This document shows positions 1-64,000 of a DNA stretch of 64,000 nucleotides, one piece after another. The stretch lies in sequence record MN850574.1. One strand, written 5' to 3'. Positions within the stretch are counted from its first letter, which is position 1, and each line of letters begins with the position of its first letter. Made by a program: the position numbers and the translations under genes. The stretch is from Escherichia phage kaaroe. The notes below the pieces were generated by a model. The model was not told the origin of the DNA. It was given only the letters and a program-made list of their open reading frames with translations, and did not search any database.

Positions 1-1
1 A

Positions 2-331
2 GATTTAGTAGAAATCAACATTCTGACAGAACAACGTCAGAAGAACATTTTCTCTATCTATCTGAATACGGTCGCCGGACAATATCGCGAAATGAAGAAA
101 GAGAATCCAAAATTTAAACCAGATTGGGATTCCTTCTGGACGATGAAGCGTATGTTCTTGAATGTAAAAGCATTACCAGCTTGCACCATTCATAAGTCAC
201 AAGGGATCAGCGTAGACCGCGTGTTCCTGTATACTCCTTGCATGTGTACAGACAATGTTGACTTTGAACTGGCAATGCAGTTATTATATGTGGGTGTTAC
301 CCGTGCGCGGTATCGAGTAGACTATATTTGA
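2..331 (+). CDS. dda: SF1 DNA helicase, C-terminal fragment (Dda-like); 5' end upstream of window
   Basis: Frame open from window edge; helicase motif VI-like TIHKSQG...VGVTRAR; lies upstream of dexA as in T4. Confidence 0.55.
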   Translation, partial: DLVEINILTEQRQKNIFSIYLNTVAGQYREMKKENPKFKPDWDSFWTMKRMFLNVKALPACTIHKSQGISVDRVFLYTPCMCTDNVDFELAMQLLYVGVTRARYRVDYI

Positions 332-341
332 GGAAATTATT

Positions 342-509
342 ATGATTATGCGAAGTATCCCAGAATTTAATGATGTGACGGTAAGCCGTCACAATGGAAC
401 TGTTACCATGTGCTTTAGATGGGGTCTATACGGCTGGAACGTGTCCGGCGATAGTGAAGCTGCATGTATCAATAAAATGATCGAGCATTTCACTAAGCGA
501 GGGTTTTGA
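342..509 (+). CDS. hypothetical protein (55 aa)
   Basis: ORF read from sequence (MIMRSIPEF...); GAGGAA Shine-Dalgarno 7 nt upstream. Confidence 0.45.
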   Translation: MIMRSIPEFNDVTVSRHNGTVTMCFRWGLYGWNVSGDSEAACINKMIEHFTKRGF

Positions 510-510
510 T

Positions 511-753
511 ATGGTTGTTATTAATAATGTGGCTAATGTAATACATCTACAATCAATTGTCGCGTGGAACCGTCAAAAGATTCATTGTGACTATGCACAA
601 CATGTAATGAATTTTAACAACAAAGTACGCGCATACATGGCAACGGAACGACTGTTAACCGATAATTACGGTAACGGGATTATTGATTGTAGCGGTTTCA
701 TTCTGGATAAAAACGATCTGGAGTTGTTCCGGCATATCGCGGAGGATATTTAA
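511..753 (+). CDS. hypothetical protein (80 aa)
   Basis: ORF track; start immediately follows previous stop. Confidence 0.45.
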   Translation: MVVINNVANVIHLQSIVAWNRQKIHCDYAQHVMNFNNKVRAYMATERLLTDNYGNGIIDCSGFILDKNDLELFRHIAEDI

Positions 754-754
754 A

Positions 755-1423
755 ATGCTTCCAGTGGATTTAATGATTGACTTTGAAAGTTTAGGTTATC
801 CGCCTGATGGGGCGGTTATCAATATGGCGGCAATCGGATTTAAAGAAGATCCGCACAATCCACCTACATTTAAAGAACTGGTTGGCAATTCCTTTCTGGT
901 AAAATTTGATATTCCTTCCCAGAAAGGTGTAAGGGTGTTTGATCATGGTGTGGTTGAATGGTGGAAGAATACCACCTCAGAAGGCATGAGAAAGCAATTA
1001 ATCACAAATGGTACGGAAGTATCAACTAAAGAAGGTTTAGCGCGTTTTAACGCATTCTGTGAAGCCGTAGGAGTAGATCCGGTTAAATCCGTATTGTGGT
1101 CACGCGGTAATGCGTTTGATATTCCGTTACTAGTTGATATGATCCGCCGTGCACACAATACACGAGAGACGTTCAGCCTTGAACCTGTGCGATTCTGGAA
1201 TATCCGAGATGTTCGCACCGCCATTGAGCGTACATTGATGCATCGCGGGATGTGTGAGTGTCCGTTACCAATGGGTACGCTAGATGGTTTTATCGCACAT
1301 GATGCAATTCATGATTGCGCTCGCGATATTCTTATGCTAATCTATGCACAACGTTATGCTATGGGTCTGGAAGACCTACCAGAAAATCCAGATCCAAATT
1401 CAGTTAAGAAACAAAGGGGATAA
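755..1423 (+). CDS. dexA: exonuclease A (DnaQ-like 3'-5' exonuclease)
   Basis: Internal ATG with GGAGGA SD; DxE exo motif (LMIDFESLGY); similarity to T4 DexA; synteny dda-dexA. Confidence 0.8.
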   Translation: MLPVDLMIDFESLGYPPDGAVINMAAIGFKEDPHNPPTFKELVGNSFLVKFDIPSQKGVRVFDHGVVEWWKNTTSEGMRKQLITNGTEVSTKEGLARFNAFCEAVGVDPVKSVLWSRGNAFDIPLLVDMIRRAHNTRETFSLEPVRFWNIRDVRTAIERTLMHRGMCECPLPMGTLDGFIAHDAIHDCARDILMLIYAQRYAMGLEDLPENPDPNSVKKQRG

Positions 1424-1424
1424 T

Positions 1425-1598
1425 ATGCCATTATACGATTATTCTTGTGAAGAACACGGTCAATTTCAGAAAATCCGCAAAATTTCCGAGCGTGAAAAGG
1501 CAGAATGCCCTGAATGCGGTAAAGAATGCAAACAGGGATTGACTGCCCCGCGCGGGATTAATGGCGGGTACTATGATAAAAATGTGCGCGTGTCATGA
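1425..1598 (+). CDS. small zinc-ribbon protein (FmdB-like, CxxC...CxxC)
   Basis: MPLYDYSCEEHGQF...CPECG; two CxxC pairs; starts right after dexA stop. Confidence 0.5.
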   Translation: MPLYDYSCEEHGQFQKIRKISEREKAECPECGKECKQGLTAPRGINGGYYDKNVRVS

Positions 1599-1697
1599 GT
1601 CATATACTTGACAATCACTCAATTTTTAATATGATTGTTGCAGCCGTCTTTGTGGCGGTTGCAGTAAGTTATGGTTATGTTATGAAGAGGTTTAATA

Positions 1698-3521
1698 ATG
1701 AGTGAGTTTCGCATTTTATCTGATCGTGAACATGTCCTTAAGCGTGCAGGAATGTATATAGGATCAACAACTTACGAAGAACATCAACGTTTCCTGTTCG
1801 GTAAATGGACAAAAATTTCATACGTTCCTGGACTGGTTAAAATCATTGATGAGATCATCGACAACTCTGTAGACGAGGCGATCCGCACTAACTTTGAATT
1901 TGCCAATGTGATTAGCGTCGATATCCAAAACAATATTGTTACTGTAACAGACAATGGTCGCGGTATTCCTCAACATATGGTTACTACCCCAGAGGGTACG
2001 CAGATTCCGCAACCTGTCGCCGCATGGACACGAACAAAAGCAGGGTCTAACTTTGATGATACCAATCGATTAACGCAAGGGATGAACGGTGTGGGGTCGT
2101 CGTTGTCAAATTTCTTTAGCGATTGGTTTACTGGTGTGACCTGTGACGGCGAAACAGAAATGACCGTTCAATGTACAAACGGTGCTGAAAATATCACATG
2201 GTCATCGAAACCATCAAAATTGAAGGGAACAAAGGTTACATTTTGCCCAGACTTCGACCACTTCGAAGGTTATATGATGGGCAACTCTGTTTTAGATATT
2301 GTTCATGATCGTCTGCAATCATTGAGCGTAATATTTCCTAAGATCACGTTTAAGTTTAATGGTAAACGTATTGTTAGTAAGTTCAAGGATTATGCTAAAC
2401 TATACAATGATGATCCGTTTGTCATTGAAGATAAAAACTTTTCACTTGCCCTAGTTCCTGCGGTCGAGGGAGAAGGTTTTAAATCAGTATCCTTTGCTAA
2501 TGGTCTGTTTACCAAAAACGGGGGAACACACGTTGATTATGTGACAGATGATCTTTGTGAAGAGATTGTAAAACGAATCAAGAAAGAATATAAGGTTGAT
2601 GTTACTAAAGCTGCGGTTAAGTCTGGATTGACCTGTATTCTTATTGTTCGTGAATTGCCTAACCTTCGTTTTGATTCACAGACAAAAGAACGATTGACTA
2701 ATCCAACTGGTGATATCAAGCGTCATATTGATCTTGATTTTAAAAAGCTGGCTAAAGTCATTGCTAAGAAAGAAAACATTATCATGCCTATTATTGCTGT
2801 AGTCCTGGCACGCAAAGAGGCAGCAGATAAAGCGGCAGCGACTAAGGCAGCAAAGGCAGCGAAACGGGCTAAGGTGGCAAAACACGTTAAAGCTAACCTT
2901 ATTGGAACTGACGCAGAAACTACCCTGTTTTTGACGGAAGGTGATTCCGCGATCAACTATCTGATCTCTGTACGTGATCAAGATTTACATGGAGGTTTCC
3001 CGTTGCGAGGCAAAACTCTTACAACGTGGGAACAACCGGAGGCAAAGATCGTTAAGAACGCCGAAATTTTTAACATCATGGCGATCACTGGCTTGCAATT
3101 TGGTGTTGATGCATTGGAAGTTATGCAATACAAAAATATTGCGATTATGACCGACGCTGATACTGACGGGATCGGGTCTATTAAACCTAGTCTGATCTCT
3201 TTCTTTGCACGTTGGCCTGAATTGTTCGAAGATGGACGAATCCGGTTTATCAAAACACCTATTATCATTGCGGAACCAAAGAAAGGTGATGATGTTCGAT
3301 GGTATTATGACCTAGAAGATTTCGAGAACGACCGAGATAATATCAAAGGTTACAACATTCGATATATCAAAGGTTTAGCATCGCTCACAGAATCAGACTA
3401 TCATCGCGTGATCAACGATCCTGTCATGGAGATCATCACGTTACCGGAAAACTATAAAGAGCTATTCGATTTGCTCTATAGTGAAGATGCAGATCAGCGC
3501 AAAATTTGGATGCAATCATAA
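1698..3521 (+). CDS. 39: DNA topoisomerase II large subunit (GyrB-like; gp39 and gp60 regions in one continuous ORF)
   Basis: 607 aa; GHKL ATPase motifs (DNSVDEAI, DNGRGIP, GMNGVGSS) and Toprim motifs (LTEGDSA, MTDADTDG); T4 gp39-like N-terminus. Confidence 0.93.
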   Translation: MSEFRILSDREHVLKRAGMYIGSTTYEEHQRFLFGKWTKISYVPGLVKIIDEIIDNSVDEAIRTNFEFANVISVDIQNNIVTVTDNGRGIPQHMVTTPEGTQIPQPVAAWTRTKAGSNFDDTNRLTQGMNGVGSSLSNFFSDWFTGVTCDGETEMTVQCTNGAENITWSSKPSKLKGTKVTFCPDFDHFEGYMMGNSVLDIVHDRLQSLSVIFPKITFKFNGKRIVSKFKDYAKLYNDDPFVIEDKNFSLALVPAVEGEGFKSVSFANGLFTKNGGTHVDYVTDDLCEEIVKRIKKEYKVDVTKAAVKSGLTCILIVRELPNLRFDSQTKERLTNPTGDIKRHIDLDFKKLAKVIAKKENIIMPIIAVVLARKEAADKAAATKAAKAAKRAKVAKHVKANLIGTDAETTLFLTEGDSAINYLISVRDQDLHGGFPLRGKTLTTWEQPEAKIVKNAEIFNIMAITGLQFGVDALEVMQYKNIAIMTDADTDGIGSIKPSLISFFARWPELFEDGRIRFIKTPIIIAEPKKGDDVRWYYDLEDFENDRDNIKGYNIRYIKGLASLTESDYHRVINDPVMEIITLPENYKELFDLLYSEDADQRKIWMQS

Positions 3522-3524
3522 CAC

Positions 3525-3563
3525 TTGACATACAAGGGAGATTCTCTATAATGGGAGTCTCCC
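3525..3563 (+). promoter_or_regulatory. sigma70-type early promoter with palindromic spacer (PeSL-like)
   Basis: TTGACA, 16-nt spacer, TATAAT; -10 sits between inverted repeats GGGAGA/TCTCCC. Confidence 0.55.
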
Positions 3564-3586
3564 TTTTCTTTTATGAGGATTTAACG

Positions 3587-3886
3587 ATGAGCAAAAAGAA
3601 TAACATGATGATGAGTATGGCAAAGTTCATGGAAGCAGACCTGATCAAAAATACAGTACAGCATGAACGCCAGCGAGAAGCCGCAGTGATTGCAGAACAA
3701 GGTTTTCAGGTTATCCGCAATCCACCTAAAGATACGATTAAATCGAAATACAGAGAAGATCTGAAAGACCATGAAGTACGGGAACTGGTTAATGATCTGC
3801 GTGACATTGCCATCAAATATCATGGTTATCAGTGCTTACGAGAACTGATCGCAGAGCGAGTAATGGATGCATTGAAAAAAGATTAA
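3587..3886 (+). CDS. hypothetical protein (99 aa)
   Basis: Internal ATG of track ORF 3506-3886, preceded by GAGGA SD and the promoter at 3525. Confidence 0.55.
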   Translation: MSKKNNMMMSMAKFMEADLIKNTVQHERQREAAVIAEQGFQVIRNPPKDTIKSKYREDLKDHEVRELVNDLRDIAIKYHGYQCLRELIAERVMDALKKD

Positions 3887-3893
3887 AAATCTG

Positions 3894-3928
3894 TTGACAC
3901 TGGATCGGGGATATATCATAATGTCCCC
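3894..3928 (+). promoter_or_regulatory. sigma70-type early promoter with imperfect inverted repeat around -10
   Basis: TTGACA, 17-nt spacer, CATAAT; flanked by GGGGATAT/ATGTCCCC. Confidence 0.5.
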
Positions 3929-3952
3929 ATCGAAAACAAAAGGTTGACTTAT

Positions 3953-4147
3953 ATGAAACCGTTTAAGAATGAAGAAACTCAAAAATTTTGTGAAAAAATT
4001 GCAGAAATCTACTTGACAGGGAATAAGGAAAAAGCTAATATTATGTTCAAAGAGTCAGTTTCCATGATGAAAGTAGCACGCTGGGAACTGATCGCAATGC
4101 AAGACCAAATTCGTTATCTAGTAACAAAGGAGAATCAAAATGCGTAA
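3953..4147 (+). CDS. hypothetical protein (64 aa)
   Basis: ATG downstream of the TTG start used in the ORF track. Confidence 0.5.
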   Translation: MKPFKNEETQKFCEKIAEIYLTGNKEKANIMFKESVSMMKVARWELIAMQDQIRYLVTKENQNA

Positions 4148-4334
4148 CCATTACATCGAATTGGCAAGCCGTAAAGTTTCAGACCTGAAAGGCGTAATTG
4201 CTTACTATGAAGAAGTCCTGAAAAACGAAATTGCCGAGTGGGAACGTAAAGAATACAGCAAGTGCTTAGAGAAAAGCCGCGCTGAACTGGTTGACGCAGA
4301 AGCCCATCTGCAATGGGTAATTGAAAATGTATAA
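4140..4334 (+). CDS. hypothetical protein (64 aa)
   Basis: ORF track; start overlaps previous stop (coupled). Confidence 0.5.
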   Translation: MRNHYIELASRKVSDLKGVIAYYEEVLKNEIAEWERKEYSKCLEKSRAELVDAEAHLQWVIENV

Positions 4335-4345
4335 GGAGTAGAAAA

Positions 4346-4603
4346 ATGAGTCGAAGTTTTGATTTTATGATCGCCAAGTGTCATAGAGAAAAGAAATCGA
4401 TGGACCTATTTATGAAATGTCTGAGATATGAATATGCGCACCTTCGTAAACACAAAATTGACCCGCAAGTTTCCTACGAAAACATCAAGAAATATGCGAA
4501 AGAAGTGATTGACAACGATTGCACCGTGACATATAATGCGTTTATTGATTTATGGGCGTGGGATGTAATCTACGCAGAGATGGACAAAGAAGATTTTAAT
4601 TAA
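4346..4603 (+). CDS. hypothetical protein (85 aa)
   Basis: ORF track; AGGAG SD. Confidence 0.5.
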   Translation: MSRSFDFMIAKCHREKKSMDLFMKCLRYEYAHLRKHKIDPQVSYENIKKYAKEVIDNDCTVTYNAFIDLWAWDVIYAEMDKEDFN

Positions 4604-4617
4604 GTGAGGATTATATT

Positions 4618-6726
4618 ATGAAAATGCATATTGATAATGAAGAAGTATTTGGCAGTGACTTGAGCGGTGCGGTTGATTTTTCACTGAAAGCAAGTAGCAA
4701 GGCTTTTATGGTGCTTTCTAAGAACACTTATCAATATTGTGAACGTGCTTGCGTCCGTGAGTATTCGTGCAATGCTACCGACACTCACAAAGAAGCCGGA
4801 ACCTTAGATCGTCCGTTTGATATTCATTTACCGACTGCAATCGAACCGTATTTTTCTGTGCGTGATTATGGTACTGGTATTCCGTCTAAGAAAGAATTAG
4901 AACAACTGTTTACGGTTTACTTTGAATCAACAAAAGACCAGACTAATGATTATATCGGATCTTTTGGTTTAGGTGCGAAATCTGCTTATAGCTATACCGA
5001 CACCTTTACAATCGTAAACTATTACAATGGTCGCGCTTATGGCTTTACGGCATTTGTGCAAAACTCTATGCCGAAAATGGTGCAGATTTTCGACGAACCG
5101 ACCTATGAAGACAACGGTCTGAAAATCACTATTCCGGTGAAAGAAAAAGACATTCAGACATGGCATCGAGAAGCGCAATTTGTACTGCGTCATTTTGGGG
5201 AACACAAACCTAATATCAATGCAATCGAAATTAATTATTTCCCTAGCTTTGATAATTATTATGTGTGTAATGGGCGTGATAACGATTCCTATGTAGTATA
5301 TGCAATCATGGGTAAGATCCAGTATCCGATCCCGTATGAATATGTTCGCGGAACATGGTTAGAAGCTGTAAACCGCCAGCACCAGACCATTTACATTAAT
5401 TTTGAGTTGGGTGATCTGGACCTTATGCCATCGCGTGAAGAAGTTCACTTGTCAATTGAGACTAAAGCGAACATCGAAAAACGCATTGCAGAAATCAATG
5501 AAATGATGTTGGAAAAGGTTAAAGAAAAGATCGCCAACATTAAAACAGAGCGTAAACTTGCGCAATTTATGAGCGAGTATTCATCGACTCAACGCAATAT
5601 TATTAGCAAGATGGGTAAGATCGGACAATGGGACGATCCGGTAGCAATCTATAATAAGTTTGTTAATGCGGGTAAAGATTCGCCTAATGACGTAGAAGGT
5701 CAGGTGTATACTCTGTATCGTACTCGTCACACAATAAGTAAATTGCGCCCTGCTTTCGTTAGCAGTCAATACAACATTACGCATTTTGTATGGATGCATA
5801 AAGAAGATATTACGTGTCTTATTGATGATACCGATAAACCGAAACTGCGTGCACTGACTCTTAACGGCATGGTCCAGGAATACGGCATCAATAAAAAGGT
5901 ACTGGTGTTCCGTCAGAAAAACGAAAAACATATGGAGACTTTCGAGTACATCAAACAGTATTATGATGATTCTGAAATGACCGTGATTAAAGTGTCTGAG
6001 GCCGATGATCTGCGTGCTAAAGCAGTTAAACCGGAGAAGACCGAGCGTACACAACGTGAAGCGACTCCTAAGCTGCCTAACGTGTATATCATGGAAAAGA
6101 TTGGTGACAGTTGGCATAAAACCAGCCATCACATGAAAGCGGCAGAGATTCGCGAGTTATCAGGCTTGCACATGTTCCGCGTAGGTGATGCATTCGAAAG
6201 CCGTAGTCGTAAATCGATCCATAGTGAAAATACATTACACACGGCGCTTGACTACTTCGGGGTAACAAAGTATATTATTACTCGAAACGAGACACAAAAA
6301 TATCTCGTTGACGAACAATTGGAATGTGCGCTAGAATTTGTTCGCGGTAAGCTGGCTGGTCTGGCTAAGAAGGTTAAGACCAATCATCTGGGGTATGGCG
6401 AATATCTGGGTGTGATCACTATGTTGTTTCATGACGATGAACTAGAACGCTGTGTTCCAGAATTTATTGACAGACTGTACGGTCGTCATTATAATAAAGA
6501 GGTTTCCAAGTTACTCCTTCGTACTCGTTGGATTATGGACGCAGAAACTAAAAAGATTTGTGATGAAAAATTCACGGTAGCAAACGAACGAATTAAAGCA
6601 GTTTGTGCGAAGTTTAAAGAGAATAGCCCGTTACTGTATGATATTGTAGATAACTGGTATCGTATTCTGCATAATGACAAACGCGCACAAGACTTTATGA
6701 AACTGGTTAAGAATGTTAAATTTTAA
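4618..6726 (+). CDS. rIIA: rIIA protein (membrane-associated, GHKL ATPase-like N-terminal domain)
   Basis: 702 aa; HATPase-like motifs (DYGTGIP, GSFGLGAKSAY); rIIA-rIIB-like pair following gene 39 as in T4. Confidence 0.85.
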   Translation: MKMHIDNEEVFGSDLSGAVDFSLKASSKAFMVLSKNTYQYCERACVREYSCNATDTHKEAGTLDRPFDIHLPTAIEPYFSVRDYGTGIPSKKELEQLFTVYFESTKDQTNDYIGSFGLGAKSAYSYTDTFTIVNYYNGRAYGFTAFVQNSMPKMVQIFDEPTYEDNGLKITIPVKEKDIQTWHREAQFVLRHFGEHKPNINAIEINYFPSFDNYYVCNGRDNDSYVVYAIMGKIQYPIPYEYVRGTWLEAVNRQHQTIYINFELGDLDLMPSREEVHLSIETKANIEKRIAEINEMMLEKVKEKIANIKTERKLAQFMSEYSSTQRNIISKMGKIGQWDDPVAIYNKFVNAGKDSPNDVEGQVYTLYRTRHTISKLRPAFVSSQYNITHFVWMHKEDITCLIDDTDKPKLRALTLNGMVQEYGINKKVLVFRQKNEKHMETFEYIKQYYDDSEMTVIKVSEADDLRAKAVKPEKTERTQREATPKLPNVYIMEKIGDSWHKTSHHMKAAEIRELSGLHMFRVGDAFESRSRKSIHSENTLHTALDYFGVTKYIITRNETQKYLVDEQLECALEFVRGKLAGLAKKVKTNHLGYGEYLGVITMLFHDDELERCVPEFIDRLYGRHYNKEVSKLLLRTRWIMDAETKKICDEKFTVANERIKAVCAKFKENSPLLYDIVDNWYRILHNDKRAQDFMKLVKNVKF

Positions 6727-6737
6727 GAGGTGATATT

Positions 6738-6869
6738 ATGACTAAACTGACCGCTATCCAGAAAGAAACCATCCGTAAACAATACGCTCGCGGCTTGACT
6801 AAAGGCGAACTGGCACGAATCTATAATGTATCAGACCGCACAATCCGCAAGGTTGTCGAAGCAAAATAA
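6738..6869 (+). CDS. small helix-turn-helix protein (43 aa)
   Basis: MTKLTAIQKETIRKQYARGLTKGELARIYNVSDRTIRKVVEAK; classic HTH pattern; below ORF-track size cutoff. Confidence 0.5.
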   Translation: MTKLTAIQKETIRKQYARGLTKGELARIYNVSDRTIRKVVEAK

Positions 6870-6881
6870 TTCTGGTATAAT
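6853..6881 (+). promoter_or_regulatory. candidate sigma70 promoter for rIIB
   Basis: TTGTCG, 17-nt spacer, TATAAT, followed by a short hairpin at about 6892-6908. Confidence 0.4.
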
Positions 6882-6931
6882 GATGTGAATCGGGCGGCGA
6901 TAGTCGCCCAACTAATAGAGGAATGAATACT

Positions 6932-7924
6932 ATGACTAAAGCAAAAATCACCGTCTCTGACCGTAACGTTCAATGCCTGGATTCTGAAAAACAAATCAAA
7001 CTGGCTAAACAGTGGGGCGAAGGTAAGTTTACTACCCGCGAAGCACTTGCGGCAGCATTTGGGGTATCTCGTCGTACTGCCTCCCGTGTATTACTGATTC
7101 AGAAAGACGCAGTAGCGGAAGGTCGCAAGGCACTAGAAAAACGTAAAGCACGCCGTAAAACCAGTAAAGGAAAAGGCGGTGAACGCGCAAAAAAGCCCGT
7201 GACTACTTCCTCAAAAATCGTAGCAATAGCCTCAACTAAGTTTATTACTATTACATGTGGTGACATTGTTTATACTGCTGATCCATCGCATGTTAACTTT
7301 AATGAAGCACTGGAAGCGATTAAACATAATGATTTCATCAAAGCTATTACGCTGATTGACATTAAGAAAGCGGTTGAAGTATATTATCACGGCGCTTTCC
7401 GTATCGAAAATGGTATTGTGTATTATCATAATATTGTTCTTGATAATAATCTGACTCGTCGAGTTGTGGAGTCGATTAAAGAGAATAAGCCATATACGCA
7501 CTATCTGAACTTCTTTGAGAAGTGCAAGAAGAATCCTAGCCGTAAGGCGGTAGATCGTCTGTTTGACTTCTTAGAGCACAACGACATTGAGATCGGGGAA
7601 GATGGTTGTTTCTATGCATGGAAACGTGTTGATGTTGATTATAAAGATTTCTTTACGCATACGTTTGATAATAGCCCAGGGCGCACGGTTAAAATGAAGC
7701 GTAAAGACGTGGACCCAGATGATGATCGCACTTGCTCTAATGGCCTCCACGTTGCAGCGAAACACTATATTCCTCACTATGGCGGTGGACGAGGCCGAAT
7801 CATTAAATGCAAAGTTGATCCGCGTCACGTTGTAAGTATCCCGAAAGATTATGCGAATGCCAAAATGCGCTGCCATCGTTACTATGTGGTTGAAGATGTA
7901 ACCGAAGGTTTTAGCCATTACTAA
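6932..7924 (+). CDS. rIIB: rIIB protein
   Basis: Internal ATG 11 nt after AGAGGA SD; ~330 aa; directly downstream of rIIA. Confidence 0.8.
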   Translation: MTKAKITVSDRNVQCLDSEKQIKLAKQWGEGKFTTREALAAAFGVSRRTASRVLLIQKDAVAEGRKALEKRKARRKTSKGKGGERAKKPVTTSSKIVAIASTKFITITCGDIVYTADPSHVNFNEALEAIKHNDFIKAITLIDIKKAVEVYYHGAFRIENGIVYYHNIVLDNNLTRRVVESIKENKPYTHYLNFFEKCKKNPSRKAVDRLFDFLEHNDIEIGEDGCFYAWKRVDVDYKDFFTHTFDNSPGRTVKMKRKDVDPDDDRTCSNGLHVAAKHYIPHYGGGRGRIIKCKVDPRHVVSIPKDYANAKMRCHRYYVVEDVTEGFSHY

Positions 7925-7938
7925 CAGAGGAATTAATT

Positions 7939-8265
7939 ATGGTTGATATGAAAGTTACTTGCGAAAGTGCACATGTTGAAGTTGAAAGTAGCCAATATTC
8001 ATTGCGTCCGTCCGGTCGCGTTACTGTGACTATGGATGATGTTGATTTGGTTAATAATGTTAGTGTTGAAGATATCGTTAATGAGTATGATCATAGCGAA
8101 CTACTAGACGCAATTCCTGAACATGTTGTGATCCAGCACGTAGTAAGCAATAATGATCCATCGACTTTCATTAAAGAATATGGCGCTGATGAAATGCTCG
8201 ATGAAATTGGCGAAAAGATTGTTATTGCATGGCTTGAAAACAACGGTTATACTGTAGAACAATAA
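7939..8265 (+). CDS. hypothetical acidic protein (108 aa)
   Basis: ORF track; GAGGAA SD. Confidence 0.5.
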   Translation: MVDMKVTCESAHVEVESSQYSLRPSGRVTVTMDDVDLVNNVSVEDIVNEYDHSELLDAIPEHVVIQHVVSNNDPSTFIKEYGADEMLDEIGEKIVIAWLENNGYTVEQ

Positions 8266-8272
8266 TCAACAT

Positions 8273-8296
8273 AGGCCGCTTTGCGCGGCCTTTCTT
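8273..8296 (+). terminator. intrinsic terminator
   Basis: GGCCGC / GCGGCC stem followed by TTTCTT. Confidence 0.5.
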
Positions 8297-8310
8297 AGAG
8301 GGAATACATT

Positions 8311-8604
8311 ATGACGGTCACGGTTATTACCAAATACGACGACGAAAATGTGATTTACGGTGACGTGGTTGTTGTTCACGGTCGTAGCATGAAAGTTACT
8401 GGTAATTGTAAAGATGGTGCTATTATTTGCGGTGAATTGGTGAGAACAGTCAATCCTATCACCGACGAACAAAAGCGAGTCATTATCAGAAAACTTAAAG
8501 ACAGTGGATATTGTAACGTCGTGGTGATTCAAGAAAAAATTGAAGTAGGTCACTTATACACAAATCAGAAAACAATTCCTGTATCAATGGTTAAAGGCGG
8601 TTAA
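8311..8604 (+). CDS. hypothetical protein (97 aa)
   Basis: ORF track; GAGGGAA SD. Confidence 0.5.
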   Translation: MTVTVITKYDDENVIYGDVVVVHGRSMKVTGNCKDGAIICGELVRTVNPITDEQKRVIIRKLKDSGYCNVVVIQEKIEVGHLYTNQKTIPVSMVKGG

Positions 8605-8606
8605 TA

Positions 8607-8969
8607 ATGCTAGGTCATTCTAAAATAGAAGATTGCTCATTCAGAGCAATGAAAGATGATTTTTCGGTCCTGTACGCGTCTATCCGAGAGTTGTTTGTAG
8701 ATTTTAAGCAATTCAGAGAATACAAAGGCGTTAAGATGCGGGAGTGGGTATTCTGGCCTTTCTATATCATTACTCTGTTTTCTATGGTATTTTGTTTTGT
8801 CGGGATCACTATCGCTAGTTTTGTCACTTGCGTTTTCCTGATTATCAGGTGTATCATGTTTGCTTTGATTGCTGCCCCGTTTATTGTGTCAATCCTTCCG
8901 TTAAAATGGCTATTGGATTGGGCTGATAAATCTGATAAAGTAAAGAATGTGATTTGTAAGCGTGTATGA
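8607..8969 (+). CDS. predicted integral membrane protein (120 aa)
   Basis: Long hydrophobic stretches (WVFWPFYIITLFSMVF..., FALIAAPFIVSILPL). Confidence 0.5.
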   Translation: MLGHSKIEDCSFRAMKDDFSVLYASIRELFVDFKQFREYKGVKMREWVFWPFYIITLFSMVFCFVGITIASFVTCVFLIIRCIMFALIAAPFIVSILPLKWLLDWADKSDKVKNVICKRV

Positions 8970-8976
8970 GGTGAAG

Positions 8977-10323
8977 ATGAATAAATCAGTTACTTACCGC
9001 AGCCTTGAAAGCATTGTACATAATGAAGCTAAGGAATATGCGATCTATTCTGCCGAGGAACGCGGGATTCCTCAATTAGTGGATGGGCTTAAACCAGTGC
9101 AACGCTTTGTTATGGAGTGCGCACTTCAAAAGAGTAAAGGTGACCGTAAGAAATTCCGTAAGATGGCAGATATTGGATCTGGTGTTGCTGAGTTGGGGTA
9201 TCACCACGGCGAAACTAATGCCGTAGAAGCCGGATCACTCATGGCGAATACATGGAGCAATAATACTCCACTGCTTGACGGTCAAGGTAACTTCGGATCG
9301 CGTTTAGTCCAGAAAGCAGGTGCGGCACGTTATATCTTTGCTCGCGTGCATGAAAACTTCTTTAAAATCTATAAAGATATGAATTGCGCACCTAAGCACG
9401 AAGATCTGGAACACATCCCGCCAGCGTTCTACTTGCCAGTTGTGCCAATGGTATTGGCTAACGGTATTAGTGGTATTGCTACAGGGTATAAAACTGACAT
9501 TTTACCGCATTCACTGGAAAGCCTTATTGAATGCACAGAGCTAGCACTTGCCGGAAAACTGGATAAAGAACCTAGTGTTCAATTCCCGAAATTCACGGGT
9601 AAAGTTATCCCGCGAGATGATCGCGATGGTGTGATTCTTGAGGGTACATATGAACTAAACGGCAAGACTAAACTGACAATATCAGAAGTTCCTTATAAGT
9701 TCGACCGTGAAGAATATGTAGCGGTACTGGATGCACTGGAAGAAAAAGATCTGATTGTATCGTATAATGACCGTTGCTCTAAGGACGGATTCAGATTTGA
9801 AGTAACACTGAAACGCGATTATTTCAAAAGCGAAGATGAATCCGCTCGACATGAGCAAATCATGAAGGATTTTAAACTAACGCAGTTAGTAGCCCAGAAT
9901 ATCGTAGTAGTTAACGAACGTGGTTTAGTAGAAGTATTCGAGAAAGCGAGCGATCTGATCCGTCGATTCGTCGAAATCCGATTAGGGTATGTCGATAAAC
10001 GCATTGAATTGATGCAAGCGGAAACGCTGGAAGCATACAATTATGCAATGGCTAAAGCCGAATTTATCGATCGCGTAATTAAGGGCGAAATCGAGCTACA
10101 GGGCAAGAAAAAGGCCGAGGTAATGCAATCCATCAATGGACATGAAAAACTGCGTCCATACGCCGATAAGCTAGTTTCTATGCCATTGTATAGCGTTACT
10201 CAAGAAGAGTATGATCGACTGGTCAAAGATGCCGATAAACATCATAGTGAATATGAGTATTGGACAAAGACGACCGCAATGAAGGAATATAAGAAAGATC
10301 TTAAAGAACTTAAGAAGGGTTGA
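8977..10323 (+). CDS. 52: DNA topoisomerase II medium subunit (GyrA-like)
   Basis: ATG after GAGGTG SD; GLKPVQRFV and active-site AARY motifs; T4 gp52-like. Confidence 0.9.
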   Translation: MNKSVTYRSLESIVHNEAKEYAIYSAEERGIPQLVDGLKPVQRFVMECALQKSKGDRKKFRKMADIGSGVAELGYHHGETNAVEAGSLMANTWSNNTPLLDGQGNFGSRLVQKAGAARYIFARVHENFFKIYKDMNCAPKHEDLEHIPPAFYLPVVPMVLANGISGIATGYKTDILPHSLESLIECTELALAGKLDKEPSVQFPKFTGKVIPRDDRDGVILEGTYELNGKTKLTISEVPYKFDREEYVAVLDALEEKDLIVSYNDRCSKDGFRFEVTLKRDYFKSEDESARHEQIMKDFKLTQLVAQNIVVVNERGLVEVFEKASDLIRRFVEIRLGYVDKRIELMQAETLEAYNYAMAKAEFIDRVIKGEIELQGKKKAEVMQSINGHEKLRPYADKLVSMPLYSVTQEEYDRLVKDADKHHSEYEYWTKTTAMKEYKKDLKELKKG

Positions 10324-10523
10324 TTATGAAAGAATATCCAGAAGGCGGTTATATTGCATTTGTGTACAACAATAAAAAGATTGTGCCAATGGTCGTTGAG
10401 ACTATGGAAGAAGCCAACCGGATCACTATTGAATCTCTGAGCAAATTAGCAGAGATGACAAACACACCAGAACACAGAGCAAAGATCGACAGCTTGATGA
10501 AAGAATTTTCAGAGAGGAAATAA
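10320..10523 (+). CDS. hypothetical protein (67 aa)
   Basis: ORF track; start overlaps gene 52 stop. Confidence 0.5.
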   Translation: MIMKEYPEGGYIAFVYNNKKIVPMVVETMEEANRITIESLSKLAEMTNTPEHRAKIDSLMKEFSERK

Positions 10524-10526
10524 ATT

Positions 10527-10922
10527 ATGACTGAACGACGCATTACTTCAAATGGTTTGGGTACTCATCATGCCTGGATGGTTGACCCAGACAAAAATCC
10601 TTATAAACTTTACGATACAACGATTAAACCGTGGAATAATGGCGTATGGAAAACACCACCCACAACAGCACCTATTATGACTGATCAGAAACCGTTTAGC
10701 CCGATGGCGGAACCAGTACAGATTAAGCCGTTACCTTACCAGATAACGACGAATAGCATCACCAACAAACAAGAAAATGATATTGATATGATCTACGAGA
10801 TGATTAAACTTTGGCGTGATGTTTATCTGGGTGTTCTCTGCAACACAGATAAAAGTGCACATGCGGCAGCGGTACTGGCATCTCATGCAGTAGACGAAGC
10901 CAAAAAGAAATTTAGTAAGTAA
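10527..10922 (+). CDS. hypothetical protein (131 aa)
   Basis: ORF track; AGAGGAAA SD. Confidence 0.5.
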   Translation: MTERRITSNGLGTHHAWMVDPDKNPYKLYDTTIKPWNNGVWKTPPTTAPIMTDQKPFSPMAEPVQIKPLPYQITTNSITNKQENDIDMIYEMIKLWRDVYLGVLCNTDKSAHAAAVLASHAVDEAKKKFSK

Positions 10923-10931
10923 CTGATTATT

Positions 10932-10958
10932 AAGCCGATCCTTGTGGTCGGCTTTTTT
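10932..10958 (+). terminator. intrinsic terminator
   Basis: AGCCGA / TCGGCT stem followed by TTTTTT. Confidence 0.6.
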
Positions 10959-10971
10959 ATTTTAAAAGTTG

Positions 10972-11000
10972 TTGACTTCCATAATCCATCATTGCATAAT
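10972..11000 (+). promoter_or_regulatory. sigma70-type early promoter
   Basis: TTGACT, 17-nt spacer, CATAAT, then conserved ACCAAACAAAAGGAGAATCAAAG leader. Confidence 0.5.
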
Positions 11001-11031
11001 ACACACATACCAAACAAAAGGAGAATCAAAG

Positions 11032-11304
11032 ATGAACAACGAAAACAGCAAAGTGTTGGCAATTGCAGATAAAGTAGGTTACTGGAAATGCTGGGATGAT
11101 ATGGAGAAATTAGGCGGTCGCTATCTCGATAACTTAGAGTTGCATTATTGCCAAGCGCGTAATGCAGAAGTTGCGGGAGTAGCAATCGAAGATATTCCGT
11201 CTAAAGTCTTCGGATTCTCTAAAGATGATACTCTAGAATATGTTTTCAAGGCTGTTATGGATCAAGCATGGGAAGACGCAGAGACACGCGCTCTTGACTG
11301 GTGA
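11032..11304 (+). CDS. hypothetical protein (90 aa)
   Basis: ATG after GGAGAATCA SD; track ORF 10969-11304 begins inside the promoter. Confidence 0.5.
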   Translation: MNNENSKVLAIADKVGYWKCWDDMEKLGGRYLDNLELHYCQARNAEVAGVAIEDIPSKVFGFSKDDTLEYVFKAVMDQAWEDAETRALDW

Positions 11305-11308
11305 TAAT

Positions 11309-11479
11309 ATGAACTGGTATAAAATTTGGAAAAATCAGGTGGAGGCTTATCTAGGGTATAAGCCAACCGACGAAGAATTACTTGAAGCAATGTACGAAGA
11401 CGGCTTAAATCCGAAAGTAGCCGCGCAAGAATACGCGGAATGGGTGAAGGTCGAAGATAACCTAAAGGGGAAACTATGA
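11309..11479 (+). CDS. hypothetical protein (56 aa)
   Basis: Internal ATG of track ORF 11240-11479, overlapping previous stop. Confidence 0.4.
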   Translation: MNWYKIWKNQVEAYLGYKPTDEELLEAMYEDGLNPKVAAQEYAEWVKVEDNLKGKL

Positions 11480-11676
11480 AGAAAATGATTGCGATTGCTT
11501 TGCTGGCTAGTGCATGTACGGTAAATGCTAATACCGCAGCGATGGTCGCGGCTGTAACTGCTGCAAATGCGTCTGTTATGGCATCGCAAGAGGCAGCACG
11601 CCAGCAAGCACAACAAGAAGCCCAGCGAAAAGCACATGAGGCGACGAAAAATTTCACGAAAATAACAAAAAACTAG
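11476..11676 (+). CDS. small secreted or lipo-protein (66 aa)
   Basis: N-terminal signal peptide MKKMIAIALLASAC...; Q/A-rich C-terminus. Confidence 0.5.
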   Translation: MKKMIAIALLASACTVNANTAAMVAAVTAANASVMASQEAARQQAQQEAQRKAHEATKNFTKITKN

Positions 11677-11710
11677 TTGACGCCAAAGGTCATCGGTAGT
11701 ATTATACTCC
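11677..11710 (+). promoter_or_regulatory. PeSL-like early promoter cassette
   Basis: TTGACG, 17-nt spacer, TATTAT, degenerate GTAGTA/TACTCC repeat, CCCATACCGAAACGAA leader. Confidence 0.5.
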
Positions 11711-11739
11711 CATACCGAAACGAACTGGAGGAAATAAAA

Positions 11740-11982
11740 ATGGTTAAAGTTAATGTTATCGAAGTTGCACTGTACGACGCTGGGATCTTCCTGAATGAAA
11801 AAGAAGCTGCCGTCCTCGACGAACTGAAAACTGTTTTTGTTCCTGTAGTAGAAGACGTAGAAGCAATCAAAATCGCTTCTCGTAAACTGTCCCGCGAAGC
11901 ATTCGACATGATTGATCCGGTTTTCAAAGTTATGCACGAATGCGCGGTTATGATGACCGAAGAAGAAGCGAAAAATTTCTAA
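11740..11982 (+). CDS. hypothetical acidic protein (80 aa)
   Basis: ATG after GGAGGAAA SD; track ORF starts at TTG inside the promoter. Confidence 0.5.
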   Translation: MVKVNVIEVALYDAGIFLNEKEAAVLDELKTVFVPVVEDVEAIKIASRKLSREAFDMIDPVFKVMHECAVMMTEEEAKNF

Positions 11983-11989
11983 AAACTAG

Positions 11990-12024
11990 TTGACGTAAAG
12001 ATAAGGGAGTAGTAACATACTCCC
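11990..12024 (+). promoter_or_regulatory. PeSL-like early promoter cassette
   Basis: TTGACG; inverted repeat GGGAGTA...TACTCCC across the -10; conserved leader. Confidence 0.55.
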
Positions 12025-12047
12025 ATACCAAACGAAAGGAGAATCAC

Positions 12048-12257
12048 ATGAAATCTATCGAGCAAGTAGTAACAGAGTTTATGAGCTACGAAGGAAACCG
12101 CATCTTTGGACGTTCTCAAGTTCGCGAGATCGTAGAAGAAGTTGCTGGAGAGTTTGCGGAATCTGGTCACATTATCACGCAAGAACGTAAAGAAGAAGCA
12201 GTAAACCAGATCATGGCTATACAGAAAATGCGTATTAATGCACGAGCGGGGGCTTAA
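12048..12257 (+). CDS. hypothetical protein (69 aa)
   Basis: ORF track; GGAGAATCA SD. Confidence 0.5.
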   Translation: MKSIEQVVTEFMSYEGNRIFGRSQVREIVEEVAGEFAESGHIITQERKEEAVNQIMAIQKMRINARAGA

Positions 12258-12258
12258 A

Positions 12259-12558
12259 ATGAATTTTACCGATAAAGTTTTTGAAATTAGTCGCACTACT
12301 TCAATTAAAAATCTTAGGGCGGCTGCATTTATGGTTGATAAAGGGTTTAATATGGCATCGTCTGACGGTGTACCGTACTTTGCACCAACTTTCGTTGGCT
12401 GGATGACTGATCGTAAACGTGATTACACTAAAGCATATCCGCATATGGTACTTAGTAAAATTATCACTAAAGTGTATCCACATATGGTACTTAATGACGT
12501 TATCACGGACCACGATCACTTTACAAACTTTATTGTTTCCGGTGAATGGCGAAAATAA
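12259..12558 (+). CDS. hypothetical protein (99 aa) with internal repeat
   Basis: Internal ATG of track ORF; contains YPHMVL direct repeat. Confidence 0.45.
   Translation: MNFTDKVFEISRTTSIKNLRAAAFMVDKGFNMASSDGVPYFAPTFVGWMTDRKRDYTKAYPHMVLSKIITKVYPHMVLNDVITDHDHFTNFIVSGEWRK
12436..12507 (+). repeat. intragenic imperfect direct repeat (two ~33-nt units)
   Basis: TATCCGCATATGGTACTTAGTAAAATTATCACT and TATCCACATATGGTACTTAATGACGTTATCACG. Confidence 0.6.
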
Positions 12559-12569
12559 TTTAAAACTAG

Positions 12570-12604
12570 TTGACACCGGATTAAGGGAGTAGTAACATAC
12601 TCCC
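12570..12604 (+). promoter_or_regulatory. PeSL-like early promoter cassette
   Basis: TTGACA; inverted repeat GGGAGTA...TACTCCC; conserved leader. Confidence 0.55.
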
Positions 12605-12632
12605 ATCAAGACAAAACACTGAGGAATATATT

Positions 12633-13391
12633 ATGAAAAACATTATCGCTGCTATCGTTCTTTCTGCTACTGCTTTCGGTGCTAACGCTGCGTCCTTTGA
12701 TTGCGCTAAAGCTACTACCAAATCAGAGAAGTTTATTTGTGCTAATGAGTCTATCTCCGCACTGGACTCTAAACTTCATGAGGTGTATGTTAAGGCTGTT
12801 AAGATTGATCCGTCTCTGAAACAAGAGCAACGAAACTGGAATAAAACTGTTCGTGATACAATGATCAATATAGGGCAGATTCAGCCACTGGAGGCTGTAT
12901 ATAACGCTCAAATCCAAAACTTGATGAATGTATTACCTAAAGAAGAAACCGCGTCAGAAAGCGATTCAGAGACTTCTGCGAAGGTTGAAGAAGAACAACC
13001 GAAACAGGAAGCAAAAGTGGTAGAAGAACCGAAGGTCGAAACTTTTACCTATCAATGTACCGTTCGTTATGAGTGGAGTATGAAAGATGGAATTTCCACA
13101 AAAATTAAAGAGGCTCCACTGTATGCAAAATATGGAAACCAGCCAGGGGATCTTAAAGTAACCATTAAAAATGGGAAGATGGTTGATTTTGTATACACTG
13201 ATGAATACAACGTACACAAAGCAAACGTACAAGAAACCGTTATGACTAAAGGCGGGTTTTATAAGAATGTTGGCAAGAAAGATCTATATGAATACTCCGT
13301 TTTCGAACCAAACGACGGAACTATTCGATTTGAAAAACGTCATCCTACATTCGGTGGAGCAATTGATGTAGATCAATACGTTTGCAAGTAA
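12633..13391 (+). CDS. secreted protein with DUF1311/LprI-like N-terminal domain
   Basis: Signal peptide MKNIIAAIVLSATAFGANA; FDCAKATTKSEKFICANESISALDSKLHEVY pattern. Confidence 0.5.
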   Translation: MKNIIAAIVLSATAFGANAASFDCAKATTKSEKFICANESISALDSKLHEVYVKAVKIDPSLKQEQRNWNKTVRDTMINIGQIQPLEAVYNAQIQNLMNVLPKEETASESDSETSAKVEEEQPKQEAKVVEEPKVETFTYQCTVRYEWSMKDGISTKIKEAPLYAKYGNQPGDLKVTIKNGKMVDFVYTDEYNVHKANVQETVMTKGGFYKNVGKKDLYEYSVFEPNDGTIRFEKRHPTFGGAIDVDQYVCK

Positions 13392-13402
13392 GAGGTTAAA
13401 TT

Positions 13403-13690
13403 ATGCAATTCAATAACATGAAGATTACAAAAGATTGGTGGAAGGCGATGCAAGATACTCCAGAAACCAAATTAAGCGAGACAACAACCACAATACAAGT
13501 TGATTACGAAGATCCGAAAGACATATACAGAGAGATTTTAATCAGAGAGCTTATAAAAGCTGGAAACTATCAAACACCAGATGGCCTTATTGACATGATG
13601 GTTAAAGGTCTGTATAGTGGTAAAAATCCAGATATTTTACCGTGGTACGAGGGATATTTTAAAACATATCGTGACCACAACCGAAAATAA
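13403..13690 (+). CDS. hypothetical protein (95 aa)
   Basis: ORF track; GAGG SD. Confidence 0.5.
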   Translation: MQFNNMKITKDWWKAMQDTPETKLSETTTTIQVDYEDPKDIYREILIRELIKAGNYQTPDGLIDMMVKGLYSGKNPDILPWYEGYFKTYRDHNRK

Positions 13691-13713
13691 GTTGTTGACG
13701 TGAGGATTATATT

Positions 13714-13905
13714 ATGGTAATTTTTAATCGCGATGGTATCATAGTTCGGCAGCATCCATTCCTTGAATACTATCAGGTTGAACAATGGGGATATGGAGAT
13801 TGCAACCGCTCATACGGTCAAAGCTGGGGATACCGTACAGTTTTTGAATCAACTAATATTGACAAAGTACGACAGAAAGTTTTAGAACTTCTTAACGATA
13901 AGTGA
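13714..13905 (+). CDS. hypothetical protein (63 aa)
   Basis: ORF track; GTGAGGATTATATTATG initiation motif. Confidence 0.5.
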   Translation: MVIFNRDGIIVRQHPFLEYYQVEQWGYGDCNRSYGQSWGYRTVFESTNIDKVRQKVLELLNDK

Positions 13906-13915
13906 GGATTACATC

Positions 13916-14284
13916 ATGGAAATTCAAAACAATTACGAAAAATGTGTTATTATCAATGATTTGCAACGTCAATTGCACAACTACGAAACCGATTATAAAA
14001 CAGCAACCAAAACTGGAAAGCTGAAAGTGTGGGAAGTCTGGTATAACCGGAACTATCTGGGAAGCATCCACAAACTTGATCGCAGTGATGTTTATACAAT
14101 GCATGTAGGCGCTTGTGGTGAATCGGATGTAGCATTTAATTTCATGGAAGCACTTGCATTCTATGTAGAATATCTGGTAGACTATATCGAGTTGGAAGAG
14201 GAAGTTGTAGAATTGCTTCCTCCACCGGAAGAAGCGCCGGAAGCAACGATCCTGAAAGCATTAAAGAAAATCTTTGTTAAGTGA
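13916..14284 (+). CDS. hypothetical acidic protein (122 aa)
   Basis: ORF track; GTGAGGATTACATCATG initiation motif. Confidence 0.5.
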   Translation: MEIQNNYEKCVIINDLQRQLHNYETDYKTATKTGKLKVWEVWYNRNYLGSIHKLDRSDVYTMHVGACGESDVAFNFMEALAFYVEYLVDYIELEEEVVELLPPPEEAPEATILKALKKIFVK

Positions 14285-14292
14285 GGTGAACT

Positions 14293-14625
14293 ATGAAAAA
14301 TGTACTGATTGTGTGGGAACTGATTCCAGAAACTACTGAATTATACATGGTACAGGTTGACAATAAAGAATTTGAAATTCTGAAACGCGTCAACTGCAAA
14401 TATATTAACATTGATGACATGACCCCAGAAATGGACTATGTAAACTATGCTCTCATGCAGCCTAGTTGGATTATGGATGAAACTAAAGCAGACGCCGAAT
14501 CGCTGGGTGTACCGGAAGAAGTATTAGCGAAATGGCATCAATTCAAAGTTGAAATAAAAGAGGGCGAACCGTTTATTCCTAGCGGTAAGATCGATGCGGT
14601 GATCGTAACAGGTTTTCATCTGTAA
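14293..14625 (+). CDS. hypothetical protein (110 aa)
   Basis: ORF track; GTGAGGTG SD. Confidence 0.5.
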   Translation: MKNVLIVWELIPETTELYMVQVDNKEFEILKRVNCKYINIDDMTPEMDYVNYALMQPSWIMDETKADAESLGVPEEVLAKWHQFKVEIKEGEPFIPSGKIDAVIVTGFHL

Positions 14626-14637
14626 GGAGATTATACA

Positions 14638-14970
14638 ATGTTTAACTATGACAAATATGAATCATGGAAAGCGACCGAATTGAAAGAGGCAGCGCGGTTA
14701 ATCACACCGCGTCTTTATCCGGTGTTGTTTAGCGCAGATAAAGTAACAAGGGAAGTAAACGAGGCGCTATCGGTTTTAGGCTATCTGATCGATAAAGTAG
14801 AGAAAACATCGGTATTCACAAATAGCGTAGAATATACCCGGTATCGAGTGTTTTTAGATTCCTTGCTCGTTGTCATTAAGGCACTAAATGATCATAACTA
14901 CACCATGAACATGACGAAAATAATCGACGAAGCAAGAATTATGACAGAGAATATTTTCGGTAAATTTTGA
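14638..14970 (+). CDS. hypothetical protein (110 aa), paralog of 15085-15408
   Basis: ORF track; C-terminal ...MTENIFGKF resembles ...AENVYGKF. Confidence 0.5.
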   Translation: MFNYDKYESWKATELKEAARLITPRLYPVLFSADKVTREVNEALSVLGYLIDKVEKTSVFTNSVEYTRYRVFLDSLLVVIKALNDHNYTMNMTKIIDEARIMTENIFGKF

Positions 14971-15084
14971 TTATGAAAGATGATGAATCATTGAAAATTG
15001 CACTGGTTATGCTATTACAAGGTATAGAATTAGCAAACCACGAAAAAATGTTGAAACAACAGCGTGAAATTATGAGAGGTGATT

Positions 15085-15408
15085 ATGATCGAGTTTGAAA
15101 TTGACAACTTTCACGAAAAAGCAGAAGACCTAACCAAAATTTTGATTAGTCGAGGTGCATATAATACGAAAGATATTATAAAAGAAGTTAATGTAGCGAT
15201 GGACGCGATCCGAAAGGAATTTAAACATATTTCAGCGATTGGAGAAAATGGTCATCTTGAAGATGTTGAGCTGGTAGCACTGCGACGCTATTACTTCTTT
15301 GTTGATTGCATCATTGATCTAGCTAAAAATTATAGTCATTACATGAAAGATATTGTAAAAGATGCACGTAAGCTGGCAGAGAATGTTTACGGGAAGTTTC
15401 CAGAATGA
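15085..15408 (+). CDS. hypothetical protein (108 aa), paralog of 14638-14970
   Basis: ATG after GAGAGG SD (track starts at GTG 15079). Confidence 0.5.
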   Translation: MIEFEIDNFHEKAEDLTKILISRGAYNTKDIIKEVNVAMDAIRKEFKHISAIGENGHLEDVELVALRRYYFFVDCIIDLAKNYSHYMKDIVKDARKLAENVYGKFPE

Positions 15409-15653
15409 AATTAGAACAAGCGATTGTATACTTTGAGATGGGCTATGATATTGCTCGTGTAGAGTGGGAAGATGGTGATTTTGTCCGATTGATTGATCTT
15501 CCAGAAACAGCTATTGCACTGGTCAAAGTAGAAAACGGCGTACAACGAAATTACGCGTTTTCTGACGAAGACAAACAAGCCGATGACTGGTACGCTACCT
15601 GTTTTCATCATACAGCGTCAAAATGCGATTCAGGCGCGTCTATGCGCCAATAA
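15405..15653 (+). CDS. hypothetical protein (82 aa)
   Basis: ORF track; start overlaps previous stop. Confidence 0.5.
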   Translation: MKLEQAIVYFEMGYDIARVEWEDGDFVRLIDLPETAIALVKVENGVQRNYAFSDEDKQADDWYATCFHHTASKCDSGASMRQ

Positions 15654-15656
15654 AAA

Positions 15657-15684
15657 GAAGGGGAGGCCGAAAGGCTTCCCCTTT
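15657..15684. terminator. bidirectional terminator between convergent gene blocks
   Basis: AAGGGGAGGCC-GAAA-GGCTTCCCCTT hairpin with A/T runs on both sides. Confidence 0.6.
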
Positions 15685-15687
15685 AAG

Positions 15688-16344
15688 TTATCTAATCCTT
15701 CCGAGGATTCTGGCAGATTGATTGCAAAGAGTATCTAAATTCTCAATGTCAATATCCGGTTTATTCTTCCATGAAATGGCGATACTACCAGAATAGACAT
15801 TATCGAGATTGAATATAGGACAAGAATACATGAAACCTATATCGATATTCTCTAATTTCTTTTCTCTTGATGGAATATACTGGAAATCTTTATCGGTAAA
15901 ATATGATTTACCTAAAAGATGCCTACGATATTCTTCACTCGTTTTATTGATAGGGAATCCGCCTAAATTTTTTTCATCGATTGTGTGAGGTAGCTTTCCT
16001 TCATATGCCACCAAATCAACAAAATAGTTTAGGTTTTTCGGACGAAAACTAAAAACAGCAGAAAAATCGGCATCAGCCGACACATGAACTATCTGTAACT
16101 GCTCCTGTGCTGCATTATCAAAATTGCGGTCTTTCTCTACCTGGAGAATGTGAGCATAAGTCTCATAACGAGTCTCTTTATAAAGCGCAAATAACTCGTT
16201 TTTACTATAAACGACAAATGCTAATATGGACAACACGACGGCAGCAAAAACACGAAGTACGAGCAACTCCGTGCTTTTAGTTGTGAAAATAGCGCGCAGG
16301 ACATTTGAGATAGCAAAGTCTTTCCCTTTTTCAGAAACTTGCAT
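15688..16344 (-). CDS. t: holin (T4 t-type, single N-terminal TMD with large periplasmic domain)
   Basis: 218 aa; strong similarity to T4 holin T (LQIVHVSADADFSAVFSFRPKNLNYFVDLVAYEGKLP, ...CNQSARILGRIR). Confidence 0.9.
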   Translation of the reverse strand: MQVSEKGKDFAISNVLRAIFTTKSTELLVLRVFAAVVLSILAFVVYSKNELFALYKETRYETYAHILQVEKDRNFDNAAQEQLQIVHVSADADFSAVFSFRPKNLNYFVDLVAYEGKLPHTIDEKNLGGFPINKTSEEYRRHLLGKSYFTDKDFQYIPSREKKLENIDIGFMYSCPIFNLDNVYSGSIAISWKNKPDIDIENLDTLCNQSARILGRIR

Positions 16345-16377
16345 ATAATGCCCTAAGATAACTATGACAGTGTACTC

Positions 16378-16617
16378 TTATTTAGGTAGTTGACTATCAC
16401 TAGGTTTATCTTGCTCGTTACTATCTTCTGACTGATCTTTATTAAACTCCTTATAAAGTTCTTCCACAAAACGATCATCAATTGGCGTATTGGTATAAGC
16501 CGCAAGACGACGAGCGCAATAGAAGAAAATTTTAGTGAGCATCTTTTCACTAATTAACTTTGACAATAATTTCATTCCGAAATTAGACAAAGCACCAATG
16601 ACGATATTATAGACCAT
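16378..16617 (-). CDS. hypothetical small protein (79 aa) at the position gp38 occupies in T4
   Basis: ORF track; AAGGAG SD 8 nt upstream; hydrophobic N-terminus, acidic tail. Confidence 0.45.
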   Translation of the reverse strand: MVYNIVIGALSNFGMKLLSKLISEKMLTKIFFYCARRLAAYTNTPIDDRFVEELYKEFNKDQSEDSNEQDKPSDSQLPK

Positions 16618-16657
16618 AGCCGTTTCTCCTTAGTAGTTCCCTTCCCTGGGAGTTTCC

Positions 16658-19420
16658 TTAATTCTTTTTAAGTTCCGCTAGTTCAGCTTTAACGGCATTC
16701 AATTCTTCGCTCATTTCCTGAAACGCCTTAATTAAAAGAGCGTTGACAGCAGAGTTAGAAATTGTTAAGATCTCTTCTGGCTTATCGGGATCGCCGATGT
16801 TAGAAGTTGTTACTGCTTCCGGTAATTCTTTTTCAAGATCCTGAGCAATAATACCAACTTCATGAGCAATGACAGTACGGTCGGTTAAAGATTTAACCTT
16901 GTCATAGGTGTATACCGTCAAGCGATTAACTTTATCAGTGGCATTCTCCTTATACTCTTCCTTGTTGATTTTAAGGCGAGCATCAGAGCGAATGTAAACG
17001 TCGTTAAAGTTACCATTGCGTCCAGCTTGGAAATCGCCGTTTTTATAGAAGGTAGTATTAGATTCAACACCAGAACCTTTAACATGAACTCGCCATGAAC
17101 CTTCATTAAGAAGCATACCCAACGAGAATGTTACTGCACCTTGAACATAACGTTGCTTGATCAAAGGAACATATGTAGACGCATCACCACGGTCTAAACG
17201 TTGGAAAATAGGTGCTTTGACGTTATCATCATGTTGAGATGCAAAAGAACCAGCACCCGCAGAACCAGAATCTATAGTAATGACGCTAGCGCCGCGTTGA
17301 ATAGCATTACCAAAATTCAGACTACCGCCTACGTTAGCATCGCTTCCGCTATAGAAAGAACCTGCAACAGAGAACTTAACCGGACCAGTTCCACCCGCAG
17401 TACGTTCGGTATACCAATGATAACTTGTTGCATCCGTACATTCAAAAACTTGTTTTCGTGATTCATTACCCCATGTATGGAGACTAAATTGCGAAGAAGA
17501 ACCACGGTTAGCATGGAATGTAATTTCGCCAGATTCTACACGCACAAATCCTTTAAATCGCGCAGTAATTTCACCGGTTGCCATTTTACGTTCAGTTGTG
17601 AAGTGTGCACCGCTATTGTCTTCAAACTGCAAAATGTTATCACGGGCGTTATTGCTATCACCCCAATGGTTGATTTTAAAGAAATCACGAGATCCTAATC
17701 GTCCACTAGAGAAATGAAGGAAACCTTTTTCTACATAAACATCACCCGTAAAACGAGCGGCTTTGCTTGCACGTTCTAACGTTAATGCAGCTTCGTTACC
17801 GTCACCGCCTAATTGAACGTTACCGGAAGTCAAATCGTAAATGAATGGTCGGTTGCCGTTCCACCCACCAAAACGATCATTTTCGGCAGTAGAAAGAAGA
17901 TAAACTTTAGTGCCGTCATTACGCCAGAATGCACCATAATTACCAAAGATCATACGGTATGCATCAGAATTGGCAGCTACATATTGACCATTAGTGTATA
18001 CAATTTTGGTTGCACCTGCGCTTAAAGATACTTGACCACTTGCTTCTAGCTTAACAAAGTTTTTACCTTCGTCACTATACCATTGAAAATCGTTGGTTTC
18101 TGTAGAACCAAAACCAAACCAGCCTTGACGTTTATTAGCCCCGTCTCGCTGATCCATATATTCAAAATAGTTACTACAACCAGTAGGACGCCACATACGA
18201 ATCGCGTTATTGCCTTGCAGATGAAGTCTATTGACAAATAAACCATCACTACCAACAATTTTTAATACTTCTTTTTGGTCGGTGGAACCAGTAGCCAAAC
18301 GATACACATCACCTTGAACAGTTTCATGCCATATTGTTTCCGCCGCACGACTGCGGAATTTACGCATATATTTTTTATTGTTGTCTGGTACGTTATTAAG
18401 GCTCACAATATCATAGGTTGCTTGTGAGTTATTATCAAACATCAACGTTCCGGCTTTGTTTTCTGTGTTGAACATCGTAATAACACGAGCATCAAATTTA
18501 GTTCCGGTTGCTGGTGCAGTCGCCGAAAATTCAGGAACATCATAAACAGTCAATGCGACGTCAACAGTTTTTCCAAACTCTACAATAACGTTATCGGTGT
18601 AACGACCATAGTTAACATAAATGTCATAGTTATCACCGGAAGTATTAATTGCAAATACTTCATGGACGTTCAAAGAATTTCGACGATATGCAGCAATAGT
18701 AACACCTTTAGGATTTCCATTCCCACCACGAATCACGATTTCAAGGAAATCCACCTGGTCGTAGGATTTAACATTAAATCCGTTTCCACCATAGATACGA
18801 ATAAATGCCATTTTTCCTTGCTGGGGGATCATTGCGGTTGCAATCTTAAAGTAGCCACGAGTTGCGTCACCGGAAGGAACAGACATTTTAACGTTCTTAA
18901 CAAACATACGGTCAATTTCTTGTTTGCTATAAACGTTCAATTCTCCTGGAGTTGGTTTATCACCTTCGTGATACATTTTATAACTAAATGCTTTTTGACC
19001 TTCTCTATTATAGCCATAAGTTTCTACACGCGATCCAGTGTGCCCATACTGGAAAGTAAATCCTCGACCATGTTGGACACCGGAAGAGTGAGGAACGTTT
19101 AGCGTGAGTTCGAGAAGACCATCAAGACCATTGGTACGGAAAGCGCCAAAGTAGTTAAGATCTCTCGCTGTCTGATCTTCCAGATAGTTAGCGGTTTTAC
19201 TTAAGATATAATTATTACCTTTAACCTTACCCGCCATTGTAACATCGCGGTCATAAACCGGAGGACAACTTAAATTGATAATAGTACCGGAATCATTTTT
19301 AGTAAGAAGATATTGATCCGCAAGGTTGATTGCCAATTCCCCCGGATTCATCGTACTAGCATCAGGTTTACGACCTTTAGTGCTAGTGCGTTTAAATTGG
19401 ATTCTGCTTAAATCTGCCAT
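16658..19420 (-). CDS. 37: long tail fibre distal subunit
   Basis: 920 aa; N-terminus MADLSRIQFKRTSTKGRKPDASTMNPGELAINL resembles T4 gp37. Confidence 0.88.
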   Translation of the reverse strand: MADLSRIQFKRTSTKGRKPDASTMNPGELAINLADQYLLTKNDSGTIINLSCPPVYDRDVTMAGKVKGNNYILSKTANYLEDQTARDLNYFGAFRTNGLDGLLELTLNVPHSSGVQHGRGFTFQYGHTGSRVETYGYNREGQKAFSYKMYHEGDKPTPGELNVYSKQEIDRMFVKNVKMSVPSGDATRGYFKIATAMIPQQGKMAFIRIYGGNGFNVKSYDQVDFLEIVIRGGNGNPKGVTIAAYRRNSLNVHEVFAINTSGDNYDIYVNYGRYTDNVIVEFGKTVDVALTVYDVPEFSATAPATGTKFDARVITMFNTENKAGTLMFDNNSQATYDIVSLNNVPDNNKKYMRKFRSRAAETIWHETVQGDVYRLATGSTDQKEVLKIVGSDGLFVNRLHLQGNNAIRMWRPTGCSNYFEYMDQRDGANKRQGWFGFGSTETNDFQWYSDEGKNFVKLEASGQVSLSAGATKIVYTNGQYVAANSDAYRMIFGNYGAFWRNDGTKVYLLSTAENDRFGGWNGNRPFIYDLTSGNVQLGGDGNEAALTLERASKAARFTGDVYVEKGFLHFSSGRLGSRDFFKINHWGDSNNARDNILQFEDNSGAHFTTERKMATGEITARFKGFVRVESGEITFHANRGSSSQFSLHTWGNESRKQVFECTDATSYHWYTERTAGGTGPVKFSVAGSFYSGSDANVGGSLNFGNAIQRGASVITIDSGSAGAGSFASQHDDNVKAPIFQRLDRGDASTYVPLIKQRYVQGAVTFSLGMLLNEGSWRVHVKGSGVESNTTFYKNGDFQAGRNGNFNDVYIRSDARLKINKEEYKENATDKVNRLTVYTYDKVKSLTDRTVIAHEVGIIAQDLEKELPEAVTTSNIGDPDKPEEILTISNSAVNALLIKAFQEMSEELNAVKAELAELKKN
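16661..16987 (-). other. C-terminal intramolecular chaperone domain of gp37 (predicted autoproteolytic)
   Basis: SDARLK motif then ~105 aa ending in coiled-coil AVKAELAELKK, as in T5 pb1 / endosialidase chaperone domains. Confidence 0.6.
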
Positions 19421-19458
19421 TTTATAAAATCCTTAAACGGTTATTAGAATAATATTAT

Positions 19459-19485
19459 TTAGAAAAGCGGGGATTGTCTCCCCGC
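19459..19485 (-). terminator. hairpin between genes 36 and 37 (terminator or attenuator)
   Basis: GCGGGGA / TCCCCGC stem; on the minus strand followed by TTTTCT. Confidence 0.45.
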
Positions 19486-19490
19486 TAAAA

Positions 19491-20981
19491 TTAGAAAGTA
19501 CCAAAATCAATCACCGCATTAAGTGGAACTGCGCCAACATCAGCCGGAGTAGGTTTATTACCTTCATGATAAAGCTGATAGCGGTCCACGGTTTGAGTAT
19601 TGTTTCTAGAACGGAAAAACACGACCTTTGAGTCGTGGGTGATCCCCAGCTTTTCGGTCCCTTTAATATCACTAATGCGGTGAATCATAGCAGTACCATC
19701 AGCACCGCTTAACGCCGCATAACAGTTATCCCCGTTATAGTTAGTTTTAGCTGTTCTAACACCGTTTGCAGCCGGAACAGTTAACGGTCCTGTCATGGTA
19801 TCGCCAGTGACGTTAACATAGCGAATATCAGCCAATTTACGGTGATCTACATAGTTCCATGCAGTCCATGATTCATTAGAACACGAACGCCAGCACATCG
19901 GATGGTCAATAGATTCAGGATAATACACCTGAACAATTCGACGAGTACCAACAGCATCTTCTGGGCGATATACCATCAAAACGCCGTTATAATAGCTATC
20001 AGACGGTTTATTAGTACCTGATCCAGCATTTTCCACACGATAGATACCGCGATTAATAAGAGTGTTCCAATCAACGTTTCCAATGATGGTTGGATTTGCT
20101 ACCATTGATTTTCTCTCAAAGTAGCTCAAACGAACCAATTCATTAGGACCAGCAGGATCGTTTGTCGCCAACATTCTAGGCGCTTGCAAGTTACCTTCCA
20201 TAATATCACCAGCACGTTTAACCTGTGCATCATTGGTGACATTGCCTAGCCCAACATCGGCTTTAGTTGGTTTATTGTTGGTGTGATAAAAACGACCTTC
20301 TCTGCCATTAACAAAAATGGTAGGCTCATCTTTACTTCGGAAGACCAACGTGTCAAGAACGTTACCATAATAGATCTTAGTCGCATCAAAATTAATTAAA
20401 TCACGTTCCCTTGCAATTAATTTCGAATCAACCGATAGTTTAACAGTGACAGTGTTTAAATTATATGTTCCTGTGAGGGTATCACCGCGACGAGACACCA
20501 AATCTAAATCATTATTCGTTGGTTTATTAACAGGGCTATAGACGCGTTGACCTGTGTCTTTAATGGTTGTCCCTTCGATAGTCCCTTTAGACTTAAATTC
20601 GCCCGTTGTGGTGTCAATATACGCCATAATAACGCCATCACGGGCATTAACAAAGCCGATTGACTTCCATGAATGCAAACCCCAGCTTACGCCGTCAAAA
20701 TTAGCAGCGTCGCTCTGACCTTTAAAGATACCATTCTTTTTGGTTTCTCCAGCCGATGCGCTACCTACGCTTAAACCTTCCTCGAAATGAACTTGCTTTT
20801 GAAATGTGCCACCTTCGGATGCACTAACAGCATCAAAATCGGTAGCCGAAGGTCTATCAAAAGCGGTATAGATTTTATGACCTTTGTAGAAAAGCTGATC
20901 CCCCGCTGGCTGGATCGTCAAGTTTCCTTGCGTCCAAATGGGAGATCCACCTACAGTAGATCCATATTTCAAATCTGCCAT
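19491..20981 (-). CDS. 36: long tail fibre protein gp36 (enlarged, 496 aa)
   Basis: N-terminus MADLKYGSTVGGSPIWTQGNLTIQPAGD resembles T4 gp36. Confidence 0.85.
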   Translation of the reverse strand: MADLKYGSTVGGSPIWTQGNLTIQPAGDQLFYKGHKIYTAFDRPSATDFDAVSASEGGTFQKQVHFEEGLSVGSASAGETKKNGIFKGQSDAANFDGVSWGLHSWKSIGFVNARDGVIMAYIDTTTGEFKSKGTIEGTTIKDTGQRVYSPVNKPTNNDLDLVSRRGDTLTGTYNLNTVTVKLSVDSKLIARERDLINFDATKIYYGNVLDTLVFRSKDEPTIFVNGREGRFYHTNNKPTKADVGLGNVTNDAQVKRAGDIMEGNLQAPRMLATNDPAGPNELVRLSYFERKSMVANPTIIGNVDWNTLINRGIYRVENAGSGTNKPSDSYYNGVLMVYRPEDAVGTRRIVQVYYPESIDHPMCWRSCSNESWTAWNYVDHRKLADIRYVNVTGDTMTGPLTVPAANGVRTAKTNYNGDNCYAALSGADGTAMIHRISDIKGTEKLGITHDSKVVFFRSRNNTQTVDRYQLYHEGNKPTPADVGAVPLNAVIDFGTF

Positions 20982-21015
20982 AAAGTAACCTCAAAAAATT
21001 AGTTATAGTTCCGAG

Positions 21016-21023
21016 TATTTATA
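21016..21023 (-). promoter_or_regulatory. T4-type late promoter (TATAAATA) for gene 36
   Basis: Exact TATAAATA on the minus strand about 35 nt upstream of the gene 36 start. Confidence 0.6.
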
Positions 21024-21140
21024 GAATGTTAACAAAATATCGCTTCGCGACGTGCCGTAGGCACTGGCTATTTTTTAACCGAAACAAATTTCTATTATTC
21101 TAAAGATCTTTCTTCGTTTTGGTTACATTTTAACCAACTG

Positions 21141-21174
21141 TATAAAAAATAAAGCCGACCACATGGGTCGGCTT
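21141..21174 (-). terminator. intrinsic terminator after gene 35
   Basis: AAGCCGACC / GGTCGGCTT stem with T-run on the minus strand. Confidence 0.55.
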
Positions 21175-21184
21175 GTTAAAAATG

Positions 21185-22324
21185 TTAATCAACATCGAAC
21201 TCTTTAAAGTTGTTGGATGTGATGTGTTTATTATCTCTGGGTAGTTTAAGAAGACTCATTACAGGGTTAGTAAAATCACCGTTATCCTGAATATGAGTTG
21301 TTCTAACACCATTAACACCAAATGAAGTAGGACCAGTAGTTTTGACAACTCCACTGATCGGCGTTATTAGTATGTTTCTAATTTTAACAATACCTTCATT
21401 GGAGTTGGTTGGATATCTGATACAACCAGTTACTACACTATCAACTCCTTCCGGTACGGTATAGACGGCTTCAAACTTTTCCCATTGGTCTTTTTTGCTG
21501 GCATTGTATCGAACACCAGTTTGATATTGTCCATCGGTGAAGTAGTTGTGATAGAAACGCGCTGTTACGTTGGCTGCGGCTGCGGCACTATCACGGAACA
21601 ATTCAAAGGATATTGATAGTTTGTCACCTGCCTTTATGTTAAAATCCTCAAGTGGGGCGCTGGTCTCATCATGAGGCCATTGTATTAGCTCGAAATGTTC
21701 GGCATCTTCGCTAACATACTCAACCGGATAATCTAAAAATCGTTGTGGTGTTCCTGTTATAGCAAGATCATCTATAGTATCATAGACTTTCTCAATTTGT
21801 ATAGATGAATCTTGTCCTTCCCCGTGAGTTGCTTGCATCCCTTCGCACACAATTTTACCCATTTTAGTAGAATAAATTGCTGCATATGATACACGAGGCA
21901 TTTGCTGTAGCAAAATGTGATTCGGGAATGATACAGATCCCAGCTTAGAGAATACACCATCACTGATCGGATCTGCAAACAATTCTCCATGCGTTGCCAT
22001 CGCAATGATATAGTCACCTTTCAGCAAAGAAAGATAATCACGCATTGCCAAAACAGCACCGCGACCATAGAATACCTTTTCTTCGTGTAGTTGTCCAGTT
22101 GGAGTAAGAACTTTAAAATTTAGGCCATTTTCATAGCCAGTGCCAACGATCTCCACTCCATTAAATCTAATCCTTGCTGGTTTGGTAGAATCCGCATTAG
22201 ATCCGCGCACTTCCAGCTTATACATCACAGAGTTATTTTCTGAAATGCTGGTAAATGTCGCAGAGTCTTCGTCGAAATGCGCAAACCTAATTCCAGTGTT
22301 GCGTAATTCTATATCTTGTGTCAT
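21185..22324 (-). CDS. 35: long tail fibre hinge connector
   Basis: 379 aa; between genes 34 and 36. Confidence 0.75.
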   Translation of the reverse strand: MTQDIELRNTGIRFAHFDEDSATFTSISENNSVMYKLEVRGSNADSTKPARIRFNGVEIVGTGYENGLNFKVLTPTGQLHEEKVFYGRGAVLAMRDYLSLLKGDYIIAMATHGELFADPISDGVFSKLGSVSFPNHILLQQMPRVSYAAIYSTKMGKIVCEGMQATHGEGQDSSIQIEKVYDTIDDLAITGTPQRFLDYPVEYVSEDAEHFELIQWPHDETSAPLEDFNIKAGDKLSISFELFRDSAAAAANVTARFYHNYFTDGQYQTGVRYNASKKDQWEKFEAVYTVPEGVDSVVTGCIRYPTNSNEGIVKIRNILITPISGVVKTTGPTSFGVNGVRTTHIQDNGDFTNPVMSLLKLPRDNKHITSNNFKEFDVD

Positions 22325-22335
22325 AATAACCCCAT

Positions 22336-22353
22336 AGGGGGCTTTCGCCCCCT
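22336..22353 (-). other. stable GCGAAAGC-type hairpin between genes 34 and 35
   Basis: GGGGGCGAAAGCCCCC on the minus strand; no T-run. Confidence 0.5.
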
Positions 22354-22357
22354 TTAA

Positions 22358-25300
22358 TTAGTCTTCCCAGATAAAGTCTACGGTACGAGTCAGATTATTG
22401 GCGATGATTTTAACATTACCAACTTTGATCCAATCACGAACCGTCATAGAGTTCATTAAACCACCTTCTGCAACTACTGCCCCGATTTCCTGAGCGGTAG
22501 GCTTATTCTGTTTGGTGTAAATTTCACCCCATGCTGTCCATTGACCACCAGTACCGGAACGGATATAATGTTTATGAGTACCATCAGGGGACCAAAGCTG
22601 GGTAAGCCCGTCCGCGTCAGTACCCCATTGCATCAGAGTACCGTTTTTCTTCTCTGGATAAGTTTCTTTGATGTTCTGGGTAGTAACTCGCATATTCCAG
22701 AAACCGATGTTACCGATTGCCGGAGCGGTTGCCGCGCTAGCTTCATGCTTAACAGAAACAATAGGCGCATTATCCATAGTCAGCTTACCGACCATTGTAT
22801 CGCCAGCATTCTTAACAAACTGACGGTTAAGAACTTCGTCGGCGTTTCCTGCGTGTACGATCTGATATTTCTGTCCGGCGATCTCTGTAGTTAACGTTTG
22901 ATGACCTGCCTTGATGTTAACACTTCCACCGTGACCGATATTCAGCATACCATCTGAGGAACGAGTCATTGCCGGATTAGACTGGTCAACTATGTATAAA
23001 CCGCCTTGTTTCGCATACAGGTTACGACCTGCAATAAAGTCTCTATATGCTGTCGCGTCGCCATTGTGTTTCATAGCAAAGGCGTAATGCTCAACGACTC
23101 CACCATCATTGATTTTACCGAAAGCGATAGCATCACTATCAACAACTTGCGCTGTTCCAGTACCACCAACGATAATAGACCAAGAGTTTTTCATGCCTTC
23201 CGATGCGGTTGTGCCATGCAGAGTAATTCCGGTGTGACCGTCAACTCCACGCTCACCCAACACCAGATGACCATTACTCGGAACATCGGTCGAGTTCTTA
23301 GTCACAGACAGAGTTTCAAAGGAACCTGATTTTAAGCACTCTAAATCGCCCTTCACGTTAACGTTTTTATTAAACGTGTAATTGCTCTCTATGGTCTGAT
23401 CAATGTCTCTACGCGCCCATTTAGCGGCCTCTACGTTACCCAATTTCAAACTATTCTGAGCGGTTGCCATCTTAGGTAAGAAATTAGCAAGTGCGTAGTT
23501 TAATCCTTTAGGGGTAACAGCAATTCCGTCATGCTGGTAGTTTCCTAGTTCTTGAGTAGAACCTTGCAGATTATCACCAACAAAACAGTTTTCCTGAGTA
23601 GCAACTTTCAAGAAGCCACGACGCGCTTCGGTTGCTTTCCATGTATCCTCTGTCTGAACAACATATTTGAAGTTCTTCGGAGAAATTGCTACATTGTCCA
23701 TAATACCAGCCACGGTTTCGGCTTGAGTACCAACTCGGATAATACCTTCTTTACCTTCGGTGGCCTTTTTGCCTTGCAGCTTTTTAGGCGTGATGATTGT
23801 AGTATCATCTTGACCAGCGTCAGTAAGCTGAGTAGTCGCAACTTTAGCGACACCTTTTGTATCTTCGGTTGCATCCAGACCGCTGATCATGATACCTTGC
23901 CACAAATCACCAGTAAGGTTAAGCCCCTGAGTCGGATCTACTTTCAAACGCTGTGCATTCTCAAAGAAGGTTTTAATCTTCAATGGGGTAGAAATGCGAT
24001 CATCGTCACGACCTGCGTCAAATTCCGGCTGAGTTGCAATTTCTGCTAAACCGTGTAAAGTTTCCGTTGCGCGGCGAGTATGCAACTTTTTAGGCGTGAT
24101 GATATGGTTATCACTTTGACCTAAGTTTGTTTCTTCCTGAGTTGCAATTTCAGCGATACCAGTGCGCGATTCGGTAGCAGTACGTTTCGTTAGCGTGCGA
24201 GTCGTGATGAGTAAAGCATCTTGCTGGGTTGATTCTGTAGCCCCTTGCACTTCCGCGTCAGTTGCCAGATAGCCAACACCACGGGAAGTTTCGGTCGCCT
24301 TGACTTCGTTGATGTTTTTTGGCGTAACAATTTTAGCATGGTCATTGATGTTATAGATCCCTGTACCAGCTTCGCCACGTCGAGCGGCAGCACTGCCGCC
24401 AGCCTGAACAATTTCAGCAATACCAGCGAGATCTTCGGAAGCGCGACGTTCTTCTAATTTCTTAGGAGTAATAGCGCGGGTATCGTCTAAACCTTCATTG
24501 GTTTCGTGCTGGGTTGCAATTTCCATCACACCACGACGGGCTTCGGTAGCAACACAGTCATTTAACTTTTTAGGCGTAACGATAACATCATCCAGGAAGT
24601 TGGAACCAGTATCTTGATGCGTTTCCGCTTGAGTCGCAATGCGAGCAATACCGCGTCGAGTTTCGTTGGCGGTTTTATTAGCCAGCATTTTTGGTGTTAC
24701 TGCAACTTCGTCGCTAGGATTCTCTTCATGGTTTTTATTCGTTTCAGTTTGGGTAGCCAGTGCAATTACACCAACACGATCTTTACGAGTCGGATCTACT
24801 CGTTCTACAATCGGGTGAGCATGTGCCACCAACCAGTATTTCTTACCATCATCACCTTCTGAATAAGAGAACTCCAGATAAGGTACATAATCATTTGCAG
24901 CGTTGAAAGACAATTCAGATACTCCCGTCCATGTATCGGTCCCATTGAATGGGTACTCGCTACGCTTAGGAAACTGAACCATGTTTTTCTGCATAAGGAT
25001 TTTTGTATCCTCTGTGGCGGTGATAATACGGCAATTCTGGTTTCCGTTCATATACTGCATAGAAACTTGAATACGATCACCCGGCTCGACATTGGTCGGC
25101 AGCGTCAGAGTAACATCACGACCACCAAATACAGCAACATAGCTATTAGGTTGCAAGCGAGTGTCATCGATGATCGGTTTAAGACGAACAGACTGATCAC
25201 CATCCCACAAACGCCATAAGTTTTCCGTCTTGTCAAAGATGAATACACCATGACCGCTACGCTTACCGATAATCTCTTTTAGACCGGACGTGCCAATTGA

Positions 25301-26098
25301 TTGTTCTTCTGCGTGCTCATGAACTTTAACCGTAACGTGGTTGGTTGCGGTTAATCCGTCAAGGTCTGTAGTCTGGATCATGTCGCCATTGTTGGCAAAC
25401 TTAGGAAGCACTAAGGTAATATTACCCAACGAACTACGACGAAATACCTGATCACCATTCTGCATTTGAATAGCATCAATCGCTGGCTGTGCGTACACAC
25501 CGCGTGGCTCTGTTCCTGTCTGATAAACATGCCAACGATTACGAACAAAGATGAAATAGTTCATTGCATACGGGGTAGTGCAATACCATTTTCGGTTGTA
25601 CACATTACCGTTATGGTAAAACTCATGTCCTGTACTCAAGAACGATAATTCGTTAACACCACACTTGCCACCGATATCTTTTACTGTTATAGTGTCTCCC
25701 TCTGCTGGTTTAGTTGGCATAGAGAAAGTCAAGTTTGCAAATTGACCATCTGCTGCGATATAATCACCAGACTGTAAAGGAGTATCACCGGAAGTTGCTG
25801 CAATATAATCCCAACGTGGGTCCGTGCGCAGTGCTTGCCATTTAGTCGGGTCAAAATCACCTGCTGGCTTTGTGATATCTTCTTTTGCATAATACGGACG
25901 GTTTTGATAGATTGTAGTTCCGTATTGATCATAACCGCGAGTTGTGTCATACTGAGTAATACCATTATGGTAATTGAAAAATTCAACGTTGACCGCATCG
26001 GTGTTGACATTCTTATCAGCCAATGCTACATTGACGACCTTTTCATTACCAGCGTCAAAGCCAAATGTGGCCTTGAAATGTTGAGAAAAATCTGCCAT
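22358..26098 (-). CDS. 34: long tail fibre proximal subunit
   Basis: 1246 aa; about nine GxAxxAT(Q)xE repeats (GIARIATQAET, GVMEIATQHET, GIAEIATQEET...). Confidence 0.88.
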   Translation of the reverse strand: MADFSQHFKATFGFDAGNEKVVNVALADKNVNTDAVNVEFFNYHNGITQYDTTRGYDQYGTTIYQNRPYYAKEDITKPAGDFDPTKWQALRTDPRWDYIAATSGDTPLQSGDYIAADGQFANLTFSMPTKPAEGDTITVKDIGGKCGVNELSFLSTGHEFYHNGNVYNRKWYCTTPYAMNYFIFVRNRWHVYQTGTEPRGVYAQPAIDAIQMQNGDQVFRRSSLGNITLVLPKFANNGDMIQTTDLDGLTATNHVTVKVHEHAEEQSIGTSGLKEIIGKRSGHGVFIFDKTENLWRLWDGDQSVRLKPIIDDTRLQPNSYVAVFGGRDVTLTLPTNVEPGDRIQVSMQYMNGNQNCRIITATEDTKILMQKNMVQFPKRSEYPFNGTDTWTGVSELSFNAANDYVPYLEFSYSEGDDGKKYWLVAHAHPIVERVDPTRKDRVGVIALATQTETNKNHEENPSDEVAVTPKMLANKTANETRRGIARIATQAETHQDTGSNFLDDVIVTPKKLNDCVATEARRGVMEIATQHETNEGLDDTRAITPKKLEERRASEDLAGIAEIVQAGGSAAARRGEAGTGIYNINDHAKIVTPKNINEVKATETSRGVGYLATDAEVQGATESTQQDALLITTRTLTKRTATESRTGIAEIATQEETNLGQSDNHIITPKKLHTRRATETLHGLAEIATQPEFDAGRDDDRISTPLKIKTFFENAQRLKVDPTQGLNLTGDLWQGIMISGLDATEDTKGVAKVATTQLTDAGQDDTTIITPKKLQGKKATEGKEGIIRVGTQAETVAGIMDNVAISPKNFKYVVQTEDTWKATEARRGFLKVATQENCFVGDNLQGSTQELGNYQHDGIAVTPKGLNYALANFLPKMATAQNSLKLGNVEAAKWARRDIDQTIESNYTFNKNVNVKGDLECLKSGSFETLSVTKNSTDVPSNGHLVLGERGVDGHTGITLHGTTASEGMKNSWSIIVGGTGTAQVVDSDAIAFGKINDGGVVEHYAFAMKHNGDATAYRDFIAGRNLYAKQGGLYIVDQSNPAMTRSSDGMLNIGHGGSVNIKAGHQTLTTEIAGQKYQIVHAGNADEVLNRQFVKNAGDTMVGKLTMDNAPIVSVKHEASAATAPAIGNIGFWNMRVTTQNIKETYPEKKNGTLMQWGTDADGLTQLWSPDGTHKHYIRSGTGGQWTAWGEIYTKQNKPTAQEIGAVVAEGGLMNSMTVRDWIKVGNVKIIANNLTRTVDFIWED

Positions 26099-26126
26099 TA
26101 TTGGGTCTCCTTTTATAGTATGTTCA

Positions 26127-26134
26127 TATTTATA
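26127..26134 (-). promoter_or_regulatory. T4-type late promoter (TATAAATA) for gene 34
   Basis: Exact TATAAATA on the minus strand ~28 nt upstream of the ATG, then AAAAGGAG SD. Confidence 0.65.
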
Positions 26135-26172
26135 AAATAAGGCTTGATAGAAACAAAAGAGGATGATATATT

Positions 26173-26358
26173 ATGGTTAAAGTTGATTTGTCAGAAGGTG
26201 CAAAATGGGTAGTTGACAGAATCCCTGATAAGGATTACAATTATTTCCGCGCCGAATTAAACAATGCAATTCTGCGAGTTATGGAGAAGTACGGGTATGA
26301 CCGTGAAGTATCTAACTCGTTTGGCGAATATGTTGTTGTGAGAGTGGAGAGAACTTAA
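26173..26358 (+). CDS. hypothetical protein (61 aa)
   Basis: ORF track; AGAGGA SD; divergent from gene 34. Confidence 0.5.
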   Translation: MVKVDLSEGAKWVVDRIPDKDYNYFRAELNNAILRVMEKYGYDREVSNSFGEYVVVRVERT

Positions 26359-26360
26359 TT

Positions 26361-27308
26361 ATGACGTATAACCCATTTACAAAAACGACCGCTACACTTA
26401 ATGATTTCTTCGATGATCCAGAAGATAAACTGCCGGAAGGTGTGCATTTGATTGATATGTCGCAGCTTATGATTGCTACTATCTCACATACCTTTAAACC
26501 GGAAGATCCTATTAATGAAGGTATGATCCGTCATCTTATCCTTGACACCATGCGTTATAATATGACAAAATTCAAAGAGCAATACCCAATTACGGTACTT
26601 GCCTTTGATTCAAGCAAAGGTTACTGGCGACGTGATATCGCACCTTACTATAAACGCAACCGTAAGGAAAAACGAGACGCAGATCCGCGTGATTGGGAGA
26701 TGATCTTTGCTGCGATCAATAAGATCACCGAAGAGTTTAAAGAGAACATGCCTTATCACGTTATTAAGGTTGACAAAGTTGAAGCGGATGATATAATCGC
26801 TGTGTTAACTAAAAAGTTTTCTGTCGAAGGTCGCCAGGTGCTGATCAACTCAGGCGATGGTGACTACACACAGTTACACAAATACAAAAACGTGAAACAG
26901 TGGTCGCCAGTACAGAAAGCGTGGAAGAAATGCAAATATGGTAGCCCTTACAAAGACCTTATGGTAAAATGTGTTAAGGGTGACGCAAAAGACGGTGTAG
27001 CTTCTATCAAGTGCCGTAGTGATTTCATTATCTCACGACTGGAAGGAGAACGAGCTAAACCAATTGCAACCAAATGGTTAGAGCAAATTTTCGATGCCGA
27101 AGATCCAAAGTCTTTGATGACAGAGGAAGAAGCACGACGCTTTGACGAAAACCGCGAACTTATTGATTTTGAATTTATTCCTGATAACATCGAATATGAA
27201 ATTTTGTTAGCATGGGAGAAATCTAAACCAGCACCACGCGGTAAAATTTATAACTATTTTGTAACAAATGCGTTAGTTAAAATGTTGCAGAAAATTGGTG
27301 AGTTCTAA
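26361..27308 (+). CDS. rnh: RNase H (FEN-family 5'-3' exonuclease)
   Basis: 315 aa; strong similarity to T4 RNase H (GYWRRD, ADDIIAVLTKKFS, DGDYTQLHKY, KQWSP, PRGKIYNYF). Confidence 0.93.
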   Translation: MTYNPFTKTTATLNDFFDDPEDKLPEGVHLIDMSQLMIATISHTFKPEDPINEGMIRHLILDTMRYNMTKFKEQYPITVLAFDSSKGYWRRDIAPYYKRNRKEKRDADPRDWEMIFAAINKITEEFKENMPYHVIKVDKVEADDIIAVLTKKFSVEGRQVLINSGDGDYTQLHKYKNVKQWSPVQKAWKKCKYGSPYKDLMVKCVKGDAKDGVASIKCRSDFIISRLEGERAKPIATKWLEQIFDAEDPKSLMTEEEARRFDENRELIDFEFIPDNIEYEILLAWEKSKPAPRGKIYNYFVTNALVKMLQKIGEF

Positions 27309-27318
27309 GGGTTGATAT

Positions 27319-27915
27319 ATGAAAGAACTTGAATTAAAATACTATGCACACTCACAAATTGGCGTCGAAACAATCTGTGATTTGTGGGTAGCAATGTATG
27401 ACGGGTACAATCTAGTAGATCGTGCTAACACTCTAAAACACGAATTTTATTATGATACCGAAGATCATGCACTGCGTCGAAAAGGAATTTATGCTCGACT
27501 TGACGTTAATAGATCATTGATCATGGTCAAAATAGGTGATAGTGAATCTGGACTCTTCAACCGAGAAGAAATTACTTTTTCAACAATGGATGATTTCTAT
27601 CATTATGTTGATAGTCTAGGCGTAAACTCCGACCTTATCGTTCCTTTATTGCAAGTAATGACATACCGCAAGTCATTGACACTTGACCTTGAGGGTGCTA
27701 TAGTGGAAATGTGCAAAGACACTTTCTATTATTGCAAAGTCGGCGAAAGAATGGGAGAGGCTCACTATGAACTTGAGTTCGAGTTAAAATCAGGTGATGA
27801 AAAAGCACTTGACATTATCCGAGAAATGATGCTAGAATATGTTGGTGACGATTTAAGTCCTAGCGAATTTTCAAAAGCTGAACGTGGTTTTCAATTAATG
27901 ACGAAAGAGGGTTAA
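27319..27915 (+). CDS. CYTH-like (triphosphate tunnel metalloenzyme) domain protein
   Basis: N-terminal ELELKYY (ExExK) and C-terminal HYELEFELK acidic strand; 198 aa. Confidence 0.5.
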   Translation: MKELELKYYAHSQIGVETICDLWVAMYDGYNLVDRANTLKHEFYYDTEDHALRRKGIYARLDVNRSLIMVKIGDSESGLFNREEITFSTMDDFYHYVDSLGVNSDLIVPLLQVMTYRKSLTLDLEGAIVEMCKDTFYYCKVGERMGEAHYELEFELKSGDEKALDIIREMMLEYVGDDLSPSEFSKAERGFQLMTKEG

Positions 27916-27919
27916 TATT

Positions 27920-28195
27920 ATGACTGAACAGAAAAAAGAAAAAGTAGTATTTGACGAAGCAGTGCACGGAAATACCCTGGCACAACTGATTAAAGAAGCC
28001 AGCGATCAGAAAACCATTCAAGAAGCATATGGCGATAAGATCAAAGAGATCAAACAGCGTGCTAAAGAAGAATTAGGCGTAGATGGTAAAATGTGGGGCA
28101 TTCTGTTTAAACTGTATCACCAGCAACAGCGCGAAACCTTCGAAGCAGAACGCGATGAAGCAGTAGAACTCTATGATCGGGTGTTCAATGCTTAA
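27920..28195 (+). CDS. dsbA: double-stranded DNA binding protein DsbA
   Basis: 91 aa; similarity to T4 DsbA (VFDEAVHG, LIKEAS, ELGVDGKM, EAERDEAVELYDRVF). Confidence 0.85.
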   Translation: MTEQKKEKVVFDEAVHGNTLAQLIKEASDQKTIQEAYGDKIKEIKQRAKEELGVDGKMWGILFKLYHQQQRETFEAERDEAVELYDRVFNA

Positions 28196-28442
28196 TGAAC
28201 ATGCGGTAAAAGCCGCGAATAAAACAGCAAACGGTCTTGCAATCGAAAAACTGGTTGTTGAAGAGGGATTGACTTATCTTGAAGCGACAACTCAGTTTGT
28301 AGAGGAAAACTCTATAGAATATGGTCACTATCAGAAATATATTCCGGTGTCCATTATTGACAAGATCACACAAGAATGTATAGTAAATAGAACGCTCAGG
28401 AAGGGAGTGATCGACGAACCGACCAACACTCTCGATATTTAA
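28188..28442 (+). CDS. 33: late transcription accessory protein gp33-like (positional call)
   Basis: Between dsbA and gene 59 as in T4; sequence identity not verified. Confidence 0.4.
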   Translation: MLNEHAVKAANKTANGLAIEKLVVEEGLTYLEATTQFVEENSIEYGHYQKYIPVSIIDKITQECIVNRTLRKGVIDEPTNTLDI

Positions 28443-28451
28443 GGGGTATGT

Positions 28452-29132
28452 ATGATCAGAAACCGTCTTCCTCCAGATCCAGATATGCGAATTAATGCTA
28501 AATCTGTGTATATGTTATATTGCATGATGAAAGCTCATATGAACGGGCGTTATGATTGCGTAAAATACAATTGGAGGATGCGGTTATCTGATGCCGCATT
28601 CAATAAACGCAGAGATAAGTATTATTTCGCGAAATTAGCGGAAAAGTACAATCTAAGAGAATTATACTTCCTATTCCTAAGCAATCTGGTAGCTAATACC
28701 GATGCATGGGTAGGTGAAATCACCGATGTTGACGCATACGGGTTTTACATGGAGTACATCGGTAAAATCACTGATGCGGCAACACGATTTGACGATGACA
28801 TTAAAAGTCTTGTATACTTCTCAGAGAAACGCGGGGTTACTCTTAAAGAGCTAATTACATACAATCCCGCAACCGAAACTAGCGGTATATTTAAACTACT
28901 GCAAAATCGGATTATATCGTTTGAGTCGTTTATGTTGTTAGATAGCTTTCTAAATATAATCGACGAACACGACAAGGTAGCCAAAGACTTGATTTGGCAA
29001 ACTTATAGTGTTAAAATGAAGGCGTACAAGAAACTACTTGTTATTGACGCCGCAAAAGCAAGAGCATTATTTGTTAAAGTAGTTAAAGAGTGTAAAGAAA
29101 TATCTCAATTAAAAGCCGAAACAAATAGTTGA
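28452..29132 (+). CDS. 59: helicase loader gp59
   Basis: 226 aa; similarity to T4 gp59 (KSVYMLYCMMKAHMNGRYDCVKYNW, LVANTDAW, SFLNIIDEHD). Confidence 0.9.
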   Translation: MIRNRLPPDPDMRINAKSVYMLYCMMKAHMNGRYDCVKYNWRMRLSDAAFNKRRDKYYFAKLAEKYNLRELYFLFLSNLVANTDAWVGEITDVDAYGFYMEYIGKITDAATRFDDDIKSLVYFSEKRGVTLKELITYNPATETSGIFKLLQNRIISFESFMLLDSFLNIIDEHDKVAKDLIWQTYSVKMKAYKKLLVIDAAKARALFVKVVKECKEISQLKAETNS

Positions 29133-29156
29133 CAAGTAAATTTAAATCTGTATAAT
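29129..29156 (+). promoter_or_regulatory. sigma70-type promoter for gene 32
   Basis: TTGACA, 16-nt spacer, TATAAT; AU-rich leader follows. Confidence 0.55.
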
Positions 29157-29192
29157 AGTCTAGTAAATTAATCAAAAGAAGGAATAGTGAAT

Positions 29193-30161
29193 ATGTTTAA
29201 ACGCCAAGATTCTTCCAAACTGCAAGCTCAACTGGCCGCACTGAAAGGTGGCAACGGTTTCTCCAAAGAAGATCCGAAAGAGTGGAAGATTAAGACTGAT
29301 GCAGCAGGTAACGGTGAAGCCCTGATTCGCTTCCTGCCGTCTAAGACAGAAGACGGTCTGCCGATTGTGAAACTGGTAAACCATTCCTTCAAAGTTAATG
29401 GCAAATGGTATTGGGAAAACTGCTCAAGCACCCACGGTGATTTTGATTCTTGCCCTGTGTGCAAATATATTAACGAAAAAGACTTGTACAATACCGATAA
29501 AACCGAATGGCAACTGATTAAGCGTAAAGCGTCTTACTACGCAAACATTCTGGTACTGAAAGATCCTCAAGCACCAGAAAATGAAGGTAAGGTATTCAAA
29601 TTCCGCTTCGGTCAGAAAATTTATGATAAGATCGTTGCAATGGTGAACGTGAATACCGATATGGGCGAAGTTCCGGTAGATGTAACTTGTGTGTTCTCTG
29701 GTGCTAACTTCCTCCTGAAAGCTAAGAAGGTTGATAAACACCAGAACTATGATGATTCTCGTTTCATGCAGCAATCACAGCTTCCGAAAATTGAAGACGA
29801 AGCATATCAGAAATATCTGATGGAAAACATGGTTGATCTGAGTGAGATTGTAGCGCCTAGCCAGTTTAAACCGTTCGATGAACTGGAAACCAAATTTAAG
29901 AAAACTATGGGCGTTTCTATGGTAGCTGGTGCTGCGGCTTCCAGTGCTGCGGCAGCGATTAACAGCCAGCTTGACGATTTTGACGCACAGATGAATGCAT
30001 TCGATTCTGGTATGACCGCAGCTAGCACTGTAGTTGGTATTAACGCAGCTAGCACGGCGTTAGATTCTTCCGCTGATGACCTGATGGCATCTCTGGACCT
30101 GGGTGGCGGTACTTCCTCCGCTTCTGATCTGGATGATCTTGACGCTCTGTTAGGGATGTAA
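29193..30161 (+). CDS. 32: single-stranded DNA binding protein gp32
   Basis: ATG after AAGGAA SD; Zn site H..C..CxxC ([14 protein letters not shown]); strong similarity to T4 gp32; acidic C-terminus. Confidence 0.93.
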
Positions 30162-30171
30162 TGAATTTTAC

Positions 30172-30197
30172 AGCCTCCCTTCGGGGAGGCTTTTTAT
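30172..30197 (+). terminator. intrinsic terminator after gene 32 (UUCG-loop hairpin)
   Basis: AGCCTCCC-TTCG-GGGAGGCT followed by TTTTTATT. Confidence 0.7.
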
Positions 30198-30223
30198 TGC
30201 CTAAAATTTTATGAAAAAAGATG

Positions 30224-30251
30224 TTGACATGTTGGCGAGGTAATGTATAAT
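30224..30251 (+). promoter_or_regulatory. sigma70-type early promoter
   Basis: TTGACA, 16-nt spacer, TATAAT, then CATCGAAACAACGGAGGATAAAAATATG leader. Confidence 0.55.
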
Positions 30252-30281
30252 GAACTCATCGAAACAACGGAGGATAAAAAT

Positions 30282-31526
30282 ATGAAAACTTACTTTGCAA
30301 AAGATGTTTGTTATATTATCAAAAATAAATCCGTCTCAAAAACACCAGAACATTACGAGAATCGCTCAATAAATTATGCATTGTCTCATGGTTTCGTTTA
30401 TTTGGGGTTTATTGGAGAATATTCTGGATGCCAAACCTTGTCAAATTTTGAATGTAAAAGACATGGAACGTTTGCGGTCAGAGTACAAAATCTAAATCAT
30501 GCTAAACATGGTTGCCCAAAATGTGCCATTGAGGATAGGGCAGAAAAAAGAAAATTGAGTATAGAAAAGATTTATAACGACATAAATCGAATCTGTGACG
30601 AGAACGGAACTATAGAATTAACAGAAATTAAAGGTGGGTATAAAACAACAAAAACACGAAATTTATTTTTTAAATGTAAATTGTGTAATGGCATGTTTAA
30701 TACATCACATGATCATTTAAAACGAGGTCAAGCATGTCCAAAATGTCGGTATAAAAAAATTTCTGTGTGTAATACTAGAAACCAACTTGATATTGAACTT
30801 GACATAAAAATAGAATGTAAAAAAAGAAAAACCGTTGAATTTGTAGAATTTGAAAATGGATATTGCAGATACAAGTCAAAAAATTTAATAATGAGATGTT
30901 TGCGTGGACACGGAAATTACACAACAACAGCAAACGACTTTTTTAAGGGACGTGGTTGTCCTACATGCGGAGGAACGAAAAGACTAACAGAAAAACAAGC
31001 ATCTGAACAAATGATAAAAGAGTGTGAAATTAGAGGTTATGATTTTTTGGGATTTTTTAATGGGTATAAAAAGTCGGCAGAACCTAATGCAAAATTAAAA
31101 TGTAAACGCAGTGGGGTAGTTTTTTATACATCACACAACAATTTTATGAAAGGACAAAACTGTAAGTGTTGCTCTGAATTTGGATATAGAACAACGAAAT
31201 CTGGTGTTTTCTATGTACAGAAACTGTTAGAAAATAATATTTTTTGTGGTGTTAAATTTGGTGTAACCAATAGAACAACAAAAGAACGAATTGGAGGTCA
31301 ATCTCGCCTTTCCAAATTCGACCACGAGATCTTTTATGAACTTACTTTACAAGACGGTCAAAAGATCTTAGACTTAGAGAACAAGATCAAGGAAGCGATG
31401 AAAGGTAAAACTTCCTATATCTCAAAAGAAGATATGCCGGATGGCTACACAGAAACAGTAGCGCCGTCAGAATTGAGCACTATCATGTATATCGTAAAAA
31501 CTTTTGAAAAAGAGTTGACAGCGTAA
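30282..31526 (+). CDS. zinc-ribbon repeat protein with C-terminal GIY-YIG/T5orf172-like region (possible homing endonuclease-like element)
   Basis: Four repeats of ~45 aa ending G(C)PxC; C-terminal GVFYVQKL...FCGVKFGVTNRTTKERIG; AT-rich codon usage. Confidence 0.4.
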   Translation: MKTYFAKDVCYIIKNKSVSKTPEHYENRSINYALSHGFVYLGFIGEYSGCQTLSNFECKRHGTFAVRVQNLNHAKHGCPKCAIEDRAEKRKLSIEKIYNDINRICDENGTIELTEIKGGYKTTKTRNLFFKCKLCNGMFNTSHDHLKRGQACPKCRYKKISVCNTRNQLDIELDIKIECKKRKTVEFVEFENGYCRYKSKNLIMRCLRGHGNYTTTANDFFKGRGCPTCGGTKRLTEKQASEQMIKECEIRGYDFLGFFNGYKKSAEPNAKLKCKRSGVVFYTSHNNFMKGQNCKCCSEFGYRTTKSGVFYVQKLLENNIFCGVKFGVTNRTTKERIGGQSRLSKFDHEIFYELTLQDGQKILDLENKIKEAMKGKTSYISKEDMPDGYTETVAPSELSTIMYIVKTFEKELTA

Positions 31527-31542
31527 CGCAATAGTGTATAAT
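31515..31542 (+). promoter_or_regulatory. sigma70-type early promoter
   Basis: TTGACA, 16-nt spacer, TATAAT, then CATATCGAAACAAAGAGAGGATTATATTATG. Confidence 0.5.
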
Positions 31543-31573
31543 GTACATATCGAAACAAAGAGAGGATTATATT

Positions 31574-31903
31574 ATGTGGACTGTAGAACAAATCGTAGAT
31601 GAAAAAGTAAGTATTATCTCATGTGGCACTATTGAAGAATGCCTAAAAGCCGCCAATCGTGAATGTATTACGGTTTATGAAGCCCGTCGCGGGGATGGTA
31701 CTGTGTTAACCAGCGACTATCGATATGAACCAAAAATGATTACCTTTCGTTTCTGGGAAAATGGTGTTAATGTTGGGGTATCTCACTTAAAACGTTTTCG
31801 TGATTATTCTGACCGTTATTTCATCACACCGGATAACGGTCAAGAATTTAAGACAGCAATCACAGAAGAAAATGTAAACGAAAACTATTTCAAACTGATT
31901 TGA
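31574..31903 (+). CDS. hypothetical protein (109 aa)
   Basis: Internal ATG of track ORF 31541-31903 after GAGAGGA SD. Confidence 0.5.
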   Translation: MWTVEQIVDEKVSIISCGTIEECLKAANRECITVYEARRGDGTVLTSDYRYEPKMITFRFWENGVNVGVSHLKRFRDYSDRYFITPDNGQEFKTAITEENVNENYFKLI

Positions 31904-31918
31904 TGGGAGATTTATATT

Positions 31919-32488
31919 ATGATTCAATGTGTATTTGCGATTGGTGACACTAAAATGTCAGATGAAAACTGGGCTTTTGGTTTTAAAGGCGGTTTACCGT
32001 GGGGTCGTCCAATCAAAAAGGACATGGAAAACTTTAAAATGCGCACTATGGGAGATGTTGATCTTGCGGCGGTAGTAATGGGACGTAATACCTTTGAAAG
32101 TCTGCCTAAAGCACTGGAAGGTCGTCTTAATGTGGTTATTAGTACCGATGCCAGCAAGCCGACACCGAAAGCCAAAAACGGCGACCAGCCTAATGTGTAT
32201 ACTGGAATTGAATTAAAGGATCTGTTAAAAGTCCTGGAGAAAACGCAAGGTTTGGTAAGTGTTATCGGCGGACCTTCCCTGATTGAAAAAGCGGTTGACT
32301 TTGCGGATCGTATTGTGTTAACGTATGTTCAACGTTCAGGAATCAACGATCCATTTGAATATGATGTTGGTATCTCTAAGGAAATGATTCAGGAATTATA
32401 TTTTGACTTTGTAACCAAAGAAGAACATAATTACTTCCTTGATGATTACCTGATCAGCGAACAAATTTTAGAACGTAAGAAGGCGTAA
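31919..32488 (+). CDS. frd: dihydrofolate reductase
   Basis: 189 aa; DHFR pattern (AFGFKGGLPWGRPIKKDMENFK); position between gene 32 and td. Confidence 0.85.
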   Translation: MIQCVFAIGDTKMSDENWAFGFKGGLPWGRPIKKDMENFKMRTMGDVDLAAVVMGRNTFESLPKALEGRLNVVISTDASKPTPKAKNGDQPNVYTGIELKDLLKVLEKTQGLVSVIGGPSLIEKAVDFADRIVLTYVQRSGINDPFEYDVGISKEMIQELYFDFVTKEEHNYFLDDYLISEQILERKKA

Positions 32489-32489
32489 C

Positions 32490-32582
32490 ATGAAAATTCT
32501 GACAGATTATGAGTGCAAACATTGTGGTGAATCTTTGATGTTTGCTGGTAGTCGGTGTTTACACTGCGGACGGGAACAATAA
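32490..32582 (+). CDS. small zinc-ribbon peptide (30 aa)
   Basis: MKILTDYECKHCGESLMFAGSRCLHCGREQ; CxxC...CxxC; stop overlaps next start. Confidence 0.4.
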   Translation: MKILTDYECKHCGESLMFAGSRCLHCGREQ

Positions 32583-32851
32583 TGAAAGTCGGTATTATTC
32601 AATTATGGACGGCTACCAGTGAAAACTACGCAGTAGCCGTAGATTATTACGGTTTACAATATCTCTATGATGAAGCGAGCGCATCATGGCTTCCTGTGCA
32701 AGAAAATAGCGATATATCAAGACCTGCTACTATATTCGACCGTGGCGTTGTCTTTATCGATATTGACGAGACAGTAGCAAAACTGCGTAAGAAAGCAATC
32801 AATAAGAAAAAGGTGATGTGGGATGAAAGAATATTTGAAACTATTGCGTGA
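32582..32851 (+). CDS. hypothetical protein (89 aa)
   Basis: Internal ATG of track ORF 32555-32851; 3' end overlaps td start. Confidence 0.45.
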   Translation: MKVGIIQLWTATSENYAVAVDYYGLQYLYDEASASWLPVQENSDISRPATIFDRGVVFIDIDETVAKLRKKAINKKKVMWDERIFETIA

Positions 32852-34055
32852 TGTTCTTGATAATGGATGGCCTCGTGAAGACCGAACTGGGGTAGGTACG
32901 CTATCTAAATTCGGCGCAGAGATGCGAATTGATTTAAGCAAGGGTTTCCCATTACTGACCACTAAAAAGATGGCTACAGCCTCTGTAATTGGCGAATTGC
33001 TATGGTTTATGGAGGGATCACTTGACCGCCGTCGCTTACAGGAAATTACACGCGGTAAGTTTGACGAAGAAGCCTTCGACATTTGGCGCGGCAACTGTCT
33101 TGATATGAAAGAAAAGAATCCTTTGCGATTCAATGGTTATAATGTCGGCAATATGTATGGTATGGCATGGCGACGCAAACCGATTCATCCACACGGTGAA
33201 ATCAAAATTAAGCGCGTTAAGAGCAAATATGCACATACATTTAAGCACCCGTGGGTAGAAGACTTTACGCCAACCAATGAAACAGAAGACCGTTTATGTG
33301 CTATCTGGCGTGGTATGCGTTATGAAGAGTTTGATTCTGAATATAATCAATTCTTAGTAGCAGACCACTGGAAGACTCAATCTAATTTTGTTAATGATGC
33401 ATATTGCTTGTGGGGATTCCAGGAATGGGTAGATGATGGTTATTTCGGTTATCTGCTTGATAGTGATTATCTGGGCGGGGATATTTTAGCGCCAGATACC
33501 ACGATCTTTGCTAGTATGGACGTAGACACATCGAGCACTAAAGACGATGAAGAATATGTCTATCGACCGAAGATTTGGGAAGACCAGTTACAAAACGTGA
33601 TTGAACAAATTAAAAACAATCCAACGGATCGACGTATCATCATTGACTCATGGAACGTACAAGGAACACATAATGCTGTATTAGGTGTATGTCATCCTTT
33701 CGTGCAATTCTACGTCAATGAAGGTAAACTGTCTTGTATGTGGTTTCAGCGAAGCGTAGACAGCTTTTTAGGCTTGCCCTTTAACGTCGCCAGCTATGCG
33801 CTGTTAACTCACATCATAGCGAAAATGTGTGATCTTGAGGTAGGAGAACTGATTTTCTCTGGTGGAGATACTCACATTTACAAAAACCATTTTGATCAAG
33901 TTATGGAACAGTTAAGCCGTGTTCCGTTTGATAAACCAACGATTGAGTTGCCGGAATTTAAATCTTTAGATGAGGTATTGACAAAGACTCCGAAAGACTT
34001 TAAAATTCACAACTATCAAAGCCATCCAGCAATCACCGCTCAAATGGCAGTATAA
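32823..34055 (+). CDS. td: thymidylate synthase with a ~130-aa internal insertion; no intron
   Basis: 410 aa continuous ORF; ThyA motifs (active-site CHPFVQFYV, RSVDSFLGLPFNVASYALL, SGGDTHIY, C-terminal AV). Confidence 0.88.
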   Translation: MKEYLKLLRDVLDNGWPREDRTGVGTLSKFGAEMRIDLSKGFPLLTTKKMATASVIGELLWFMEGSLDRRRLQEITRGKFDEEAFDIWRGNCLDMKEKNPLRFNGYNVGNMYGMAWRRKPIHPHGEIKIKRVKSKYAHTFKHPWVEDFTPTNETEDRLCAIWRGMRYEEFDSEYNQFLVADHWKTQSNFVNDAYCLWGFQEWVDDGYFGYLLDSDYLGGDILAPDTTIFASMDVDTSSTKDDEEYVYRPKIWEDQLQNVIEQIKNNPTDRRIIIDSWNVQGTHNAVLGVCHPFVQFYVNEGKLSCMWFQRSVDSFLGLPFNVASYALLTHIIAKMCDLEVGELIFSGGDTHIYKNHFDQVMEQLSRVPFDKPTIELPEFKSLDEVLTKTPKDFKIHNYQSHPAITAQMAV

Positions 34056-34060
34056 ACAAA

Positions 34061-34076
34061 GGGGGCGAAAGCCCCC
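34061..34076 (+). other. stable GCGAAAGC-type hairpin between td and nrdA
   Basis: GGGGGC-GAAA-GCCCCC; no T-run. Confidence 0.5.
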
Positions 34077-34123
34077 AATATGGAGGATAAACTTGTTCCT
34101 GCTAAAATATGAAGTGAGGTAAT

Positions 34124-36367
34124 ATGATTAAAAATGTTGTTAAGTCTTCCGGTCTGACTGTTCCTTTTGAAAAAGAAAAAGTAATGAAAATTCTGGAAGC
34201 GGCAGCCGAAGGTCATAACGTTGATCCATATGAATTGTTTGATATGGTTGAACCACTTCTGACAGAAGGTATGTCTACCAACGATATCCAGAAAGTATTG
34301 ATTAAGGTCGCAGCAGATAACATTACTGTAGAAACACCCGATTATCAATATGTAGCAAGTAACCTTGCAATGTTCGCGCTTCGCAAATCAGTATACGGTC
34401 AATTCCAACCGATTGATTTTTACAGCCATATTGAGCGTAATATTGCAACCGGAAAATATGATCGCGAAATTCTGCAAAAGTATTCCCGTGAAGAAGTGGA
34501 ATATCTGGAGAAATTCATCGACCATAAACTTGATTTTAAAATGACCTATGCTGGTGCGATGCAGTTAAAAGAGAAATATCTTGTTCAAGATCGCAGCACT
34601 AAGAAAATCATCGAAACACCGCAATTTGCGTATATGCTGATCGGTATGTGCTTGCATCAAGAAGAGACAGAAAATCGACTTGAACATGTGATTGATTTTT
34701 ATAATGCGGTTGCGAATAAGCAAATCTCTCTGCCTACTCCGATTATGGCAGGTGTGCGTACCCCAACACGCCAATTTAGTTCGTGTGTGGTGATTGAAAG
34801 TGATGACTCATTGCAGGGTATTAATGAAACCGCAAATGCAATCATCAAGTATATTAGCAAGCGTGCTGGTATCGGTATCAACGCTGGCATGATTCGCGCG
34901 GAAGGATCTAAGATCGGGCATGGTGAAGTTCGTCATACTGGAGTTATCCCATTCTGGAAACATTTTCAGACTGCCGTTAAGTCATGCTCACAAGGCGGTA
35001 TTCGTGGCGGGGCAGCGACACTCTATTACCCAATGTGGCATTTAGAGTTTGAAAGTCTGATTGTGTTAAAGAACAATAAGGGCGTGGAAGATAACCGCAT
35101 TCGCCATCTTGACTACGGCGTACAGATTAATAACCTGATGGTAGAGCGATTCCTTAAACGGGATTACATTACTCTGTTTAGTCCAGATGTTGCGGGTGGC
35201 TTGTTGTGGGATCTGTACTTCCGAGACGAGGAAGGTTTCCGCCAACTTTACGAAAAACTGGAAAAAGATCCGAGTGTTCGTAAAACTCGTGTTAAAGCCG
35301 AAGACCTGTTTTTAGCGGTGGCAATTGAACGTTTTAACACTGGTCGAATCTATCCAACGTTCACAGACAACATGAACAATCACGGGGCGTTTATTCGTAA
35401 TGTAGCACCGATTAAACAATCTAACCTGTGTTGTGAAATTGCTCTGCCTACTAAACCGATGGGTCGTGATGATTCAGAGATCAGCCTATGTACTTTGGCA
35501 GCATATGTTTTAGGAAACTTTGATATCGAAAATATGGAAGAAGTAGAACGCATTGCTATGGTTATGGTGCGTGCACTTGACAACCTGTTAGATTATCAGG
35601 ATTATCCTGTAGAGCAAGCTATGACAGCCAAAAAACGTCGCTCTCTGGGTGTTGGGGTGACTAACTTTGCATCGTATCTCGCGGATAATTTCTTCACATA
35701 TGAAGACGCTAACGAGTTTACGCATAAAACGTTTGAACGCTTGCAATATGCTCTGATTAAGGCTAGTGTGCAACTGGCTAAAGAGAAGGGTGCTTGCGAA
35801 CTGATGCACGAAACCCGCTATGGTCGCGGTGAACTGCCTATCGACTGGTACAAAAAGACAGTAGATGAACTGGTTGATCCGGTGTATGAGATGGATTGGG
35901 AAGAACTGCGCGAAGACCTGAAAAAATATGGCATTCGTAATAGTACGCTTTCGGCTCTGATGCCTTGTGAGTCGTCTTCTCAGGTATCTAACAGCACAAA
36001 CGGTATTGAACCACCTCGCGGGATTGTATCGGTTAAAGGATCGAAAGAAGGGCAATTTAATCAGGTTATTCCGAACGTAGAGAATAATGCTGATGTTATT
36101 GACCTGCTTTGGACACTGATCAAGAAAGGTAACAAGCCCTATCTGACACTGGCAGCGATCATGCAGAAGTTTGTAGATCAGGCGATTAGTTCCAATACAT
36201 CCTATGATCCAAGCACTTATAAGACTGGTAAAGTCGATATTGCTGATGTGTTAGATGATATGTTGTTCGCTCAACATTACGGTCTGAAAACCCTGTATTA
36301 TGCGAACGTTCGCGACGGTGCAGATGGTACGGAAGACGCTAGCGAGTGCTCATCTTGCAAGCTGTAA
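34124..36367 (+). CDS. nrdA: ribonucleotide reductase large subunit (class Ia)
   Basis: 747 aa; N-terminal ATP-cone, active-site SNLCCEIALP, C-terminal CSSCKL. Confidence 0.93.
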   Translation: MIKNVVKSSGLTVPFEKEKVMKILEAAAEGHNVDPYELFDMVEPLLTEGMSTNDIQKVLIKVAADNITVETPDYQYVASNLAMFALRKSVYGQFQPIDFYSHIERNIATGKYDREILQKYSREEVEYLEKFIDHKLDFKMTYAGAMQLKEKYLVQDRSTKKIIETPQFAYMLIGMCLHQEETENRLEHVIDFYNAVANKQISLPTPIMAGVRTPTRQFSSCVVIESDDSLQGINETANAIIKYISKRAGIGINAGMIRAEGSKIGHGEVRHTGVIPFWKHFQTAVKSCSQGGIRGGAATLYYPMWHLEFESLIVLKNNKGVEDNRIRHLDYGVQINNLMVERFLKRDYITLFSPDVAGGLLWDLYFRDEEGFRQLYEKLEKDPSVRKTRVKAEDLFLAVAIERFNTGRIYPTFTDNMNNHGAFIRNVAPIKQSNLCCEIALPTKPMGRDDSEISLCTLAAYVLGNFDIENMEEVERIAMVMVRALDNLLDYQDYPVEQAMTAKKRRSLGVGVTNFASYLADNFFTYEDANEFTHKTFERLQYALIKASVQLAKEKGACELMHETRYGRGELPIDWYKKTVDELVDPVYEMDWEELREDLKKYGIRNSTLSALMPCESSSQVSNSTNGIEPPRGIVSVKGSKEGQFNQVIPNVENNADVIDLLWTLIKKGNKPYLTLAAIMQKFVDQAISSNTSYDPSTYKTGKVDIADVLDDMLFAQHYGLKTLYYANVRDGADGTEDASECSSCKL

Positions 36368-36375
36368 AATAAGTG

Positions 36376-36404
36376 TTGACGCGGGGAGAAATCCCCGCTA
36401 TAAT
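36376..36404 (+). promoter_or_regulatory. PeSL-like early promoter cassette
   Basis: TTGACG, CGGGGA-GAAA-TCCCCG hairpin in spacer, TATAAT. Confidence 0.55.
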
Positions 36405-36603
36405 ACAACCATCAAAAACAAGTGAGGATTTTATTATGACCAAATTAAAATGTGTTGCTGTAGATTTTTGAACTAGCTGATAGCTTTGTTGTTGGTGATG
36501 AATATGATGCTCAACATGATGGGACTTGCTACTACGTCGAGGATGAATATGGTGTAGAATGGGCGATTCTTCCTGATGATAAATGTTTTGAGGTTGTCGG
36601 ATA

Positions 36604-36777
36604 ATGGCTACTGTATGGTTATTGATTGCAATCAGCAATTCAATGTATAATTACGGAAATATGTCAAGCATTGAATTTGCAACAAAGCAGGATTGCGTTA
36701 AAGCTCGCGAGATTATCCGCGAAGACAATAAACGCTTTATGAATCTATATTGCGTTGAAAAACAAAAGGTGAACTAA
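36604..36777 (+). CDS. small protein (57 aa), tandem paralog A
   Basis: MATVWLLIAISNSMYNYGNMSSIEFATKQDC...; below ORF-track cutoff. Confidence 0.5.
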   Translation: MATVWLLIAISNSMYNYGNMSSIEFATKQDCVKAREIIREDNKRFMNLYCVEKQKVN

Positions 36778-36944
36778 TGGCTACATTATGGTTATTGCTT
36801 TCCGTTAGCGTAGGCTCATATAATAAAGGAACTGTTACCAGCGTGGAGTTTTCATCACATCAAAGCTGTTTTGAAGCCGTGCAGGAATTGCAACAGGATA
36901 ACGAAATAAACAGAAATACTAAGTTCTTTTGTGTTAAAAAGTGA
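36777..36944 (+). CDS. small protein (55 aa), tandem paralog B
   Basis: MATLWLLLSVSVGSYNKGTVTSVEFSSHQSC...; start overlaps paralog A stop (TAATG). Confidence 0.5.
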   Translation: MATLWLLLSVSVGSYNKGTVTSVEFSSHQSCFEAVQELQQDNEINRNTKFFCVKK

Positions 36945-36959
36945 TAGTGAGGTGAATTA

Positions 36960-38120
36960 ATGAGCGTATTTAACCGCGAACATGTTGATATTATGAACGA
37001 ACCAATGTTTCTGGGTAGTGGGTTGGGTATCGCTCGCTATGATATTCAGCGTCATCAAGTATTTGAAGAACTGATCGAAAAGCAATTGTCATTTTTCTGG
37101 CGTCCAGAAGAAATTTCACTTGCAACCGACCGCATTCAATATCTTAATATGGGTGACGTTGAAAAGCGTTTCTTTACTGAAAACTTGAAGTATCAGACAT
37201 TACTTGATTCTATTCAAGGTCGCGCACCGTCCGCAGCATTTGGTCCAATTGTATCTGATCCAACTCTCGATACATGGTTGCAAACATGGACATTCAGCGA
37301 AACGATTCATAGCCGAAGCTATACACACATTATGCGTAACTGTTTCATTGATCCGGCTAGTGAGTTCGACCAGATCATCGATAACCCTGCTATCATGAAG
37401 CGAGCGGAATCTATCGGGAAATATTATGATGATGTTCTTTATTGGATTCGTAAGTATGAGAATGCAAAAGAAGATCTCCGCTATTGGGAAGAACGAGACG
37501 ACCAGACAGCATTAGATGATGCAAGAAGATTTTTTGAAGATACAAAACGAGATCTGATGGCTTCGATTTATCTGTGTGCACACTGCGTCAATGCACTGGA
37601 AGCAATTCGTTTTTATGTGTCCTTTGCATGTACTTTCAGCTTTGCCGAACGTGGTTTACTGGAAGGTAACGCGAAGATCATGAAATTTATTGCGCGTGAT
37701 GAACAACTTCACTTAAAAGGCACACAATACATTATTCGTCAATGGCAAACGGGGGTTGATGGTGATGAGTGGAAACAGATTGCGGAAGAACTTGAAGGCG
37801 AAGCAACGAAAATCTTTCTGGATGTTGTCGAGCAAGAAAAAGAATGGGTAGACCACCTATTCGCAATGGGGGCAATTCCTAACCTGTCACCGGAAATTCT
37901 GAAAACCTATGTAGAATACCTGGCAGATTCCCGTATGCGTGCTGCCGGACTGAAAAGCCCGTTTAGTGTTCGTCGTCATCCGTTACCGTGGATGCGTAAA
38001 TGGTTGAACTCTGACGAAGTACAGAATGCAGCGCAGGAAGTAGAGATTATGTATCTGGTATCTCAGGTTAATACCGATTTAACAGATGACGACTACAACC
38101 GATTCGGGAAATATCTATGA
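36960..38120 (+). CDS. nrdB: ribonucleotide reductase small subunit; no intron
   Basis: 386 aa; di-iron ExxH motifs (FSETIHSRSYTH, ARDEQLH); GAGGTG SD. Confidence 0.9.
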   Translation: MSVFNREHVDIMNEPMFLGSGLGIARYDIQRHQVFEELIEKQLSFFWRPEEISLATDRIQYLNMGDVEKRFFTENLKYQTLLDSIQGRAPSAAFGPIVSDPTLDTWLQTWTFSETIHSRSYTHIMRNCFIDPASEFDQIIDNPAIMKRAESIGKYYDDVLYWIRKYENAKEDLRYWEERDDQTALDDARRFFEDTKRDLMASIYLCAHCVNALEAIRFYVSFACTFSFAERGLLEGNAKIMKFIARDEQLHLKGTQYIIRQWQTGVDGDEWKQIAEELEGEATKIFLDVVEQEKEWVDHLFAMGAIPNLSPEILKTYVEYLADSRMRAAGLKSPFSVRRHPLPWMRKWLNSDEVQNAAQEVEIMYLVSQVNTDLTDDDYNRFGKYL

Positions 38121-38593
38121 TATATTTTGTCGATTTAGATTTTACGATCACAGATCCAACACATCGACTAGCAAAGATGCCAACCGAAAATCTTGATAAA
38201 GTCGAGTCATGGATCGAATATAACAAAGCATGTGGGGGAGATTCCCCCATTTACGATGTAATTCGTGTTATTAATGCTCTTTCCGACAACGGGCATTTGA
38301 TTTACATCCTCACCGGACGAAGTTCACATGCTTACATGGAAACAATTGATTGGTTAATTTCTAACGGGGTGTGTTTTGATAAAATCTTTATGAGAGGCCG
38401 TACCGATTCCCGTAAAGATTATCACATCAAATTAGAGGTAATTAAATCCTTTGATAAAGATGAAGTTGTCGGAGTCTTTGAGGATAACCCAGAAGTGATT
38501 AAAGTTTTGCGTGAAAATGGTTATCGTGTCTTTGACGTAGGAAATCACAAAGATAAGACGCGAGCGGATATTGCAAATCACGGTCATGATTAA
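38117..38593 (+). CDS. HAD-superfamily phosphatase-like protein (resembles the Pnk phosphatase domain)
   Basis: 158 aa; N-terminal FVDLDFTIT (DxDxT); similar to the C-terminal half of the pseT product in this window. Confidence 0.6.
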   Translation: MIYFVDLDFTITDPTHRLAKMPTENLDKVESWIEYNKACGGDSPIYDVIRVINALSDNGHLIYILTGRSSHAYMETIDWLISNGVCFDKIFMRGRTDSRKDYHIKLEVIKSFDKDEVVGVFEDNPEVIKVLRENGYRVFDVGNHKDKTRADIANHGHD

Positions 38594-38604
38594 TGTTTGT
38601 TCAA

Positions 38605-38630
38605 AGTCGCCCATAGTGGCGACTTTTTTG
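38605..38630 (+). terminator. intrinsic terminator
   Basis: AGTCGCC / GGCGACT stem followed by TTTTTTG. Confidence 0.65.
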
Positions 38631-38640
38631 TTATTGGGTG

Positions 38641-38669
38641 TTGACAATCTGATCTTGCCATAGCATAAT
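38641..38669 (+). promoter_or_regulatory. sigma70-type early promoter
   Basis: TTGACA, 17-nt spacer, CATAAT, then CATCGAAACGGAGGAACATATG. Confidence 0.55.
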
Positions 38670-38693
38670 ACGCACATCGAAACGGAGGAACAT

Positions 38694-38912
38694 ATGGAAA
38701 CAGAAGAACAAGTCATTGCATATTTTCATCGTAAAAAGATGAAACTTAGAATTGAAAAGCAGTACATCAATCACTACATTGACCGAGTTCACTTAACAAG
38801 TACACCTTACCTATTCCGGTTGATAAACCCTAGAAAACGGTGGGAGAAGTTGGATAGAAACACAAAAATAATTGATAAGCTCACCCAGTGGTGGAATGAA
38901 TACAACAAGTAA
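38694..38912 (+). CDS. hypothetical basic protein (72 aa)
   Basis: ORF track; GGAGGAA SD. Confidence 0.5.
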   Translation: METEEQVIAYFHRKKMKLRIEKQYINHYIDRVHLTSTPYLFRLINPRKRWEKLDRNTKIIDKLTQWWNEYNK

Positions 38913-38919
38913 AAAGTAG

Positions 38920-38954
38920 TTGACACTGAATAACGGGGGTAGTAAGATACTCCC
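38920..38954 (+). promoter_or_regulatory. PeSL-like early promoter cassette
   Basis: TTGACA; GGGGGTAGTAAGATACTCCC palindrome; conserved leader. Confidence 0.55.
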
Positions 38955-38981
38955 ATCGAAACGAAACAAAGGAGAATCAAA

Positions 38982-39200
38982 ATGAAATTTACTTGCACCG
39001 ACTCTATCAGCAAACACTTTGTAGTAGGCGAAGTATACGAATCTACTACCATTCGCCAGCGTGACCTGATGGGTCGCCTTTACAATCAGCCAGTATTCAT
39101 TATTGGCGAAGAATTGTTCTACATTGAAAACCGTCCGTGGGTTGCTTTCAATAAACGAGGACGCAAGGTAGCAAAATTCGAACTTGTCATTAAAAAGTAG
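38982..39200 (+). CDS. hypothetical protein (72 aa)
   Basis: ORF track; GGAGAATCAAA SD. Confidence 0.5.
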   Translation: MKFTCTDSISKHFVVGEVYESTTIRQRDLMGRLYNQPVFIIGEELFYIENRPWVAFNKRGRKVAKFELVIKK

Positions 39201-39235
39201 TTGACAGCATGAAACGGGGGTAGTAATATACCCCC
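39201..39235 (+). promoter_or_regulatory. PeSL-like early promoter cassette
   Basis: TTGACA; GGGGGTAGTAATATACCCCC palindrome; conserved leader. Confidence 0.55.
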
Positions 39236-39267
39236 ATCGAAACGAAATACACTTTAAGGAGAATCAA

Positions 39268-39417
39268 ATGAACAACTTTGACGCGGTACTGAAAATGGCA
39301 ATCGAAACTTACGCGGAGATCTCCGGCGAGAAAGTAGAGGACATTATCAAAGAATGTCAGAACTTTGAAAGCCAGACAGCCAAGAATGTTCAAATGTTGA
39401 TGTTTGCGGTTGCATAA
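39268..39417 (+). CDS. hypothetical small protein (49 aa)
   Basis: MNNFDAVLKMAIETYAEISGEK...; GGAGAATCAA SD; below track cutoff. Confidence 0.45.
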   Translation: MNNFDAVLKMAIETYAEISGEKVEDIIKECQNFESQTAKNVQMLMFAVA

Positions 39418-39425
39418 AAAAGCAG

Positions 39426-39460
39426 TTGACAGCATATCACGGGAGTAGTAAGATACTCCC
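39426..39460 (+). promoter_or_regulatory. PeSL-like early promoter cassette
   Basis: TTGACA; GGGAGTAGTAAGATACTCCC palindrome; conserved leader. Confidence 0.55.
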
Positions 39461-39487
39461 ATACCAAAACAACTAAGGAGTATCAAG

Positions 39488-39886
39488 ATGATTAAATTTC
39501 AAACTCGCAAAGATGTTCTGGACTTCGTTAAAGTTTTCGGTTACGCTGCATTGCAACATGCAATGGACAAAATGACCATCTCCCCAGATCAGACTATGCT
39601 GATCCGTATGGTTAAAGCAACCGCCTACAAAAACGACATTACCCTCTCAGAAATCAACGACGGTAATACTGTTCGCGAGGTAATTGTTTCTTTCGAATCA
39701 CCGAAAATTGGCGGTTTTCATACCACGATGTTAGGTGAAATCACTGTCACTGTATACGGGCAAGGTGGCGGAGTGTTTACCGTCAAAGAAGCAATGGAAA
39801 ATGGAACGCTGAACAAAGAAAAACTGGAATTTGTCCTGAAAATCATCAAGGAGCGTAACGAAGCTCGCGATATTCTGGAAAGTTAA
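39488..39886 (+). CDS. hypothetical protein (132 aa)
   Basis: ORF track; AGGAGTATCAAG SD. Confidence 0.5.
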   Translation: MIKFQTRKDVLDFVKVFGYAALQHAMDKMTISPDQTMLIRMVKATAYKNDITLSEINDGNTVREVIVSFESPKIGGFHTTMLGEITVTVYGQGGGVFTVKEAMENGTLNKEKLEFVLKIIKERNEARDILES

Positions 39887-39893
39887 TAAGGTG

Positions 39894-39919
39894 GGCGGGA
39901 GAAATCCCGCCTTTGTTGT
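39894..39919 (+). terminator. intrinsic terminator
   Basis: GGCGGGA-GAAA-TCCCGCC followed by TTTGTTGT. Confidence 0.6.
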
Positions 39920-39936
39920 GACGTGAGGAAAGGATA

Positions 39937-40398
39937 ATGATTAATGAGCTAATAGAAAACTATGGATTCGTTAAATATTCATGTTTAGAGTGTAAAGATG
40001 GTGATGTGATTCTGCCGCCTCAGAAGAACCGTTTAAATGTTCTTTACGCTATTGTTGTTGATGATGAACTGGTATACATTGGTCAGACTGTCAATCTCAG
40101 AAAGCGGATCAATTATTACCGGACTAGCATTAACAGACAAACACCAACAGCGGATACTCGCAAGAGTAAGAATATTCATAAGGCGCTAGAGGAAGGTAAG
40201 ACAGTAACATTCTATTACCGACAGTGCTTTGAGTTGTACATCGAGAATCCAACGGGTAAGGATATTATAAGCACTGCCGATATCGAAGAACCTGTTTTGA
40301 TCACCAAATTTAAACCAGAATGGAACACAAATTATGTCAACAAAAGAAAACAACAAAAAAGTTTTAGCATTGTTCAAAAATCTGATGGCACTATGTGA
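39937..40398 (+). CDS. stand-alone GIY-YIG nuclease domain protein
   Basis: 153 aa; VLYAIVVDDELVYIGQTVNLRKRINYYR (GIY...YIG...R); 3' end overlaps rnlA start. Confidence 0.6.
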   Translation: MINELIENYGFVKYSCLECKDGDVILPPQKNRLNVLYAIVVDDELVYIGQTVNLRKRINYYRTSINRQTPTADTRKSKNIHKALEEGKTVTFYYRQCFELYIENPTGKDIISTADIEEPVLITKFKPEWNTNYVNKRKQQKSFSIVQKSDGTM

Positions 40399-41503
40399 CG
40401 GATCTGATACGTTCTATTACAAAGATGAAATTACGGCGATGCAAACCCGTATGCGCATTTTTAGTTATCTGTACTTGAGCAAACCGGAAATGTGGAATAA
40501 ACCAGATGCGTTAGAGTGTCGCGGGATCATGTTTGAAATTGACGATAAAGGTCGTCCGGTCCGCATCGCATCTCGTCCTATGGAGAAGTTTTTTAATTTG
40601 GGTGAGAATGATCGCGCTCGCTTTAAGCCGGAAGATGTGGAAATGGTCATGGACAAAATGGACGGTAGTCTAGTAAGCACATACATTGATAACGGCTATG
40701 TTCAGTTGAAGTCTAAAGCGGCCTTGTACTCAAGCCAGGCAGAGAGAGCAAACGGTCTTCTGTATTCAGAGAAGTATGCGGATCTACGCGCTAAGATTGC
40801 TGATATTGGGTCTGATTATACTTTCAACTTTGAATATACAGCGCCCAGCAACCGAATTGTTGTAGAATATTCTGAACCGTCGCTAACACTTCTGAATGTA
40901 CGCCATAACGTCACAGGAGAGTACGTACCGCATCAAATGCTATTTTCTGACGCAATCCTACGTCCTCATCTGGTAAATGCGTTACAGGTTGATTCAGCGC
41001 GTTTTAGCAATATTCTTGATGAAGTTCGGACCGCAGAAGGTATCGAAGGAATTGTTGCACGCACTAAAGACGGTCAAATGTTCAAAGTGAAGAGTGAATG
41101 GTATATTGGTGTGCATAACATTAAAAACACATCGATGTTTCCTAATAACCTGATCTACTATGTCGTAGAAAGCGAAACCGATGATTTGCGTGCTGCATAT
41201 GAAGGCGAACCGGAAGCACTGGAACGAATCGAGCTATTCGAGGAAGCATTCAGGTCTATTCTTCGCAATGCCTTCACGACAGCAACAGAATTTTATAACG
41301 CACACGCGGGAGAAGACAGAAAGACATATGCATCAAATGCGACTATCGAATCACGTAAACATGGTGATGCACAAGCATATATTTTCATGTGTCTGATGAT
41401 TGCATTTGATGGTCTTGATTATGACCGTATTCTGGATTCAATGAAAACTTACTATCTACGGAATTATAAGAAACTTATTCCGGCTGATAAGATTGATTGG
41501 TAA
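40334..41503 (+). CDS. rnlA: RNA ligase 1
   Basis: 389 aa; adenylation motif KMDGSL; strong similarity to T4 Rnl1 (DALECRGIMFE, VRIASRPMEKFFNL, DRKTYA). Confidence 0.9.
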   Translation: MSTKENNKKVLALFKNLMALCDGSDTFYYKDEITAMQTRMRIFSYLYLSKPEMWNKPDALECRGIMFEIDDKGRPVRIASRPMEKFFNLGENDRARFKPEDVEMVMDKMDGSLVSTYIDNGYVQLKSKAALYSSQAERANGLLYSEKYADLRAKIADIGSDYTFNFEYTAPSNRIVVEYSEPSLTLLNVRHNVTGEYVPHQMLFSDAILRPHLVNALQVDSARFSNILDEVRTAEGIEGIVARTKDGQMFKVKSEWYIGVHNIKNTSMFPNNLIYYVVESETDDLRAAYEGEPEALERIELFEEAFRSILRNAFTTATEFYNAHAGEDRKTYASNATIESRKHGDAQAYIFMCLMIAFDGLDYDRILDSMKTYYLRNYKKLIPADKIDW

Positions 41504-41508
41504 TAATA

Positions 41509-41532
41509 AGCGGGGCTAGTTCCCCGCCTTTT
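41509..41532 (+). terminator. intrinsic terminator
   Basis: GCGGGG / CCCCGC stem followed by CTTTTG. Confidence 0.55.
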
Positions 41533-41547
41533 GTCGTTGGGGGTAAT

Positions 41548-41871
41548 ATGTCAAAGCTGATATACATTGTTATCATCTCTGTGTTGCTAGGGGTAGGTGG
41601 TAATATGTGGTGGGAAAATAAAAAGGAGGTAGATCGACTGAATCAGGAATTTACAGAGTATAAGAAAAAGACAGATGAAAAGATGAAGGTCGTAGACTCA
41701 CTACAAAAGGAGATGTACGGAATAAGAACTAAGTTTGCAGAAGAACAAAACAAAGCAATGAAAGACGCTACACGAGGCTATGTAGTAGCACAAAAACCAA
41801 AGTTGGTAGAGAAACAGCTTAATGATTCATTTAAGGAGTTTACCGAAGAATTAAAGGAGGCTACTAAATGA
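41548..41871 (+). CDS. membrane-anchored coiled-coil protein (107 aa)
   Basis: Internal ATG of track ORF after GGGGG SD; N-terminal TM LIYIVIISVLLGVGG. Confidence 0.5.
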   Translation: MSKLIYIVIISVLLGVGGNMWWENKKEVDRLNQEFTEYKKKTDEKMKVVDSLQKEMYGIRTKFAEEQNKAMKDATRGYVVAQKPKLVEKQLNDSFKEFTEELKEATK

Positions 41872-42320
41872 GCATAGAAATATTGCCTACACAAGAGCAG
41901 ATAAGCAATTTTAATCTGGTTGATTATCTGTGGATAGGTGCAAGCATTATTATCCTGATGGTGTTTTCAATTTTCGTGATACACTGGATGTTTAAGAAAG
42001 CACATAAGAATTTTCAGACCTCCATAATCCATGTCTTCGCTTTGCCTATTGTATTTGCGCTTTCTTCGTGTACAATGGACCATTATTCACAGGAACCGAA
42101 ATTACATCCTCCACTACCAGCACCAATAGAAAAAGTTGACATTGACCTGAAAGTGGATACAATAGACGGTAAACCTAGAGTTTCTATGTCGTGGGAGGAC
42201 TCCCAAAAATTCAGAGTCTGGCTTGCGGATATTAAGAGATATACACTTGAAAGTAAGTTGATCATGTGTTATTATCGAAAAGAACTTAATGAGGAACGGT
42301 GCAAACCGAAGGAGAAATAA
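41868..42320 (+). CDS. membrane protein, possible lipoprotein (alternative start 41988)
   Basis: TM segment, then lipobox-like MFKKAHKNFQTSIIHVFALPIVFALSSC. Confidence 0.45.
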   Translation: MSIEILPTQEQISNFNLVDYLWIGASIIILMVFSIFVIHWMFKKAHKNFQTSIIHVFALPIVFALSSCTMDHYSQEPKLHPPLPAPIEKVDIDLKVDTIDGKPRVSMSWEDSQKFRVWLADIKRYTLESKLIMCYYRKELNEERCKPKEK

Positions 42321-43198
42321 TGCCGAAATGTGAAGTGATTTTAACCGTTGGTTGTTCTGGGTCCGGTAAAACTACATGGGCTATGGAAACGTGTAAACGG
42401 TTTAGTAATTATCGTAATGTGAATCGTGATGATCTTCGTCTTATGTTGTTTGGTGTTGACTCACATTTGAAATACAAGTATACTAAGGAAAAAGAAAAGC
42501 TGGTAGAGTCTATTCAGAGAATGATTGCTCGTGAGACTCTATCACGCGGATTGAGTATCATTATCTCCGATACCAACCTGAAAGAAAAACATCGTGTATT
42601 CTACAAAGAACTTGCAAAAGAATTTAACGCGGTGTATACTGAACAAGTGTTCAATGAATCATTTGAGACACTAAAGAAACGTAATTTCTATCGCGGCGAG
42701 AAAGCAATTCCACTTTCTCATTTGCGCAACCAATTTTATCTGATGCAGGAATATATGGGTCAAGAAGTATACAAACCGAATACTATGCTGCCAAAGGCAG
42801 TGATCTTTGATATTGATGGAACATTAGCGGATAAGGGCGGTCGTCATCCGTTTGACTGGACAAAGGTCAAAGAAGATAAACCACGTCCGCAAGTGATCGA
42901 AATGCTTAAACTGTATCGTGATAATGGCTATCGTATCATTACATGCTCAGGTCGTGAGGATGTTTGCGAAGAAGATACTCTGCAATGGTTGCGTGAACAG
43001 GGTATTGAACCTAGTGATCACTTTCAACGTGAAACTAATGATCGTCGTCCTGATCATGAAGTAAAGAAAGAGATTTTCTTCTCTGAAATTGCACCGCGAT
43101 ATCATGTTGTTTTGGCAGTAGATGACCGTGATCAAGTGGTTGACATGTATCGCTCAATTGGTGTAGAATGTTTTCAGGTTAACTACGGAGACTTTTAA
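42320..43198 (+). CDS. pseT: polynucleotide 5'-kinase/3'-phosphatase
   Basis: ATG after AAGGAGA SD; Walker A GCSGSGKTT; phosphatase DIDGTLA; T4 Pnk-like C-terminus (IGVECFQVNYGDF). Confidence 0.9.
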   Translation: MPKCEVILTVGCSGSGKTTWAMETCKRFSNYRNVNRDDLRLMLFGVDSHLKYKYTKEKEKLVESIQRMIARETLSRGLSIIISDTNLKEKHRVFYKELAKEFNAVYTEQVFNESFETLKKRNFYRGEKAIPLSHLRNQFYLMQEYMGQEVYKPNTMLPKAVIFDIDGTLADKGGRHPFDWTKVKEDKPRPQVIEMLKLYRDNGYRIITCSGREDVCEEDTLQWLREQGIEPSDHFQRETNDRRPDHEVKKEIFFSEIAPRYHVVLAVDDRDQVVDMYRSIGVECFQVNYGDF

Positions 43199-43401
43199 TG
43201 TTTACCGATAAACTCAAGCAATTAGGCGAAGCACTTGCTAAACGTGGTTTTAATGTTGAAATTGAACCAGCACCAGTTAACCCGTTTAGTGATGAGCGTC
43301 GCAGTGTGTATGTCATTATGAGCAATGATCATGGCGTGAATACATTCAATGTAAAACAGTATAGCGACGGATCAGTAGAATACTTTCGCGTATACGGTTA
43401 A
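43198..43401 (+). CDS. hypothetical protein (67 aa)
   Basis: ORF track; start overlaps pseT stop. Confidence 0.5.
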   Translation: MFTDKLKQLGEALAKRGFNVEIEPAPVNPFSDERRSVYVIMSNDHGVNTFNVKQYSDGSVEYFRVYG

Positions 43402-43422
43402 TTAATATGTGAGGATTATATT

Positions 43423-43929
43423 ATGTTGTCACAAACTTACATGCAGATCGCTTATCTAATCGCAAAGAACTCTAAATGCGTTTCGTGGAAGGTAGGCGCA
43501 CTGATCGAAAAAGACGGGCGAATCATTTCTACTGGATTTAATGGCACTCCAGCAGGGCAAGTAAATTGTAGCTGTCATGCACATAAAAGCGGTTGGCTGG
43601 ATGATGACGGAAAAATGATCCCAGAAAAACGACCAGAACATAGTGCATGGTCACAGAAAAACGAGATCCATGCTGAATTAAATGCTATTTTGTTTGCTGC
43701 CCGTAGCGGTGTATCGATTGAAGGCGCTAGTATGTGGTGTACTGCTTCACCGTGTCCAGATTGCGCTAAAGCAATTGCAAACAGTGGTATTAAACATCTA
43801 TACTATTGCGACACATATGATCGAAATGGTGGGCGTGATTGGGCTGATATTTTGGATAAAGCCGACATTACGGTTACTCGTATTCCAAAAGCATTATTGT
43901 CTGATTTGAAGGTTATTGATAATGACTGA
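43423..43929 (+). CDS. cd: dCMP deaminase
   Basis: 168 aa; zinc motifs HAELNA and PCPDCA; similarity to T4 Cd. Confidence 0.9.
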   Translation: MLSQTYMQIAYLIAKNSKCVSWKVGALIEKDGRIISTGFNGTPAGQVNCSCHAHKSGWLDDDGKMIPEKRPEHSAWSQKNEIHAELNAILFAARSGVSIEGASMWCTASPCPDCAKAIANSGIKHLYYCDTYDRNGGRDWADILDKADITVTRIPKALLSDLKVIDND

Positions 43930-44236
43930 ACAAGTTGATAATATCGCACTTCGTGAAGCACTAAAGAAAATGTTTTCGGTCGGTACTCACTCTTTGCAGT
44001 TTACTAAGAAAGATGGTACTGTCCGTGAGATGATCGCCACGCGAGATCCGGCACTGATGCCTTTCGAAACATACGAAAAGTGGTTAGTTCCTAATGTTGA
44101 AAAACCGCGTAAAGAATCAGAAACATCTTTGCCAGTATATGAAATTGCAGTTGAAGGTTTCCGTAGTTTTGGGCTTGATAGTCTGATTAATGTAGACGGG
44201 CTGACTCCAGCGCAGATCGTCGAAATTTATAAATAA
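43922..44236 (+). CDS. hypothetical protein (104 aa)
   Basis: Internal ATG of track ORF; overlaps cd stop. Confidence 0.5.
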   Translation: MTEQVDNIALREALKKMFSVGTHSLQFTKKDGTVREMIATRDPALMPFETYEKWLVPNVEKPRKESETSLPVYEIAVEGFRSFGLDSLINVDGLTPAQIVEIYK

Positions 44237-44277
44237 TTCATCATTAAACTGTATTGATTTGAAGAGGTAATAAAATT

Positions 44278-44601
44278 ATGACCGTTAAAACTCCTAAAGC
44301 ACTTGGTGACTATGTGATCATTGAAGCTAAAGCAGAAAGCGCAGGGACAGAAGTAAAAAGCTCTATGGGGATCATTATTGAGCAAAAGCGCACTATGGGC
44401 GAGATTCCGCTGGTAGGTAAGATTATTGATATCGGTGAAACGGTAGATAAAGAATTGCTGGGTAAAACTGTTTTACTGCCACATGGCAAGATGAATAAAG
44501 TTCCTCATCCAGACGTTATTAACGGCGTTAAGAAGGAAGAAGAGATCGACCTGAAATGGACTGTAACGCACAAACAGAATATTGTGGTAGTTTACGGTTA
44601 A
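44278..44601 (+). CDS. 31: GroES-like co-chaperonin for capsid assembly
   Basis: 107 aa; GroES-like (LGDYVIIEA..., mobile-loop-like region); between cd and ligase as in T4. Confidence 0.75.
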   Translation: MTVKTPKALGDYVIIEAKAESAGTEVKSSMGIIIEQKRTMGEIPLVGKIIDIGETVDKELLGKTVLLPHGKMNKVPHPDVINGVKKEEEIDLKWTVTHKQNIVVVYG

Positions 44602-44612
44602 TGATTTTAAAC

Positions 44613-44639
44613 GGCGGGAAATAATCCCGCCTATATTTT
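44613..44639 (+). terminator. intrinsic terminator
   Basis: GGCGGGA / TCCCGCC stem followed by TATATTTT. Confidence 0.6.
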
Positions 44640-44684
44640 GACTATATGATTTTGTAAGTTATTGATTATTAAGGAAATTTTATT

Positions 44685-44849
44685 ATGAAAACTATGAATG
44701 TAAACATCCACGAAATCCATACCGAAGTATTCACCGAAGAAGACCAGTTTGGTGTATGGGTAAACCCTCATTCGATTACTATCGATATTCCTAATGACGA
44801 TTATGATCCGTTCTCTCTGATTAGCGAGATTAGTTTCAATGACTTCTGA
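44685..44849 (+). CDS. hypothetical small acidic protein (54 aa)
   Basis: MKTMNVNIHEIHTEVFTEEDQF...; AAGGAAA SD; 3' end overlaps next start. Confidence 0.4.
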   Translation: MKTMNVNIHEIHTEVFTEEDQFGVWVNPHSITIDIPNDDYDPFSLISEISFNDF

Positions 44850-45318
44850 AATTGATATCTATGCGGGTGGACCTTATCCATCGGGTGAATTGAGTAATTT
44901 CAATAAAAGACCATTCCGTCTATTTGGTTGCGATATTAACAGCACAGAAGGATTTTTACAGGGGCTAAGATTTAAGAACCCTCAGAGACAAAGAGAAATC
45001 TTTTTGATGCACGGTGGCAAAGCAAAAAGAACCGGAAGAACTGAAAAGATTGAGAATCACATGTTATATTTTCAGGGTCGCCAGATTCATCGAATGAGTG
45101 AGCATTATTACAGACTGGTACATCTGGCATTTGTTACGATGGCACGGAATAACCCAGAATTTTGTAAAGCATTACTCTCTACCGGAAATAAGAAATTACG
45201 TCATAGCATAGGTGGAACTGATCCGTTAAAGACTATATTGACTGAATCGGAATTTTGTAGTATCCTCAATGATATTCGTGAACGTTTAACAAAACGAGGT
45301 GAAAATGTCAATTCTTAA
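44839..45318 (+). CDS. NADAR-like (YbiA/DUF1768 family) protein
   Basis: 159 aa; SNF...PF...G....S.E...Q..RF..........AK.TGR pattern. Confidence 0.55.
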   Translation: MTSEIDIYAGGPYPSGELSNFNKRPFRLFGCDINSTEGFLQGLRFKNPQRQREIFLMHGGKAKRTGRTEKIENHMLYFQGRQIHRMSEHYYRLVHLAFVTMARNNPEFCKALLSTGNKKLRHSIGGTDPLKTILTESEFCSILNDIRERLTKRGENVNS

Positions 45319-46801
45319 TATCATTAATCAGCTTGCAGCAACAGACAAAACATCGCTGAAAGAAAAGATTCTGAAAGAATCCGCGAGCAATGAAACGCTG
45401 AAAGAATGCTTTTATCTGGCATATTGCAAACAGGTTACGTTTGGCGTAAAGAAATACGATAAACCGTCTCGCTATTCGTCTGTATTGTCTTTATCCGGTG
45501 CATTACAGGTCTTTAAAAATAAACTTGCCACGCGTCAAGTAACTGGTAATGCAGCATTACAGCTAGTTACCGATACTCTGACTTGCTTGTCAGAAAATGA
45601 TGCTAAAGTTGCAATGATGGTCCTGAATCGTGATCTGGAATGTGGTTGTTCCGCTACTACTGCAAACAAGGTATGGAAGAAACTGATCCCTCAGCAACCG
45701 TGCCACCTTGCATCGTCATGTTCTGATAAGACTATTGCTAATATCAAGTATCCGGCGTATGCACAACTTAAAAGCGATGGCGCTCGTGGTATGGCTGATA
45801 TTGACGGGGAAACATTAGCAATCTATACCCGCTCAGGTAATACCTATCAAGGGCTTGATGATTTGTTTGCGGTTTTAGAGCGTCTACGAGGCCGTGGAAT
45901 TGTTCTAGATGGCGAATTGGTATATATGCCTACCCTTTCGCAAACACCAGCGCAGAACTTCGTTGAAAGCGTTTATGATGGTACTCTGTCATGGATATTT
46001 GAAGAAGAGGAAATGCCATTAACGCCAGTAGCGGAAGCAGTGAAAGAATCCGTTGTTGCAGATCGTCAGACCGGAAATGGTATCCTCAACAAATCACTTA
46101 AAGGAACTATTCCAAAAGAAGAAGCCCAATGTATTGTTTACACTGTCTGGGATGTTATCGACCGTGATGTGTATTACGGAAACGAGAAAGCAACGAAGCA
46201 ATATAAAGATCGATTCGAAGAACTAAAACAGATTGTTGAAGAACTTAACGATCCTCGTGTTCAGATCATCGAAAACACTGTAGTTAACAATATCGATGAA
46301 GCTCGCGAAGTATATCATCGTTATGTCAACATGGGCTTAGAAGGTATTATCCTTAAAAATTTACATGGTGTATTTGAAGATCGCCGTAGTAAAGATCAGG
46401 TTAAATTTAAAGAAGTGATTGACTTCGACGCGGAAATTGTTGATGTATATCCGCATAGTAAAGACCCCAATAAGGTAGGCGGTTTTACTGTCCGTAGTGC
46501 GTGCGGACGAATGATGACTAACACCGGATCGGGATTAACCGACACTACAACCGAAAAAGGTGATGATGGTATCGAACGTGTAATTCCGTTCGATCGTCGA
46601 AATGAACTCGACCGAGAAATGTTATGGGCTGACCGTCATAACCTGATTGGAAAAGTCATTGAGATGACATGCAACGGGTATATCCGCAGCAAATCACGTA
46701 AAGAAGATGAACCGGAGTTCTCTTTATTTCTCCCAATCATCAAACGTATTCGCTACGACAAGACCACTGCAAATACAGTAAAAGAGGTATTCGATGTGTG
46801 A
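45305..46801 (+). CDS. 30: ATP-dependent DNA ligase
   Basis: ATG after GAGGTG SD; motif I KSDGAR; strong similarity to T4 ligase (LTGNAA, GLEGIILKN, KFKEVIDFD, DPNKVGGF). Confidence 0.92.
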   Translation: MSILNIINQLAATDKTSLKEKILKESASNETLKECFYLAYCKQVTFGVKKYDKPSRYSSVLSLSGALQVFKNKLATRQVTGNAALQLVTDTLTCLSENDAKVAMMVLNRDLECGCSATTANKVWKKLIPQQPCHLASSCSDKTIANIKYPAYAQLKSDGARGMADIDGETLAIYTRSGNTYQGLDDLFAVLERLRGRGIVLDGELVYMPTLSQTPAQNFVESVYDGTLSWIFEEEEMPLTPVAEAVKESVVADRQTGNGILNKSLKGTIPKEEAQCIVYTVWDVIDRDVYYGNEKATKQYKDRFEELKQIVEELNDPRVQIIENTVVNNIDEAREVYHRYVNMGLEGIILKNLHGVFEDRRSKDQVKFKEVIDFDAEIVDVYPHSKDPNKVGGFTVRSACGRMMTNTGSGLTDTTTEKGDDGIERVIPFDRRNELDREMLWADRHNLIGKVIEMTCNGYIRSKSRKEDEPEFSLFLPIIKRIRYDKTTANTVKEVFDV

Positions 46802-47270
46802 TAATGAAGGGGCGAAAGCCCCTAAACCTAAAAAATTGTCAAAGAAAGAGCAACGCCAGATCCTGAAAATGAAATATGGTGGACGTTGTGCCTATTGTGG
46901 CGAGGAACTAGGGGATCGCTGGCACGCGGACCACATCAAACCAGTATTGCGACGCTCAAAGGTAGTCTATGATGAAAATGGACGAATTGCCCGTAATGAT
47001 GATGGATCATGGAAATATAAGGTTGTAGGAATGCATAAACCGGAGCATGATATACTTGATAACATGAATCCGGCGTGTGTGCAATGCAATCTTTATAAAA
47101 GCTGTATGGGCTTAGAATACTGGCGTAAGTGTATACGCGAGAACTTCCAGAAGTACATTCAGCGCAATATGGGATTGCGAGCGGCTAAACGCTTTGGCTT
47201 GCTGTCAATCCACGACCAGCCAGTAGAATTTTATTTCGAAAAGTACGATCGCGAGCATCAAGAAAAATAA
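46794..47270 (+). CDS. HNH endonuclease
   Basis: 158 aa; CAYCG...HADHIKP...N...CVQCN; start overlaps ligase stop. Confidence 0.75.
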   Translation: MCDNEGAKAPKPKKLSKKEQRQILKMKYGGRCAYCGEELGDRWHADHIKPVLRRSKVVYDENGRIARNDDGSWKYKVVGMHKPEHDILDNMNPACVQCNLYKSCMGLEYWRKCIRENFQKYIQRNMGLRAAKRFGLLSIHDQPVEFYFEKYDREHQEK

Positions 47271-47283
47271 TTCAAAAAGTTGT

Positions 47284-47312
47284 TGACAGGGGATCGGTGA
47301 TCCCCTATACTA
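47284..47312 (+). promoter_or_regulatory. PeSL-like early promoter cassette
   Basis: TTGACA, GGGGATCGGTGATCCCC hairpin in spacer, TATACT; conserved leader. Confidence 0.6.
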
Positions 47313-47356
47313 CACACATCAAAACGAAACACACTTTCTTAAACGGAGAATCAAAA

Positions 47357-47668
47357 ATGAAATACATCGTAACGCTGCCAATGATTGACTTCGACGGAAC
47401 CATGAACACCCAGAAGACCATGAGCGCGGAGAACCAACTGAAAAACGCTACCCTGATTCGTGAAGTTCGCAAGGCACTGGCAAAAGAATTTAACACCAAA
47501 ATTCATTCTGTAACTGGCGAACGTTTCGCGGATCATCTTGATATCAACATCAAACCAGTGCGCAACGGTGTTATCTCTGTAACAACCAGCCGCCCACATG
47601 CTGACGCTGATAATCTGACCGCTCGCGCAGAAGATGTAATTATGACCGTTATCATGGAAAAACTTTAA
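47357..47668 (+). CDS. hypothetical protein (103 aa); paralog of 50675-50962
   Basis: ATG after GGAGAATCAAAA; shared VRKALAKEFN motif. Confidence 0.5.
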   Translation: MKYIVTLPMIDFDGTMNTQKTMSAENQLKNATLIREVRKALAKEFNTKIHSVTGERFADHLDINIKPVRNGVISVTTSRPHADADNLTARAEDVIMTVIMEKL

Positions 47669-47676
47669 AAAAGTTG

Positions 47677-47705
47677 TTGACAGGGGATCACCGATCCCCT
47701 ATACT
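47677..47705 (+). promoter_or_regulatory. PeSL-like early promoter cassette (hairpin in flipped orientation)
   Basis: TTGACA, GGGGATCACCGATCCCC, TATACT; conserved leader. Confidence 0.6.
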
Positions 47706-47739
47706 ACACACATACCGAAACGAACTAGGAGAATCAATT

Positions 47740-47919
47740 ATGAACTTCAACGAAATCATCGCTAAAATCCGCTACAACGAAGAAACCATTGAACTGATGC
47801 AAAACAATATCACCAATGGCTATATGATTGCAGCGTCACAAGAAATCATTGATTTGACGGTAGCAGAAAATGCTCAGTTGAAACATCAACTTTCAACGGC
47901 TGGCGTGATTGTTATGTAA
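47740..47919 (+). CDS. hypothetical protein (59 aa)
   Basis: ATG after AGGAGAATCAA. Confidence 0.5.
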   Translation: MNFNEIIAKIRYNEETIELMQNNITNGYMIAASQEIIDLTVAENAQLKHQLSTAGVIVM

Positions 47920-47936
47920 TAAAGAGAGGTGACTAA

Positions 47937-48239
47937 ATGGCAAAAGTTCAGGTAGGTGAGGTCTTCAAAATGGAAGACCACACCGTGGAAGAGATGAAAG
48001 GCGCAGTATTGAAAGTAATTAATTCAATGTGGCGTAGTGTGCTTTACATCAACTTTATCGACGGTGATGTGTGGTGGGCTAGCGATAGCGATAAATGGGA
48101 TATCAAGTTCTACAAAGGTCATACTCACTGGTTAGGATCAGAGGATGTTGTAGAAGTTCTTGCGGTTGATGTTATGCCAGGAGAGATCGAGAATCTTAGC
48201 GGAACAGCAAAAGAAGCATTGACACGCCATTTTGCGTAA
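47937..48239 (+). CDS. hypothetical protein (100 aa), HxHW-family paralog
   Basis: ORF track; GHTHWLGSEDVVEVLAVDV. Confidence 0.5.
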   Translation: MAKVQVGEVFKMEDHTVEEMKGAVLKVINSMWRSVLYINFIDGDVWWASDSDKWDIKFYKGHTHWLGSEDVVEVLAVDVMPGEIENLSGTAKEALTRHFA

Positions 48240-48295
48240 TGTAGTATAACAATAATCGGGAGGGTAATACTCTCCCACAAATTGAGGATAATATT

Positions 48296-48487
48296 ATGTG
48301 TGGTCTTAAAATGGTTGCTGAATATAAGCGAACTGGTAATGTTATGATGTATCGACGCAATACCAACGAAGAATGGAAACCTTCAAACCGCATTAAATCC
48401 ATCCAGACGTTTATGAATAACATAAAAGAAAACCTTTTCGTTAAGCGTGCTGGTGTTGGACATTGGGAAGTTTACGAAGCTGTATAA
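48296..48487 (+). CDS. hypothetical basic protein (63 aa)
   Basis: ORF track; GAGGATAATATTATG. Confidence 0.5.
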   Translation: MCGLKMVAEYKRTGNVMMYRRNTNEEWKPSNRIKSIQTFMNNIKENLFVKRAGVGHWEVYEAV

Positions 48488-48500
48488 TTTTGAGGAAAAT

Positions 48501-48797
48501 ACTATGGAACATACTAATTTGTTTGTAGCCGAACCTTTCGTTGAAGGCAATAAAAATCTGGCTAATACCGTTATTCTTTATGAAGATTGGATCTTTTACA
48601 TCGACGAGCATTTAGATGTATTTTGTCGCACAGATAAAAGTGACCAATTTCCAATTGAAAAAAATCGAACATCAAATCATTGGTACGGCGGGAATGACGA
48701 AACCGACCTAGCTATTGTTCTAGAATCAGGCGTAGAATCTGAACATGCCAATGAAGTGGCAGACAAATTTATGAAATACGCATATAAAGCATTATAA
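48501..48797 (+). CDS. hypothetical acidic protein (98 aa)
   Basis: Internal ATG of track ORF after GAGGAAAA SD. Confidence 0.5.
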   Translation, partial: TMEHTNLFVAEPFVEGNKNLANTVILYEDWIFYIDEHLDVFCRTDKSDQFPIEKNRTSNHWYGGNDETDLAIVLESGVESEHANEVADKFMKYAYKAL

Positions 48798-48802
48798 AGT
48801 TG

Positions 48803-48831
48803 TTGACAGGGGATCGGTGATCCCCTATAAT
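48803..48831 (+). promoter_or_regulatory. PeSL-like early promoter cassette
   Basis: TTGACA, GGGGATCGGTGATCCCC, TATAAT; conserved leader. Confidence 0.6.
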
Positions 48832-48863
48832 GCACACATACCAACGAGATAGGAGAATCAAAA

Positions 48864-49031
48864 ATGTTCCAGACTAAAGCAGAATGCGAAGCATACATTG
48901 TAGCAAACCACGGTGAAGACTACCTGAAATTCGATATCGTAGTAGCACAGAAGATCACCGGAATGGTTGCAAAATATCTGGGTGTTAAAGAAGGTTACTA
49001 TCCGAGCAACGCACCGGAAATCAACAAATAA
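48864..49031 (+). CDS. hypothetical protein (55 aa); near-identical copy at 52144-52311
   Basis: MFQTKAECEAYIVANHGEDYLKFDIVVAQK...; below track cutoff. Confidence 0.5.
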   Translation: MFQTKAECEAYIVANHGEDYLKFDIVVAQKITGMVAKYLGVKEGYYPSNAPEINK

Positions 49032-49034
49032 TAG

Positions 49035-49068
49035 TTGACAATGATTAAAGGGAGTAGTAAGATACTCA
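49035..49068 (+). promoter_or_regulatory. PeSL-like early promoter cassette (degenerate palindrome)
   Basis: TTGACA ... GGGAGTAGTAAGATACTCACA; conserved leader. Confidence 0.5.
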
Positions 49069-49095
49069 CATCAAGACAACAAACGGAGAATCAAA

Positions 49096-49275
49096 ATGAA
49101 AGCTATCGAAGTTCAGAAGTACATGGAACTCATCATTGAAGGTAAAGCACATACAGTATTGACTACCCACGTAGGATATGATAAAAATGTGCATATGCTG
49201 GTAGACAATATCGGCTGGATGAAGTTTAACCCTAACGAGAACGTACAAGCTCAAGAAATGACCATCCCTTTCTAA
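49096..49275 (+). CDS. hypothetical protein (59 aa)
   Basis: MKAIEVQKYMELIIEGKAHTV...; GGAGAATCAAA SD; below track cutoff. Confidence 0.45.
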   Translation: MKAIEVQKYMELIIEGKAHTVLTTHVGYDKNVHMLVDNIGWMKFNPNENVQAQEMTIPF

Positions 49276-49287
49276 GAGGAATATATT

Positions 49288-49566
49288 ATGATGCGAATTA
49301 CTGCAACGCTGGATAAGACACACAAAGAAAGATTTTTCGGTATGATCTTAAAAACGCCGATTTTCGATAATTACCTTTATGTTGACTATGAAGGTCACAT
49401 TAGCTATAAATGTAAAAATGATATTCGTGATTCCTTTGGTGATAAATCACAAGCTGATATTCATGACCACTGGTGGAACCATGACGAACCTTTACGAGTT
49501 ATCGCAGTTGATGTAAAAACAACAAAAGAAGCTGATAAGGTAGTGAATGATTATGAGCAAATTTAA
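49288..49566 (+). CDS. hypothetical protein (92 aa), HxHW-family paralog
   Basis: ORF track; HDHWWNHDEPLRVIAVDV. Confidence 0.5.
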   Translation: MMRITATLDKTHKERFFGMILKTPIFDNYLYVDYEGHISYKCKNDIRDSFGDKSQADIHDHWWNHDEPLRVIAVDVKTTKEADKVVNDYEQI

Positions 49567-49810
49567 AGAATACAAAGCATATCAACAGATCCTGCGAGTA
49601 TACGCACCAGAGTTCGCCGAAAAGATGATGGAAGATGCATCAAAATGCCCGTCCTTTTCTGGAAACAAAAACCATTATTCTACTCGTATTGTATCATGGA
49701 AAGAAACATGTTACACTCAACAGTGGATAAACGTTTTCTCAAAAACAATTGGTTGGAATGGTGTTAATTATGGGTATTCAGAGTCAATTCAAAGATTATC
49801 GAGTGTATAA
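49553..49810 (+). CDS. hypothetical protein (~85 aa), tandem paralog 1
   Basis: ORF track; MSKFKEYKAYQQILRVYAPEFAEKMMEDASKCPSF. Confidence 0.45.
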   Translation: MSKFKEYKAYQQILRVYAPEFAEKMMEDASKCPSFSGNKNHYSTRIVSWKETCYTQQWINVFSKTIGWNGVNYGYSESIQRLSSV

Positions 49811-49988
49811 AGAAATCTGTGCTGTATTTGATGAGAAAACAGCAGATAAAATGATGAAAGAAGCGTCACAATGTTCATCTTTTGTTGATAACAAAGATTT
49901 AAGAGTAAATGAGATCGTGTGCTGGAGCGACACGAAACATGAAATTGTATGGCGTACCGTGTACTATAGCCGCGACCGAGGATTATAA
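49770..49988 (+). CDS. hypothetical protein (72 aa), tandem paralog 2
   Basis: Internal ATG of track ORF; MGIQSQFKDYRVYKEICAVFDEKTADKMMKEASQCSSF. Confidence 0.45.
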   Translation: MGIQSQFKDYRVYKEICAVFDEKTADKMMKEASQCSSFVDNKDLRVNEIVCWSDTKHEIVWRTVYYSRDRGL

Positions 49989-49989
49989 A

Positions 49990-50310
49990 ATGAAATTAAC
50001 TAAAAAGATTTTCCCAGAATTGCGTAACTGTCTGTTACTGGTTACTGAATATAAACCTTATACGATCTATTTGTACGTTGATGAAAATCTGAAAATCCGT
50101 TACTATGATTATACGTCTCCAGTGATGAAATCATTTGCTCACTCGATCGCAAATAACTGTATGAATCACAATCATTGGGTATCAGAAACGGATGACGATG
50201 CGTCAGAAGTTGTAGTGGTTGCATGGAATCTATCACCAGCGGAAGCAGATCAAGCACGCATTAAGCATTATGCGAAAAACAATTGGTTTGACCTTATAAA
50301 TGAGGACTAA
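49990..50310 (+). CDS. hypothetical protein (106 aa), HxHW-family paralog
   Basis: Internal ATG of track ORF; HNHWVSETDDDASEVVVVAWN. Confidence 0.5.
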   Translation: MKLTKKIFPELRNCLLLVTEYKPYTIYLYVDENLKIRYYDYTSPVMKSFAHSIANNCMNHNHWVSETDDDASEVVVVAWNLSPAEADQARIKHYAKNNWFDLINED

Positions 50311-50314
50311 TATT

Positions 50315-50593
50315 ATGTTCAAAGTAGGTGATAAGTTTATTCTTAGTCGTGATATTCTCCCTAATCTGAAAGGTTGTATCATCAATCCTAGTAAAAATTC
50401 ATGGTTTTATCTGTTTATCGATGATGATCTAAATGTACGCGCCGAATATAAAGAAGGTCTTCGTACTGGTCTTGGTTTCTTTCACGATCATGACCATAGC
50501 CATTGGCTAAACGGTGGATTCGAAGCAACGGTGATAGCGGTTGATGTGGATTACACAAACATCATAGAAAAATATCAAAAAATTATTTTATAA
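50315..50593 (+). CDS. hypothetical protein (92 aa), HxHW-family paralog
   Basis: ATG after GAGGACTAATATT; HDHDHSHWLNGGFEATVIAVDV. Confidence 0.5.
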   Translation: MFKVGDKFILSRDILPNLKGCIINPSKNSWFYLFIDDDLNVRAEYKEGLRTGLGFFHDHDHSHWLNGGFEATVIAVDVDYTNIIEKYQKIIL

Positions 50594-50599
50594 AAAGTG

Positions 50600-50634
50600 T
50601 TGACATAAGATCGGGTGTATAGCATAATACACCC
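50600..50634 (+). promoter_or_regulatory. PeSL-like early promoter cassette
   Basis: TTGACA; GGGTGTATAGCATAATACACCC palindrome with CATAAT; conserved leader. Confidence 0.6.
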
Positions 50635-50674
50635 ATCGAAACGAGATACACTTTCTAACTAGGAGAATCAAATT

Positions 50675-50962
50675 ATGGCATACATTACTATCACTCTGAA
50701 AGTTAACAAATTTGCTCACGCTGCACACGAAACCGATAATGCAATCCGTAACAACAAGTTCGCACGTCTGGTACGCGATGCAGTAGCTAAAGAGTTCAAC
50801 TTCAAATTTGCAGATGGTAAAGTTATCACTAAATGGACTCATGACGGCGAAACTAAAGTAGAACTTGCTGACAACTTCGCAAATCAGGAATATGCACACC
50901 GTCGCATTAATGAAATCATCAGCGATGAACTCTACTACGGTGTACAGGAAGGACTGTTTTAA
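50675..50962 (+). CDS. hypothetical protein (95 aa); paralog of 47357-47668
   Basis: ORF track; LVRDAVAKEFNFK. Confidence 0.5.
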   Translation: MAYITITLKVNKFAHAAHETDNAIRNNKFARLVRDAVAKEFNFKFADGKVITKWTHDGETKVELADNFANQEYAHRRINEIISDELYYGVQEGLF

Positions 50963-50966
50963 TATA

Positions 50967-50987
50967 CGGGGCGTTAAGCCCCCTTTT
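50967..50987 (+). terminator. intrinsic terminator
   Basis: GGGGC-GTTAA-GCCCC followed by CTTTTC. Confidence 0.5.
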
Positions 50988-51011
50988 CATCCAACTATTG
51001 AGGATAATACT

Positions 51012-51320
51012 ATGAAAGATAATATCTTTGAATTTACCCGCGAAAATCTCCCAATGTTCCGAAAGTCTCTGCTTAAACTAGAGAACAGCAATTACGATGT
51101 ATATTTTTACATCACCGAAGATCTAGAGATCCTTTACGCTGATTACCCAGGTCCGATCCGTACCTTCGAAGAAGCATCGCAGTATAAAAATGTTCACGGT
51201 CATGAGCACTGGTTACGAGAAAACCCAGGTCGCAAGAAAGCACGCGTTAAAGTGATTGCGATTGACGTAACACCAGCATACGCCGACCGGATTGCACTGA
51301 ATGATTATTTGTCTAAATGA
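51012..51320 (+). CDS. hypothetical protein (102 aa), HxHW-family paralog
   Basis: ATG after GAGGATAATACT; HGHEHWLRENPGRKKARVKVIAIDV. Confidence 0.5.
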   Translation: MKDNIFEFTRENLPMFRKSLLKLENSNYDVYFYITEDLEILYADYPGPIRTFEEASQYKNVHGHEHWLRENPGRKKARVKVIAIDVTPAYADRIALNDYLSK

Positions 51321-51327
51321 TTTTATT

Positions 51328-51353
51328 AGCCGACCTTAGCGTCGGCTTTTTTA
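51328..51353 (+). terminator. intrinsic terminator
   Basis: AGCCGAC / GTCGGCT stem followed by TTTTTTATT. Confidence 0.65.
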
Positions 51354-51376
51354 TTGCATAAAATTAAAAAAAAGAA

Positions 51377-51410
51377 TTGACACCAGATCACGCCTATAGC
51401 ATAATACACC
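51377..51410 (+). promoter_or_regulatory. PeSL-like early promoter cassette
   Basis: TTGACA ... CATAATACACCC; conserved leader. Confidence 0.55.
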
Positions 51411-51445
51411 CATCGAAACGAGATACCACTTAGGAGAATCAAACA

Positions 51446-51715
51446 ATGGCACTGACTAAAACCACTACCAACTTTGCAAAACGTCACGGCTTCGACATTG
51501 AAATCAATAGCTTTAACGATTACACTCTTCTGTGTGTATATGAAATCGAAAATGATTGCGAGTGGATGTTCAGCTATCGCGTAAACGAAGACGGATCTTT
51601 CACTTGGAACGGAAATATCTATCTTGCACAGGAAGTAAAAGAAGAACTTCCGGCGAATATCAAAGATGAGAAACATTTACGTCAAGTTTTAAAATTTATT
51701 TCTGAAAATATCTAA
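51446..51715 (+). CDS. hypothetical protein (89 aa)
   Basis: ORF track; GGAGAATCAAAC SD. Confidence 0.5.
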   Translation: MALTKTTTNFAKRHGFDIEINSFNDYTLLCVYEIENDCEWMFSYRVNEDGSFTWNGNIYLAQEVKEELPANIKDEKHLRQVLKFISENI

Positions 51716-51723
51716 AAAAGTTG

Positions 51724-51757
51724 TTGACACCAAAGTAAGAACATAGCATAATACACC
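51724..51757 (+). promoter_or_regulatory. PeSL-like early promoter cassette
   Basis: TTGACA ... CATAATACACCC; conserved leader. Confidence 0.55.
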
Positions 51758-51785
51758 CATACCGAAACGAACTGGAGAATCAAAA

Positions 51786-52067
51786 ATGAAATTCATCAAA
51801 GCAACCGAAATCCTGAAAAACAAAGAAGCATACATCGGAAACATCGTTGGTATGAACATTCGCGGCGCTGGTAGCCAGTGGACCAAACTGGTTGATGTTA
51901 AAGCTAAAGGCGATAAAATTGAGTTCACTGTAAAAATGCTTACTCATAACGCACATATGGGTATCAAGACAAAAACGATGGCAGCAGATAAAAGCATTAA
52001 CTATCAGGGTCTGGGTGATTGGCTGAACTGGTGCAAAATGCACAATATCGAAACTAATCACGAATAA
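51786..52067 (+). CDS. hypothetical protein (93 aa)
   Basis: ORF track; GGAGAATCAAAA SD. Confidence 0.5.
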   Translation: MKFIKATEILKNKEAYIGNIVGMNIRGAGSQWTKLVDVKAKGDKIEFTVKMLTHNAHMGIKTKTMAADKSINYQGLGDWLNWCKMHNIETNHE

Positions 52068-52081
52068 TTTTAAAAAAGTTG

Positions 52082-52110
52082 TTGACGGGGATCGGGAGAT
52101 CCCCTATAAT
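52082..52110 (+). promoter_or_regulatory. PeSL-like early promoter cassette
   Basis: TTGACG, GGGGATCGGGAGATCCCC, TATAAT; conserved leader. Confidence 0.6.
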
Positions 52111-52143
52111 ACACACATAACGAAACGAAATAGGAGAATCAAA

Positions 52144-52311
52144 ATGTTCGAGACTAAAGCAGCATGTGAAGCATATATCATTGAAACCCACGGCGAAGAT
52201 TATCTGAAATTTGACATTGTAGTAGCACAGAAGATTGTAGGGATGGTTGCAAAATATCTGGGTGTTAAAGAAGGTTACTATCCGAGCAACGCACCAGAAA
52301 TTAACAAATAA
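52144..52311 (+). CDS. hypothetical protein (55 aa); near-identical copy of 48864-49031
   Basis: MFETKAACEAYIIETHGEDYLKFDIVVAQK...; below track cutoff. Confidence 0.5.
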   Translation: MFETKAACEAYIIETHGEDYLKFDIVVAQKIVGMVAKYLGVKEGYYPSNAPEINK

Positions 52312-52325
52312 TTTTATAAAAAGTA

Positions 52326-52354
52326 TTGACAGGGGAGGATAACTCCCCTACAAT
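52326..52354 (+). promoter_or_regulatory. PeSL-like early promoter cassette
   Basis: TTGACA, GGGGAG-GATAA-CTCCCC, TACAAT; conserved leader. Confidence 0.6.
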
Positions 52355-52394
52355 ACAACCATCAAGACGAGATACCACTTAGGAGAATCAAACA

Positions 52395-52646
52395 ATGGCT
52401 AACATCGAAACCGCAAAGAAAATCGCTAAAGACCTGAACGTTAAAGGCTTCCGTAAACTGAAATTACAGCGTGTACGCTACACCATCGGCAAACAGTGCT
52501 CTTTCATGAGCGAAGAAGTTGCTAACAGCCTCATTGATAACCTGATTGCGGCTGGCTGGGAAGTTGCGGATCTGAAAACTTGCCGCGAACTGGCTAACAA
52601 AGGTCTTTTAGATTCTGTTACTATCAAACCAATGGGGGCAGCGTGA
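52395..52646 (+). CDS. hypothetical protein (83 aa); first gene of the coupled operon
   Basis: ORF track; GGAGAATCAAAC SD. Confidence 0.5.
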   Translation: MANIETAKKIAKDLNVKGFRKLKLQRVRYTIGKQCSFMSEEVANSLIDNLIAAGWEVADLKTCRELANKGLLDSVTIKPMGAA

Positions 52647-52888
52647 AAAGAAAATTAATTAAACGCAATAAGGAATTTCTTAATAACTGCATTAAGGCCG
52701 CTAATGGTTGGCCTTTGTGCCTCTTCCTTTATGATTGGTATTCTAAACAATCAGTTGAGGAAACACGACACTATAAGAAGATCAGAAAAGAATCATATAC
52801 AAAACAAGGCCGCATTAACGGACTTTACTTAATGTGGCACGGCAAAGAACCTTCTAAAATCTGCGTTGGATTAAAGGGGCGTATATGA
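52643..52888 (+). CDS. hypothetical basic protein (81 aa)
   Basis: ORF track; start overlaps previous stop. Confidence 0.5.
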   Translation: MKRKLIKRNKEFLNNCIKAANGWPLCLFLYDWYSKQSVEETRHYKKIRKESYTKQGRINGLYLMWHGKEPSKICVGLKGRI

Positions 52889-53601
52889 AACAAAAATTAA
52901 TATTCTGTAACTTTGACGGATCGGGGATAATGGGGCTAGAATGGGCTAAAGCAGGTCATAAGGTGATCTGCTTTAATGCTGACGATGGCGACCACGGCAC
53001 ATACAAAAAGTATAATACCAGATTTGAACACCCAAACATTACCTATGTAAACACATGGATTGATTTGAACTGGCTAGAAAGAGCAATGGACCTTGAATGG
53101 GGGAAACCGGATATTATCTTTGCATTCCCACCGTGCACCAATTTAGCTGTTAGTGGCGCTGCACACTTTGAACGAAAGAAACGAGAACAAGGACCATTGA
53201 TTCAAGTTCATGATGTAAGGGCAGCTAAAATAACCGCTTATTTGGGTGAATGGCTAGGAGTTCCCTACATGATAGAGAATCCTGTAAGCGTTATCTCTAG
53301 CATGTGGCGTAAGCCTGATTACATGTTCCACCCGTGGGAATATGGCGGTTATTTGCCGGAAGATGATAAACATCCTACTTTTCCTGAGTATATCGCCGCC
53401 CGTGATATGTACCCGAAAAAGACTTGCTTATGGACCGGACAAGGCTTTATAATGCCAGAAAAGAAACCGTTGCAGATTAATAAAGGGTACAGTAAACAGC
53501 ATTCTAAGCTAGGCGGGAAAGGAACGAAAACAAAGACTATCAGGTCACTTACCCCGCGAGGATTCGCAAAGGCAGTATTTGAAGCAAATAAGGATCTATG
53601 A
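52885..53601 (+). CDS. short DNA C5-cytosine methyltransferase-like protein (no obvious target-recognition domain)
   Basis: 238 aa; motif I-like FDGSGIMG, motif IV-like FPPCTNLAVSGA, motif VI-like IENPVSV. Confidence 0.55.
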   Translation: MKQKLIFCNFDGSGIMGLEWAKAGHKVICFNADDGDHGTYKKYNTRFEHPNITYVNTWIDLNWLERAMDLEWGKPDIIFAFPPCTNLAVSGAAHFERKKREQGPLIQVHDVRAAKITAYLGEWLGVPYMIENPVSVISSMWRKPDYMFHPWEYGGYLPEDDKHPTFPEYIAARDMYPKKTCLWTGQGFIMPEKKPLQINKGYSKQHSKLGGKGTKTKTIRSLTPRGFAKAVFEANKDL

Positions 53602-53936
53602 TGAGATTGTTTAAGTATTCGCTAACGTCAAATTACGATAAACAAGGTCATTGCATCCGTTGCCCTGATTGTCATAGCCATAACATCGAAAGCAAGATCA
53701 CCGATCATATTGATGGACTTTGGTCGCCAGCAAGTGAAATAGAATACTATTGCGCTGATTGTGGAATTGTAGTAGCATATTGGGCATACGGATCATATGA
53801 TCCATACTTCCAGATGGGAGAACGTTCAATCCCTGCGCTTATCTGGAGAATTAAGAACAATATCCGCTATTCATGGGATGAGTTCTTAAAAGATATTGAT
53901 TTACGTGATGATCCATTCAGGAGAACTATATTATGA
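53598..53936 (+). CDS. zinc-finger protein (112 aa)
   Basis: CIRCPDCHSH ... CADCG cysteine clusters; start overlaps previous stop. Confidence 0.5.
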   Translation: MMRLFKYSLTSNYDKQGHCIRCPDCHSHNIESKITDHIDGLWSPASEIEYYCADCGIVVAYWAYGSYDPYFQMGERSIPALIWRIKNNIRYSWDEFLKDIDLRDDPFRRTIL

Positions 53937-54112
53937 TAACACCACAACTACACGGTAAAGAGATTTGCGATCTTACTTGGGAAGAGTTGGTCATGTATCG
54001 CGACACCTACAAATGGTTTGAATCCATGAAAGAATTTGTAGCAGCAGTACGAGAAGAAATGAGCATTCGCCAGTATGCGGACGCATATATTGAAAAGGTA
54101 AGCACACTATGA
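53933..54112 (+). CDS. hypothetical protein (59 aa)
   Basis: MITPQLHGKEICDLTWEELVMYRDTYKWF...; overlaps neighbours on both sides; below track cutoff. Confidence 0.45.
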   Translation: MITPQLHGKEICDLTWEELVMYRDTYKWFESMKEFVAAVREEMSIRQYADAYIEKVSTL

Positions 54113-54627
54113 ACCGTTTAACGCCTAAACGCCGTTACTATACCAATACTAAAAACTTTGTCATCTCTGTTTATGAGGCGTGGTTAGAAGATGGCTTTAT
54201 CAACATGAACCCAGATTATCAGCGTCCTTTGGTATGGGACACCGAAAACAAACGTATGTTTATCGAAAACCTGATTAATGATTTTCCGGTTGGTGCTATC
54301 GCAATGGCTAAGATTGATGATGGCTCTCGCTATGAGATCGAAATCGTGGACGGTAAACAGCGTTTAAACGCAATATTCTCCTTCATGAAGGATGAGTTTA
54401 GCATTGCTGGTAATGATGATTCTATGTTGTATTACAGTGATTTTACGCCAGCAGAAAAGCGACGTTTCCGAAATCTCGGACTACCCGCGATCATGATGGA
54501 AGAGAGCACACGAGAAGACCGATTAGAGTATTTCTACAAAACAAACTTTTTCGGTGTGCCTCAATCGGAAGAACATCGCCAGCATGTGATTGCCCTATTG
54601 CAAGATGAGCAATTAAAAAATAACTAA
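54109..54627 (+). CDS. DUF262-like (ParB/Srx-fold, GmrSD/DndB N-terminal-type) domain protein
   Basis: 172 aa; PDYQRPLVWD...FPVGAIAMA...YEIEIVDGKQRLNAIFSF (DGQQR-type motif). Confidence 0.55.
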   Translation: MNRLTPKRRYYTNTKNFVISVYEAWLEDGFINMNPDYQRPLVWDTENKRMFIENLINDFPVGAIAMAKIDDGSRYEIEIVDGKQRLNAIFSFMKDEFSIAGNDDSMLYYSDFTPAEKRRFRNLGLPAIMMEESTREDRLEYFYKTNFFGVPQSEEHRQHVIALLQDEQLKNN

Positions 54628-54635
54628 AAAAGTTG

Positions 54636-54664
54636 TTGACAGGGGATCATCGATCCCCTATAAT
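54636..54664 (+). promoter_or_regulatory. PeSL-like early promoter cassette
   Basis: TTGACA, GGGGATCATCGATCCCC, TATAAT; conserved leader. Confidence 0.6.
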
Positions 54665-54698
54665 ACACACATACCGAAACGAACTAGGAGAATCAAAC

Positions 54699-54878
54699 AT
54701 GAAACACTTAACCATCGAATCGGCAATCATCGCAATCGCTAAAGTTCAAGCGGCTTATAATTGCACTGACATTGAAGCCATTTCAAAAATGCAAGCAGAA
54801 GCAGCAAAAGCGGGTGACGAGAAATCTTTAGATGTTCTCTGCGAAATCAAAGCAGAATTGATTTCAAAAATGTTCTAA
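54699..54878 (+). CDS. hypothetical protein (59 aa)
   Basis: Internal ATG of track ORF after AGGAGAATCAAAC. Confidence 0.5.
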   Translation: MKHLTIESAIIAIAKVQAAYNCTDIEAISKMQAEAAKAGDEKSLDVLCEIKAELISKMF

Positions 54879-54884
54879 AAGTTG

Positions 54885-54919
54885 TTGACATAACAGAGGG
54901 TGTATATCACAATACACCC
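54885..54919 (+). promoter_or_regulatory. PeSL-like early promoter cassette
   Basis: TTGACA; GGGTGTATATCACAATACACCC palindrome; conserved leader. Confidence 0.55.
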
Positions 54920-54949
54920 ATACCGAAACGAACTACTAAGGAGTATCAA

Positions 54950-55162
54950 ATGGCTAACATCGAAATCATCATTACCGACGTAACTTATGACCGCATTAAC
55001 GAAATCGGTACTGCATTACTGGAAGATGGAACAACTCGTACCATCAACTACGCAGAATACGTTGAAATGCGCGGTTGTATTAAACGAGTAGGAAAATATA
55101 TCCTGATTGAAAAAGACTATTCAGGATACACCTTAGAGCAATTGCTCGATGGTGCATTATAA
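54950..55162 (+). CDS. hypothetical protein (70 aa)
   Basis: ORF track; AAGGAGTATCAA SD. Confidence 0.5.
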   Translation: MANIEIIITDVTYDRINEIGTALLEDGTTRTINYAEYVEMRGCIKRVGKYILIEKDYSGYTLEQLLDGAL

Positions 55163-55167
55163 TAAAT

Positions 55168-55188
55168 GGGGGCGTTAAGCCCCTTTTT
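55168..55188 (+). terminator. intrinsic terminator
   Basis: GGGGGC-GTTAA-GCCCC followed by TTTTTC. Confidence 0.6.
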
Positions 55189-55229
55189 CATAAATATAGG
55201 TTTATAGGTTATCAACTAGAGGATATAAA

Positions 55230-57281
55230 ATGTTTAACTTAGAAATCGACGATCTAATGATTGAATCTTTCGAGAAATGGCTGTTGACGGAAGAGGAAGA
55301 AAACTTTGGCAGTATTGCTCCGGTACAGTGCTTAAAGCCTAAGCAGAATCCTAAACAGCTTTTTGCAGTACAGACACGCGATAAAGATGTGATTGTCCGT
55401 CTTTGTAACTTCACCAACAAAACACCTAAAATCATTCGTATGGGTGACAAGACCGCACATGTTGTACTGTGCGAAATGAACAAAAGCGGTCGTATTGTAC
55501 AGCTTAAAAATGGTCTAGGCGATAACCCGATTGCAGTTATGTCAAGTGCTTTTGATGTGGTTATGGAAACAGCCCGTAAAGCGCAATTAGACGCTGTTAT
55601 GTTCCGTTTTAACGTATCCCGCATGAAAGGTAAGACCGAACTGGTTAAGCGCGTTATAGAGCGTTTGGTGCGTCGTACACCGAAGTTTGAAGTATTCCAG
55701 CAGGAAGTAATGACCAGCAAAAAGATCGCTTTAGTTGTTGTCAAGCGTCGCGGGATGGCGATTGATAAGATTAAAGGTATTAAACTTGATGAATCCTTGT
55801 TCACTAAAGTAGAAAGTGATTTAGGTGATCGCTGGGTATCTAAGGCTACTGGTGAATCTCTGACTAAAGATGAGGCATATGCGGCTAGTCTTGTGTCAGA
55901 AGAAGAACGAAACGCGGAAGCAGAACAACGCGTAGCGGCTAAATCTCGTTTGACTAAAGAAGAAATGCTGAAAACTCAAGCGACATATAACAGCGACTAC
56001 GTGAATCATCCAGAAAAAATTAATCTTAAACCGGAAGAAGATATCACCGAAGCAGAACCTAAGAAACAGTTTAATACTCTGATTGACCGTCAAGCCTTAG
56101 AACGTTCAACCGCCCGTTCTCTGAATGACTGGACAAGTGATATTATCACTCGCTATGGTTTCATGCGTACTATTTTTGAAAGCGAAGCCGATGCAAAATA
56201 CGCAGTAAGCGAACTGGTAAAAGTTCAGGATCAATATGATCCATTGTCTGCGGAAGTTATCGCAGCCTCGGTCAAACGCTTAAAAGAAATCATGAGCGAG
56301 GAAGTATTCGAAAACAAGATCACCGCCCTGGCAATGGATCGAGTAGACCAGTCTATGCCAGCAGATGTAAAAGCTGAAATGCTGCGTAGTCATATCACCC
56401 AGATTAAAACAGATGCCCTACGTAATATTGCCTCCGGTATGTTTGAAGCAATTGCTAGCAACATGGGTGAAATGATGGCAGATATTGATCTTGATCTGCC
56501 GGGCGCGGAAGGTTTTGTGTTGAGCGAATATGCCGATGCAGCATACATCAATATGAACAACTTCCTAACCGACCGTAAGCTGGAAGAGTTTGAAGGCATC
56601 GCAGATCCAGAAGAATTGGTCAAGATGTGCGATGCACTGGATAATGCCTTCTCCAACTATGGCGTTAAACTTGATCCGGGTACTATTCTGTATCGTGGTA
56701 TGGACTTCCGGTCGCAAATGTGGGAAACTGCACGTAAGCAAAAAGCGTTTTACTTTAAAAACTATGTGAGCACTTCCCTTGCACCTAACATTTTTGGCGG
56801 CTGGAATGCAAACGTGGCTAGTGCCGTTGCTGGTGTTGATTCTATGGCTGGCTCTCGCGGTGAAGGTGGCGCTAATGTTGCTTTCTCCATTGCTGGCGCG
56901 GAAAACATCCCTGTATTGCCAGTAGGTAACAAAGCATTTGCTTACAAAGAATGCGAGATTTTACTTCCTCGCGGTGTTGTGTTATCCTTTGATACGGTAA
57001 CTCGTGCTACGGCATCGACGGATTCACAAGAAACTTATTACATCGAGGCACATATTATGAACAAAAATGAACTGGCAGCATTACAAGAATCTGGCGAGAT
57101 GATCGCGGACGGTGATGCATTCATCCGTGAAGGTGTTGTTAAACCGGCTTCTGACCTGTCTTTCTCCAGCTTCATTAGCGAAGCTAAAACCGAACGTAAG
57201 AAAGCAGATAAGGCAACTCTACGTCAGCTTATCGCTGATCTGGTATCTGTAGACGCAATGCCAGATAAATTTAAAATGTAA
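55230..57281 (+). CDS. alt: Alt-like ADP-ribosyltransferase (packaged RNA polymerase-modifying enzyme)
   Basis: 683 aa (T4 Alt is of similar length); C-terminal R-S-E triad (LYRG, YVSTSL, ECEILLPRG); between ligase and baseplate genes. Confidence 0.8.
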   Translation: MFNLEIDDLMIESFEKWLLTEEEENFGSIAPVQCLKPKQNPKQLFAVQTRDKDVIVRLCNFTNKTPKIIRMGDKTAHVVLCEMNKSGRIVQLKNGLGDNPIAVMSSAFDVVMETARKAQLDAVMFRFNVSRMKGKTELVKRVIERLVRRTPKFEVFQQEVMTSKKIALVVVKRRGMAIDKIKGIKLDESLFTKVESDLGDRWVSKATGESLTKDEAYAASLVSEEERNAEAEQRVAAKSRLTKEEMLKTQATYNSDYVNHPEKINLKPEEDITEAEPKKQFNTLIDRQALERSTARSLNDWTSDIITRYGFMRTIFESEADAKYAVSELVKVQDQYDPLSAEVIAASVKRLKEIMSEEVFENKITALAMDRVDQSMPADVKAEMLRSHITQIKTDALRNIASGMFEAIASNMGEMMADIDLDLPGAEGFVLSEYADAAYINMNNFLTDRKLEEFEGIADPEELVKMCDALDNAFSNYGVKLDPGTILYRGMDFRSQMWETARKQKAFYFKNYVSTSLAPNIFGGWNANVASAVAGVDSMAGSRGEGGANVAFSIAGAENIPVLPVGNKAFAYKECEILLPRGVVLSFDTVTRATASTDSQETYYIEAHIMNKNELAALQESGEMIADGDAFIREGVVKPASDLSFSSFISEAKTERKKADKATLRQLIADLVSVDAMPDKFKM

Positions 57282-57298
57282 TTTTTAAGAAATAATGG

Positions 57299-57327
57299 TT
57301 GACTCAAACGGGGACTAGTTTTATACT
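57299..57327 (+). promoter_or_regulatory. sigma70-type promoter with palindromic spacer
   Basis: TTGACT, CGGGGACTAGT...ACTAGCCCCG inverted repeat, TATACT. Confidence 0.5.
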
Positions 57328-57359
57328 AGCCCCGTTTTCTGTTATATGGGAGGTTTAAA

Positions 57360-58184
57360 ATGTTCAAGAAATTACAGGATTTTCGTCTTTCAGAAGAATC
57401 ACGCGAATCAATGATGGAACGTATGGATAATTACATCGAAACATATGACATTGAGGGGATTAATGGTTACATGATCACTGAGATGATCAGCGATCAGATT
57501 AACTTTGATGATTATGTGAAGGTTATCCGCTTCCTTGAGCGCGAGACACAAGATTATGGATTTGTAAAGAAAATCATTAATGTGATGTATGAAGTACACT
57601 CCGAAGACTTTGGAGATAATGTATTCAAACATTACAAACATAACAACATAACCCCAGCAGAATATAATGCAATCTGTGATTATGTGTCTGAACAATACGA
57701 ATGGGTAAATGGTGCTCTCTTAGGGGAAGAAGACATGACCGATGAGATATCAGAGATTGTTGATTTGATGGATTGTGTCATGGATAAAACCGAAAAGTTA
57801 AACGGTACTCTTTATCGAGGTCAACATCTTGACATTCAGACAATAGAGCGTATCATTGAAGATAAGGAGTTTACCTTTAAAAACTTTGTATCTACCAGCA
57901 TGACACCGATCATCTTTGGAGGATGGCTATCAAACAGCACTAGCCTTTATTGTGAGAATCGATATGAATCAATGACCGGAAAGATGCAACATTCTTGTAA
58001 TGTATCATGGGTAATTGACGTAAAAGATCATAAAGGTTTTGTTGTTGGGTCAATTGCATGGAACCCTTGCGAATGTGAAGTAATTTTACCGCGAGGGACT
58101 TGCGTCAAGGTAAACGACGTAGTAGAATCTTTCGGCGATGAGAATCGTAGACAATTTACAATTTTCGGTGAGGTGACTAAATGA
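57360..58184 (+). CDS. second ADP-ribosyltransferase (paralog of the Alt catalytic domain)
   Basis: 274 aa; LYRGQ, FKNFVSTSM, ECEVILPRG aligned with the Alt C-terminus. Confidence 0.7.
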   Translation: MFKKLQDFRLSEESRESMMERMDNYIETYDIEGINGYMITEMISDQINFDDYVKVIRFLERETQDYGFVKKIINVMYEVHSEDFGDNVFKHYKHNNITPAEYNAICDYVSEQYEWVNGALLGEEDMTDEISEIVDLMDCVMDKTEKLNGTLYRGQHLDIQTIERIIEDKEFTFKNFVSTSMTPIIFGGWLSNSTSLYCENRYESMTGKMQHSCNVSWVIDVKDHKGFVVGSIAWNPCECEVILPRGTCVKVNDVVESFGDENRRQFTIFGEVTK

Positions 58185-58666
58185 AAATGATTAAACTGAT
58201 TGGTCTTGCGGCTGCATTCATGCTTACTGGTTGTGCCAACATGGAAGCTATGATGAATGCTAAATCAGATCCGGTTTTCTTGCTTCGTGAATGTAAAGCA
58301 GCATATGCAAGTGATGATCAGATCGAATCATGCTTTATTTCTAAAATGGAACGTCGAGACGTAGATCGAGTTAAAGTTGGTTTAGCACCACAAACGCAGA
58401 TGTTCAAGGAGGCAATCAAAGAAGCGCGGGAAGAGAAAGCACAAGAAGAAAAGAAGCGTCAAGAAGAATTGCGCAAGCAGAAAGAAGAGTCTATACAACT
58501 TGAGAAGATGAAAGCGCGGGATCGCTGTATTATCATGTCTGACATGCAGATAGAGCAAGAAGCAAGAAAGGCAGCATTAAACGGTGATTATGACCGTTAT
58601 GAAGAACTTAACAGCGCAGAATTTCAAACTAAGGCACTAAAATATTGCAATGATTTAGCAAAATAA
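58181..58666 (+). CDS. lipoprotein (161 aa)
   Basis: Signal peptide with lipobox MLTGC; charged coiled-coil middle region; start overlaps previous stop. Confidence 0.6.
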   Translation: MKMIKLIGLAAAFMLTGCANMEAMMNAKSDPVFLLRECKAAYASDDQIESCFISKMERRDVDRVKVGLAPQTQMFKEAIKEAREEKAQEEKKRQEELRKQKEESIQLEKMKARDRCIIMSDMQIEQEARKAALNGDYDRYEELNSAEFQTKALKYCNDLAK

Positions 58667-58668
58667 AA

Positions 58669-58692
58669 AGGCGGGGATAATCCCCGCCTTTC
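58669..58692. terminator. bidirectional terminator between convergent genes
   Basis: GGCGGGGA-TAA-TCCCCGCC flanked by A-run upstream and T-run downstream. Confidence 0.65.
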
Positions 58693-58697
58693 GCTTA

Positions 58698-59630
58698 TCA
58701 GAACCAGTTAGTGACAGTATTCACCACACGCCCACCAACGCCATTTAGACGCGATAAAGCATTACCAGCAGCAGATAACCCACTATCAAGTAAATTATTG
58801 CCGAAAGTGTTTGTTATTGCGTTTATTGCCTTATCCTCAATCCATTCTCGCGCGGCTTGCTCTCCTACAGCACCAGTTTGCATAGTCCTATACGCAAAAG
58901 TAACATCGAATGTTGTAATTTCGTTGTTATTTTCATAGGTTAATTCCGGTGCACTCACACCAACAGGAACACAACCATTAAACATCATGATCGTGTGAGG
59001 AACTCCCATTCGGTTATGTAAGTTAACCTGAATATCTGCTTCAACGTCAACAGGAAGCGCACGAAGCCCTGTAACGGGGTCTTCTACTGAGTTAACCCAA
59101 TCCTGCATTGCTCTATAGTTTGATGCGCTAGAGTCCATTCTAAAGCTCAATACAAGCGGATCGAAATCACGTCCGGTAATTCGAATGTTTGGCGCATTGT
59201 GGTTACGGTCCATTTCATAATTCAATCTGTTTTCTGGAACCTTAACAGCATACACCAGAAGACCGCTTGTCTTATATGCCATATTGAACCAGTCAAGCGC
59301 ATATGTACCAACATCAAATTGCCCCAGAAGAGATTGAACTACGCGGGATGACATTGCACCTAAAAGATACTTTTTGACACCGGATGAATCAACAGCACGC
59401 CTAACACCCTGTACAGCAAGATTTGTTAATGCGTCAGTATAATCACCACGAGTAATCCCGAAATAGTCATTTAATGCATTTGGTATAATATCATATACCG
59501 CACCGCCCATACTTTCTAGGATCGCTTGTGTCTTATTACTTGGAGTGGTGGCAAATGCCACGCTGAATAAGTTAGATCGCTGAAAGTCAAGGTTAGCGGC
59601 TTGTTCGTTAAAATCATTTAAATCAAACAT
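58698..59630 (-). CDS. 54: baseplate tail tube initiator
   Basis: 310 aa; N-terminus MFDLNDFNEQAANLDFQRSNLFSVAFATTPS resembles T4 gp54. Confidence 0.85.
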   Translation of the reverse strand: MFDLNDFNEQAANLDFQRSNLFSVAFATTPSNKTQAILESMGGAVYDIIPNALNDYFGITRGDYTDALTNLAVQGVRRAVDSSGVKKYLLGAMSSRVVQSLLGQFDVGTYALDWFNMAYKTSGLLVYAVKVPENRLNYEMDRNHNAPNIRITGRDFDPLVLSFRMDSSASNYRAMQDWVNSVEDPVTGLRALPVDVEADIQVNLHNRMGVPHTIMMFNGCVPVGVSAPELTYENNNEITTFDVTFAYRTMQTGAVGEQAAREWIEDKAINAITNTFGNNLLDSGLSAAGNALSRLNGVGGRVVNTVTNWF

Positions 59631-60688
59631 TATACCACACTCCCAAATATAGTACCACGGGAAAGTGTCAAGATCTCTCTAAATGATACTTCCAGAACAA
59701 ATGTACTAGGCAAGTTAGGAGAAATAGCAAGGCCATTAAACTTACCATCAGGCGACTTGTCCAGACGTACACTTGAGATCTGAGCGGGACCAAATGCATC
59801 GCTACGCCCTTCAAACGATGTACGCTTGCCGAAGTTAGAGATCATCCATATTGTCGGGTTAGATACAGTAATTGCGTTTGATAGAAAATCGGTGATCCCT
59901 TCAAACAGAGTATCATTTCTCTTCGCTTCCTCTGGGGTGGATTTTCTCAATAGTGTATTTTTATACCACGCATCAACTTCCGCTTTTAATTCTTTTGCGG
60001 TGCTGGAAATACCACTAGACCCATAAGACAACTCTAAAAACGTTTCGTATATGATCAGAATATTGCGAAGGTCTTCAATACTACGTGGGGTTAGATGCCA
60101 TACGTAGTTTTTAGTTCGTGCGTCAGCACCAGCATACATGCTTCGCGCAGTATTATAAATCTGTTCACCGTGATCGGCAAGGTATCCACCAGTAATACTT
60201 TCGATACCACCAAAAACGGCAGTAGATGCCATATTAGAAAGAGCACCGCCTAAAGTACCACCACCGCGAGAAATAACAGATTCACCAACATCATTAAACT
60301 TATGGCTAGCAGCGTCAACGTCAGATTGACTACGAGGAAGAAGAATATTAGCAATTGCCTCTCGGTCAAATGCAGCATTTCTCCCACCCAAATTTAAATC
60401 AAAACCAGCGATATTAACGCTACCACCAAAACCGCTAGCAACATTTTTCTTTTTCCTGAAATCACGCAACGAACCAGTAGTACGAGATGTATAATCGTAT
60501 GCAGTGAATAACAGACCATTATTATATAAGTCGTTGATATAATAACCGCTAGCATCATTACCGCTAGCACGTTCAGCGGGGAATTGAGCGGTTAATGTTT
60601 TCCCTTTATTTTTTGAGGTAAAACCAGCGGAGGTTTTAACCCCCGCTTTAAAGCTATCAACGGCATCATTGATAACACTAATTTTCAT
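59630..60688 (-). CDS. 48: baseplate tail tube cap
   Basis: 352 aa; order 27-28-29-48-54 as in T4. Confidence 0.75.
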   Translation of the reverse strand: MKISVINDAVDSFKAGVKTSAGFTSKNKGKTLTAQFPAERASGNDASGYYINDLYNNGLLFTAYDYTSRTTGSLRDFRKKKNVASGFGGSVNIAGFDLNLGGRNAAFDREAIANILLPRSQSDVDAASHKFNDVGESVISRGGGTLGGALSNMASTAVFGGIESITGGYLADHGEQIYNTARSMYAGADARTKNYVWHLTPRSIEDLRNILIIYETFLELSYGSSGISSTAKELKAEVDAWYKNTLLRKSTPEEAKRNDTLFEGITDFLSNAITVSNPTIWMISNFGKRTSFEGRSDAFGPAQISSVRLDKSPDGKFNGLAISPNLPSTFVLEVSFREILTLSRGTIFGSVV

Positions 60689-62421
60689 TAAAAGTTCCCC
60701 ATATTAATTGTACCGGGAGCATCAATTCTAGTTGTTGGTGCACCCTGTTTAATAGTTCTATTGTTTGTTACAATTTGTGTATTATTTACGTTTGAGGTCT
60801 GATTTGTCGTTTGTTGCTGGATTGCAGCTTGTTTCTGCATTTGTTCAGTACGTTCCGCTTGTTTTGCTGTTTCCGTTTCAGTTGCAGGAACAGGATTAGT
60901 TGGAACCACACCCTTAGTTTTATCAGCATACATCTCATCAAATTTTTCAATAAGACGCTCTAACTGAGAACGATCACTTTCAACTAATGTAGGATCTTGA
61001 ACTTGCTCACGGTAAACATCAATATCCTTTTTCAACTCTCCCATTCTTTCTTTGTCATAGTCACCGCTCAAATTCTCCATAACTTCATTAATATTATTGA
61101 TCGCGCCCTCGCTTTTAATTCTAAGTTTACGACTAGCAGATCGTTGTTCAGCAGAAACAGACTTGTATTCCCCGCGTTTTAATTCTTCTTGTCGTTTCTC
61201 TGCGTCAACATCCTTTTGATCTCTCCAGCCCAGACTAACAAGACCTTCGTTAACTTTATCCTTAATAGAATCCCCAATAGCTTCGCCAATATCACGGGCT
61301 TTTCCTGTCCATCCTGTGCGCTCTCCATATTTGTCTTCTTCGTGTTCAGACTCGACCTTATCCATTAATTCGAGTTCTCTTTCATTTGGCTTATAGCCTT
61401 TAGCAACAGCAGACTTTAAAGCACCGTATTCTAACTTATCGGCATAATCACCCATACCGGGGATCATGCGAAGAATTTTAGCAATACCAGTAGTGATAAT
61501 TCGATCAAGTTGGATAAAGGTTTTATAGAATGCATCACCAATACCCATAACAAGAGATTTAATTAATTCTCCATATTCGCCTTTAGACCAATAATCTCGA
61601 ACTTGACGAATCGTGGTTAAGATATCGCTAATTGGTCCAGCCCATTCTCCGGCCTTATCCATAAATTCATCAAATTTTGTTTCGAATAAATCACTCCAAT
61701 ATCTGAAATGAATCATAAGGGTATCAATGGCAAAAACAATACCCATCAAAATAGCGCCCCATTTTGCGGCTTCTGCCATAGCGGTCAAGGTGATCTTAAA
61801 TAACATCCCTAAGACCTTATTAGAGATACCTATGGTTTCTTTAAATCCTCCACGAACAACTTTAAGAAGATTTTCCATAGAATCCGCATTGCGCTTATCT
61901 GCGGCGTTCTTTTTCTTCCGTTCCTCAACATCTGGTTTTTTCTTTGGAAGACCTTGATAGTTGTCATTATTAGGCTGTTCCGGTACAGTAGGCAAAACTG
62001 GCTGAGGTGATGGCATTGTTTGCGGTTGTTCCGGTTTTTTCAGTGCTTCTTCAATCGCACCAATACCGCTAGCCATTTTACTGACAACACCAAATCTACG
62101 TTCCATCATAACACCAAAACCACGTAATTTCTCATTCATCTGAGAAGAGAAATTATTGAGTTTTTGCAATTCTTCATAAGTTTTTTGGGTATTGCCAGCG
62201 GTAGATTGTGTATTTTCTGCCGTCAATTCATTGGCTGCGGTGTTATCCTCTACCGCACCAACAACTTCATTAGATTTTTGTTCCACTGTCTCGGCCACCA
62301 ATTCGGTAGCGGCTTGCAAATTATCAATAGAATCAAGTTTATCTAATTTGTTAAGTTTATCAATCGGGTTTTCTTCCGCTTCCTTGCGCATCCCGCGAAA
62401 TGATGTTAATGCGTCATTCAT
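60688..62421 (-). CDS. 29: baseplate hub / tail length determinator
   Basis: 577 aa; coiled-coil and Q-rich regions; synteny. Confidence 0.7.
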   Translation of the reverse strand: MNDALTSFRGMRKEAEENPIDKLNKLDKLDSIDNLQAATELVAETVEQKSNEVVGAVEDNTAANELTAENTQSTAGNTQKTYEELQKLNNFSSQMNEKLRGFGVMMERRFGVVSKMASGIGAIEEALKKPEQPQTMPSPQPVLPTVPEQPNNDNYQGLPKKKPDVEERKKKNAADKRNADSMENLLKVVRGGFKETIGISNKVLGMLFKITLTAMAEAAKWGAILMGIVFAIDTLMIHFRYWSDLFETKFDEFMDKAGEWAGPISDILTTIRQVRDYWSKGEYGELIKSLVMGIGDAFYKTFIQLDRIITTGIAKILRMIPGMGDYADKLEYGALKSAVAKGYKPNERELELMDKVESEHEEDKYGERTGWTGKARDIGEAIGDSIKDKVNEGLVSLGWRDQKDVDAEKRQEELKRGEYKSVSAEQRSASRKLRIKSEGAINNINEVMENLSGDYDKERMGELKKDIDVYREQVQDPTLVESDRSQLERLIEKFDEMYADKTKGVVPTNPVPATETETAKQAERTEQMQKQAAIQQQTTNQTSNVNNTQIVTNNRTIKQGAPTTRIDAPGTINMGNF

Positions 62422-62936
62422 GATAGGCGATCCAATATGTTAATTCCACCATAGATAGTACCTTCCGGTGTATCCAGTGCAATAGTTTTTCTTAATCCTG
62501 TAGCCCAATCCATAATAAAAGCTGGGAAATCATGGAAGTCTACGCTAGGATCGTGATAATGATGACTCAAGAAATCAGCGTCATCGATAATGGGGTCAGA
62601 AGTATACATTGGATTTTTAAATTTAAAGACTTTACCATTTAAAGTAAATTCAGTCTCTGTACAAATATACACATCAGACAGCTTAAGACCATCTTTTTCT
62701 TCCAGACACTTACCATTAAACGCACAAAGGTTAAGCATAACCAATTCAGACTCGGCAGCGTTTAACCCAGGACAGATTGAATCAAGAAGAATCTTTAATG
62801 TTTCATCACAGCTACGAACATCTTTTAATAATCGATGTTGCTTAATCCCCATTTTTGGGATCTTGATATGTTTCCCGTTTATCTCTAATTTTTTTACAGG
62901 AACAACAAATTTTAACATAGGTTTAGTTTCTGTCAT
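62418..62936 (-). CDS. 28: baseplate hub distal subunit
   Basis: 172 aa; synteny between 27 and 29. Confidence 0.65.
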   Translation of the reverse strand: MTETKPMLKFVVPVKKLEINGKHIKIPKMGIKQHRLLKDVRSCDETLKILLDSICPGLNAAESELVMLNLCAFNGKCLEEKDGLKLSDVYICTETEFTLNGKVFKFKNPMYTSDPIIDDADFLSHHYHDPSVDFHDFPAFIMDWATGLRKTIALDTPEGTIYGGINILDRLS

Positions 62937-64000
62937 TATATCTTACCTTCAAATTTGACTTCCTGTAATTCTTCGCTGTTACCGATCATATACAGGTGAG
63001 TTAATGATTGCTCTCGGCTAATTTCATGCACCACTTCGTCAACAATAAAATCATTGCGTGCTTGTTGCTTCTCATCAAAGAATCGAATAACCATACCGGG
63101 GCGCAACGAAAAATTACCGTGACACACGGCGGTAGCATATGAATCATATTGTTCTATTGTGGCAAGTTTAGAACCTTCCAAAAACGCATTCTTATAAGTT
63201 AAATCGCCATAAGCGCCACCATGAGCAAAGTGTGCAATGTTATCCCCATTACCAACAATAATTTTATTATACTGCTTAGTAACAAAATCAATAGTTGTGT
63301 ATGTCACATTGCTAAATGAATTTTTAACTTTAGCATTGCTCTTAGTCTGCCACTCGAAATTAAAAACCATCAGATTAGGCGACATATCAATAAACTGCCC
63401 CATGAGTCTAGGCTCACAGATTATAGCTGGTATTGGCTCATTTTTTAATATTGTATCGTGTCCAGCGATCGTTATACCATCAAAATCTTCCCAGCAATAC
63501 ACGAAAGACTCGGTTTCTACGCTTTGCCCGTATGCCCTCACAAAATCCATATAGTCATTTATGGTACTAACCCACGGACAACGAGGAATAACAACGTTAT
63601 CACCCTTTATAGTAGGTTTCCATAAAGGAACTTCCTTATAGATGGCATCAATCATGCTAGTTACGTTATTAACCGCGTTATTTGTCAATGAGCGAGAAAA
63701 TTTAAGGTTTAATGATTCGTGATAGCTCTTTAACTGGAATGTTAAAATGTTGTCGGATTTTTGGTCAATTGTTACATTACTATGAGAGATCCCATAGATT
63801 CGGTTAAACACTTCATCTGTATTAGCAGTGGATAGCGAAATCTGAATGATCTCTCTCCCGTTTAATTTTGTATGCATCGCCTTATTATCATAGAATTGCA
63901 ACAATCCTTCGTTCACCCCACGAATCGAATCACGCAGAGTCATTGTAACAAAGGTAGCACCCAATTCTATAAAGCGATGATTTAGAAATGCCTCATAATC
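62936..64000 (-). CDS. 27: baseplate hub subunit, N-terminally truncated by window edge
   Basis: Frame open to window end (track M at 63964 is a TTG codon); synteny. Confidence 0.65.
   Translation of the reverse strand, partial: DYEAFLNHRFIELGATFVTMTLRDSIRGVNEGLLQFYDNKAMHTKLNGREIIQISLSTANTDEVFNRIYGISHSNVTIDQKSDNILTFQLKSYHESLNLKFSRSLTNNAVNNVTSMIDAIYKEVPLWKPTIKGDNVVIPRCPWVSTINDYMDFVRAYGQSVETESFVYCWEDFDGITIAGHDTILKNEPIPAIICEPRLMGQFIDMSPNLMVFNFEWQTKSNAKVKNSFSNVTYTTIDFVTKQYNKIIVGNGDNIAHFAHGGAYGDLTYKNAFLEGSKLATIEQYDSYATAVCHGNFSLRPGMVIRFFDEKQQARNDFIVDEVVHEISREQSLTHLYMIGNSEELQEVKFEGKI

Follow-up and report, generated by a model that had tools for sequence, protein, structure and literature searches.

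Six genes at 52,395-54,627 of a 64,000-nucleotide stretch of Escherichia phage kaaroe (MN850574.1; this whole stretch is hereafter the window) are chained end to end by overlapping stop and start codons, which raises the question of whether their products work together or simply share a transcript. The first-pass annotation had favored the former, proposing a novel split complex that modifies DNA or counters restriction. By kinship, the window belongs to the Krischvirus (RB49-like) phages, matching phage FL04 at 99%. The cluster is probably a mosaic cassette bounded by PeSL early promoters, with one assignable function, that of an orphan anti-restriction cytosine methylase. Its features are as follows:

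52326..52354, + strand: PeSL early promoter upstream of P1 (TTGACA, GGGGAGGATAACTCCCC stem-loop, TACAAT)
52395..52646, + strand: P1, 83 aa, homologue of RB49p190, a small genus-restricted protein
52643..52888, + strand: P2, 81 aa, GTG start, homologue of RB49p189.1, a basic small protein
52885..53601, + strand: P3, 238 aa, homologue of RB49p189, predicted short Dcm-like C5-cytosine DNA methyltransferase
53598..53936, + strand: P4, 112 aa, homologue of RB49p188, CxxCxxC...CxxC zinc-ribbon protein
53933..54112, + strand: P5, 59 aa, ORFan placed exactly between P4 and P6
54109..54627, + strand: P6, 172 aa, homologue of RB49p187, "mini-DUF262" of ParB/Srx fold without nuclease domain
54636..54664, + strand: PeSL downstream of P6 (TTGACA, stem-loop, TATAAT), 12/12 to consensus and an exact PeSL pattern

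ORF coordinates and sequence confirm the chain of six plus-strand ORFs: at each of the five junctions, start and stop codons overlap in a 4-nt motif (GTGA at 52643; ATGA at 52885, 53598, 53933, and 54109), and an SD-like purine-rich stretch, read by eye from the sequence, lies 5' of every start. When the ORFs of the whole window are crudely chained, exact 4-nt overlaps occur at 14 of 81 same-strand junctions and overlaps of any length at 32, and the five in P1-P6 form the only run longer than one. Such a run has a chance of roughly p~0.002, assuming independent junctions; the genes are thus more closely packed than is usual locally. The earlier count of six genes holds, and its mention of five proteins needs correcting. 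RB49 has a five-gene form, the extra P5 being seen only in FL04 and this window. Co-expression from a single early promoter, also proposed earlier, is plausible. No convincing promoter or terminator lies within the cluster (10 promoter-like matches against 9.6 expected). The upstream element is indeed a PeSL, with TTGACA-N17-TACAAT, a 17-nt spacer, 11/12 agreement with the sigma-70 consensus, and a G4/C4 stem between the hexamers; the exact PeSL pattern has three matches in the window versus none in 100 shuffles. On the far side, the P6 stop is followed by 9 bases and then by the second promoter, which marks the end of the cassette and serves the next gene. A search of 51500-55500 against Rfam returned no RNA element.

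PeSLs have been described in RB49 and phi1 as shuffling units acting as promoter and terminator cassettes (Arbiol et al. 2010, PMC2839356). As in that definition, a sigma-70-like promoter with a G/C-tract stem-loop stands on both flanks of the present cluster, which shares its hyperplastic region with the published example ORF192, located a little upstream of it in RB49, and indels among relatives likewise fall at gene or PeSL boundaries. The difference lies in content: most described cassettes carry one or two ORFs, whereas five or six translationally chained ones are found here. An apparent insertion of ~900 bp in FL37, ELT3, and ELT4 was rejected as a product of joined PeSL matches, the cluster itself being unchanged in these phages.

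The only member of the cassette with an assignable activity is P3, whose earlier designation as C5-methyltransferase-like survives both profile and structure tests. Its SAM-binding motif I (F10-D-G12-S13-G14, following the strand at residues 5-9 of the model) and catalytic motifs IV and VI (P82-P83-C84-T85 and E131-N132-P133) are invariant in 30 homologues, as are the family signatures F-x-G-S-G, PPC, ENP, WR, and LGGK...IRSLTPRG, and the protein matches phrog_757 at 2e-90. P3 nevertheless departs from the classical C5 DNA methyltransferases in several respects. It has no clear motif X, is ~90-100 residues shorter than M.HhaI, M.HaeIII, the prophage CP-933R methyltransferase (3g7u), and the DNMT3 catalytic domain, and scores 14.4 bits against PF00145 (cut-off 22; E 0.027) over its N-terminal 90 residues only; just 4 of the 30 family members reach E<=0.01. 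PDB searches with the single sequence and with a profile gave no significant match, and the fold was therefore compared instead: the top structural neighbours of a confident model are C5 DNA methyltransferases. A PADLOC search yielded generic type II methyltransferase matches only. Where classical enzymes such as M.HhaI carry a large variable TRD between motifs VIII and IX, P3 has only ~70 residues, highly conserved across the family; such family-wide conservation from motif VIII to the C-terminal helix is what would be expected if the enzyme were complete in itself and had a single specificity. Length and end-to-end homology fit the short phage "Dcm-like" class (~225-250 aa; K42/KarlJaspers Dcm, phrog_757), and homologues measure 219-259 aa in all 120 matches listed. 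P3 is thus predicted to be a short, stand-alone orphan C5-cytosine DNA methyltransferase of this widespread phage family, with Cys84 as its putative catalytic residue. The supposed novelty is not supported, as the family counts ~7,300 proteins and RB49p189 is already named "DNA methyltransferase" in RefSeq; the apparently "TRD-less" methylase corresponds to a known, self-sufficient phage Dcm.

The best-characterized relative is the Dcm-like C5 cytosine methyltransferase of phages K42 and KarlJaspers (Bas06), which is the trigger of retron Ec86/Eco1. P3 shares 55% identity with KarlJaspers bas06_0055 over 238 aa (E 1e-91; 238 vs 236 aa), and both belong to the same family and architecture and are early genes of virulent coliphages. 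In the alignment, C82, E128, K175, and K176 of bas06_0055 correspond to C84, E131, K178, and K179 of P3, so that the catalytic Cys, the ENP Glu, and the two Lys are identical; these are the residues whose mutation inactivated K42 Dcm. Expressed alone in E. coli, K42 Dcm is active and raises the 5mC of msDNA, as measured by LC-MS, in a manner dependent on its catalytic residues. The genomic settings differ: the T1-like gene lies among replication genes beside a helicase, whereas the neighbours of P3 in its PeSL cassette are five small genes of other kinds. It is very unlikely that P3 is something other than a methylase of the phage genome, whether one acting on RNA, host DNA, or defence nucleic acid or a decayed enzyme, leaving the cassette without a role in modification: its catalytic and SAM-loop residues are all invariant across a very large family, DNA enzymes head its structural neighbours, the homologue forms 5mC through its catalytic residues, and a CCSGG-specific anomaly in phage TB34, described below, points to marked cytosines in virion DNA.

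With regard to the target, a CCTGG motif was needed for defence in the K42 study, where the CCWGG site was derived from motif mutagenesis and from the parallel to host Dcm rather than from a methylome. To judge from the TB34/SAP comparison below, P3 may recognize CCNGG, covering CCSGG as well as CCWGG. The 64 kb contain 32 CCNGG sites, and methylation there would touch ~0.25% of cytosines. Depletion of CCWGG (0.38) was considered as a sign of the P3 site and rejected as non-specific, because the window shuns palindromes in general, with nine 6-bp palindromes at zero and GGCC at 0.36.

Whether P3 needs partners can be judged from the company it keeps elsewhere. The cluster is present at >=80% coverage in 56 records, all Krischvirus, with the five-gene core conserved across the genus. 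Individually, however, the six genes have six differing distributions, P1 to P6 being found in 56, 160, 1521, 277, 1, and 325 of 50,697 phage records, respectively. P1 is confined to 56 Krischvirus records (>=95% identity) and P5, beyond the window, to FL04; in RB49, TB34, SAP, and FL37, P5 is absent and P4 adjoins P6. Records with P2 include matches at ~35% identity in Dhakavirus, Enterobacter phages of ~170 kb, and Salmonella and E. coli phages of ~105-110 kb, the last having no methylase under the P2 match, and P2 is missing from one Krischvirus-like locus (L004). Homologues of P4 extend to Nonagvirus (42% identity) and Felixounavirus, and in FritzHoffmann no methylase stands beside the P4 homologue. 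Neither a methylase nor P4 stands near the mini-DUF262 gene of RB43, of KP27, or of two metagenomic phage contigs. Conversely, no homologue of P1, P2, P4, P5, or P6 lies within 6 kb of a P3 homologue at any of 78 non-Krischvirus loci. The neighbourhood survey, which took in the contexts of RB43, KP27, FritzHoffmann, KarlJaspers, and the metagenomic contigs, thus found no combination recurring in unrelated genomes. The placement of these genes outside the T4 core set was borne out.

These data bear directly on the complex that was first envisaged, a multi-subunit DNA-modifying or restriction-countering machine in which P4 and/or P6 would target a TRD-poor P3 in the manner of DndB/DpdB-type ParB-like helpers. 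In its favor, a run of five 4-nt overlaps stands out in the window, the five-gene core is kept in at least 56 Krischvirus genomes, the P3 region at the TRD position is short, DUF262/ParB-like proteins occur in Dnd-type systems (9jfl is among the PDB matches), and a small Cys-rich protein, although a different one, lies immediately upstream of the Dcm homologue in ~30 T1-like loci. Yet the partners are absent at all 78 outside loci, the K42 homologue is active alone, the motif VIII-to-C-terminal-helix region is conserved family-wide, the P4 and P6 families are found without methylases, and the cluster has tolerated both the insertion of P5 between P4 and P6 and the loss of P2. Such a machine is accordingly quite unlikely and the split or cooperative complex is not supported, whereas an anti-restriction role remains reasonable for the methylase alone. 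Some functional interplay among P1-P6 is possible on sequence, given the unique overlap run and the genus-wide core.

The zinc-finger assignment of P4 stands insofar as the Cys-cluster zinc ribbon is present, but the profile match is weak (PF08271 Zn_Ribbon_TF at 6e-4, below cut-off); the protein belongs with phrog_2993 (3e-33) and has no PDB sequence match. P2 matches phrog_7065 (5e-38), and P1 matches phrog_14908 (5e-59). Two further matches of P1 are weak, one to a single PPR-like helical hairpin and the other to PADLOC RT_UG35 in its C-terminal part (2.6e-5). PDB matches of P1 to designer PPR proteins were set aside as uninformative, a single 33-residue hairpin having been matched against repeats. 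P5 has no family match in Pfam, phrog, NCBIfam, or PADLOC, and NCBIfam gave no usable match for any of the six proteins.

For P6, the DUF262-like assignment is borne out by PF03235 (GmrSD_N/DUF262; 5e-20, above the curated cut-off) and by structure comparison, in which its ParB/Srx fold matches the N-domains of BrxU and SspE. It shares with GmrSD-family type IV enzymes (BrxU 7p9k, SspE 6jiv, DndI 9jfl) the N-terminal ParB/Srx-like DUF262 domain with its YQR and DGxQR motifs, in P6 YQR...DGKQR, of which DGKQR is invariant among homologues. These enzymes carry a C-terminal DUF1524/HNH nuclease, whereas P6 ends at residue 172 just past DUF262, with no second Pfam domain, and is therefore not a restriction enzyme by itself. 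Its closest relatives similarly have no DUF1524/HNH domain, and the members of its clade of phage proteins are all short. Sequence and model together suggest a nuclease-less DUF262 domain, of the ParB-like NTP-binding type, representing a separate phage family that is common to several T4-like genera without an hmC pathway. Krischvirus and Pseudotevenvirus are stated to have no such pathway (PMC12115623).

The resemblance of P6 to defence enzymes invites the idea of a functional pair, in which P6 would inhibit host DUF262-nuclease defences (GmrSD/BrxU/SspE/DndI type), either as a decoy or by a dominant-negative effect, and would be co-made with P3 because 5mC-marked DNA is a target of modification-dependent restriction. 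P6 indeed keeps YQR, DG(K)QR, and the ParB/Srx fold seen in the N-domains of BrxU and SspE but has no nuclease, its clade is made up of short forms, its best PADLOC matches are defence proteins (NsnA 8e-21, PD-T4-2_A 6e-12; DUF262-type only), and TB34 is not restricted by BrxU. This pairing is nonetheless unlikely: it is purely inferential, the mini-DUF262 genes of RB43, KP27, and the metagenomic contigs have no cytosine methylase nearby, and almost unmodified DNA is a simpler account of the BrxU resistance of TB34. Nor do the titles and abstracts of the papers listed describe a DUF262-only inhibitor from a phage. Extended to a general rule, mini-DUF262 proteins would form a counter-defence class that binds NTP and poisons or decoys GmrSD, BrxU, SspE, and DndI, the Krischvirus member being co-translated with a CCNGG-specific mini C5-methylase to confer type II protection without the cost of modification-dependent restriction; this is hardly probable.

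In the preferred reading of a mosaic cassette, P1-P6 would form a single early transcription unit, bounded by PeSLs and situated in the hyperplastic part of a Krischvirus (RB49-like) genome. Its accessory genes would have been acquired independently, and their close packing would let ribosomes move on from each ORF to the next. P3, made early and working without a partner, would use SAM and the Cys84 nucleophile to methylate cytosines on replicating phage DNA at a short CCNGG-type site, CCWGG at least. The few remaining sites would thereby be protected from EcoRII-/SsoII-type restriction in hosts without a matching methylase, and as a side effect the phage could become visible to sensors such as retron Eco1/Ec86. 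The juxtaposition of P1-P6 would then reflect cassette shuffling rather than a common pathway, and an overlapping gene chain in a T4-type hyperplastic region is not in itself evidence of one. The P3 family is very common among phages and a documented trigger of retron Eco1/Ec86, and sensing of Krischviruses by retron Eco1 would be a further prediction.

The near-identical Krischviruses TB34 and SAP offer a further view of DNA modification in this group. No modified nucleoside was detected by HPLC/MS in TB34 virion DNA, although CCNGG methylation would affect only the small fraction of cytosines given above. In SAP, by contrast, hmC and glucosyl-hmC have been reported; the authors describe the pathway as unknown, Krischviruses lacking hmdCMP synthase and glucosyltransferase genes. 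Pathways in which a C5-methyltransferase initiates hypermodification, and to which TET-associated glycosyltransferases belong, are known from other phages, and a post-replicative route of this type starting from the C5-methyltransferase-like enzyme could in principle make the present cluster the missing one. That reading is extremely unlikely and is largely refuted by sequence identity, the coding sequence of the cluster being identical over its whole length in SAP, reported as modified, and canonical-C TB34. Profile searches found no oxygenase or glycosyltransferase in the cluster, and the modification profile of SAP equals that of the co-studied Tequatroviruses, which suggests a mixed DNA preparation. 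As a cause of the difference between the two phages, the cluster was rejected on the same identity.

TB34 and SAP differ by 15 SNPs, all C>T or G>A; of these, 8 were located, every one at the central base of CCSGG, with RB49 and the window agreeing with SAP. A T4 Dam orthologue is the only other methylase annotated at these SNP sites. The pattern hints that the enzyme site may be CCNGG and that, judging from these public data, it may include CCSGG beside CCWGG; the CCSGG signal could also have other causes. The PeSL corresponding to 54636-54664 is tandemly duplicated in SAP relative to TB34.

The window derives from an RB49-like T4-type coliphage of the genus Krischvirus, and its interval 52300-54700 matches 63 phage records, with FL04 at the top (99.2%) and RB49 at 97.7% identity over 93% of the query. 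The six plus-strand ORFs that the first-pass annotation had described as a chain of overlapping genes are present at exactly the coordinates it assigned, and all five junctions are 4-nt stop/start overlaps of the form GTGA or ATGA, so that ORFs, junctions and the PeSL promoters (with a stem-loop between the hexamers) together confirm that observation as a whole.

Features of the gene block
52326-52354, PeSL-type promoter: TTGACA, G4...C4 stem-loop, then TACAAT
52395-52646, plus strand, P1 (83 aa)
52643-52888, plus strand, P2
52885-53601, plus strand, P3 (238 aa), C5-MTase-like
53598-53936, plus strand, P4 (112 aa), zinc ribbon
53933-54112, plus strand, P5 (59 aa)
54109-54627, plus strand, P6 (172 aa), DUF262-like
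54636-54664, second PeSL, beginning after 9 bases beyond the last stop codon

Exact matches to the PeSL pattern number three in the window and zero across 100 shuffles. A search within the block returned no convincing internal promoter or terminator, which, together with the PeSL flanks and the 4-nt overlaps, makes co-transcription and translational coupling plausible. Gene overlap per se is routine in the window: in a crude whole-window ORF chain, 32 of 81 same-strand junctions overlap and 14 do so by exactly 4 nt, the five-junction run being the sole run of more than one such overlap.

The further proposal that the chain encodes a novel split DNA-modifying or restriction-countering complex is unsupported, given the neighbourhoods, distributions and variability of its genes and the self-sufficient family to which P3 is assigned. 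No homologue of P1, P2, P4, P5 or P6 was detected by tblastn at any of 78 non-Krischvirus viral P3 loci (flanks of up to 6 kb on either side), where the recurrent neighbours of P3 are helicases and other replication genes. Likewise, neither a methylase nor a P4-like gene was found near the P6-type genes of RB43, KP27 and two metagenomic phage contigs, and the P4 homologue of FritzHoffmann is surrounded by unrelated small genes. The numbers of phage records holding P1 to P6 (56, 160, 1521, 277, 1 and 325, respectively) point to six different histories. Cluster content also varies, with P5 missing from RB49, TB34, SAP and FL37, and P2 from one further cluster (L004). All tests for a functional module run here, being sequence comparisons, were negative, and the genes other than P3 are a mosaic of accessory genes. 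The hyperplastic region that holds the cluster has been described as subject to PeSL-mediated cassette shuffling (Arbiol et al. 2010, PMC2839356), and ORF192, a published PeSL-flanked mobile cassette located two genes upstream of the cluster in RB49, is missing from the window. Homologues of ORF193 and ORF191 adjoin there (51786-52311, compared with 1946-3012 of the RB49 locus L001), as in phage phi1.

P3 matches PF00145 in its N-terminal part only and below the Pfam cut-off (E 0.027; 14.4 against 22 bits). Its earlier description as C5-MTase-like with little TRD is nevertheless fair, in view of a match to the PHROGs family phrog_757 "DNA methyltransferase" (2e-90), motifs invariant across 30 homologues (F-x-G-S-G, P-P-C-T, E-N-P, W-R and LGGK...IRSLTPRG) and a confident AlphaFold model (pLDDT 89.6). 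Approximately 7,300 homologues exist, with lengths of 219-259 aa among the matches listed, and the family occurs in 1,521 of 50,697 phage records, including T1-like Drexlerviridae, ~44-kb siphoviruses, ~49-kb Klebsiella phages, rV5-like phages and phiKO2. A 711-bp "dcm" is carried by K42, a KarlJaspers/Bas06-like Drexlerviridae phage, which escapes retron Ec86 upon losing this gene. Expressed alone from a plasmid, K42 dcm increases 5mC on msDNA (LC-MS) and is toxic solely when the retron is present; the effect requires C82, E128, K175 and K176, and Ec86 defence requires a CCTGG motif within the msDNA hairpin. KarlJaspers bas06_0055, likewise 711 bp and annotated as "Dcm-like C5 cytosine methyltransferase", is 55% identical to P3 over its full length (E 1e-91), with these four residues aligning to P3 C84, E131, K178 and K179. 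By this homology, P3 is assigned to a self-sufficient phage methylase family and is not a split-enzyme fragment. RB49p189, its RB49 homologue, is already a "DNA methyltransferase" in RefSeq. P3 adds one new member to a known and characterised kind of methylase, and what remains of value is the specificity, as yet unmapped, of a phage enzyme that is very common.

Directly upstream of the T1-like Dcm homologues lies a gene whose acidic product of ~80 aa terminates in a Cys cluster (CGCNFDPSCSRC); the gene is found at the T1-like locus L032 (5746-5988), at ~30 other T1-like loci and as KarlJaspers bas06_0056 (L093, 15808-16032). This protein shows no similarity to P4 by BLAST, and the occurrence of a small Cys-rich protein beside a P3-type methylase in two phage groups may reflect coincidence or analogy.

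In the proposed mechanism, PeSL would drive early transcription of the entire block, ribosomes would re-initiate at every ATGA/GTGA junction, and P3 would methylate phage DNA at a short site of the CCNGG type. Otherwise the phage would depend on site avoidance, the remaining CCNGG sites being protected through P3 methylation. Avoidance in the window is extreme: nine 6-bp palindromes are absent with 8-23 of each expected (AAGCTT, AGCGCT, AGTACT, CAGCTG, CCATGG, CCGCGG, GAATTC, GGATCC and TCCGGA), and for ACCGGT a single copy was counted where 14 were expected. Observed/expected ratios are 0.27 for CCSGG, 0.36 for GGCC and 0.38 for CCWGG; GATC, the target of a T4-Dam orthologue whose gene lies beyond the window, shows no avoidance (1.04). 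The 32 CCNGG sites per 64 kb would render ~0.25% of cytosines modifiable. HPLC/MS revealed "no detectable" modified nucleosides in DNA of TB34, whose cluster is 97.7% identical to that of the window; at so low a fraction this result does not contradict P3 methylation, and it rules out bulk modification only.

TB34 (OX001802) and SAP (OZ034687) are Krischviruses of 99.96% identity, and the published SNIPPY table lists 15 SNPs between them, every one C>T or G>A. The eight of these 15 that were located, all in SAP 2800-32900, occupy the central base of sites that read CCSGG in SAP and CCWGG in TB34; this interval contains 14 CCSGG sites, of which 8 are affected. RB49 sides with SAP at six of the eight and the window at two of two (~61459 and ~63098; SNP-site loci L097, L098 and L100), making TB34 the outlier. 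Where SAP and RB49 diverge in the ordinary way, the substitutions are of mixed types. The remaining differences between SAP and TB34 consist of 1-nt homopolymer indels, by which essential genes are disrupted in TB34; gp29, for example, is split in TB34 and intact in RB49. SAP was sequenced by Illumina. The propagation host was DH5alpha and, according to the K42 preprint, the dsDNA site of host Dcm is CCWGG; any mark at CCSGG would therefore have to come from the phage, and since the other methylase examined is the T4 Dam orthologue, P3 is left as the candidate. We give roughly even chances to the reading that TB34 reads were systematically miscalled at a modified motif, with P3 as the putative modifier and its site perhaps CCNGG rather than CCWGG. 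Alternatively, the motif-restricted changes could be real, arising from methylase-driven, motif-targeted mutagenesis. The hmC and glucosyl-hmC reported for SAP cannot be explained by the cluster, which was rejected as their source because its coding sequence is identical in the two phages. SAP also carries, directly 3' of the cluster, a ~79-bp tandem PeSL duplication (L095, 2439-2600) relative to the TB34 locus (L094), corresponding to window ~54617-54695 and spanning the P6 end, promoter, stem-loop and SD; it accounts for most of the 112-bp SAP/TB34 length difference and is missing from the SNIPPY table.

The DUF262-like call for P6 is upheld by an above-cut-off match to PF03235 (GmrSD_N; 5e-20), and a profile built from P6 together with related proteins matches the solved DUF262 proteins 9jfl, 20yv, BrxU (7p9k) and SspE across YQR...DGxQR. 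P6 stops directly past this domain, without a nuclease. An exhaustive HMMER search placed 70 clusters of nearest relatives below 1e-30, all with lengths of either 160-190 aa or ~210-340 aa (mostly ~250-290), the longer form having an unassigned extension at the N-terminus. With few exceptions the match reaches almost to the C-terminus, stopping no more than a few residues short. P6 represents a dedicated "mini-DUF262" family, not a recently truncated GmrSD, and this family, still to be characterised, is the second element of remaining value. Other T4-like genera also have homologues, at 35-38% identity, e.g., RB43 ORF182c and KP27_190. Our best guess, held with low confidence, is that P6 could be an NTP-binding regulator or a counter-defence protein.

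Mini-DUF262 loci (proteins P0127, P0144-P0275)
L087, 2640-3507, RB43 ORF183c/182c
L088, 2657-3507, KP27_191/190

The mini-DUF262 gene of RB43 and of KP27 is overlapped or abutted on its upstream side by a gene for a ~110-aa protein whose N-terminus resembles by eye a small beta-rich domain and whose C-terminus is hydrophobic; it may be a recurrent mini-DUF262 partner, with nothing alike in the Krischvirus cluster.

Among the remaining products, P4 (phrog_2993) contains a zinc ribbon, CxxCxxC...CxxC, with a weak match to PF08271, and has relatives in Nonagvirus and Felixounavirus; ~35%-identical relatives of P2 occur in Dhakavirus, ~170-kb Enterobacter phages and ~105-110-kb Salmonella/E. coli phages. 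P1 is Krischvirus-restricted, each of its 56 records being at least 95% identical. It shows one PPR-like helical hairpin (residues ~43-75, against designer PPR repeats) and has a weak similarity (E 2.6e-5) to positions 722-785 of 938, in the C-terminal part of RT_UG35, a PADLOC reverse-transcriptase model. P5 is an ORFan that the window shares with FL04 alone among 50,697 phage records, and it sits exactly on the P4/P6 boundary with ATGA overlaps on both sides (53933 and 54109). The P4/P6 junction reads ...ACTATAACATGAACCG in RB49-type genomes and ...ACTATATTATGA...CACACTATGAACCG in the window, which suggests that P5 was inserted at a short ACTAT..ATGA microhomology.

Follow-up and report, generated by a model that had tools for sequence, protein, structure and literature searches.

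The locus raises the question of whether a phage protein of 238 aa that carries elements of cytosine-C5 DNA methyltransferases (C5-MTases) in a very small frame is a complete enzyme, or whether it depends on something encoded elsewhere. The initial annotation of the window (the whole stretch of 64,000 nucleotides from Escherichia phage kaaroe, record MN850574.1) described the protein as unusually short, with no room for a target-recognition domain (TRD), and suggested that it might need a separately encoded partner for targeting or act on a different substrate. The explanation that we regard as likely is a minimal DNA cytosine-C5 methyltransferase that depends on SAM and works alone, a member of the phage 'Dcm-like' family (PHROG 757) that consists of little more than the catalytic (large) domain of a C5-MTase. 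This reading is carried by the predicted fold, the conservation within the family, the homology to an enzyme whose activity has been demonstrated, the absence of any conserved partner and the purifying selection on the gene.

The protein is already known and of no novel type, with the gene annotated, the family catalogued and one member characterised. The gene and its general assignment are public since they are found in the records of RB49 (RefSeq name RB49p189, 'DNA methyltransferase'), of phage kvi ('Dcm', 100% identical to the 238-aa protein) and of TB34 ('Hypothetical C-5 cytosine DNA methylase'). When positions 52300-54700 were compared with phage records by megablast, 63 matches were obtained (57 at ≥95% identity), all of them RB49-like coliphages of the genus Krischvirus, Straboviridae. 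Over this region FL04 was 99.2% and RB49 97.7% identical, and Krischvirus genomes match the window at 97-99% identity. The dN/dS among four Krischvirus genes was 0.03-0.09, which indicated that the methyltransferase is clearly under selection for function. The positions of the gene, its sequence elements and its neighbours are listed in Table 1.

Table 1. Methyltransferase gene, elements of its product and surrounding gene block in the window.
Feature	Position	Strand	Remarks
Sigma-70-type promoter-like site TTGACA-17-TACAAT	52326..52354	+	11/12 consensus match; 5' of the six-ORF block; promoter annotated at the equivalent place in the GEC-3S record
83-aa ORF, phrog_14908	52395..52646	+	First in block
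81-aa ORF, phrog_7065	52643..52888	+	Not found beside methyltransferase homologues in other phages
Probable 238-aa minimal C5-cytosine DNA methyltransferase gene (phage 'Dcm-like', PHROG 757; = RB49p189)	52885..53601	+	ATG start
Motif I-like SAM-binding loop, residues 9-14 (N-F-D-G-S-G)	52909..52926	+	Family consensus L-[FY]-D-x-[ST]-G; aligns with E. coli Dcm FAGIGG (hhalign)
Motif IV, residues 81-91 (F-P-P-C-T-N-L-A-V-S-G)	53125..53157	+	Putative catalytic Cys84, codon 53134-53136; equivalent to C82 mutated in K42 Dcm
Motif VI, residues 131-133 (E-N-P, ENV equivalent)	53275..53283	+	E131 and P133 invariant, N132 in 65/68; E131 equivalent to K42 Dcm E128
Motif VII/VIII-like, residues 148-185	53326..53439	+	F-x-P-x-E-Y-G-G-Y, ~21-aa loop, D174-x-Y176-x-K178-K-T180-C-L-W183-T-G (beta-7)
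TRD-equivalent segment, residues 186-219	53440..53541	+	34 aa; 8 K/R versus 1 D/E; most divergent segment relative to KarlJaspers Dcm
Putatively fused motif IX/X-like C-terminus, residues 220-234 (R-S-L-T-P-R-G-F-A-K-A-V-F-E-A)	53542..53586	+	R220 invariant; resembles E. coli Dcm RRLTPRE
112-aa Zn-ribbon protein, phrog_2993	53598..53936	+	Same block; not a conserved partner
59-aa ORF, no Pfam/PHROG match	53933..54112	+	Between the Zn-ribbon and DUF262 genes
172-aa DUF262/GmrSD_N-only protein	54109..54627	+	Last in block; PF03235 E 5e-20; PADLOC NsnA-like; not a conserved partner
Sigma-70-type promoter-like site TTGACA-17-TATAAT	54636..54664	+	12/12 consensus match; marks the block end; GEC-3S promoter at the equivalent place

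Motifs, predicted fold and family

The three elements named in the initial annotation were located in the canonical order, with the motif I-like FDGSGIMG at residues 10-17, the PC-containing FPPCTNLAVSGA at residues 81-92 and the ENV-like IENPVSV at residues 130-136. Conservation was examined in an alignment of 68 sequences that were 32-64% identical to the query. The residues C84, G91, E131, P133, P150, K178, T180, W183, P191 and R220 were invariant in all 68 sequences, and those conserved in at least 90% of them included F81, P82, T85, N132, F148, D174, Y176, P224, G226 and A230. Given that C84 and E131 are invariant, none of the aligned family members has lost the catalytic Cys or the ENV Glu. 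In hhalign, P83-C84 and E131-N132-P133 came to lie opposite the PC and ENV motifs of E. coli Dcm. The motif I loop reads F-D-G-S-G here and more loosely [FY]-D-x-[ST]-G in the family, in which the canonical first Gly is not conserved and G14 is found in 54/68 sequences. The residue at the end of beta2 is Asp in 56 and Asn in 12 of the 68 sequences, and is Asn in the window protein. P150, K178, T180 and W183 are the invariant positions of the motif VII/VIII-like region, where K178 and K179 replace the arginines of the motif VIII Q-x-R-x-R and correspond to K175 and K176 that were mutated in K42 Dcm.

Structure prediction had been proposed as a check of the fold, and the AlphaFold2 model calculated from the 68-sequence alignment was very confident (pLDDT 94.3, pTM 0.91) and bore out an MTase fold. 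In a Foldseek comparison with the PDB the first 37 matches were all C5 DNA methyltransferases, with DNMT3A/3B at the top (E ~2e-8), and the class I MTase fold of the model was closest to C5-MTase catalytic domains. Judging from these matches, about 185-195 of the 238 residues in the model would constitute a C5-MTase catalytic domain. The predicted secondary structure follows the class I order with beta1 at residues 5-9 (motif I), beta2 at 26-31, beta3 at 52-56 and beta4 at 77-80, followed by the PC loop; the C-terminal half is predicted to contain beta5 (128-133, with ENP), beta6 (146-148), a short helix (150-156, with EYGGY), a loop at 157-179 and beta7 (180-185). In the model residues 186-219 are poor in regular structure and the C-terminal helices carry R-S-L-T-P-R-G-F-A-K-A-V.

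The lack of room for a TRD was confirmed by comparison with E. coli Dcm, in which the motif VIII strand (QHRERIVLVGF, 274-284) and motif IX (RRLTPRE, 400-406) are about 115 residues apart. The equivalent segment in the phage family is 30-51 aa (median 34) and a classical TRD does therefore not fit; here 34 aa lie between beta-7 and RSLTPRG and the protein stops 13 residues past this motif. The missing TRD was placed by means of the motif positions in a Dcm consensus, obtained from a Dcm alignment of low diversity (mean column identity 79%). The phage protein has no separate small domain (TRD and motif IX) with motif X behind it, and motifs IX and X would instead be fused in a single C-terminal element, with the helix at residues 225-235 probably occupying the motif X slot.

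Sequence profiles gave little. Pfam PF00145 reached 14.4 bits over the N-terminal 90 residues only, below the gathering cut-off of 22, and was matched at E≤0.1 by 10/68 family members. NCBIfam gave no match to the methyltransferase, PADLOC gave weak MTase_II matches only, and the PDB sequence search gave no match with the single protein and, with the family profile, only M.HaeIII (E 0.44, N-terminus only). When the family was compared with E. coli Dcm at the profile level (hhalign, with a single sequence and with an 18-sequence alignment), the similarity was not significant (E 0.096 and 0.64), and motifs I, IV and VI lined up. Given that PF00145 was below threshold and the Dcm comparison not significant, the superfamily assignment rests on the fold and the motifs.

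The family itself is very large. The profile phrog_757 ('DNA methyltransferase') was matched with E 2.1e-90 by residues 1-237 of the protein (profile positions 12-220 of 247). Among 5.8 billion proteins, 7,310 relatives were retrieved by a word-indexed search, of which the 120 listed were 219-259 aa long, and an exhaustive HMMER search of 1.84 billion representatives found 1,152 cluster representatives at E≤0.001. With tblastn the gene was found in 1,521 of 50,697 phage records (≥80% query coverage in 1,458), mostly from Escherichia, Klebsiella and Salmonella phages, and including Drexlerviridae, Dhillonvirus and large myoviruses. Lengths in the 68-sequence alignment were 202-261 aa (median 239). 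Since family members are alike in size, with about 225-250 aa as the usual length, the protein is not truncated, and what had been taken for unusual shortness is the stable architecture of the family. Ten longer members (276-334 aa) had no convincing extra DNA-binding domain in Pfam, and viral structure predictions showed the minimal module also fused within helicase-like phage proteins of >1,100 aa. The signature of the family (F-P-P-C-T-D-L, E-N-P, Y-x-K-x-T-x-x-W and R-S-x-T-P-R-G-F-A in a protein of ~200-260 aa) was found in the methyltransferase, invariant columns included. By sequence, the protein belongs to the phage Dcm-like minimal C5-MTase family (PHROG 757) and probably works as its members do.

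Substrate and sequence specificity

If the established C5-MTase mechanism applies, Cys84 in motif IV would attack C6 of a flipped-out cytosine, Glu131 in motif VI would protonate N3, and Lys178/Lys179 would stand in for the motif VIII arginines. SAM, the methyl donor, would bind to the motif I loop and the C-terminal helix. DNA contact and any selectivity would come from the ~21-aa motif VIII loop (residues 157-177) together with the lysine-rich segment 186-219, in place of a TRD. The divergence and the charge of this segment, as read from the sequence (Table 1), fit those of a minimal specificity-determining element.

Experimental evidence for activity in the family comes from an orthologue. 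The protein bas06_0055 (QXV82308) of phage KarlJaspers (Bas06) is 236 aa long and 55% identical to the 238-aa window protein over the full length (E 1e-91). In phage K42, which is 95% identical to KarlJaspers/Bas06, mutants that escape the retron Ec86 all disrupt a 711-bp 'dcm' (bioRxiv 10.1101/2023.08.16.553469; cited as Cell Rep 2024 43:114857). The same study (bioRxiv 10.1101/2023.08.16.553469) reported that K42 Dcm expressed from a plasmid (pBAD) was toxic only with Ec86 present, that by LC-MS the wild-type enzyme gave high 5mC on Ec86 msDNA and the C82A/E128A/K175A/K176A mutant did not, that mutation of the CCTGG in the msDNA stem abolished Ec86 defence, and that such a Dcm was encoded by 34/35 Ec86-sensitive phages. 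Given these results and the 55% identity of KarlJaspers Dcm, the family of the window protein has a member that is active as a DNA C5-methyltransferase without other phage genes. From this orthologue, whose product was measured in vivo by LC-MS, we infer that the Krischvirus protein performs SAM-dependent 5mC transfer to DNA.

On packaged Krischvirus genomes little methylation is seen. In DNA of TB34, whose enzyme differs from that of the window at 3 residues, HPLC/MS detected no modified nucleoside, and BrxU, which also cleaves 5mC DNA, did not cut TB34 DNA (PMC13390438). RB49 DNA was cut by HpaII and NheI (PMC4041780). These results indicated that methylation of the packaged genome is sparse or absent. 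They argue that a TRD-less enzyme, which conceivably could be promiscuous, is not so, at least on packaged DNA, with sparse site-specific methylation being invisible to these assays.

One may then consider that the enzyme has the C5-MTase fold and a physiological substrate other than the phage genome, such as host DNA, single-stranded or hairpin DNA, or RNA/tRNA (as for DNMT2), or that it transfers a non-methyl group, e.g. carboxymethyl. We consider this unlikely, given that the DNA methyltransferases DNMT3B/3A, 3g7u and M.HhaI score as high or higher, that LC-MS on the product of the orthologue found 5mC and no other adduct, and that bulk HPLC would likewise miss a site-specific DNA methyltransferase that has only a small number of sites.

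A 2026 paper described the Krischvirus SAP with hydroxymethyl/glucosyl-type cytosine modifications and no known pathway, and TB34, which is 99.96% identical, with canonical cytosines. The 2.2-kb methyltransferase block is base-for-base identical in TB34 (OX001802, 39618-41839) and SAP (OZ034687, 39704-41922), corresponding to about 52300-54700 in the window. The methyltransferase gene does therefore not explain the difference between the two phages and was ruled out as its cause. Apart from the methyltransferase, no enzyme recognisable as cytosine-C5-modifying was noticed in the stretch, in a genus with one hypermodified isolate (SAP).

CCWGG was depleted in the window (24 observed versus ~62 expected) and not in KarlJaspers (125 observed versus 121 expected). 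The depletion in the window counts against full protection of CCWGG, since avoidance would then be unnecessary. The CCWGG specificity of K42 Dcm was itself taken from that of host Dcm, and is supported by msDNA stem mutants only and not by methylome mapping (bioRxiv 10.1101/2023.08.16.553469). Because of the different abundance of CCWGG in the two phages, transfer of this specificity to the window enzyme needs caution, and the specificities of the window and KarlJaspers enzymes may differ given that residues 186-215 are only 30% identical between them (other segments 52-100%).

GGCC was likewise rare in the window (26 observed versus ~72 expected), and the depletion of CCWGG and GGCC suggests avoidance of EcoRII- and HaeIII-type restriction sites.

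Several short words were asymmetrically distributed between the strands. On the + strand of the window GGTTC did not occur (Markov expectation 38.7) and its reverse complement GAACC occurred 57 times; the corresponding counts were 0 for GAGCC versus 12 for GGCTC, and 1 for CAGTTC versus 35 for GAACTG. KarlJaspers (MZ501090, bases 1-50000), which has genes on both strands, was the mirror image, with GAACC 0 versus GGTTC 40 and GGCTC 1 versus GAGCC 34, and had in addition a classic EcoP15I-type bias (CAGCAG 34 versus CTGCTG 1). The asymmetry looks like evasion of an orientation-dependent (Type III-like) restriction with all sites kept in one orientation. It was not shown by two other loci with the same methyltransferase, and a search of the BASEL paper for an enzyme behind the GGTTC/GAACC asymmetry did not find one.

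By analogy with other orphan phage methyltransferases, the stand-alone enzyme that we favour would methylate a limited number of sites in phage DNA, and incidentally in host DNA, and thereby blunt restriction. Since retron Ec86/Eco1 senses the same family, the methyltransferase would also be a liability, and we predict that Krischvirus phages may be sensed by Ec86/Eco1-type defences.

Gene block and possible partners

The methyltransferase gene is the third of six ORFs (52395-54627) with overlapping starts and stops that lie between two near-consensus sigma-70 promoter-like sites. It overlaps the end of the upstream 81-aa ORF with its start (ATGA) and the beginning of the downstream 112-aa ORF with its stop. 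Overlapping small ORFs behind a near-consensus sigma-70 promoter would correspond to the layout of a T-even early unit, and with such a layout the enzyme is probably made right after infection.

The neighbours were noted for features of their own. The 59-aa ORF was absent from RB49, GEC-3S, TB34 and most other Krischvirus records (93% query coverage) and present in FL04 (100%). The DUF262 protein has only the N-terminal GmrSD_N (ParB-like) domain, without the nuclease half of GmrSD, and its best PADLOC match was NsnA (E 8e-21); it might be an accessory or counter-defence factor. The DUF262 family is part of the ParB/Srx superfamily.

Two ways in which this block might bear on the enzyme were considered. 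In the first, the Krischvirus methyltransferase would be the catalytic subunit of a lineage-specific three-part module with the Zn-ribbon protein and the DUF262/ParB-like protein under one early promoter, in which the ParB-superfamily protein would load or activate the methyltransferase on particular DNA, as is the case with ParB homologues and some phage 5-methylpyrimidine dioxygenases. In a broader form the whole family would select its sequence independently of a TRD by a mechanism not yet described, such as DNMT3-like dimerisation or recognition of DNA shape or hairpins. We give this proposal, in either form, a small chance of being correct.

In the second, close to the partner that had been postulated for targeting, the enzyme would be active and would need a separate targeting or activating partner, which in Krischvirus would be the co-transcribed Zn-ribbon and/or DUF262 (ParB-superfamily) protein. 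In favour of this, the three genes share a single block in which start and stop codons overlap, the methyltransferase is almost without a TRD, and there is a precedent in ParB-family proteins that activate some phage DNA-modifying 5-methylpyrimidine dioxygenases (PMC13229309). We examined 80 viral-contig loci with a methyltransferase homologue (≤5 kb on each side) and three annotated phages, in total 83 loci. Relatives of the Zn-ribbon, DUF262, 59-aa, 81-aa and 83-aa proteins were found at none of them (tblastn E<1e-3; phmmer E<0.01 against 7,834 ORFs), and the neighbours of the methyltransferase in KarlJaspers, EF3-1 and MiataMamis were unrelated (e.g. helicase, primase and small hypothetical genes). 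Furthermore, K42 Dcm needs no other phage gene for its effect in E. coli. The linkage to the block neighbours is therefore specific to Krischvirus and not a requirement of the family, which makes dependence on such a partner very unlikely, and a conserved partner was rejected after seven neighbouring ORFs had been searched at the 83 loci without a relevant match.

The sole match among the seven ORFs was a 70-aa ORF (54950-55162, +), which corresponds to KarlJaspers bas06_0050 (50% identity, E 8e-15), located ~3 kb from dcm, and is probably shared by coincidence.

Other features were observed around the block. Upstream of the methyltransferase, at 47937-51320 (+), there is a series of small paralogous ORFs with common motifs such as 'HWL...VIAVDV', and a 55-aa ORF is duplicated in nearly identical form (48864-49031 and 52144-52311), which points to local gene duplication in the early region. 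Two adjacent ADP-ribosyltransferase genes (+) encode an Alt-like protein of 683 aa (55230-57281) and a 274-aa paralogue that resembles the C-terminal part of Alt (57360-58184), with Pfam ADPrib_exo_Tox matches of E 2e-9 and 4e-16, respectively.

That the protein is a relic without catalytic activity, or a decoy that binds DNA and merely resembles a methyltransferase, as the degenerate motif I loop, the Pfam score below threshold and the lack of bulk modification in TB34 DNA might suggest, is the least credible of the readings in view of the invariance of Cys84, Glu131 and Lys178 (68 sequences) in a family with >7,300 relatives, the low dN/dS and the dependence of the orthologue's activity on its catalytic residues.

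Comparison with known systems

A stand-alone, minimal C5-MTase of the PHROG 757 family can be set against several better known enzymes. The type II C5-MTases M.HhaI (10mh), M.HaeIII (3ubt) and E. coli Dcm are 327-472 aa long and have a TRD/small domain of ~100 aa, whereas the phage protein has 34 aa instead. Their motif VIII arginines are K178/K179 in the phage protein, in which motifs IX and X appear fused, and there was no significant sequence-profile match. Relatives of E. coli Dcm combine PF18284 (DNA_meth_N) with PF00145 in ~470 aa, an architecture that the phage protein does not share. Despite the nickname 'Dcm', orthology with host E. coli Dcm was ruled out by this difference in domain architecture together with the non-significant hhalign comparisons.

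Structurally closest are the catalytic domains of DNMT3A and DNMT3B (6u8p, 8te1), at 13-16% identity. With ~275-290 aa these domains are longer than the whole window protein (238 aa), and they function as oligomers together with regulatory domains.

Cytosine methylases of ~200-250 aa are widespread among viral structure predictions. Short examples in BFVD, i.e. those of Vibrio phage Vc1 (225 aa), Lactococcus phage P087 (212 aa) and Tetraselmis virus 1 (218 aa), have the same minimal architecture; TM was 0.81-0.87 for the closest models and ~0.5 for remote ones, the latter being 16-18% identical, and most of these proteins are uncharacterised. A C5-MTase scaffold as compact as this (~230 aa) makes target selection without a TRD a question of interest for the family as a whole.

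The best counterpart is the Dcm of KarlJaspers, which belongs to the Drexlerviridae and not, as the window, to Krischvirus in the Straboviridae, and in which the gene neighbourhood is unrelated. In its record (MZ501090) bas06_0055, with a length of exactly 711 bp, bears the annotation 'Dcm-like C5 cytosine methyltransferase'. The protein has C82, E128 and K175-K176, in agreement with the published numbering, and these residues correspond to C84, E131, K178 and K179 of the window protein, of which three of the four are invariant in the family.

Follow-up and report, generated by a model that had tools for sequence, protein, structure and literature searches.

A minimal stand-alone DUF262 domain protein of compact NsnA type in a Krischvirus cassette with an early-type promoter, and its candidate functions

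DUF262 is the sensing module in at least six anti-phage systems (GmrSD/BrxU, SspE, DndI, Menshen, Dazbog, and PD-T4-2), and its sensing mechanism is only partly understood. The domain acts as the sensor in every system that has been characterised (PMC10952713, PMC12065111), and is defined by the motifs QRxxxW, DGxQR and FxxxN (PMC12065111). In NsnA, DndB, GmrSD, and SspE it is followed by a DNA-binding domain, ParBDB (PMC12065111), and the pocket of the characterised relatives serves either NTPase-coupled sensing of modified DNA, as in SspE, or NTP-dependent oligomeric changes, as in BrxU and ParB (PMC10952713, PMC12704722). Among these systems, Menshen was reported to restrict T2, T4, and T6, and PD-T4-2 was selected with T4 (PMC12065111, PMC10952713). 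Short single-domain phage proteins were noted in a survey of the ParB fold, but the survey was built on PF02195 and did not include DUF262 (PMC12704722). No characterised stand-alone DUF262 protein of a phage was found in the literature searched, nor were any anti-Menshen or anti-PD-T4-2 factors.

Here, we describe a phage gene that encodes a DUF262 domain and little else (Table 1). It was identified in a window of 64,000 nt (i.e., the whole stretch of DNA that was analysed), in which no second DUF262 copy is present. The source genome belongs to Krischvirus, the RB49/Phi1/JSE group of T4-like coliphages, and is 99.6% identical to Escherichia phage FL04, also a Krischvirus, over the 3-kb region compared.

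Table 1. Coordinates of the DUF262 gene, its motifs and the surrounding features in the window
Feature	Position	Strand	Length or sequence	Basis or remark
DUF262 gene (minimal NsnA-type, ParB/Srx-fold), ortholog of RB49p187	54109..54627	+	172 aa	ATG to TAA
Motif I, QRxxxW	54217..54237	+	Y37-Q38-R39-P-L-V-W43	Y37, Q38, R39, W43 invariant in 60 diverse relatives
Motif II, DGxQR	54349..54366	+	D81-G-K-Q-R-L86	D81, G82, K83, Q84 invariant; R85 98%
Motif III, FxxxN, and tail	54532..54576	+	F142-x3-N146, then G149-V-P-Q-S-E-E-H156	Conservation and BrxU alignment
Five genes upstream of the DUF262 gene, with stop/start overlaps	52395..54112	+		ORF coordinates
83-aa gene, then 81-aa gene	Head of 52395..54112 cassette	+	83 aa; 81 aa	
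Dcm-like methyltransferase gene	52885-53601	+	238 aa	PHROG 757 'DNA methyltransferase', E 2e-90
Zn-ribbon protein gene	53598-53936	+	112 aa	PHROG 2993; weak Pfam Zn-ribbon match
Orphan ORF between Zn-ribbon and DUF262 genes	53933-54112	+	59 aa	
Alt-like RNA-polymerase ADP-ribosyltransferase gene	55230-57281	+	683 aa	PF03496, E 2e-9
PeSL-like element	52082-52110	+		Near-consensus sigma-70, spacer stem-loop
PeSL-like early promoter (putative)	52326..52354	+	TTGACA-17-TACAAT; spacer stem-loop GGGGAG/CTCCCC	Consensus scan, 11/12
Next PeSL-like promoter	54636..54664	+	TTGACA-17-TATAAT; stem-loop GGGGATC/GATCCCC	12/12

A complete but minimal DUF262 domain

The 172-aa protein matches PF03235 (GmrSD_N, formerly DUF262) with 72.9 bits and an E-value of 5.2e-20, far above the gathering cut-off of 33.2 bits, over residues 27-122 and profile positions 6-105 of 199, and no other Pfam domain was detected in it. 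It also matches PHROG 1583 (E 1.5e-52), a family to which no function is assigned. The top match in PADLOC is NsnA (E 8e-21), with residues 13-150 aligned to profile positions 47-188 of 385, followed by PD-T4-2_A (E 6e-12), and both models outrank the restriction-enzyme and 'Orf5'/HEC models. Nothing was matched in NCBIfam, and when the PDB was searched with the single sequence, only background matches to sliding clamps came up. The match to DUF262 is far beyond chance. A DGQQR-type DUF262 domain in a short stand-alone phage protein had been proposed by a sequence-only reading of this DNA, from segments located at residues 35-44 (PDYQRPLVWD), 59-67 (FPVGAIAMA) and 80-92 (VDGKQRLNAIFSF), and both the domain and its stand-alone occurrence are borne out by the profile matches, the ParB/Srx fold, the presence of PF03235 only, and the single copy in the window of a Krischvirus. 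The outcome that would have overturned that reading, a profile search without significant matches, did not occur.

Three motifs make up the nucleotide pocket, and all of them are intact. Conservation was scored across 60 diverse relatives, in which F142, N146, G149, Q152, and H156 of motif III and its tail are invariant, as are nearly all positions listed for motifs I and II (Table 1). Motif II, the predicted NTP-binding centre, reads DGKQR, with Lys in place of the first Gln of the canonical DGQQR. In a profile search of the PDB, motifs I and II align to DndI, BrxU, and SspE, motif II falling on the DGQQR of these proteins, and motif III aligns to 'FIRMNSGGT' of BrxU, while the phage protein has none of the long insertions found in the host domains. 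An AlphaFold2 model built from a 60-sequence alignment (pLDDT 94.5, pTM 0.87) has the ParB/Srx fold, with just two helices C-terminal of motif III. Taken together, the gene product is a DUF262 domain of ParB/Srx fold that is minimal yet complete, and it belongs to the compact type seen in NsnA and PD-T4-2_A.

Cellular proteins with the family signatures are 340-450 amino acids long, and those tested match the PADLOC NsnA model over nearly the full length (E 1e-36 to 1e-48), with PD-T4-2_A second (1e-24 to 1e-28). When the phage family was aligned with 30 of these NsnA-like proteins by hhalign (99.9%, E 1.4e-32), phage residues 10-152 matched residues 4-156 of 342 in 143 co-linear columns. In comparison with proteins of at least 600 amino acids (GmrSD-sized), only columns 19-94 (76 columns) aligned. 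The cellular relatives were fetched with a DGKQRL pattern, so the Lys they share with the phage protein is partly circular, but the PADLOC assignment of the 172-aa protein to NsnA is independent of this pattern. Because the alignment is co-linear with the NsnA-like N-terminus, the phage protein equals the ParB-DUF262 sensor domain of NsnA-type proteins alone. It shares only about 26-35% identity with the N-domains of enterobacterial NsnA-like proteins, and hence is no recent capture.

These comparisons also bear on which enzyme families the protein resembles. The sequence-only reading had placed it with the N-terminal domain of GmrSD; the domain type stands, as PF03235 is matched, but the closest relatives are NsnA (Menshen) and PD-T4-2_A rather than GmrSD. 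The 172-aa protein, whose domain had also been likened to that of DndB/SspE-like proteins, has neither a match to the DndB Pfam model (PF14072) nor the SspE architecture with DUF1524. A DUF1524/HNH nuclease was absent by Pfam from both the protein and the adjacent genes (the Zn-ribbon gene, the 59-aa ORF, and small hypothetical genes).

Since the fold is that of the ParB CTPases, and since a homolog in Pantoea phage Phynn is annotated as a partitioning protein and some records use 'chromosome partitioning protein', a classical ParB-type partition or transcription-silencing protein was considered. However, the Pfam match is to PF03235 and not to ParBc, no PF02195 or HTH match was found by Pfam, the protein has no C-terminal dimerisation domain and no GERRxR box, neither parS nor a parA near the gene was found, and the carrier is a strictly lytic T4-like phage. 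A function of this kind is therefore extremely improbable, and a partition role is effectively refuted by the architecture of the protein. The protein is acidic (pI 5.05, net charge -6.3; median pI of the family core 5.35), and is thus no obvious DNA binder by itself.

Conservation and distribution of the phage family

Every one of the 56 matching Krischvirus records, those of RB49, Phi1, JSE, TB34, and SAP among them, contains the gene at full length, with 96-100% nucleotide identity. The RB49 ortholog, RB49p187, is annotated as 'hypothetical protein', and orthologs or homologs in the records of W115, Sf20, and Cronuts already carry the DUF262 label; the domain annotation itself is therefore already known, from these few GenBank records and PHROG 1583. 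Among six orthologs, dN/dS (Nei-Gojobori) is 0.01-0.09 in all pairs with dS above 0.08, which means that the gene is under strong purifying selection. It is a functional, constrained gene in Krischvirus.

In all, the gene occurs in 301 phage records. A word-indexed search returned 2,875 family proteins, and an exhaustive profile search of cluster representatives gave 17,154 matches at E<=1e-3, 5,236 at E<=1e-10 and 70 at E<=1e-30. T4-like phages with family members infect Klebsiella, Enterobacter, Cronobacter, Citrobacter, Pantoea, Pectobacterium, and Yersinia, and the family extends to jumbo phages, temperate phages of Moraxella and Salmonella, many uncultured phage contigs, and prophage-like regions of bacterial genomes. 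For example, in a lambdoid prophage of Salmonella enterica (L008), the early-left operon has a 171-aa homolog (8001-8516) directly behind recE/recT and a 77-aa gene. Downstream of this homolog come a gene with an Nmad5 (nucleotide-modification-associated) domain (10820-11452), at a distance of 2.3 kb, and then xis/int.

The close family has two architectures, of about 160-190 and about 260-296 amino acids, the latter with an N-terminal extension, and both carry PF03235 only by Pfam. In a model of the long form (pLDDT 92.4), the extension consists of a helix and a small five-stranded beta-barrel preceding the same compact DUF262 core. A search by Pfam for enzymatic fusion partners among family members of odd length (the Rosetta-stone approach) found none. 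Long-form homologs are found near Tad2-like, RtcB, and RNA-ligase genes; in a 111-kb phage contig (L013; sites 5845-6132 and 7001-7861), a long-form member is two genes from a Tad2-like gene (anti-Thoeris family) and near RtcB, DUF488, and a short C5-methylase gene. The GVPQSxEH tail that follows motif III is specific to the phage family: the signature N..G.P.S..H occurs in 42 of 83 compact loci, and among 57 longer matches only in one, a viral long form (L066). Based on DGKQR together with GVPQSxEH, the phage family is a distinct, compact, phage-specific DUF262 subfamily that consists of the sensor domain alone.

A structure search of BFVD found the compact DUF262 fold in the giant eukaryotic viruses Indivirus, Catovirus, Hokovirus, and Yasminevirus (TM-score 0.72-0.75 on the query), and in a 'putative nuclease' of Tunisvirus. 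These giant-virus proteins are 300-480 amino acids long and have longer C-terminal regions.

The conservation described above may point to an autonomous enzyme, namely a single-domain ParB/Srx-fold NTPase or phosphotransferase like sulfiredoxin and SerK, or an NTP-dependent nickase comparable to Osa and other ParB-like nucleases, whose target in early takeover would be DNA, nucleotides, or a host protein. Three observations favour an enzyme: no residues other than those of the pocket are invariant, purifying selection is strong, and the family spans phages of many phyla. However, the 172-aa protein lacks the catalytic Cys of the GCHR motif of sulfiredoxin and any recognisable nuclease motif, it is acidic and without the ParBDB that SspE needs for DNA binding (PMC12065111), and the gene context points to no substrate. 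We consider such an enzyme possible, with considerable doubt; if correct, it would lengthen the short list of single-domain ParB/Srx enzymes.

Cassette and gene neighbourhood

In this genome, six genes are chained together by overlapping stop and start codons (52395-54627), the DUF262 gene coming last; this cassette is located in a hyperplastic region upstream of alt. PeSL elements were described for the hyperplastic regions of RB49 and Phi1 (PMC4122927). Seven PeSL-like elements, i.e., near-consensus sigma-70 promoters with a G4...C4 stem-loop in the 17-nt spacer, occur in the window, all of them on the + strand. One of them heads the cassette and another marks its 3' boundary (Table 1), and this bracketing is consistent with the PeSL-mediated module shuffling in RB49/Phi1. 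As the cassette promoters match PeSL elements, the cassette would be expected to be expressed early. In related records, the Alt-like gene is followed by a second, shorter ADP-ribosyltransferase gene.

The 59-aa ORF between the Zn-ribbon and DUF262 genes has ATGA overlaps at both ends and no Pfam or PHROG match. Among 50,697 phage records it was found only in this phage and FL04, and in other Krischviruses the Zn-ribbon and DUF262 genes abut without it. In most Krischviruses the 112-aa Zn-ribbon gene is directly upstream of the DUF262 gene. A distant family member of 344 amino acids (P0155) has an N-terminal CxxC...CxxC Zn ribbon fused to the barrel and the DUF262 core. Together with the Zn-ribbon gene of the cassette, this fusion may be a coincidence, or may hint that the two proteins work jointly.

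The Dcm-like protein has the motif FPPCTNLAVSG, matches the Pfam C5-MTase only at E 0.027, and has no sequence relative in the PDB; at 238 amino acids, it is too short for a normal target-recognition domain. Its presence in the same overlapping-gene cassette, along with the Zn-ribbon gene, raises the possibility that the DUF262 protein helps this methyltransferase or another DNA-modification pathway, by targeting or regulating the modification of phage DNA in the manner of phage ParB-methyltransferase fusions, DndB, or DpdB. Fusions of the ParB fold with methyltransferases are enriched in phages (PMC12704722), and the Nmad5 gene near the Salmonella prophage homolog would fit the same role. Further, the Krischvirus SAP was reported in 2026 to have T-even-type cytosine modifications, with the same profile as seven Tequatrovirus phages of the same collection, while TB34, 99.96% identical to it, has canonical cytosine, a difference for which no genetic explanation or origin is known (PMC13390438). 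However, the DUF262 ortholog is 99.2% identical to that of the window in both SAP (OZ034687) and TB34 (OX001802), and therefore gives no lead to the SAP modification. HpaII and NheI, both methyl-sensitive, were also reported to cut RB49 DNA (PMC4041780). In addition, the Dcm-like gene occurs in 1,521 phage records, mostly of unrelated siphoviruses, vs. 301 for the DUF262 gene; the two sets overlap little outside Krischvirus, and other T4-like genera have unrelated upstream genes, of PHROG 7472, instead of a methyltransferase or Zn-ribbon gene. A helper role in DNA modification is thus very unlikely. Linkage with the Dcm-like gene was itself rejected, given these counts and the different phage groups.

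Neighbouring genes vary among five T4-like genera, as assessed by tblastn and PHROG. The upstream gene belongs to PHROG 2993 (Zn-ribbon) in Krischvirus and to PHROG 7472 in Cronobacter phage Cronuts and the Klebsiella phage loci examined, and is different again in Pantoea phage Phynn; outside Krischvirus, linkage to the DUF262 gene is seen for none of the five other cassette genes. A wider analysis covered four genes on either side at 83 compact-family loci (69 viral and 14 bacterial), which form 32 clusters at 60% identity. No neighbour family was common to more than three of the 32 clusters, and none had a fixed position at the 83 loci, bearing in mind that crude ORF calling and BLAST-level grouping limit the detection of partners. 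With no recurrent neighbour, and with record counts that differ from those of the Dcm-like gene, the behaviour of the DUF262 gene is therefore that of an accessory module made up of one gene, mobile and autonomous.

This autonomy is relevant to whether the protein is a phage-borne defence or superinfection-exclusion sensor, which would detect the DNA of a competitor (e.g., a modified T-even phage) and pass the signal on to an effector encoded at another phage locus or by the host. Sensing is what DUF262 does in every characterised system (PMC10952713, PMC12065111), and Krischvirus DNA is unmodified, so a sensor of modification would spare self (PMC4041780). Small defence genes are also common in phages (bioRxiv 2024.10.26.620412), and homologs in Klebsiella phages are flagged as defence proteins by Pharokka/DefenseFinder, although this flag stems from the domain alone. 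On the other hand, the protein lacks an effector domain, and no neighbour is conserved across the 32 independent clusters; multi-gene defence systems are normally co-located. We regard an exclusion sensor as unlikely.

A candidate decoy and its relation to known systems

Our preferred reading, which we put forward tentatively, is that the 172-aa protein is an NTP-binding decoy of DUF262 defences of the NsnA, PD-T4-2_A, or DzbA type, reduced to the sensor domain. This is suggested by its closeness to NsnA, the cut at the domain boundary, the early accessory placement (including the sites near Tad2-like, RtcB, and RNA-ligase genes and behind recE/recT) and the autonomy of its gene, and the absence of the family from T4. 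The intact domain, fold, and motifs, the constraint on the gene, and the acidity of the protein are counted in its favour too. T4, which Menshen reportedly restricts along with T2 and T6, has no family member (six-frame HMM scan; best E 0.04 vs. 3e-59 for the positive control).

Under the decoy reading, the protein would be made early in infection. By analogy with characterised relatives, it would bind NTP, and perhaps hydrolyse it, in the QRxxxW/DGKQR/FxxxN pocket, and NTP binding would probably alter its association state, as in other ParB-fold modules. The decoy might then capture the ligand that is read by NsnA (Menshen), PD-T4-2_A, DzbA (Dazbog), and BrxU-like enzymes, or might co-assemble with bacterial DUF262 sensors through an NTP-dependent ParB-type interface. 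As a point against the decoy, AlphaFold 3 predicted, in the Menshen study, neither self-association of NsnA nor association with its partners. Lacking the part that couples to an effector, the decoy would in either case blunt the activation of DUF262 defences.

Mimicry or antagonism of host defence, which had been suggested for this gene from the outset, is compatible with these results as a hypothesis. GmrSD itself is an unlikely target, since RB49-type phages have unmodified cytosine, RB49 being without hmC or glucosylation (PMC4041780), and since the Krischvirus TB34, with canonical cytosine, is immune to the GmrSD-family enzyme BrxU (PMC13390438).

Against the decoy reading, the invariant residues of the catalytic pocket fit an enzyme at least as well. 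Purifying selection and the spread over phages of many phyla and giant viruses suggest a generic biochemical role and are not what an inhibitor of patchily occurring defence systems would lead one to expect. The low identity to enterobacterial NsnA-like N-domains and the pattern-based choice of the cellular relatives weigh against it too. The autonomous enzyme described above is therefore nearly as likely as the decoy, and the remaining probability lies with functions outside the readings given here.

Phages are not known to have a countermeasure to Menshen, Dazbog, or PD-T4-2. If the decoy reading is true, Menshen, PD-T4-2, Dazbog, or GmrSD-like sensor systems would have their first known inhibitor in this protein, which would also be a new class of anti-defence and a ready-made tool. 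The idea is directly testable, as the gene is found in RB49-like phages but not in T4. Irrespective of function, this small, soluble-looking, constrained phage family offers a minimal model for nucleotide and ligand binding by DUF262.

Among known ParB-fold proteins, the phage protein differs from the ParB-like domain of PadC, sulfiredoxin, and the short phage proteins of ParB-CTPase fold, which have PF02195 or Srx in place of PF03235, and PadC/sulfiredoxin-type proteins have GERRxR or GCHR pocket motifs in place of DGKQR. GmrSD/BrxU and SspE/DndI differ in their DUF1524/HNH nuclease, middle helical domain, and long insertions, none of which is present in the phage protein, and GmrSD-type enzymes and SspE/DndI read DGQQR where the phage protein reads DGKQR. 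PD-T4-2_A is the second-best PADLOC match, but only the first ~75 domain residues align, and PD-T4-2 has a HEPN partner gene that the phage gene lacks.

The closest likeness is to NsnA of Menshen (NsnABC), with which the protein shares the compact ParB-DUF262 subtype and the motifs QRxxxW, DG(K)QR, and FxxxN. In contrast to NsnA, it ends without a C-terminal ParBDB, leaving positions of about 189-385 of the NsnA profile unmatched, and motif III is followed by GVPQSxEH instead of NRxGExLxxQE. Menshen also has the ABC-ATPase NsnB and the effector NsnC, neither of which flanks the phage gene in the window or at related loci. More broadly, it is conceivable, but doubtful, that the protein is the first representative of a large class of immune decoys, spread throughout phages and consisting of the sensor domain only, which would titrate the trigger of Menshen, PD-T4-2, Dazbog, and GmrSD-like sensors or poison their NTP-dependent assembly. 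Such a class, if true, would be the bacterial-virus counterpart of the pyrin-only and CARD-only proteins of poxviruses.
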